From: Idiomarina loihiensis L2TR
Lineage (GTDB): Bacteria; Pseudomonadota; Gammaproteobacteria; Enterobacterales; Alteromonadaceae
DNA: 32,000 bases
Assembly (NCBI RefSeq): GCF_000008465.1
Contig: NC_006512.1
Coordinates: forward strand, 510,001 to 542,000
Reading direction: 5' to 3'
Of the stretch, positions 1-32,000 are shown one piece after another. Under the pieces are notes generated by a model. It was not told the origin of the DNA and made no database searches. It was given only the letters and a program-made list of their open reading frames with translations. A program made the position numbers and the translations under genes. The stretch's first letter is position 1, and each line of letters opens with the position of its first letter.

Positions 1-431
1 GTGAAATATTCATAGGCGCTGTTATTGGGGCTTTGCATCCAAATGTGCGCTAAACCACCACGGCAGCCCAGTTCTTTGGCGGTTTCAATACTACGGAACA
101 ACAGTTCTTTGCCTATGCCCAGACCGCGTGCCTTTTCTGACACCGCCGCGCATTTAAAGTAGCACAGCTTCTCGGCTGGAATTGGCCAGGCGTCTGGGGT
201 GCAAAAATCATCGATTGGCCATTGTCCGGGCGCCAGGGTAATGCGCACGCCCAACGGGGTCTCGCCGCGCAAAGCTATCCAGTTCAACTGCACGTTACCC
301 GCGGTTCCGCCAGCCAGATACTGCTGGAAACTGTCTTCGTTCAGGTAGTTGTCGCCATGAACTTCGTTGGCCAGATCAATAACGGCCGCCATATCGGCAG
401 CCGTTATTTCACGATAAATAATATCGCTCAT
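1..431 (-). CDS. GNAT-family N-acetyltransferase, partial (C-terminus runs off the left window edge)
   Basis: Absent from the ORF track because no stop lies in the window. My translation of the minus strand from ATG 431-429 gives [30 protein letters not shown]...CAAVSEKARGLGIGKELLFRSIETAKELG..., open to position 1. It has the R-G-x-G-x-G acetyl-CoA motif. The ATG overlaps the ahcY stop (TAATG). Confidence 0.6.
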   Translation of the reverse strand, partial: MSDIIYREITAADMAAVIDLANEVHGDNYLNEDSFQQYLAGGTAGNVQLNWIALRGETPLGVRITLAPGQWPIDDFCTPDAWPIPAEKLCYFKCAAVSEKARGLGIGKELLFRSIETAKELGCRGGLAHIWMQSPNNSAYEYF

Positions 432-1810
432 TAGTAGCGGTACTCGTCTGTCTTAAACGGACCTTCCACATCAACGTGAATGTAGTTAGCCTGATCCGCG
501 GTTAGCTTAGTGATAACACCGCCGAAGCCCTGCACCATATAACGCGCGACTTCTTCGTCCAGTTGCTTAGGCAGAACTTCTACACGCAGATACTCTTCCT
601 GCTGTTTAATTTCCATGTCGGCAAATTTCTGTTCGAACAAGTGAATTTGAGCAAGTACCTGGTTAGCAAATGAACCATCCATAATACGGCTGGGGTGACC
701 GGTTGCGTTACCCAAGTTAACCAGACGGCCTTCGGCCAGCAGTATCAGGTAGTCGTTGTCGTCGTCTGAACGGTAAATTTTATGAACCTGCGGCTTAATT
801 TCTTCCCAGCGCCAGTTTTTACGCATAAAGGCTGTATCAATCTCGTTATCGAAGTGGCCAATGTTGCAAACCAGAGCGGTAGGCTTAAGTGCCGCCAGCA
901 TGTAGCGGTCACACACGTCCATATTACCGGTTGTGGTGACAATCAGGTCGGTATTGCTCAGTAAGTCTTTGTTGATGTTGTCGCCGGTACCGTTGTTTTT
1001 GCCTTCAAGGTAAGGAGAAACCACTTCAAAGCCGTCCATGCAGGCCTGCATGGCACAAATTGGGTCAATTTCGCTGATTTTAACAATCATGCCTTCCTGA
1101 CGCAGGCTAGCGGCAGAACCTTTACCCACATCACCGTAACCAACTACCAGAGCTTTCTTACCTGACAATAAGTGGTCAGTGGAACGCTTAATGGCATCGT
1201 TTAGTGAATGACGGCAGCCGTACTTGTTGTCATTTTTTGACTTAGTTACGGCATCGTTCACGTTAATGGCCGGTACTTTCAGAGTGCCTTTTTCCAGCAT
1301 ATCGAGCAAACGGTGAACACCGGTAGTGGTTTCTTCAGTAATGCCGTGAACTTTCTCCAGCATCTGCGGGAATTCGTCGTGGATCATCAGGGTTAAATCA
1401 CCGCCGTCGTCCAGAATCATGTTGGCATCCCACAATTCGCCGTCTTTGTGACAAGTCTGCTTTAAGCACCAGTCGTATTCTTCTTCGGTTTCACCTTTCC
1501 AGGCAAATACCGGCACACCGGCAGCAGCCATAGCGGCAGCAGCGTGGTCCTGAGTAGAGAAAATGTTGCACGACGACCAACGCACTTCGGCACCCAGTTC
1601 AAGCAAAGTTTCAATCAACACGGCGGTTTGAATGGTCATGTGAATACAGCCAATAATACGAGCACCTGCCAGTGGTTTGCTGTCAGCGTATTTACGGCGG
1701 ATAGTCATCAACGCCGGCATTTCAGATTCAGCAATCGCAATTTCCTTGCGGCCCCATTCGGCTAAGCTAATATCTGCTACTTTGTAGTCTTGTGAATTTT
1801 CTGCACTCAT
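431..1810 (-). CDS. ahcY: S-adenosyl-L-homocysteine hydrolase (adenosylhomocysteinase)
   Basis: 459-aa ORF with N-terminal [19 protein letters not shown]-binding [10 protein letters not shown] and a C-terminal KTDEYRY tail, all typical of the family. Confidence 0.95.
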
Positions 1811-1857
1811 AGTGACTCTCTTTTTCAGTGATTTCTGTCAGTGAATTTTAAGTAAAT

Positions 1858-2868
1858 TCAAGCAGTTTGGGCGCTCATAACGCGCTCAATTAATTGTTGC
1901 TGTCGGTCTTTATTCAGTCGGGGACCAAATTCAGTGACCAGCTCCGCCGCCGCATGGCTGGCTAAACGACCAGCGTCTTCCAGCGACATATTACGCGTTA
2001 AACCATAAAGCATAGCACCAGCAAACATGTCGCCTGCACCATTGGTATCAATGGCTTTAACCGGCACGCCCGGAATATGTACCTGACGTTCACGGTTAGC
2101 AATTACAGCACCGTCTTTACCTAAAGTAATAGCAACCGTGTCGGCCTGCTTTAGTAATACGGATAAAGCCGCCTGAGGATCGTCCTTACCGGTTAATAAT
2201 TCTGCTTCTTCGCGGTTGCAGAACATTAAATCGACACCACCATCCAGAATTTCATCAATTCCGCTACGGAAAAACTTCACCATGGCAGGGTCAGAGCAAG
2301 TCATAACCAGCTTTGTATTGTTTTCCCGTGCCACTTTTTTCGCATGCTGAATCGCGCCACGCGCAATTTCTGAGGTAATTAAATAACCTTCAATATAAAG
2401 GTAGTCTGCCGCTGCAATGGCATGGTCGTCAATTTCCGCACTAGATAAATCGGCCGTTATGCCCAAATGAGTACGCATGGTGCGTTCGGCGTCAGGAGTC
2501 ACCATAACCAGACAGCGCCCAGTAGTGCCCGGATTCTTTTGTTGGTGAAGGCTGGTTTCTATGCCTATTTTTTCTAAATCCTGACGGTAAAACATGCCTG
2601 CTTCGTCGTCAGCAACTTTACAGCAGTAGTAGGCCTTGCCGCCGAATTGAGCGAAAGCCACCAACGAGTTAGCTGCTGAGCCACCGCCGCTTTGCTTTTT
2701 CAATTCGCCCAGTTGGCTTAGTTCTGCAATCAGAGTGTTTTGAGCGTATTCATCAATCAGCTCCATCATGCCTTTTTTTAAATCGTGCTTTTTCAGGAAG
2801 TCCTCAGAGACTTCAAACTCCTGATCCACCAGCGCATTGCCAATGCCGACTACATCAATGGTTTTCAT
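1858..2868 (-). CDS. PfkB-family sugar/nucleoside kinase (adenosine-kinase-like)
   Basis: 336-aa ORF with the PfkB signature DTNGAGDMFAGAMLYG near the C-terminus and GGGSAANS near the N-terminus. Its position next to ahcY fits adenosine salvage, which is inference. Confidence 0.7.
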   Translation of the reverse strand: MKTIDVVGIGNALVDQEFEVSEDFLKKHDLKKGMMELIDEYAQNTLIAELSQLGELKKQSGGGSAANSLVAFAQFGGKAYYCCKVADDEAGMFYRQDLEKIGIETSLHQQKNPGTTGRCLVMVTPDAERTMRTHLGITADLSSAEIDDHAIAAADYLYIEGYLITSEIARGAIQHAKKVARENNTKLVMTCSDPAMVKFFRSGIDEILDGGVDLMFCNREEAELLTGKDDPQAALSVLLKQADTVAITLGKDGAVIANRERQVHIPGVPVKAIDTNGAGDMFAGAMLYGLTRNMSLEDAGRLASHAAAELVTEFGPRLNKDRQQQLIERVMSAQTA

Positions 2869-2917
2869 AATATTAAACGGTTGCTTATTAGGGCGCGTAG
2901 TATACCCGATGAGTCAC

Positions 2918-3874
2918 TCAGGGTCGATAAATGAACAAGGCAAAAAGTGCAATAAGCAGACAAGCAATGAAAAAGCCCTGCCATTGCCTTTGCCAGCGGG
3001 AAGCTCTCGGTATTAACAACTCGGCAGGTCGTCCATCAAAACGTTGTCTGGCGATACGAATTCCCTGCACTTGTATAGGCCCGCCCAAACTTACCCGGTG
3101 GCAATAGCTGAAGCTTTGCAGCCAGCTGAGCAAAATAGTAGAGAACAAAGGGTTACGTTTTAACGGCTGCAGCCTGAATTTATTACGCTGAAATAGCGCC
3201 ATAAACCGTGCTGCCAGGGCCAGTATAAATGAAGGTAAGAAATGCGTGATGGTGTGAAGCCAGTGTGTTGCCAGACCAAAGTGTCGGTACTTTGCCTGTG
3301 CAACCGGCCAAACCTGAGTCAGTTCAGAAAGGGTTCGTACTCCAAGAGCCGCCAGTGGCCCACCAACAAACCAGAAGAGCAAAGGTGTAAAGCGATGCTC
3401 CAGAATACTGGTTGCGCGCAGTTCGATGCTGGTTTTGGCAATGCCGTGTTCACTCAGTAAATCGCAGTCACGCCATGTTATGCGGCTTAGCCAGGCGCGG
3501 GCTGCGTTCTTACGGCCGCGCTGAAGATGGCTGTCGGCTAGTTTGACGGCGTGACTGACGGGTTGTTGACGCAGGCTAACCAGTAAAATTAACCAGCCAA
3601 TAGCTAAAGACACTTCAGCACCGGCAAATACAATGGCCGCTGGCAGTAATACCAGCAGTGACATAGTTAACCAGGCCAAAAAACCGGCAAGGCGTTGCTG
3701 GCCGACAGGGCGGTTGGGTCTGTTAACCTTGCCGCTCATGTAGGCGGCCATTAGCCGCAAAACGGCAAAGGGGTGCCACTGCTCCGGCCAGGGAAACCAG
3801 CGCTCTGCCAGCAAAGCTAGCAGAGCCAGAGCAACAGGTGATAATATAATGTCGGTTAAAAGTTCCGTGTTCAT
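2918..3874 (-). CDS. CobD/CbiB-family integral membrane protein
   Basis: 318 aa with multiple hydrophobic helices. The central block ITWRDCDLLSEHGIAKTSIELRATSILEHRFTPLLFWFVGGPLAALGVR resembles the CobD/CbiB core (RDT..L....I..A.IES..EN.......PLF....GG). No other cob genes are nearby. Confidence 0.5.
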   Translation of the reverse strand: MNTELLTDIILSPVALALLALLAERWFPWPEQWHPFAVLRLMAAYMSGKVNRPNRPVGQQRLAGFLAWLTMSLLVLLPAAIVFAGAEVSLAIGWLILLVSLRQQPVSHAVKLADSHLQRGRKNAARAWLSRITWRDCDLLSEHGIAKTSIELRATSILEHRFTPLLFWFVGGPLAALGVRTLSELTQVWPVAQAKYRHFGLATHWLHTITHFLPSFILALAARFMALFQRNKFRLQPLKRNPLFSTILLSWLQSFSYCHRVSLGGPIQVQGIRIARQRFDGRPAELLIPRASRWQRQWQGFFIACLLIALFALFIYRP

Positions 3875-3898
3875 GCAGCTATACTGCCACGGAGCAAG

Positions 3899-4450
3899 TT
3901 AAGCGGCAATTGGCTGTTTATTCTTATCTTTATTTGTGGGTACCGCGGCGCGTACATGTTCAGCCTGACGGATTTTACCGTGAATGTAGTCGTGTAGCTC
4001 GGCAACCCGATAACCAGGTTTTGCTTTAAAGCGCAGGAACGGCAGTCCGGCAGCGGCTAAGGTGTTTTTCAGGAATAAGTTACGTTTCTGCTGGTTCAGT
4101 GATGACTGACCCGGTTCCAGCTCGATAGCTGCTTTAACCTGCATGGTGTGAATGTCGCACAGCACATAGTCTAGAATGCGCTGGCTGGCTTTGTTGTGGG
4201 CATCTTTGCGTGCGGTTGAGGACAAGCCCGAGCGTACGGTTACAATGTCGCTTAACCGAACTTTAGTGAATATGCGAAAGCTGTCACCGACGGACTTTTC
4301 CAGTAGAGTCAAAAACTGATCTTCCTGCGCGGTGCACAAGGAAACGTCTTTTAGCTTATAAGGGTAGGGCACATAGTTTTCAGACATTCGGCTGGCAATA
4401 ATAGCCACCGCAATTAACACTACAACAAACAACAACAGGATAATTTCCAT
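3899..4450 (-). CDS. Membrane-anchored DUF2726-like (PD-(D/E)xK nuclease-fold) protein
   Basis: 183 aa with an N-terminal TM helix (MEIILLLFVVVLIAVAIIA). The DYVLCD...AIELE...LKNTLAAAGLPFLRF pattern resembles DUF2726. Confidence 0.45.
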   Translation of the reverse strand: MEIILLLFVVVLIAVAIIASRMSENYVPYPYKLKDVSLCTAQEDQFLTLLEKSVGDSFRIFTKVRLSDIVTVRSGLSSTARKDAHNKASQRILDYVLCDIHTMQVKAAIELEPGQSSLNQQKRNLFLKNTLAAAGLPFLRFKAKPGYRVAELHDYIHGKIRQAEHVRAAVPTNKDKNKQPIAA

Positions 4451-4452
4451 TT

Positions 4453-4493
4453 TTCACACCTCATCAGAAAATTGACGCTCTGTGAGGTGTGAA
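4453..4493 (-). promoter_or_regulatory. Perfect 11-bp hairpin whose 3' arm contains the Shine-Dalgarno of the DUF2726 gene
   Basis: ttcacacctca (4453-4463) pairs with tgaggtgtgaa (4483-4493) around a 19-nt loop. On the minus-strand mRNA the 3' arm reads tGAGGtgtgaa-aa-ATG. Confidence 0.35.
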
Positions 4494-4542
4494 GCAAAAG
4501 CTGTGCCAGTTATGGCTGCTTATGGAATTAATTTAACCTGAT

Positions 4543-5469
4543 TTACGCCGAGTAACCGCCGGGAACACCTTTGGTCGTGACACTCACTGCGTCGTGCGCG
4601 TGCAGTGACTCATAGTGGTTAACCCGCAACCAGAAATCACGGAAGTTCGACATCTGGTTTAACTGATGTTGTAAGCGACGCGAGGCGTCCTCACAGAACA
4701 TCAGGTTCTGTCCATTTAAACGCGCAAACTCTTGCTCGTCTTCACGTTTAACGGCGGCTTGTACTGGTGTTTTAAGAGCCCCTTCAATGGCGTCAATGAG
4801 TTCTACAATGGGAAAGTCATTAACACTGTCGCTTAAGGCAACTTTAACCTCAGCAACTGAACGTTGGCTGTGCGGTGTTGCAACAATACCTTCGGTGGAA
4901 CCCAGCCACTCGTGCATGATGCTGGCATCTACCTGTTCCTGACCGGCAAATTTCTCGCTAAAGGCATCCTGAATTAACTGGCGCGCTAAAGCCGCAGAGC
5001 AAGGGCAAGTCGATGAATAAGGGACATCGACAGACAACTCCAGCTTTAACTGACCCGCATCGTAGCGGCCGGTTAAGCTGACGGGGTACGCTTTCCAGCC
5101 CTGCTTTTTGCTAATCAGTGATTTGCGGCGCAGGTGATAGTCAAAATCAAACTTAATAAAGGCCTGATCACTGATGTCTTTATGACTTTCGATAAAGTCA
5201 TTCAGCAACTGCTTTAAAGTATCGTGACTGAGCTCACCTTCGGTCGACATTTTGTCCAGCAACAAATACAAGCGAGACATGTGAATACCCTTGGTTTTCG
5301 GGTTTTTCAAATTGACAAAAGCTTCCACTTTAGCTGCTACCGGGCGTTCTGGTACGCCGGCTGCTGCTACCATCAATGGAACTTCAATATTGCTCATGCC
5401 AACCCAATCGAGAGCTCCCTCTGTCTGGGCCTGCGTTTGGTTGGCTACGTCGGGCATAACTGTTGGCAT
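4543..5469 (-). CDS. folE2: GTP cyclohydrolase FolE2 (type IB)
   Basis: 308 aa with [15 protein letters not shown] and the C-terminal [12 protein letters not shown] motifs characteristic of FolE2/MptA-type GTP cyclohydrolase I. Confidence 0.85.
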
Positions 5470-5510
5470 TCGTTGTGAACTCCAAGTGTCGTGAATATTG
5501 TCCGGCCTGT

Positions 5511-5524
5511 TTGATCTTGATCAA
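5511..5524. promoter_or_regulatory. Perfect FNR/CRP-family palindrome TTGAT-N4-ATCAA
   Basis: TTGATcttgATCAA read directly from the sequence. It lies in the divergent folE2/hpt intergenic region. Its centre is 41.5 bp upstream of a position that places CATTAT (5547-5552) as the -10 for the plus-strand hpt gene. Confidence 0.5.
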
Positions 5525-5653
5525 TGAGGCTCAGTCTAAAGGTGGGCATTATATCGCAGAATTTCACTAGGTGACACCGATTGCCCTAATCGATTCTGTC
5601 TGCACAGTGGTTGACTCAAAACAGGAATACGCCGAGGATAGGGTTTTGGATTG

Positions 5654-6019
5654 ATGGAGCATAAAAAGATGGCAGAAAAATCGGCGATAGACACCGAGTT
5701 ATTACAGCAATACGTCGATACCTTAGGCGTTGAAGGCGTGAATTCAACGCTGGCGACTTTTGACGGTATTATTCAAAGCTATGCGCAATTATTGCATCAG
5801 GCAGCTAAAAGCCGTAATGAAGACGAGCTACGCAAACAGGCGCATAAAGTTAAAGGTGCTTGCGGTTCAGTCGGTTTAACTGAGTTATCTAAGCTGATGG
5901 AAAAGGTTGAGAAAGACGAGTGGGAGTGGCCGGTAGCTGAGCGTTTATTAATTGAATGGGCCGATGCGGTTATTCCGCACCGACGCCAAATTGATGCCTG
6001 GTTAGCTGAGCATCACTGA
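5654..6019 (+). CDS. Histidine phosphotransfer (Hpt) domain protein
   Basis: The ORF-track start at 5651 is TTG. An ATG lies at 5654, and an alternative ATG at 5669 is preceded by GGAG. Hpt signature [12 protein letters not shown] (HxxKG). Confidence 0.7.
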
Positions 6020-6734
6020 GCTTGCTGATCAACCTCGCCGATAAAGCGATAGCCTTCACCATGGATGGTGGTTATTAAGTTCGGTGTTTCCGGGTGAGAC
6101 TCAAAATGCCGACGAATGCGACGAATGGCAACGTCAACGGTACGGTCATTCGGACGCAGTTCGCGATCCAGCATACGTTTAACCAGTGTTTCACGGTCAA
6201 GAATGCGGCCCGGGTTAGATAAAAATACTCCAACGCACGATACTCACTTTTCGGCAAGCGGAACATTTGGTTTTCCGGTGAGTACAGGCAGCGACTGTCG
6301 CTGTTCAAACGCCAGCCATGGAACTGGAATTCAACACTGTTGTTTTCAACCGGACTGCCTGAGCGTGATGCTTCAATACGGCGACACAGGTTGCGTACAC
6401 GAATTGTCAGCTCTTTTGGGTTATAAGGTTTAATGAGGTAGTCATCAGCCCCTAACTCCAGTGCTAACAGGCGGTCATCTTCGCTGTCACGACCGGTTAA
6501 GAAAATTAACCCAATGTTGTCGCTTTCACGTAAGGATTCCGCAAGTTCCAGACCATTTTTACCTGGCAAATTGACGTCCATAATTACGACATCCACACGT
6601 TCCTGACGCATGATGTTTTCCATTTGCAGGCCATCAGCAGCATCAAAAACTTCGTAGCCTTCTTGTTGGAATAGACGTGTGAGGGTCTGGCGCGTAACAA
6701 CTTCGTCTTCAACAATCAGTATTCTGGCATTCAT
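6013..6734 (-). pseudogene. arcA: ArcA-like OmpR-family response regulator, interrupted by a 1-nt frameshift between the receiver and winged-helix domains
   Basis: The N-terminal 170 aa (ILIVEDEVVTRQTL...VIMDVNLPGKNG...FLTGRD...GADDYLIKPYNPKELTIRVRNL...[12 protein letters not shown]) align closely with my recollection of E. coli ArcA. After the A5 run at 6221-6225 the tracked frame becomes nonsense. The -1 frame instead reads [69 protein letters not shown], ending with a stop at 6013-6015. Confidence 0.8.
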
Positions 6735-6834
6735 AAGCGTTGATTTTCCCGGAAAGTTCGTCGCTGTGCGTACGGTGTTGAACTTATATTTATAAAAGTT
6801 ATGACGTTACATTATGACTTTTGTTTGAGATTTT

Positions 6835-8454
6835 TCAAGCATTGCTGACCAAAGTGACAGGAAAACGGACAATAAACTCCACGCCGTTCTTTTCTTCACT
6901 AAAGAAGTGAATGTTTCCGCCCAGTACCTGAGTCACTAAATTGTAGACCAAATGCAGACCCAGCCCGCTGCCGCCGGAACCTCGTTTGGTGGTCACAAAA
7001 GGGTCAAATATTTTACGGTTAATATCACTGGGAACACCTTTACCATTGTCGGTATAAACCATTTCCAGCTTGTCATCACCTACCATAGTAAAGCTAATGT
7101 CCACTCGTCCGCTGCTATACCCTTCAAAAGCATGGATCATAGAATTGACAATAAGGTTAATAAGCACCTGATTTAACGGTCCGGCTTTAGCGCGCACAGT
7201 CAGCCCTTCAGGGCATGAAATACGGATAGGGAATTTCTCCGGGTCCAGACGTCTGGGCTTAACCGAAATAAGAACATCGTTCATGAACGACGGAATATGA
7301 ATATCCCGGTCAATTTCTGATGACTGATCAACTGCCACCTGCTTGAAGCTGGTAACCAGATCCGCCGCCCGGCCCAAATTACGGTAAATAATTTGCAGGT
7401 TTTCATCGCAATCACTTAAAAAGCGCTCGAACTCTGAGGTTGAAATTCGCTTCTCGTCGAATTTCTCCTGCATTATCGTTAATTTGTCCTGCAGCAAAGT
7501 GGAAGCGGTAACTGACAGACCTATTGGTGTATTAACCTCGTGGGCAATACCGGCCACCATGTCGCCCAGTGACGCCATTTTTTCCGATTCAACCAGTTGC
7601 CCCTGATACTGGTGCAATTGTTCCAGTGTTTTAAGCAACTCACTGTTGGATTCTTTTAGTGCCTGGGTACGCTGAGTAACCTGACGTTCCAGCTCGGTAT
7701 TTAACTGACTGGCTTCTTCTTCGGCCCGGCGCTGCCGGCTAATGTGTTGCTGCACACGATCAAGCATGGTGTTAAATGCGTGCGCCATCATATCGAATTC
7801 AACCAGCTTTGACGGCGCCAGGCGCAATGAATAGTTTTTGTCCCGGGCAACCTGAGAAATCACATCAACTACGCTGTCTAATGGCGTGACAATAGTCTTT
7901 CGCAAGCGCAAAGTTATTAGCCAGCAAAGTAGCAGTGTCAGTACGAAAACCACGCTGGCAATGCCAATTGAGCGCCACATGAATAAGCGGGCCTGCTCCA
8001 GTGAGCCACGCAAATACACGTAACCAATGACTTCATCGTCAAGTACTACGGGCTGAGAAACTTCAATGTAGTTGTCGTTAGTTTGCGGTGTTGTCAGTTT
8101 ATCCAGTTTAGCGAACCGCGCCGGAATAGGGGGCAGGCCTTTTTTATTGTAGCTCGAGAAAAAGGTCAGTTCGTTACTGGTTTCATCCATTTTGTAGACA
8201 TGAACATGCTGAATAAACGAGGTGTTCTCTAATGAACTCAGGCGTTGTTTTTCGTTAGCGTTGTCATTAAAAACTAAGCTGCTGGCAGCGTTGCCAGCCA
8301 CAATGCGGGAATAAGACAAAGCCTGGTCATGCAATGATTCCTGATATTGTGCAACCTGGCTCACAATATTAACCGTAAAACCGACGAGAAGCGCGAAGCT
8401 GGTGACCAACAACACGATATAAATCAGTATGCGCTTCAGTGAAATGGTATGCAT
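6835..8454 (-). CDS. Sensor histidine kinase (two TM helices, periplasmic domain, HAMP/coiled coil, HisKA, HATPase); no receiver or Hpt domain
   Basis: 539 aa. Phospho-acceptor box AGIAHEVNTPIG, N box LINLIVNSMIHA, G boxes DNGKGV and GSGLGLHLV. Confidence 0.85.
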   Translation of the reverse strand: MHTISLKRILIYIVLLVTSFALLVGFTVNIVSQVAQYQESLHDQALSYSRIVAGNAASSLVFNDNANEKQRLSSLENTSFIQHVHVYKMDETSNELTFFSSYNKKGLPPIPARFAKLDKLTTPQTNDNYIEVSQPVVLDDEVIGYVYLRGSLEQARLFMWRSIGIASVVFVLTLLLCWLITLRLRKTIVTPLDSVVDVISQVARDKNYSLRLAPSKLVEFDMMAHAFNTMLDRVQQHISRQRRAEEEASQLNTELERQVTQRTQALKESNSELLKTLEQLHQYQGQLVESEKMASLGDMVAGIAHEVNTPIGLSVTASTLLQDKLTIMQEKFDEKRISTSEFERFLSDCDENLQIIYRNLGRAADLVTSFKQVAVDQSSEIDRDIHIPSFMNDVLISVKPRRLDPEKFPIRISCPEGLTVRAKAGPLNQVLINLIVNSMIHAFEGYSSGRVDISFTMVGDDKLEMVYTDNGKGVPSDINRKIFDPFVTTKRGSGGSGLGLHLVYNLVTQVLGGNIHFFSEEKNGVEFIVRFPVTLVSNA

Positions 8455-8550
8455 TCAGTCTACGGCTCAATCTCTGAAAAAATTATATGTTTACTAATGT
8501 TAGCAAAGCGTTAACAAAAAAGGCATCGGTTAAACAAAAAAACGGCTTAT

Positions 8551-9555
8551 TTATCGACAAGTGGCATGGTAAACACGATAACGGCCATCGTCGGCTATAA
8601 CACTGCAGTTGCCAAACACCGATTCAATGACCTCTGGCCAGGGCAAGAAACGGTTCGCAACGACTCTAAAAACACCTTGCTTATTCAGGTGTTGCCGGGC
8701 ATTGCTAATAAATTCACGAGCAATTTCATAATCGGTTCTCTGTCCGGTGTGAAACGGAGGATTACTGACAATGAAATCAAACTGTCCGGCATTGTCCGGT
8801 ATGCCATCGGCTAAACGCAACTCAGTTTTTACTGGTTCATTGGCCAGCGTTATCTCACTGGCAGCAATGGCAATAGGACTCACATCACAGGCCATAAGTT
8901 CAGTGGCCACTGAAGCTAACTGCTTAGCGATAACTCCCGCACCGCAGGCAAAATCCATACCGCGGCCTTTGGGTAGATCCTTAATATGTTGCAGTAACAG
9001 CAAAGTTGCCGGGTCAATATGCTCACGACTGAATACGCCAGGCAAAGTAACAAAAGACTCTTGTTGCTGGTTTAATTCATAAGTGATGTTTTTGGCGTAG
9101 TCCTCAATCGAGGCGCTTTGATGAACCTGCTCATTGCGTTCACTGGCAAAAAGCAGGCAATGGTTTGCCGAAGCCAGTTTCTGCGGCGGCTGTAACCAGG
9201 CAGGCAAATGTTTCATTAAAGGTTGAATACCAGAGCGTTTTTCGCCGGCAAACCATACCGGAGTGCCAGTTGGTAATGACGCTAACTGTTCCAGTAAATA
9301 CTGATTCAGCTCTTTTTCCTTTGCTACCAGAAATAAAACACCGTCGTAATGACTAAGGTTAGGAGGTTGAATTTGGCAAAAAACCGGGCGCCCGGCTGCT
9401 TTCCAATAAGCCGCGTGACCCGCGTGAAAACTCCAGGCCGAGGCATTAGGTAAGGCAGATAATTCGCCACCACCGGGGTGAATAACCAATAATGAGCCAT
9501 TAGCCCAGGGTTGCGCGGACTGACGCCCAAGCATGGATAAAATTGCAGCTGACAT
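8551..9555 (-). CDS. rsmC: 16S rRNA (guanine1207-N2)-methyltransferase RsmC
   Basis: 334 aa with TLPGVFSRE, DFACGAGV and VSNPPFH motifs. The two-domain layout matches E. coli RsmC. Confidence 0.8.
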   Translation of the reverse strand: MSAAILSMLGRQSAQPWANGSLLVIHPGGGELSALPNASAWSFHAGHAAYWKAAGRPVFCQIQPPNLSHYDGVLFLVAKEKELNQYLLEQLASLPTGTPVWFAGEKRSGIQPLMKHLPAWLQPPQKLASANHCLLFASERNEQVHQSASIEDYAKNITYELNQQQESFVTLPGVFSREHIDPATLLLLQHIKDLPKGRGMDFACGAGVIAKQLASVATELMACDVSPIAIAASEITLANEPVKTELRLADGIPDNAGQFDFIVSNPPFHTGQRTDYEIAREFISNARQHLNKQGVFRVVANRFLPWPEVIESVFGNCSVIADDGRYRVYHATCR

Positions 9556-9571
9556 AGTGATACTTAACGGC

Positions 9572-11278
9572 TTAGAGTAAGCTGTCTACTCGTAGTTGTT
9601 TGTCCTGAAGTAAGAACATTGTACCATTTCGATGTTCTTTTATGCGCAGACTTTTCTCTTTAAAGATAAACAAAATACCCGGAAAGACTTCTTTGCTGAC
9701 CATAGTGCGCAAAACTGGGTGGTTTTCGAAAGCCTCCAGTATTGAATCTATGCTGGTTCGGGTATTAATAATGCGGGTCTTAAGTTTGCGTAACTCAATT
9801 TTTAGTTTTTTCTGGTATTCCAGCTTTTTCACACCATCTTCCAGTTTGTCGCAACGATTTAACCCTTGCTGTACCACTTTTACCCTGGCCAGAGTTTTTG
9901 TCAGCAACGCTCGCATACTATTTAAATGCTCAAGCGACTGAGGGTCAGCAGGCGGCAGCGACCAGTAAATTCGGGTTTTTGTGCCGGCCGGCGCGCCCAA
10001 CTGCCCACAATAGACATGAGCACAGGTTTCAATAGTGCCGCCAATGAGTTTGCCGCGGGCATTACGACCTTCACCACCAATGGCCAGAGGGCCTTTTGTT
10101 ATAACATGGCAATGGGTTAGTTGTTTGTCTGTATTCACACCCGTTTGAGCTTCAAAGTAGGAATACTGGGCATAGGCACACCAGATGGAGCCGCCCGCAA
10201 TAAGTTTGGTGGACACGTCCGGTATCCATTCATCGGCGTCTTCGTCGTTCTCAGCATTATCGCCTGAATGAATCAGATGACCGATACAACCTTTACGCAC
10301 CGTGATATTGCCTTCGGCATGTAACTCAGCTGAATCGACATAACCACCTACCGTAATATCGCCTGAACAAGTGACTTTCATTCCTTCACTGACATTACCG
10401 GTGACAATTACGCTACCCTTAAATTTAACGTGGCCAGTTGATACATCGACGTTGTTTAGCTGCATAACATCATCAACCTGCACGCTGTTTTCGCTAAAGC
10501 TGGGCATGCCGGTCCGGTCTGCAACAATTAAATTGGCATCGGTATCGCTAACACGAGTGCCTTCACCGGGTTTAAAGTCGCGGTCCTCACCGTCGCGGGC
10601 TTCCAGTTCCTGGCCAAAAACAGTAAAGCCAGCGCGACCTTTGCTCGGAGGTATTTTCTGTAATAGCGGATGGTCAGGATCAACCGTGACTTCAGCACCT
10701 AAATCGCGCATGTCTGCCGTACCGTCTTCACGTAACTGAGGACGTAAAACGCGCTTGCGGGCATCGTCTGTCAGGGGTTTAAATTTGGCATTACTGCCAT
10801 TGATAGGGTACTTGCCCTTTGCCACAGTAACTGACAACTCAGCACCCGGTGGAGCTTCATTAGTGTGTTCAACCAAGGCGTCAATAGCCTTGCGCTGAAT
10901 GCCGGAGGTAATTTTCTTTTCCTTCAGCTTGGCAATGATAATTTCCTGCGTCAGGGCTTTGCCGCCATAACCGACAATACCGCTGGCGGTGACTTTCATA
11001 TCGTCGTCGCTTACCTGCAAATTTAAATCGGCGTCAAAAATCTCAGCAATAGCGACTTGAAAGGGAATGCTGCTGTTAGAGTCTTTACTGTAATGCTGGG
11101 CGTACTTTGTTGCAGTTTGTAGCAGCATTTGAGGATCAAGTAATTTTGCAGCCGAAAACTTAGAAGCCTGCCAGGCTTGCTGGAGTTTATCTGCTTTGAC
11201 CTCTGAGGGAGGAGTGCCGGCATCAATACTGATGTACACATCTCTTTCAGAAACCCGGAAACTGACCGGACTGGACAT
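9572..11278 (-). CDS. FapA/DUF342-family protein
   Basis: 568 aa. The N-terminal region has GGKALTQEIIIAKLKEKKITSGI. The central region is a repetitive G-x-I/V-x-V beta-helix-like segment, followed by a C-terminal coiled coil. This is the typical DUF342 layout. Confidence 0.6.
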   Translation of the reverse strand: MSSPVSFRVSERDVYISIDAGTPPSEVKADKLQQAWQASKFSAAKLLDPQMLLQTATKYAQHYSKDSNSSIPFQVAIAEIFDADLNLQVSDDDMKVTASGIVGYGGKALTQEIIIAKLKEKKITSGIQRKAIDALVEHTNEAPPGAELSVTVAKGKYPINGSNAKFKPLTDDARKRVLRPQLREDGTADMRDLGAEVTVDPDHPLLQKIPPSKGRAGFTVFGQELEARDGEDRDFKPGEGTRVSDTDANLIVADRTGMPSFSENSVQVDDVMQLNNVDVSTGHVKFKGSVIVTGNVSEGMKVTCSGDITVGGYVDSAELHAEGNITVRKGCIGHLIHSGDNAENDEDADEWIPDVSTKLIAGGSIWCAYAQYSYFEAQTGVNTDKQLTHCHVITKGPLAIGGEGRNARGKLIGGTIETCAHVYCGQLGAPAGTKTRIYWSLPPADPQSLEHLNSMRALLTKTLARVKVVQQGLNRCDKLEDGVKKLEYQKKLKIELRKLKTRIINTRTSIDSILEAFENHPVLRTMVSKEVFPGILFIFKEKSLRIKEHRNGTMFLLQDKQLRVDSLL

Positions 11279-11356
11279 AGGGCGCCTGTACTCTAACTGT
11301 TGTTATAATTTTTATCGGGCTATTTTAACGAATGTTTACCCTTTTTTGTATTAAAT

Positions 11357-11713
11357 TTAATCGTCCGGGACAACATCATTACAGTAGCTTGCTATTTTTT
11401 CATTCACTGCGGCTAATTCAGCGTTAACTTGTGTAACTGCTTCAATGCGCTGTTCGTAAGTCTTTAACTGCCAGTCTTTGAAAAGTTGTGCAGCCAAAAG
11501 GCTCAAGTCAGTCGCGCCAATAGTAGCACTTAAACTTTTTAACGTATGTAACTTTAAGCGGGCCGCTTCAACATCTTCTAATAAGTCCTCTGTATTCAGC
11601 AAAGGAGCAAACTGTTCCAGATAACAGTTCAGCACTTCCCGGTAGAGGCTGTGCTGATTGTCACAATGGCGCAGACCGCGGTTAAAATCAATCTGTGCTG
11701 AATTACTGCTCAT
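11357..11713 (-). CDS. Hpt domain protein (second Hpt in the window)
   Basis: I take the start as ATG 11713-11711 (MSSNSAQIDF...) rather than the tracked 11818, which would lie inside the upstream gene. Signature LHTLKSLSATIGA. It overlaps the upstream stop by 11 nt (ATGAGCAGTAA). Confidence 0.65.
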   Translation of the reverse strand: MSSNSAQIDFNRGLRHCDNQHSLYREVLNCYLEQFAPLLNTEDLLEDVEAARLKLHTLKSLSATIGATDLSLLAAQLFKDWQLKTYEQRIEAVTQVNAELAAVNEKIASYCNDVVPDD

Positions 11714-12725
11714 AAGGTTTGTTCTCGTAAACCTCGGTAAAAGAATCAACGCTTTCGGTGGCGTCCGACATGGCGTCTTTATCAAACTGTGCAACATTGA
11801 ATAAGGCTTCGCCTTCATTAGCTACCGGAATATTGCTGCAGCCTATAATAATGCCGCGTACCGGAGATTCAATCGCATCGCCTTCGCCACCATGCGGGTT
11901 AACGCTTAAGGCTAATACTTGTTGTTTCTGAATGGTTTGTCCTAGCTCAACTTTGGGAATAATAAGGCCGTCGCGTTCTGCCCGAACCCAGGTGGAACGA
12001 CGGGCAATGACAGGTGTAATACGACGACCACGACGGCGGCCTTTCATCATTTTCAAATGCTTCATCACGTTTTCTACACCAATAACGCCGGCACTTATCG
12101 AGGCCTCATCAAAGCGCAGTCCTTCACCTGCCTCATATAAAATGAGAGGAATACCGAGCTCATTGGCTAAAGCCCGCAAGGAACCGTCGCGCTCTTTAGA
12201 GTGCAGAATAACCGGCGTGCTGAAAACCTTCGCCATGGCCAGTGCTTTTTCGTTTTCAACGTCTACCCGAATTTGCGGCAGGTTACTGCGGTGAATAGCT
12301 CCCGTGTGCAAGTCCACAATGTGGGTCGACTTTTTGACCAGCTCTTCACTGAACAAATACGCCATACGACTTCCCAGAGCACCGCGTTCCGAGCCGGGAA
12401 AGCAACGGTTTAAATCACGCCGGTCAGGCAAGTATCGAGACTGCTGAATAAACCCAAATAAGTTAACAATAGGCACCACGACTAAAGTGCCGCTGAGCGT
12501 GCGGGCGTCGGTGGTATTAATTAAGCGTCGGCAAACTTCAATGCCGTTCAGCTCATCACCATGAATAGCCGCGCAAATCAGCAATACCGGTCCGGGCTTT
12601 GTGCCATGAAACACATCTATGCGTAAGTCCAGCGGTGCGTCGTTATATAAACGCAACGCGGGCAGAGTTATATGCTGATGCGATCCCGGCTCTACCCATT
12701 GTCCAGCCAGTTCAAAACCGTTCAT
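11703..12725 (-). CDS. Succinylglutamate desuccinylase/aspartoacylase (AstE/AspA) family zinc deacylase
   Basis: The start is taken at MNGFELAGQW (ATG 12725), 1 nt after the rimK stop. Zinc ligand pattern AAIHGDELNG ... VDLHTG. Confidence 0.7.
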   Translation of the reverse strand: MNGFELAGQWVEPGSHQHITLPALRLYNDAPLDLRIDVFHGTKPGPVLLICAAIHGDELNGIEVCRRLINTTDARTLSGTLVVVPIVNLFGFIQQSRYLPDRRDLNRCFPGSERGALGSRMAYLFSEELVKKSTHIVDLHTGAIHRSNLPQIRVDVENEKALAMAKVFSTPVILHSKERDGSLRALANELGIPLILYEAGEGLRFDEASISAGVIGVENVMKHLKMMKGRRRGRRITPVIARRSTWVRAERDGLIIPKVELGQTIQKQQVLALSVNPHGGEGDAIESPVRGIIIGCSNIPVANEGEALFNVAQFDKDAMSDATESVDSFTEVYENKPYEQ

Positions 12726-12726
12726 T

Positions 12727-13632
12727 TTATCCTTGCCCTTTGGTACGGGTTTTATGCGCTTTGGCGTTTTTCTCAAGGAAGGTAATAATTTGTGACGCAA
12801 CGTCTTTCTCGGTTGCCTGTTCAATACCTTCAAGCCCGGGTGACGAGTTCACTTCCATAACTAATGGCCCGTGGTTAGAGCGTAAGATATCCACACCCGC
12901 TACGTTAAGCCCCATGGTTTTAGCGGCTTTAACCGCCGTTGCGCGCTCAGCCGGTGTTAGTTTAACTAACGACGCGCTGCCGCCACGGTGCAGGTTTGAA
13001 CGAAATTCGCCGGCTTTTGCCTGGCGCTTCATTGCTGCAATAACTTTGTCGCCAATAACCAAACAGCGAATGTCCGCACCACCAGCTTCTTTAATGTATT
13101 CCTGCACCATAAAGTTGGAGTGCAGACCCATAAAGGCTTCAATAACACTTTCAGCGGCCTGACGGGTTTCGGCTAACACCACACCAATGCCCTGAGTACC
13201 TTCCAGCAATTTAATAACCAGCGGCGCGCCGCCAACCATGTCAATGAGGTCAGGAATGTCCTGTGGCTGACTGGCAAAACCAGTTGTCGGCAGGCCTATG
13301 CCTTTTCGCGACAGCAATTGCAGTGAGCGCAACTTGTCGCGGCTACGGGAAATGGCAACCGACTCATTTAACGGATAGCTGCCTATCATTTCAAACTGGC
13401 GCAAAACAGCGGTGCCATAAAACGTCACTGACGCTCCAATACGCGGAATAACACAGTCGTAGTGGGGCAGTTCCTTGCCGTGCTTATGGATGGATGATTC
13501 ACGCGCATTAATGTTCATGTAACATCTTAGCGGGTTAAGCACGTCAACTTCGTGGCCACGCTCTTCAGCGGCTTCCACTAAGCGGCGAGTTGAATAAAGT
13601 GAGGCGTTACGCGATAAAATCGCAATTCTCAT
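12727..13632 (-). CDS. rimK: Ribosomal protein S6 L-glutamate ligase RimK (ATP-grasp)
   Basis: 301 aa, near-collinear with E. coli RimK ([18 protein letters not shown]..., [56 protein letters not shown]). Confidence 0.92.
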
Positions 13633-14051
13633 TGCTCTTCTCCTAATAAGTGAGAGGCTTGTGGATCTACGATAAAGTTTCCGCGCATGGCTTGTCGACC
13701 CAATAACATACGGAACTTCATGGTGTCTCTATTAGTTAATGTCAGTTCGACCGCCTGGTCAAACTTACCCAGTTGTAATCGGGTTCGGATCACATAACGG
13801 GTTTCAGTATGACCGCCGGAGTCGGTTACTTCACGTTTATCAAATACCGGGGCTTCGCACACTTGTTCGCGCAAAGAGCCTTGCTCCGGGTGCATAAAAA
13901 TACGCAACCATTCCTGGCCGTCGCGTTCAAAAGGTTCAAGTTTGAACGCGTGTAAACACGAAGTTTTGGCGCCAGTATCGACTTTCATATGAATCAGATT
14001 AATATTGAGTTCAGGAAGTGCTCCCCACTCTTGCCAGCCAATTGTTGTCAT
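13629..14051 (-). CDS. Retropepsin-like 'ATP-dependent zinc protease' (DUF785; RimB-like)
   Basis: The start is taken at MTTIGWQEW (ATG 14051). The tracked start at 14108 is also possible. It carries the aspartyl-protease-like motif [13 protein letters not shown]. An ATGA overlap links it to rimK. Confidence 0.7.
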
Positions 14052-14119
14052 TGTGCTACCTTGTTGTAAATCTTGAATGCTTAATACAGTATTTTTGGTA
14101 AAACGCAATTTTTATTTAT

Positions 14120-14128
14120 GTAGCCTGA
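14120..14128 (+). repeat. Left part of a REP unit split by the IS (gtagcctga)
   Basis: Joined to 15511-15525 it gives gtagcctgacattcatgtcaggtg, which is identical to 22271-22294. Confidence 0.8.
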
Positions 14129-14132
14129 TGAG

Positions 14133-14145
14133 ATGGTCCCCTCCC
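14133..14145 (+). repeat. Left subterminal inverted repeat ATGGTCCCCTCCC
   Basis: Exact reverse complement of 15492-15504. Confidence 0.85.
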
Positions 14146-14213
14146 TCCTAAGCGGCATCGCAATGTGCCAATATAGAGGTTCAAGCTTCTATAGAACAGA
14201 GTGGAGAGGACCA

Positions 14214-15245
14214 ATGGCTATTGTAAACAGAATTGCCCTGGATTTGGCAAAGGATTTTATTCAGGTTTTGGCGCTGGATGAAAATGAGCAGGAAGTTTTT
14301 AATAAAAAACTGCGCAGCAATAAAGTGTTAGCGAAGCTGGCGACGCTGAGCCGTACGGATGACTGTGAAGTAGCGGTTGAGTCCTGCGGCATGAGTCATT
14401 ACTGGCGCCGCGAATGTGAAAAGCTGGGTTATAAAACGGTGGCGTTGCCACCGCGTTTCGTCAAAGCGTACCTGCAGGGTGAGAAGAACGATGCGAATGA
14501 CGCCCGGGCAATAGCCGAGGCGGCATCACGACCCAACCGTCAGACGGTCAGGCTGAAAAGCATTGAGCAGCAGGACTTAGCATTGATGGTCAATCAGCGG
14601 GAAGGCTTCGTGCAGACGAGAACGCAGTTCTCGAATAGGTTGCGGGGGCAACTGGCCGAATACGGCATTCTTTTACCGAAGCGAGTCGGTACGATATTAC
14701 AGAGAGTACCGGAGGTACTGGAAGACGACAGCAATGCGCTGACGCTTCAGTCACGGGACCTCATCAACCGGCTCTATCAGATGCTGCGAGCGGTGGATGA
14801 AGAAGTTAAAGCGCTGGATAAGCACTTAGCGACACAGGCCGAAAGGAATGAAGACAGTCAGCGGCTGATGACCCTGCCGGGTATCGGACCGATAACAGCG
14901 ACCTCGCTGCTGGCACTGATAGGTGATGTGAGTGAATTTAAACGCGGCCGCAACCTGTCGGAATACCTGGGACTGGTACCACGGCAAAACAGCAGTGGCG
15001 GTAAAGACCGTTTAGGCGGTATTACCAAAAAAGGGAACACCAAACTCAGGACACTGCTGGTGCATGGCGCCCGCTCGGCACTGCGGGTGGCACAACAGCG
15101 CCACGACAGGCTGAGCCTCTGGGCACAGGATGTCGCTAAACGCAGAGGCAACAACGTTGCAGCGGTGGCACTGGCTAACAAGCACGCCCGGATAATCTGG
15201 GCGATGTTAAAGAATAAAGAAGATTACCGGATGACTGCTGCTTAA
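14214..15245 (+). CDS. IS110-family transposase (DEDD RuvC-like N-domain plus Transposase_20 C-domain)
   Basis: The start is taken at MAIVNRIALDLAKDF, because the tracked 14133 start lies inside the terminal IR. Motifs: LDLAK, VESCG, NDANDA, LMTLPGIGPITA, VPRQNSSGG. Confidence 0.9.
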   Translation: MAIVNRIALDLAKDFIQVLALDENEQEVFNKKLRSNKVLAKLATLSRTDDCEVAVESCGMSHYWRRECEKLGYKTVALPPRFVKAYLQGEKNDANDARAIAEAASRPNRQTVRLKSIEQQDLALMVNQREGFVQTRTQFSNRLRGQLAEYGILLPKRVGTILQRVPEVLEDDSNALTLQSRDLINRLYQMLRAVDEEVKALDKHLATQAERNEDSQRLMTLPGIGPITATSLLALIGDVSEFKRGRNLSEYLGLVPRQNSSGGKDRLGGITKKGNTKLRTLLVHGARSALRVAQQRHDRLSLWAQDVAKRRGNNVAAVALANKHARIIWAMLKNKEDYRMTAA

Positions 15246-15324
15246 CAGCATTCAGTAAAAGAGCACAGCGAAGGTTCATTCCTTCCGGGAGTTGCAAACG
15301 TCAACAGGATGGTAAAATAGGGTA

Positions 15325-15475
15325 AACCGACGACAACTGAGACTGTTGAACGTCCGTACATAAAGTACGTTAGCCTGATAAGCCAGTTGTCGTGCGGAGT
15401 TCATCCAGGCCAGGTGCGCAAAGCGCGCACCATAAACAGGCCGTATATATGCGAGCGCCCCGACATTTACCACGA
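15325..15475 (+). ncRNA. Candidate bridge/guide RNA in the 3' non-coding flank of the IS
   Basis: A 10-bp stem (15330-15339 / 15384-15393) encloses an internal loop and a small hairpin (15355-15359 / 15365-15369). The loop strands contain tgaacgtc (15347-15354) and tagcctga (15371-15378), which match the REP target. A second hairpin lies at 15413-15431. No expression evidence. Confidence 0.35.
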
Positions 15476-15491
15476 GTTGCCGTTGCAAAAC

Positions 15492-15504
15492 GGGAGGGGA
15501 CCAT
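15492..15504 (+). repeat. Right subterminal inverted repeat GGGAGGGGACCAT
   Basis: Exact reverse complement of 14133-14145. Confidence 0.85.
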
Positions 15505-15510
15505 ATATGA

Positions 15511-15525
15511 CATTCATGTCAGGTG
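15511..15525 (+). repeat. Right part of the REP unit split by the IS (cattcatgtcaggtg)
   Basis: See 14120-14128. Confidence 0.8.
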
Positions 15526-15602
15526 TGATAGCTTTTTACGTAAGCAACGAAAACTGCTACTTTTGATAAAATAAGTAATAAGACTCAACTTAAGGATAGC
15601 CT

Positions 15603-16337
15603 ATGTCGGTTTGCCCATCTTGTGATTGTCGAAAACCTTTGGGGTTTGGCATTAAAATGGCCTTTCAGCCCATTGTTGATATTTCTGACAAAAGCGTATT
15701 CGCACACGAAGCCCTAGTGCGGGGAGAAAACGGCGAGGGCGCAGGCCGAATATTGGGGCAAGTGACAGAAGACAACAAGTATACCTTTGATCAAAGTTGC
15801 CGGGTTAAGGCAATAGAGACCGCGTCTCGTATCCAGCTACCGGGCAGTTTGAGTATTAATTTTATGCCTAACGCCATTTATGAACCGGAAACCTGTCTGG
15901 CAACCACCTTATCGACAGCCCGCAAAACCGGGTTCGACCGGAATAAAATTATTTTTGAGGTGACTGAACAGGAACAGGTTGTGAGTCAGGAGTTTCTGGT
16001 GGAAGTGTTTGAGGCTTATCGTAAAGAGGGGTTCAGAACCGCCATCGATGACTTTGGTGCCGGTTACGCCGGGTTGAATTTACTGGCTGACTTTCAGCCG
16101 GACATTCTGAAAATTGATATGAAGCTTATTCGTGACATTAACCAGAATAAGGTAAAGCAAACTCTGGTTCGTTCCATTCAGCAAATTTCAGAAGAGCTGG
16201 GGATTCAGCTTATCGCCGAAGGCATTGAAACCGAAGACGAGTATAAATACCTGCGCGACAGCGGCATTACCCTAATGCAAGGCTACTTCTTCCAAAAACC
16301 CATGCTGGAAGCCTTCCAGAACATTAATTTCCCGTAG
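15603..16337 (+). CDS. Standalone EAL-domain c-di-GMP phosphodiesterase (RimA-like by context)
   Basis: 244 aa with the catalytic set EALVRG, NFMPN, EVTEQE, DDFGAGYAGLN, KIDMKLIR, AEGIETEDE and QGYFFQKP. The TAG stop is the TAG of a REP GTAG head. Confidence 0.85.
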   Translation: MSVCPSCDCRKPLGFGIKMAFQPIVDISDKSVFAHEALVRGENGEGAGRILGQVTEDNKYTFDQSCRVKAIETASRIQLPGSLSINFMPNAIYEPETCLATTLSTARKTGFDRNKIIFEVTEQEQVVSQEFLVEVFEAYRKEGFRTAIDDFGAGYAGLNLLADFQPDILKIDMKLIRDINQNKVKQTLVRSIQQISEELGIQLIAEGIETEDEYKYLRDSGITLMQGYFFQKPMLEAFQNINFP

Positions 16338-16389
16338 CCTGACATTTATGTCAGGTGAGATATCGCTCCTGACGTGAACGTCAGGCTAC
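16334..16389. repeat. REP doublet: A-type forward (16334-16355) and G-type reverse (16368-16389)
   Basis: gtagcctgacatttatgtcagg tgagatatcgct cctgacgtgaacgtcaggctac. Confidence 0.85.
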
Positions 16390-17048
16390 GTACGCGATGC
16401 CTGTAACTTCTGCAAATGCGCTTTAAAATCGTAAATGTCGCGGTCCAGCGCATTGGAACTTACGTAAAGGTCGTAACCAAGTAATTCCCGCATTTGTTCC
16501 ATGCGCTTACCAAACACACCAATTAGCCCCTTATAAACAGTGCCATTAGGGCTAATGTAACTGTCTGGAATATCAAAATAAGGCGTATAATCCTCGCGCT
16601 CCGGTGCCTGATGCCGCAAAGCCATAGTCAGCAACTGACGTTGTTCGAACAATAAGGCAGAAGCAAGCCGGGGCGAAATATCATCCAGCACTTCTTCAAC
16701 CTGATACAACCGGAACCCCAGAAAGGGGGCGTCTTCAAGCTCCAGCACCCGGTTCACTCGGGGAACGTCGTAACGGATAATATTCTCCCAGCGAATCTGC
16801 CATTGTCCACGGCGGTGCAAATAACGAATGCCGTCTTCGGTGATCACCAGTGAAACCGGAGGCTCTATCACTTTACCAATGCCTAACAGCAAGAATATGC
16901 CGGACGTTGCGCCGAGCACCACAGTAACACCCACCGGAATATCGTCTCGCACCAGATGAAGGAAAACCAGTAGCGCAAACAACAATACCGCCAACCCACA
17001 AAAGGTTAATGCATTGCGCTTAGCCTGAGGACTGACATTAAATTGCAT
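16386..17048 (-). CDS. Hypothetical membrane protein (two N-terminal TM helices plus a soluble C-domain)
   Basis: The start is taken at MQFNVSPQAK (ATG 17048), preceded by AGGAGA. The tracked start at 17156 would overlap mutH by 74 nt. No family is recognised with confidence. Confidence 0.5.
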   Translation of the reverse strand: MQFNVSPQAKRNALTFCGLAVLLFALLVFLHLVRDDIPVGVTVVLGATSGIFLLLGIGKVIEPPVSLVITEDGIRYLHRRGQWQIRWENIIRYDVPRVNRVLELEDAPFLGFRLYQVEEVLDDISPRLASALLFEQRQLLTMALRHQAPEREDYTPYFDIPDSYISPNGTVYKGLIGVFGKRMEQMRELLGYDLYVSSNALDRDIYDFKAHLQKLQASRT

Positions 17049-17082
17049 AGTTTCTCCTGTGTACAACCGATGATGCCTCGGA

Positions 17083-17757
17083 TTACATAAACATCCGCTG
17101 CAATATCTGCCGGGTGAAATCCTTCTTAAGATAAAAGCCCCGTGGGCGCACTTCAATTATAGTACCTTCCGGGCCAATGGCCTCGGTCAGCGCCGAACCG
17201 TCTGCGGCTTTGGGGCGAATTTGCATGGCTTCCCCCTGACGTGCGGTAATACTCTCAACCTGGCCCAAAGCAATACGATCCATGTGTTCTTCCCAGTCGT
17301 TGCGCAGCAAGGCTTCCTCCTGTTCGCTAGGCACCCACAAAAACGCACTGCCAACTACCCGCTCGGCTAAAGGCACTTCGCGGCGGCCGTCAATGGGTAG
17401 CCACAACACCTGTTGTAATTTATTTCGTACGTTAGAAGTGGTCCATTGGACTCCCTGAATATTTACTAAAGGAGCGGTACAGACAAAAGTGGTTTCCAGC
17501 GGTTCACCGTCGGGCGTTACCGGTAGCGTTTTGAGTTCAACACCCAGCTCAGGGAAGTCCTGCGTGGGCTTGGAGCCCGCAGTGGCGCCCAGTTGCAGCT
17601 CCAGTAGTTGTCCCACCCAGCCTTTGTCGCGGCGTAAATCTTTGGGTACCTGCAACCCGGTTTCAGCAGCCAGGTCAGCAAATGTACGGCCAGCTAAAGC
17701 CGCCGCGCGCTGAAACAATTCATCAATGGACTGAGGGCGTTGTGGCTTGTCGGTCAT
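17083..17757 (-). CDS. mutH: DNA mismatch repair endonuclease MutH
   Basis: 224 aa collinear with E. coli MutH ([46 protein letters not shown]). Confidence 0.92.
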
Positions 17758-17851
17758 GACTTAAATCTTCGTAAATAGTGAATCAGCATTTGCCCGCAAC
17801 CGGGCTTTATGGAAGAATCCACTGTAACAGAGAATAATTGAGGATGCTCGC

Positions 17852-26545: not shown

Positions 26546-26961
26546 TAGACGATATGGACGAACTGCACAGTAAACTGAGCATTCTGGGCGCCATTGATGT
26601 CGGTATTGTGGTTATTGATAACGACAACAACATTCAGATGTGGAACGAGTTTATGCAGAACCACAGTGGCCTGCGGCCTAGTGAAGTACGCGATAAAAAC
26701 TTATTTCGCTGCTGTCCGGGTATCGAAGAGGCTTGGTTTCAGCGTAAAATTGACCGGGTGCGGCAGTTAAATTCGCGGGTGTTTATTACCTGGCAACAGC
26801 GTCCTTACGTCTTTCGTTTTCGCCACAGCCGCCCAATAAGCGGGCAGAGTGAATGGATGTACCAGAATGTCACCTTAATTCCGCTGAAGAACCCGCGTGG
26901 TGAAGTGCACCAGGTGGGCATTATTATTTACGATGTGAGTGAACAACCCAGCCATGAGTGA
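26542..26961 (+). CDS. Small single-domain PAS protein
   Basis: ATG 26542 overlaps the upstream stop (ATGA). It has a PAS-like GIVVIDNDNNIQMWNEFMQNHSG ... and no output domain. Confidence 0.6.
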   Translation: MIDDMDELHSKLSILGAIDVGIVVIDNDNNIQMWNEFMQNHSGLRPSEVRDKNLFRCCPGIEEAWFQRKIDRVRQLNSRVFITWQQRPYVFRFRHSRPISGQSEWMYQNVTLIPLKNPRGEVHQVGIIIYDVSEQPSHE

Positions 26962-27745
26962 AGAAGTACCGGATCAACGTTTTGGCGGCGTAAGCCGTGT
27001 ATACGGACAAGCGTCGTTAACGCAGTTTCAGCAGTTACATATTGTGGTCGCCGGGCTTGGCGGCGTTGGCTCATGGGCGGTGGAAGCTCTGGCGCGTACA
27101 GGTATTGGTAAGCTAACGCTAATCGACCTGGACGATGTGTGTGTCACTAACATTAACCGACAGCTACCGGCTACCGATGACACCATAGGCCAGCTTAAGA
27201 GCGAAGTACTGGCGCAGCGGGTGAAAAGCATTAACCCTAACTGCGAAGTGCGGGTAATTGACGACTATTTGCTGCCGGAAAACTTTGAAGAGTACTTAAC
27301 CGGCGCCGATGCCGTGCTCGATGCCATAGACAGCGTTAATACTAAGTCTGCTTTGGTGGCTTGGTGCAAGCGTCGCAAGTTACGCATAGTGGTGTGCGGC
27401 GGAGCAGGTGGGCAGATAGACCCTGGTATGATCCGCGTCGGTGACCTTGCCAAAGCCAAACAAGACCCGTTGTTGGCTAAGGTACGCTCACAACTGCGCC
27501 GCGACTACGGCTTTTCCAAGAACCCCAAACGTAAATGGGGCGTTGACTGTGTCTATTCCGAAGAGCAGCTGCGCTATCCAATAATTTCCGGTGAGCAAGA
27601 AGGCGAAGTCACGCTGCAGAAGCCCGGTTCGGGCTCCATGCGCATGGACTGCAGCTCCGGCTTTGGCGCCGCCATGGTGGTCACTTGCAGCTTCGCCATG
27701 CAGGCCACGGCTATCCTACTGAAGCGGTTATCACACCTGACATAA
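26954..27745 (+). CDS. tcdA: tRNA threonylcarbamoyladenosine dehydratase TcdA (CsdL), E1-like
   Basis: RFGGVSRVYG, VAGLGGVGSWAVEALARTGIGKLTLIDLDDVCVTNINRQ, GGAGGQIDP, MDCSSGFGAA; collinear with E. coli TcdA. The start is ATG 26954, or possibly GTG 26939. The last codons and the TAA stop lie in a REP. Confidence 0.88.
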   Translation: MSEEVPDQRFGGVSRVYGQASLTQFQQLHIVVAGLGGVGSWAVEALARTGIGKLTLIDLDDVCVTNINRQLPATDDTIGQLKSEVLAQRVKSINPNCEVRVIDDYLLPENFEEYLTGADAVLDAIDSVNTKSALVAWCKRRKLRIVVCGGAGGQIDPGMIRVGDLAKAKQDPLLAKVRSQLRRDYGFSKNPKRKWGVDCVYSEEQLRYPIISGEQEGEVTLQKPGSGSMRMDCSSGFGAAMVVTCSFAMQATAILLKRLSHLT

Positions 27746-27905
27746 ATGTCAGGCTACGCAGGGCTTGTAGCCTGACGTTTACGTCAGGGACGATGTTGAA
27801 CACAACGTCGTCATCTAATTATTTGGGCAGTATTTTAAGTGGCTATATCTCACCTGACATAAATGTCAGGCTACAGGGTGCACGTAGCCTGATGTTTACA
27901 TCAGG
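27736..27905. repeat. REP cluster: single reverse unit (27736-27757), REPIN-like doublet F (27767-27874), single forward CCTGATG-variant unit (27884-27905)
   Basis: Read directly. The units match the REP consensus GTAGCCTGAC(A/G)TT(T/C)A(T/C)GTCAGG. Confidence 0.85.
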
Positions 27906-28272
27906 TGCGGTGTTGAACAACCCGCAGCTTCAAGGTTTTGGCTACCTGGTACAGGCCGTTGCTGCGCGAGGGGCTGAGCGCGTTGTCCAGGCCTTCGGCG
28001 CGGTAAAAGGCGTCAATATCAAAGGCCGCTATTTCCGCTACAGGGCATCCGTCCAGCCGTTGTTGCAAAAGCGCCAGTAAGCCGCGCACAATGCGTGACT
28101 CCGAATCAAAACGAATCACTACTGCCTCCACATCAGAGGTATCCAGCCACAGCCACACCTTCGCCTCGCAGCCACCCACCAGATGATCGTCATCACGACA
28201 TTCCGCCGGGTATTCTGGTAGACTTTTAGCTTGTTGAACTAAGTGACGAAAAAGCTGTTCCCAGCTGGCCAT
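27901..28272 (-). CDS. csdE: SufE/CsdE-family sulfur acceptor protein
   Basis: 123 aa with the active Cys context VGGCEAKVWLWL, plus SESRIVRGLLALL and SPSRSNGL, as in CsdE/SufE. It converges on tcdA. The stop TGA lies in a REP stem. Confidence 0.7.
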   Translation of the reverse strand: MASWEQLFRHLVQQAKSLPEYPAECRDDDHLVGGCEAKVWLWLDTSDVEAVVIRFDSESRIVRGLLALLQQRLDGCPVAEIAAFDIDAFYRAEGLDNALSPSRSNGLYQVAKTLKLRVVQHRT

Positions 28273-28396
28273 GTAAACTCTCCCTTACGGCAATAGAGTT
28301 TTATTCTCCCATAACTTGTGAGATCGACGCCAGTCTAGGATAATGGCAACATAATAAATACCAACATTCAGAACATTCCAGAAAAAGGAAGACAAC

Positions 28397-29146
28397 ATGA
28401 AGATACTTGTCGCGGTTAAGCGCGTCATTGACTACAACGTCAAGGTGCGTGTTAAACCAGATCAGTCCGATGTCGATTTGGCAAACGTCAAAATGGCACT
28501 TAACCCATTCTGTGAAATTGCGGTAGAAGAAGCCGTACGCTTGAAAGAAGCGGGCACTGCAGACGAAGTGGTTGTTGTTTCTATTGGCCCTAAAGCCGTG
28601 CAGGAACAGCTTCGTACCGCCTTAGCACTAGGTGCAGACCGTGCTATTCAGGTTGAAACCGACGACATGCCTGACTCTTTATCTGCCGCCAAAATCTTAA
28701 AAGGCGTAGTAGAGAAAGAAGGCCCCGACATGGTTATTCTGGGCAAACAGTCTATCGACTCAGACAACAACCAGACCGGCCAGATGCTGGGTGCTTTAAC
28801 CGGTATGCCACAGGGCACTTTCGCGTCTAAAGTGGAAGTGGGCGACGGTTTTGTTAATGTCACTCGTGAAATTGACGGCGGACTGCAAACCGTTAAGCTG
28901 ACTCTGCCAGCGGTTGTCACCACCGACCTGCGCCTGAACGAGCCGCGTTATGCGTCGTTGCCAAACATTATGAAAGCCAAGCGTAAGCCGCTGGAAACCA
29001 CAACTCCGGACGAACTGGGTGTGGAAGTTAAGCGCACTATTAAGCTACTGAAAGTTGAAACGCCTGCGGAACGTAGTGCCGGCGTGAAAGTAGCTGACGT
29101 AGATGAGCTGGTCGACAAACTGAAAAACGAGGCGAAAGTATTATGA
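28397..29146 (+). CDS. etfB: Electron transfer flavoprotein beta subunit
   Basis: 249 aa. [54 protein letters not shown]. Confidence 0.93.
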
Positions 29147-30072
29147 GCATCTTAGTGGTAGCAGAACACGACAATAACGCGGTTGATCCATCAACCCTGA
29201 AAACGTTAGCCGCTGCACAGAAAATCGGTGGCGACATCGAGGTACTGGTTGCCGGCAAAGGGTGCTCAACCGTTGCTGAAAACGTAGCAAAAGCAGACGG
29301 CGTGAAGAAGGTCTTCCTGGCAGACAATGAAGCTTACGAGCATCAGTTGGCGGAAAACATCAGCGAACTGGTAGCCGACTTAGGTAAAAACTACAGTCAC
29401 ATTCTGGCTCCGGCCACAACTACCGGCAAAAACTTCATGCCGCGCGTTGCTGCATTATTAGACGTAGCGCAGGTGTCTGACATTATCTCGGTAGAAAGCG
29501 ACGACACCTTTAAGCGTCCTATCTATGCGGGTAACGCTATTGCCACTGTGCAGTCAGAAGACAAAATCAAAGTCATTACCGTTCGTGCAACAGCGTTCGA
29601 CGCAGTCGCAGAAGAAGGTGGTAGCGGCGACGTCGAAAACATCGATTCTGTTTTTAACAACGACAAATCTGAGTTCGTTGAAGAACAACTGGCCGAATCT
29701 GAACGCCCTGACCTGACCTCAGCAGAAATTGTTATTTCTGGTGGTCGCGGTATGCAAAACGGCGAAAACTTCCATCTGCTCGAAGACGTTGCTGACAAAC
29801 TGGGCGCTGCCGTAGGTGCATCACGCGCTGCAGTAGACGCCGGTTTCGTACCTAACGACATGCAGGTTGGTCAAACCGGTAAAATTGTTGCACCGCAGCT
29901 TTATATTGCGGTAGGCATTAGTGGTGCTATCCAGCACTTAGCCGGTATGAAGGACTCTAAAGTCATTGTTGCCATCAACAAAGACGAAGAAGCACCTATC
30001 TTTCAGGTTGCAGACTACGGGTTAGTTGCCGACTTATTCGACGTACTACCGGAATTAAACAGCAAAATCTAA
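29143..30072 (+). CDS. etfA: Electron transfer flavoprotein alpha subunit
   Basis: 309 aa with an ATGA overlap with etfB. FAD-binding C-terminal block [46 protein letters not shown]. Confidence 0.93.
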
Positions 30073-30092
30073 CGCCTATAGAGCTGTTAAAA

Positions 30093-30128
30093 TCGCTACT
30101 GACGTGCAGTTTTAGCCGTCAGTAGCGA
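30093..30128 (+). terminator. Hairpin downstream of etfA (possible terminator)
   Basis: Perfect 12-bp stem tcgctactgacg / cgtcagtagcga with a 12-nt loop, 20 nt after the stop. There is no clear U-tract. The core ctgacg/cgtcag resembles a REP stem. Confidence 0.4.
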
Positions 30129-30253
30129 CATTTCCCCGCACTTTTTCTAACAACTTGTTATATTTTCGTGTTCATATACTTGCATATTTTTAACTCATCG
30201 GACATGATTCAGACATAACCGCCAAACAAGTTAAAAAGATTAGGTGGCTCACA

Positions 30254-32000
30254 ATGAAAAGAAGAACAACTATGCTAAAAAAACTTCCTCTGGCTACGGC
30301 CATTGCACTGAGCTTTGCAGCATCAGGCCAGGCAGCTGACTTTGAAGTCGGCGATTATGAAATTAAATTCGATTCTATTCTGTCTTACGGCGCAGCGTGG
30401 CGTATGGAAGATCAGGCTAACCATCTGATTCATCCGGGTAACATGGCTGGCGGAACGGCAGGTTCTAGTGTCGGCGACGACGGTAACCTTAACTTCGATA
30501 AAGGTGACTTAGTCTCATCGGTATTCAAAGGCGTACACGATTTAAGCATTGATGGCGGCAGTCATGGTGCCTTTATTCGTTTCAACTATTGGTACGATCA
30601 TGTGGTTTCAGAAGAAAATATGCCGCATGGTCACGCGGGTAACAATTATTATCCTGATACCAAATTAAATGACGATATCTTTGACGATTACTCACAAGGT
30701 AAAGGTATCGAGTTATTGGATGCCTTTGTTTACGCTAATTTCGACTTAGGCAGTATGCCAGCCAGCGTACGTTTGGGTCGTCAGGTATTAAGCTGGGGTG
30801 AAAGTACCTTTATTTTTAACGGCATTAACGACATTAACCCGTTAGACGTTAACGCGGCACGTCGCCCTGGTGCAGAAATTAAAGAAGCTTTGCTACCCGT
30901 AGGAATGTTCAGCACCAGCATTGGTTTAACCAACTCACTCAACTTAGAAGCGTTTTACCAGTACGAGTGGGATAACACCAAGCTGGACGGCTGTGGTACG
31001 TACTTCTCGAGTGTTGATATTATTGGTGGTTCAGGCTGTGGCAAAGTTACGCTTAACCCGCAATTAGTTCAGGGCGACCCTGACAGTTACCTAAGTGACT
31101 TTGAATCGGTACAGGCAGGTGCTTATATCGGCAGTAATCCAACCCTGGAAGCTTCTGACAGTGGTCAGTGGGGTGCAAACCTGCGTTATTATTCGTTAGA
31201 TCTTGGCGCTGAATTTGGCGTTTATTATCTTAACCTGCATAACAACACGCCTATTATTTCGGCTTATAACTGGATAGAAGATCCTCGAGCTAGTCAGCAA
31301 GGCGTATCGCCTCTGGATCTTGGTTTCACCTGGTCTTCTCCTAATGGCTACCCTATTGATGGCCCCCGGTTAGTACTCGAGTACCCTGAGGACACCGAAG
31401 TTTATGGCTTTAGCTTTAGTACTAACTTAGGCTTGTGGTCGGTTTCAGGTGAGTACAGCTACAGAGATGGCGTGCCTGTGCAAATTAACACCACCGAAAT
31501 TTTAACGACAGGTCTGCGTCCAAATGTGCCAAGTACTTTTTCAAACCGTTTTAATAACACCGCGTTTGGCGGTGACGGTTTAGCTCATGGTTATGACCGC
31601 TTAGATGTTAGCCAAACCCAGTTAAGCTTTGTGCGTTTCGTTGACCGTCTGTGGGGTTCTGATCGCATGACTTTCGTGGGCGAAGTGGCGATGAATAACG
31701 TTCACGACATGCCTGGGCTACAGGAACAACGTTATGGTCGTCTTCCATTGTATGGCAAGTGTTTAACTCAAGCAGATATGAGCCCGCTAATTGGAGCAGC
31801 GGAACAAGCTGGCCTTAGTGGTGTTGCTCAACAATTCCAAAGCCAGGTTGGAAACTGCGAAGGTTTTGCAACATCAACGGCTTGGGGTTACCGCACCCGT
31901 TTCCAGTTTGAATACTCAAACGTTTGGCAGGGCTGGGGTTTAAACCCAACTATTCAGTTTAACCATGACGTAAACGGCTACTCAACTAACAGTAACTTTA
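30254..32000 (+). CDS. DUF1302-family outer-membrane protein, partial (continues past the right window edge)
   Basis: Absent from the ORF track because no stop lies in the window. AGGTGG lies 6 nt upstream of the ATG. It has a signal peptide MKRRTTMLKKLPLATAIALSFAASGQA and the hallmark VRLGRQVLSWGESTFIFNGINDINPLDVNAARRPGAEIKEALLPVGM. I read the first ~690 nt in frame with no stop; the rest is inferred open only from the absence of competing tracked ORFs. Confidence 0.7.
   Translation, partial: MKRRTTMLKKLPLATAIALSFAASGQAADFEVGDYEIKFDSILSYGAAWRMEDQANHLIHPGNMAGGTAGSSVGDDGNLNFDKGDLVSSVFKGVHDLSIDGGSHGAFIRFNYWYDHVVSEENMPHGHAGNNYYPDTKLNDDIFDDYSQGKGIELLDAFVYANFDLGSMPASVRLGRQVLSWGESTFIFNGINDINPLDVNAARRPGAEIKEALLPVGMFSTSIGLTNSLNLEAFYQYEWDNTKLDGCGTYFSSVDIIGGSGCGKVTLNPQLVQGDPDSYLSDFESVQAGAYIGSNPTLEASDSGQWGANLRYYSLDLGAEFGVYYLNLHNNTPIISAYNWIEDPRASQQGVSPLDLGFTWSSPNGYPIDGPRLVLEYPEDTEVYGFSFSTNLGLWSVSGEYSYRDGVPVQINTTEILTTGLRPNVPSTFSNRFNNTAFGGDGLAHGYDRLDVSQTQLSFVRFVDRLWGSDRMTFVGEVAMNNVHDMPGLQEQRYGRLPLYGKCLTQADMSPLIGAAEQAGLSGVAQQFQSQVGNCEGFATSTAWGYRTRFQFEYSNVWQGWGLNPTIQFNHDVNGYSTNSNF

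What the first reader, a model, noticed from the sequence alone, without database searches (positions are those of the whole stretch)
15330..15393. The 3' flank of the IS1111-type element folds into a stem-loop whose two internal-loop strands match the two halves of its own REP target, making it a candidate REP-programmed bridge RNA
A 10-bp stem (acgacaactg 15330-15339 / cagttgtcgt 15384-15393) encloses a 5-bp hairpin (cgtac 15355-15359 / gtacg 15365-15369). That hairpin is flanked by two unpaired strands.
- The 3' strand contains tagcctga (15371-15378). This is identical to the left target flank including the junction GA (14121-14128), and the next base t also matches the first IS base.
- The 5' strand contains tgaacgtc (15347-15354). 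Its complement gacgttca matches the junction GA plus the right flank (gacattca, 15509-15516) at 7 of 8 positions, and the complementary sequence tgaacgtc occurs in the G-type REP at 16375-16382 (so gacgttca is on its other strand).

Both matches overlap the same GA at the insertion point. IS110-family recombinases are known to use a bispecific bridge RNA encoded in a non-coding end, whose target-binding loop pairs with opposite strands on either side of a core dinucleotide. That geometry is what is seen here. A weaker donor-type match is atatatg, at 15445-15451 and at the right IS end 15503-15509. If real, this is a guide RNA naturally programmed against a host REP family.
Basis: partly seen in the sequence, partly recalled or inferred. 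Interest (0 to 1): 0.75.

Follow-up and report, generated by a model that had tools for sequence, protein, structure and literature searches.

The report
IS1111-type bridge RNA aimed at REPs
The stem-loop downstream of this Idiomarina insertion sequence's transposase gene is almost certainly the target-reading half of its guide ("bridge" or "seek") RNA, which aims the element at a host repeat; it is a well-supported new example of a mechanism published in 2024, not a new mechanism.

Summary
Both loop-to-flank matches, in the right order and spacing, arise by chance in 2 of 20,000 shuffles.

- **Structure:** in 15 relatives (down to 47% transposase identity) the outer stem, the inner hairpin and a second stem-loop are kept by compensatory changes. 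93.8% of cells pair, against about 30% when partners are slid, and 18 pairs change on both sides.
- **Guides:** all four unpaired strands track their own DNA.
  - The 3' strand equals the left flank in 19 of 21 copies, across 4 variants.
  - The 5' strand complements the right flank. Cognate pairs score 7.5 of 9, non-cognate 5.2, and 0 of 200,000 permutations reach the observed total.
  - In the second loop one strand equals the right IS end (29 of 30 copies) and the other complements the left IS end (3 variants).

One correction: the crossover dinucleotide is TG (14126-27 and 15508-09), not GA.

Bridge or seek RNAs in the 3' end of IS1111-group elements, including REP-targeting ISPa11, were described in 2024. 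This is therefore a new member of a known kind. Expression, processing and transposase binding were not testable here.

The parts
14121..14127 (+). Left target half, TAGCC, plus the left copy of the crossover core TG (14126-14127). It is part of a split REP, GTAGCC-TG-ACATTCATGTCAGG.
   Evidence: all 11 left flanks in this lineage read GTAGCCTG; 10 intact REPs of this family lie in the window.
14128..15509 (+). IS1111-group insertion sequence, 1382 bp, counted here with the right copy of the core. It is equivalently 14126-15507 if the core is assigned to the left end, which gives a 7-bp left extension TGATGAG.
   Evidence: About 90% identical copies occur in Idiomarina abyssalis, I. zobellii and I. 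piscisalsi, with the same ends in different flanks.
14128..14145 (+). Left end: ATGAG (14128-14132, the right-donor half read by the RDG), followed by the left subterminal inverted repeat ATGGTCCCCTCCC (14133-14145).
   Evidence: It is the inverted repeat of 15492-15504.
14214..15245 (+). DEDD transposase/recombinase, 343 aa.
   Evidence: PF01548 (8e-20) and PF02371 (1.8e-26); homologues are 341-343 aa. The GLVPRQNSSG motif is present (translation).
15311..15316 (+). GGUAAA, the tentative 5' half of a basal helix P0. It lies within the invariant GATGGTAAA motif at 15308-15316.
   Evidence: Support is weak: 87.8% of cells pair and only one sequence compensates.
15327..15397 (+). It has a closing CCG/CGG (15327-29 / 15395-97), the outer stem 15330-39 / 15384-93, three further pairs (G15341-C15383, C15343-G15382, U15344-A15381) and the inner hairpin 15355-59 / 15365-69.
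   Evidence: Searches show compensatory changes in 10 of 16 outer-helix pairs and 3 of 5 inner pairs; the covariance model scores 150.7 bits over 15324-15458.
15346..15354 (+). Right target guide (RTG), UUGAACGUC. It is complementary to the top strand from core G15509 into the right flank (GACATTCA, with one A.C mismatch). It matches G-type REPs perfectly.
   Evidence: There are 9 RTG variants in 20 distinct RTG/site combinations. Cognate pairs score 7.5 of 9, non-cognate 5.2, and 0 of 200,000 permutations reach the observed total.
15371..15379 (+). Left target guide (LTG), UAGCCUG (15371-77). It is identical to the left target plus the core, so it would pair with the bottom strand. It is followed by an invariant AU (15378-79) that equals the first two IS bases.
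   Evidence: 19 of 21 copies match perfectly across 4 LTG variants (TAGCCTG, TAGCTTG, TAACTTG, TAGGTCG). More distant relatives also match: L027 7 of 7, L040 7 of 7, L042 7 of 7.
15398..15452 (+). Donor-binding stem-loop. It contains the RDG strand, a GGCC/GGCC stem (15408-11 / 15439-42), an apical hairpin (15413-19 / 15425-31) and the LDG strand.
   Evidence: All 5 apical-helix pairs show changes on both sides. The GGCC stem pairs in 100% of cells but is nearly invariant.
15400..15405 (+). Right donor guide (RDG), UUCAUC. It is complementary to core G plus ATGAG, the start of the left IS end (5 Watson-Crick pairs and 1 G.U).
   Evidence: The guide follows the left end: ATGAG with UUCAUC, ATGTAA with UUACAUC (L027, 8 consecutive pairs), and ATGGG with CCCAU (L028, L038, L042).
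15445..15451 (+). Left donor guide (LDG), AUAUAUG. It is identical to the right IS end plus the core (15503-15509).
   Evidence: 29 of 30 copies are identical. ATATACG occurs in both places in the CG-core sub-lineage. L028 has ATATACG in both places (7 of 7). L040 has ATACAAG in the loop against ATACAAA at its right end (6 of 7). The untrained L013 has ACACACG in both places (7 of 7).
15466..15471 (+). UUUACC, the tentative 3' half of basal helix P0.
   Evidence: weak.
15483..15509 (+). Right end. It holds the -35-like TTGCAA (15483-88), the right subterminal inverted repeat GGGAGGGGACCAT (15492-15504), ATA, and the right copy of core TG (15508-09). Joined to the left end it gives TTGCAA-N17-TATGAT, a circle-junction promoter.
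   Evidence: TTGCAA is nearly invariant in relatives. Junction promoters of this kind are documented for ISEc11 (PMC11187229 section 7).
15510..15517 (+). Right target half, ACATTCAT, the rest of the split REP.
16375..16388 (-). An unoccupied REP that matches both target guides perfectly (TAGCCTG + ACGTTCA).

Best explanation
Nucleotides 15327-15397 are the target-binding loop of the bridge RNA (seekRNA) of an intact IS1111-group insertion sequence. Nucleotides 15398-15452 are its donor-binding loop.

Mechanism, inferred from the experimentally studied relatives ISEc11, ISPa11, ISKpn4 and IS621:
1. The RNA is co-transcribed with the transposase mRNA on the + strand. The main promoter is probably TTGCAA-N17-TATGAT, which forms only when the IS ends are joined in the excised circle.
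2. The RNA is then trimmed and bound by the DEDD recombinase.
3. [quoted passage not shown]
4. UUGAACGUC (15346-54) pairs with the top strand from the core G into the REP's right part.
5. [quoted passage not shown]
6. UUCAUC (15400-05) pairs with the top strand from the core G into the left IS end.
7. The recombinase exchanges strands at TG. The element is thereby inserted in one orientation into REPs of the family GTAGCC-TG-AC(R)TT(Y)A.

What is shown here: the conserved structure, the four-way covariation between guides and DNA, the site-specific oriented insertions, and the intact recombinase.

What is inferred: transcription, processing, protein binding and the chemistry.
For: - **Element:** it is an IS110-family, IS1111-group IS. 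It has PF01548 and PF02371 and 13-bp subterminal inverted repeats. Its non-coding region is 264 nt downstream of tnp against 86 nt upstream.
- **Structure:** 30 proposed pairs were counted on 15 sequences. 93.8% of cells pair, against 28-39% when partners are slid. 18 pairs change on both sides, and 0 of 500 shuffles reach the observed value. RNAalifold independently predicts the same helices.
- **Covariance model:** it finds exactly one hit per IS copy, always on the tnp strand and downstream of tnp. It also finds an untrained, 74% GC relative, L013, at 40 bits and E = 4e-10.
- **LTG:** it equals the left flank in 19 of 21 copies across 4 variants.
- **LDG:** it equals the right IS end in 29 of 30 copies, including a coordinated TG to CG core switch in LTG, LDG and both junctions.
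- **RTG:** 9 variants track REP subtypes. Examples are GAUAGCGUC with GACGTTATT, GAUAGCCUC with GAGGTTATT, and ACAGGGCGC with GCGTCCTG. The permutation count is 0 of 200,000 overall and 281 of 200,000 within the window's own clade.
- **RDG:** it follows the left-end variants ATGAG, ATGTAA and ATGGG.
- **Order and size:** the strand order matches IS1111 seekRNAs. The sizes, 71 nt for the target loop and 135 nt for both loops, fit the published short (70-100 nt) and long (145-170 nt) forms.
- **Chance:** both target matches together occur in 2 of 20,000 shuffles.
Against: - No expression data exist for this element.
- No sigma-70-type promoter was found in the non-coding region. This is expected, however, if the RNA comes from the tnp transcript.
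- Rfam has no matching family.
- The covariance model does not detect the 3' region of an ISShdy1-type element at 42% aa identity (L041). Direct homology to an experimentally validated seekRNA is therefore not shown.
- The window's own RTG has an A.C mismatch to the site it occupies.
- Folding energy does not discriminate the strands. G.U evidence for the + strand is only suggestive.
- The RTG and RDG reach only the second core base in this lineage, unlike IS621.
- For ISEc11 the short RNA without a donor loop was sufficient for transposition. The donor-loop function in IS1111 elements is therefore not experimentally settled.
Confidence: 0.87

Rival explanations
1. Only the target-binding stem-loop acts as a guide (a short seekRNA). 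[quoted passage not shown]
For: For ISEc11 the 82-nt short seekRNA alone supported transposition even better than the long form. The role of the long RNA is stated to be unknown. The IS1111 group has long subterminal repeats that could be read by the protein.
Against: The LDG equals the right IS end in 29 of 30 copies and switches with it from ATATATG to ATATACG. The same relation holds in L028 (7 of 7), L040 (6 of 7) and the untrained L013 (7 of 7). The RDG follows three different left-end sequences. The second stem-loop is conserved by compensatory changes. Durrant et al. predict donor loops for IS1111 elements.
Confidence: 0.1
2. The matches act at the DNA level. The 3' region would carry a captured REP fragment or a protein-binding or hairpin site (for example an mRNA-stabilising or terminating hairpin) with no guide role.
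For: REPs are abundant (10 in the window) and could be picked up. The minus strand folds as well as the plus strand.
Against: - The two REP halves are not contiguous or in REP order. One is sense, the other antisense, and they are separated by an unrelated hairpin.
- They change in step with the flanks in lineages that use different REP families.
- Several cognate guide/site pairs are complete only if G.T wobbles are counted, for example L045, L043 and L005 at 9 of 9.
- No T-run follows the stem, and no terminator was called there.
Confidence: 0.02
3. The loop-to-flank matches are coincidental, in a stable but unrelated hairpin.
For: The matches are short (7-9 nt).
Against: Both matches occur together in 2 of 20,000 shuffles. 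Covariation is seen in four separate guide segments across more than 30 copies.
Confidence: 0.01

Closest known systems
ISPa11 seekRNA / bridge RNA (IS1111 family, Pseudomonas aeruginosa)
   Same: It is an IS1111-group element with subterminal inverted repeats and its RNA in the 3' non-coding region. It inserts at a fixed position in a host REP. The RNA co-purifies with the transposase and carries a top-strand match 5' of a bottom-strand match (PMC11187229). Durrant et al. drew target and donor loops for it.
   Different: The host, the REP family and the guide sequences differ. The transposase relationship was not measured here. The Idiomarina RNA has no experimental support.
ISEc11 seekRNA (IS1111 family, E. 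coli/Shigella)
   Same: The layout is the same: a 7-bp left extension, a junction promoter formed in the circle, an essential 3' non-coding region, short (82 nt) and long (154 nt) RNAs, and natural reprogramming among relatives (ISXne4).
   Different: The target is not a REP (GTGAAAATACTG). The related ISShdy1-type transposase is only 42.5% identical. The covariance model built here does not detect that element's 3' region.
IS621 bridge RNA (IS110 group, E. coli)
   Same: It is a DEDD recombinase guided by a bispecific RNA with two internal loops. LTG and LDG pair with the bottom strand, and RTG and RDG with the top strand, overlapping at a core dinucleotide. Its natural target is a REP.
   Different: In IS621 the RNA lies in the 5' (left) end and the order of the guide strands is reversed. 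All four guides cover both core bases (CT). In the window, the RTG and RDG reach only the second base of a TG core. The handshake positions next to the RTG described for IS621 have no counterpart here, because those bases are in the inner hairpin. IS621 has only 2-3 bp subterminal repeats.
ISPpu9 / ISPpu10 (IS110 group, Pseudomonas putida)
   Same: They are REP-targeting IS110-family elements with bridge RNAs and circular intermediates.
   Different: They belong to the IS110 group, with no long subterminal repeats and a bridge RNA upstream of tnp (one search lists ISPpu10 as LE). ISPpu9 has its own strong promoter and extra small RNAs.

Membership tests
IS110 family, IS1111 group insertion sequence | DEDD (RuvC-like) N-terminal domain plus the Transposase_20 C-terminal domain, about 330-350 aa | tested here: met
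   PF01548 at 8e-20 and PF02371 at 1.8e-26. The protein is 343 aa. The GL-P----SG motif is present as GLVPRQNSSG.
IS110 family, IS1111 group insertion sequence | Subterminal inverted repeats of 7-17 bp with short terminal extensions | tested here: met
   ATGGTCCCCTCCC at 14133-45 and GGGAGGGGACCAT at 15492-504. The extensions are TGATGAG on the left and ATA on the right.
IS110 family, IS1111 group insertion sequence | Longer non-coding region downstream of tnp | tested here: met
   264 nt downstream (15246-15509) against 86 nt upstream (14128-14213).
IS110 family, IS1111 group insertion sequence | Site- and orientation-specific insertion without target duplication | tested here: met
   All copies lie at the same position and orientation in REPs. 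The flanks rejoin to an intact REP sharing only the core TG.
Bridge RNA / seekRNA | Structured non-coding RNA in the non-coding end, conserved by covariation | tested here: met
Bridge RNA / seekRNA | [quoted passage not shown] | tested here: met
   The overlap is the core G. Both core bases are covered only by the LTG.
Bridge RNA / seekRNA | A second loop with the analogous pairing to the donor, that is the joined IS ends | tested here: met
   LDG matches in 29 of 30 copies. RDG follows 3 left-end variants. This is by sequence covariation only.
Bridge RNA / seekRNA | IS1111-type strand order, with the top-strand match 5' of the bottom-strand match | tested here: met
   RTG at 15346-54 lies 5' of LTG at 15371-77. 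Compare.
Bridge RNA / seekRNA | The RNA is expressed, bound by the recombinase and required for transposition | not testable with these tools
   There are no transcript or protein data. No promoter was found in the non-coding region. A junction promoter is inferred from sequence only.
Bridge RNA / seekRNA | Detectable homology to an experimentally validated bridge RNA or seekRNA, or to a curated RNA family | tested here: inconclusive
   Rfam 15 gives no hit at E <= 1. Model R1 does not hit the ISShdy1-type locus L041. The other validated elements were not available.

The most novel reading that the evidence does not exclude
This IS1111 lineage may use a pairing register different from IS621.
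- The right-hand guides (RTG, RDG) read only the second core base.
- An invariant AU after the LTG core matches the first two bases of the left IS end.
- In a sister lineage (L028-L038) the left and right copies of the core differ systematically (CA against CG), with the RDG pairing to the A.

If real, strand exchange in IS1111 elements would be staggered or checked differently from the IS621 model. The coordinated covariation of the donor loop would also give natural genetic evidence that the IS1111 'long seekRNA' has a donor-binding role, which the experimental paper left open.
Probability: 0.2. Interest if true: 0.5.

Novelty: new member of a known kind. Interest (0 to 1): 0.3.

Why it matters
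The result confirms that reading sequence alone can recover an RNA-guided recombination system, and it assigns the guides of a previously uncharacterised marine IS.

The practical value is a natural series of closely related elements, about 90% identical in DNA. It contains 9 right-target guides, 4 left-target guides and a coordinated core switch, each matched to a REP subtype. That is a ready-made specificity and mismatch-tolerance data set for IS1111-type recombinases, which have been studied far less than IS621.

It also adds comparative support for a donor-binding loop in IS1111 RNAs. It does not change the known picture of how such elements work.

Tried and rejected
- **Rfam scan** of 13500-17000 at E <= 1 found nothing.
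- **Megablast** of the IS against E. coli genomes and plasmids found no match. tblastn against plasmids gave at best 47% identity, so no named close relative was found.
- **ISfinder peptide search.** I searched the ISfinder protein FASTA in the Siddiquee supplement, and the Durrant supplements, for this transposase or any Idiomarina IS. No match was found, so the element could not be given an ISfinder name.
- **Promoter and terminator scan** found no + strand promoter or terminator in the 3' region. A TTGCAA-N15-TAAAAT candidate at 15292-15318 was rejected as weak: the spacer is 15 nt and the -10 is not conserved.
- **Long-range helix.** The full-NCR MFE pairs 15273-15316 with 15466-15500. Only its GGUAAA/UUUACC part was tested, and it has weak support. 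The ATGG/CCAU pairs are invariant and uninformative.
- **Closing stem for the donor loop.** No convincing conserved stem was found directly below the donor loop. The alternatives (GUCG/CGAC, GUUGGG/CCCAAC) overlap the target-loop stem and are not kept in L028.
- **Handshake guides.** IS621-type handshake guides next to the RTG were considered and rejected, because those bases form the inner hairpin.
- **Strand assignment from G.U pairs.** In the helices, 7-13 G.U cells stand against 6 A.C cells. In the guide/target pairs, 10 wobbles stand against 4 A.C mismatches. This is suggestive only.
- **ISShdy1 by eye.** The ends of the ISShdy1 locus L041 could not be placed with confidence, so no manual comparison with ISEc11 was made.

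Full report
**Observation**

I read 13900-16600.
- the 10-bp outer stem, 15330-39 / 15384-93
- the 5-bp inner hairpin, 15355-59 / 15365-69
- tagcctga at 15371-78, identical to 14121-28
- tgaacgtc at 15347-54, whose complement matches 15509-16 at 7 of 8 positions
- the second copy of tgaacgtc at 16375-82
- atatatg at 15445-51 and at 15503-09

The MFE fold of 15324-15458 reproduces both helices (-47 kcal/mol, z = -3.3). I shuffled the 3' non-coding region 20,000 times, preserving dinucleotides. A sense match to the left flank together with an antisense match to the right flank, in the right order and within 40 nt, occurred twice.

**Context**

- The ORF at 14214-15245 is a 343-aa IS110-family DEDD transposase with PF01548 and PF02371.
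- It is flanked by 13-bp subterminal inverted repeats at 14133-45 and 15492-504.
- The non-coding region is 264 nt downstream of tnp and 86 nt upstream. This is the IS1111-group layout described in PMC11187229 and PMC11208160.
- The element splits a REP, GTAGCC-TG-ACATTCATGTCAGG. Ten intact REPs of this family lie in the window, where none is expected by chance.
- The host is an Idiomarina. About 90% identical copies occur in I. abyssalis, I. zobellii and I. piscisalsi.
- No near match exists in the E. coli or plasmid collections. The best plasmid relative is 47% identical at the protein level.

**Structure**

I aligned the 3' region of 15 distinct relatives. These were window-type copies; elements whose transposases are 88%, 83%, 81% and 52% identical; and elements at about 47-49% identity from metagenomes, a Methylophaga and an Alteromonas plasmid.

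It also predicts a second stem-loop: a GGCC/GGCC stem with an apical hairpin.

Counting 30 proposed pairs gave these results:
- 93.8% of cells form standard pairs, against 28-39% when the partners are slid by 1-3 columns.
- 18 pairs change on both sides.
- 0 of 500 shuffles reach the observed values.

A covariance model of 15324-15458 finds exactly one hit per IS copy, always downstream of tnp on the tnp strand. It also finds a 74% GC Acetobacteraceae relative that was not in the training set, at 40 bits and E = 4e-10. It does not detect an ISShdy1-type element at 42% aa identity. Rfam has no matching family.

**Guides and their DNA**

A metagenome scan for a conserved 23-mer added more copies. 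This gave 32 copies in which the guides could be parsed.

| Guide | Window coordinates | Relation to DNA | Result |
|---|---|---|---|
| LTG (3' strand, target loop) | 15371-77 | identical to the left flank plus core | 19 of 21 copies, 4 variants |
| RTG (5' strand, target loop) | 15346-54 | complementary to core G plus the right flank | cognate 7.5 of 9, non-cognate 5.2 |
| LDG (3' strand, donor loop) | 15445-51 | identical to the right IS end plus core | 29 of 30 copies |
| RDG (5' strand, donor loop) | 15400-05 | complementary to core G plus the left IS end | follows 3 left-end variants |

1. **LTG.**
   - The four variants are TAGCCTG, TAGCTTG, TAACTTG and TAGGTCG.
   - Three more distant elements also match their own left flanks at 7 of 7: TAGCCCG in L027, TAGGGAA in L040 and AAAAGCA in L042.
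   - L028 (TAAGGCG in the guide, TAAGGCA at the flank) and L038 (TAGCCCG, TAGCCCA) match at 6 of 7. They differ at the second core base.
2. **RTG.**
   - It has 9 variants in 20 distinct guide/site combinations.
   - No permutation out of 200,000 reaches the observed total.
   - Within the window's own clade the count is 281 of 200,000.
   - Clear compensations are GAUAGCGUC with GACGTTATT, against GAUAGCCUC with GAGGTTATT.
   - A second compensation is ACAAGGCGC with GCGCCTT, against ACAGGGCGC with GCGTCCTG.
3. **LDG.**
   - It becomes ATATACG in both places in a sub-lineage.
   - In that same sub-lineage the LTG and both junctions also switch from TG to CG.
   - In L028 the guide equals the IS end (ATATACG) at 7 of 7.
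   - In the untrained L013 the guide equals the IS end (ACACACG) at 7 of 7.
   - In L040 the match is 6 of 7 (ATACAAG against ATACAAA).
4. **RDG.**
   - UUCAUC is complementary to the core G plus ATGAG.
   - Where the left end is ATGTAA the strand is UUACAUC (L027, 8 consecutive pairs).
   - Where the left end is ATGGG the strand is CCCAU (L028, L038, L042).

**Correction of the core**

In the 83%-identity lineage the junctions read GTAGCT-TG-ATGAG on the left and ATATA-TG-CGCC on the right. Only TG is shared between them. The TG to CG switch confirms a two-base core.

In the window the core copies are 14126-27 and 15508-09.

**Mechanism**

The geometry is the one published for IS1111 seekRNAs. 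The top-strand match lies 5' of the bottom-strand match, and they overlap at the insertion point. It also fits bridge RNAs in general, where LTG and LDG pair with the bottom strand and RTG and RDG with the top strand.

The sizes fit as well. The target loop is 71 nt and both loops together are 135 nt. The published forms are 70-100 nt (short) and 145-170 nt (long).

No promoter is predicted inside the 3' region, as was reported for ISEc11. Joining the ends creates TTGCAA-N17-TATGAT. The integrated copy reads TATGAC instead. I therefore infer co-transcription with tnp from a circle-junction promoter, followed by processing.

**Caveats**

- Expression, processing, protein binding and requirement for transposition are inferred from relatives, not shown.
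- The window's own RTG has one A.C mismatch to the site it occupies. A perfect unoccupied site lies 860 bp away, at 16375-88 on the minus strand.
- Folding energy does not distinguish the strands, and G.U evidence is only suggestive.
- The strand assignment rests on co-orientation with tnp, on the junction promoter, and on agreement with the known pairing convention.
- A basal helix, GGUAAA 15311-16 with UUUACC 15466-71, is possible but weakly supported.
- For ISEc11 the short RNA alone sufficed for transposition. The functional need for the donor loop in IS1111 elements therefore remains to be tested, although the covariation here argues for it.

**Comparison and novelty**

Bridge RNAs were predicted in the right end of 93% of IS1111 elements. 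seekRNAs were demonstrated for ISEc11, ISKpn4, ISPst6 and the REP-targeting ISPa11. IS621, ISPpu9 and ISPpu10 are REP-targeting members of the IS110 group. Natural reprogramming among relatives is also documented.

The finding is therefore a correct, well-supported identification of a new member of a known kind. Three details differ from the IS621 model:
- the right-hand guides only partly cover the core
- there is no IS621-type handshake position
- a sister lineage shows a CA/CG asymmetry between its core copies

These details are the only parts that might hold something new.

Noticed in passing
window 15483-15509 joined to 14128-14133: TTGCAA, a 17-nt spacer and TATG+AT give a near-consensus sigma-70 promoter (TTGCAA-N17-TATGAT). 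It forms only when the right end is joined to the left end. In the chromosome the hexamer is TATGAC. TTGCAA is nearly invariant in all relatives.
   Followed up: partly
window 15308-15316: GATGGTAAA in the 3' non-coding region is invariant down to 47% transposase identity. It repeats the GATGG of the left-end region (14131-14135). It may form a basal helix with UUUACC 15466-71 or be a protein site. Covariation support is weak.
   Followed up: partly
L028-L037 and L038 (left junctions, about 60 nt upstream of tnp; right ends about 285 nt downstream): In this 48%-identity lineage every left junction carries CA, while the LTG and LDG specify CG. The right junction is CG in L028-L037 and TG in L038. 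The RDG pairs with the A. So the left core copy differs systematically from the core specified by LTG and LDG. This is unexplained.
   Followed up: partly
window 15378-15379 and 14128-14129: The AU directly after the LTG core equals the first two bases (AT) of the left IS end in every relative. It could stabilise the left-junction product or substrate. It cannot be tested by covariation because neither side varies.
   Followed up: no
window 16375-16388 (minus strand): An unoccupied REP matches the window element's LTG and RTG perfectly, 860 bp from the IS. The occupied site has one A.C mismatch.
   Followed up: yes
L001, L002/L009, L003 (Idiomarina abyssalis KMM 227): One genome carries at least three RTG variants of the same IS (UUAAACGUC, GUGAAUGUC, GAUAACGUC). 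This suggests co-resident sublineages tuned to different REP loop subtypes.
   Followed up: partly
L020 and L022 (left junctions): These two copies have LTG UAACUUG but sit after TAGCTTG. This is one mismatch, so single mismatches in the left guide are tolerated or arose after insertion.
   Followed up: no
L013 2200-3240 (Acetobacteraceae MAG): This is a 5'-truncated, frameshifted relative. It still keeps a recognisable bridge RNA (40 bits) and an LDG equal to its right end (ACACACG).
   Followed up: partly
window 15292-15318: TTGCAA-N15-TAAAAT would start transcription near 15325, the 5' edge of the RNA model hit. However, the spacer is short and the -10 is TAAACA in relatives, so it is probably not a conserved promoter.
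   Followed up: partly
window 16334-16389, 22271-22326, 27736-27788: The REPs mostly occur as inverted pairs about 12-30 bp apart (REPIN-like doublets). The two members are often of different loop subtypes (A-type and G-type).
   Followed up: no
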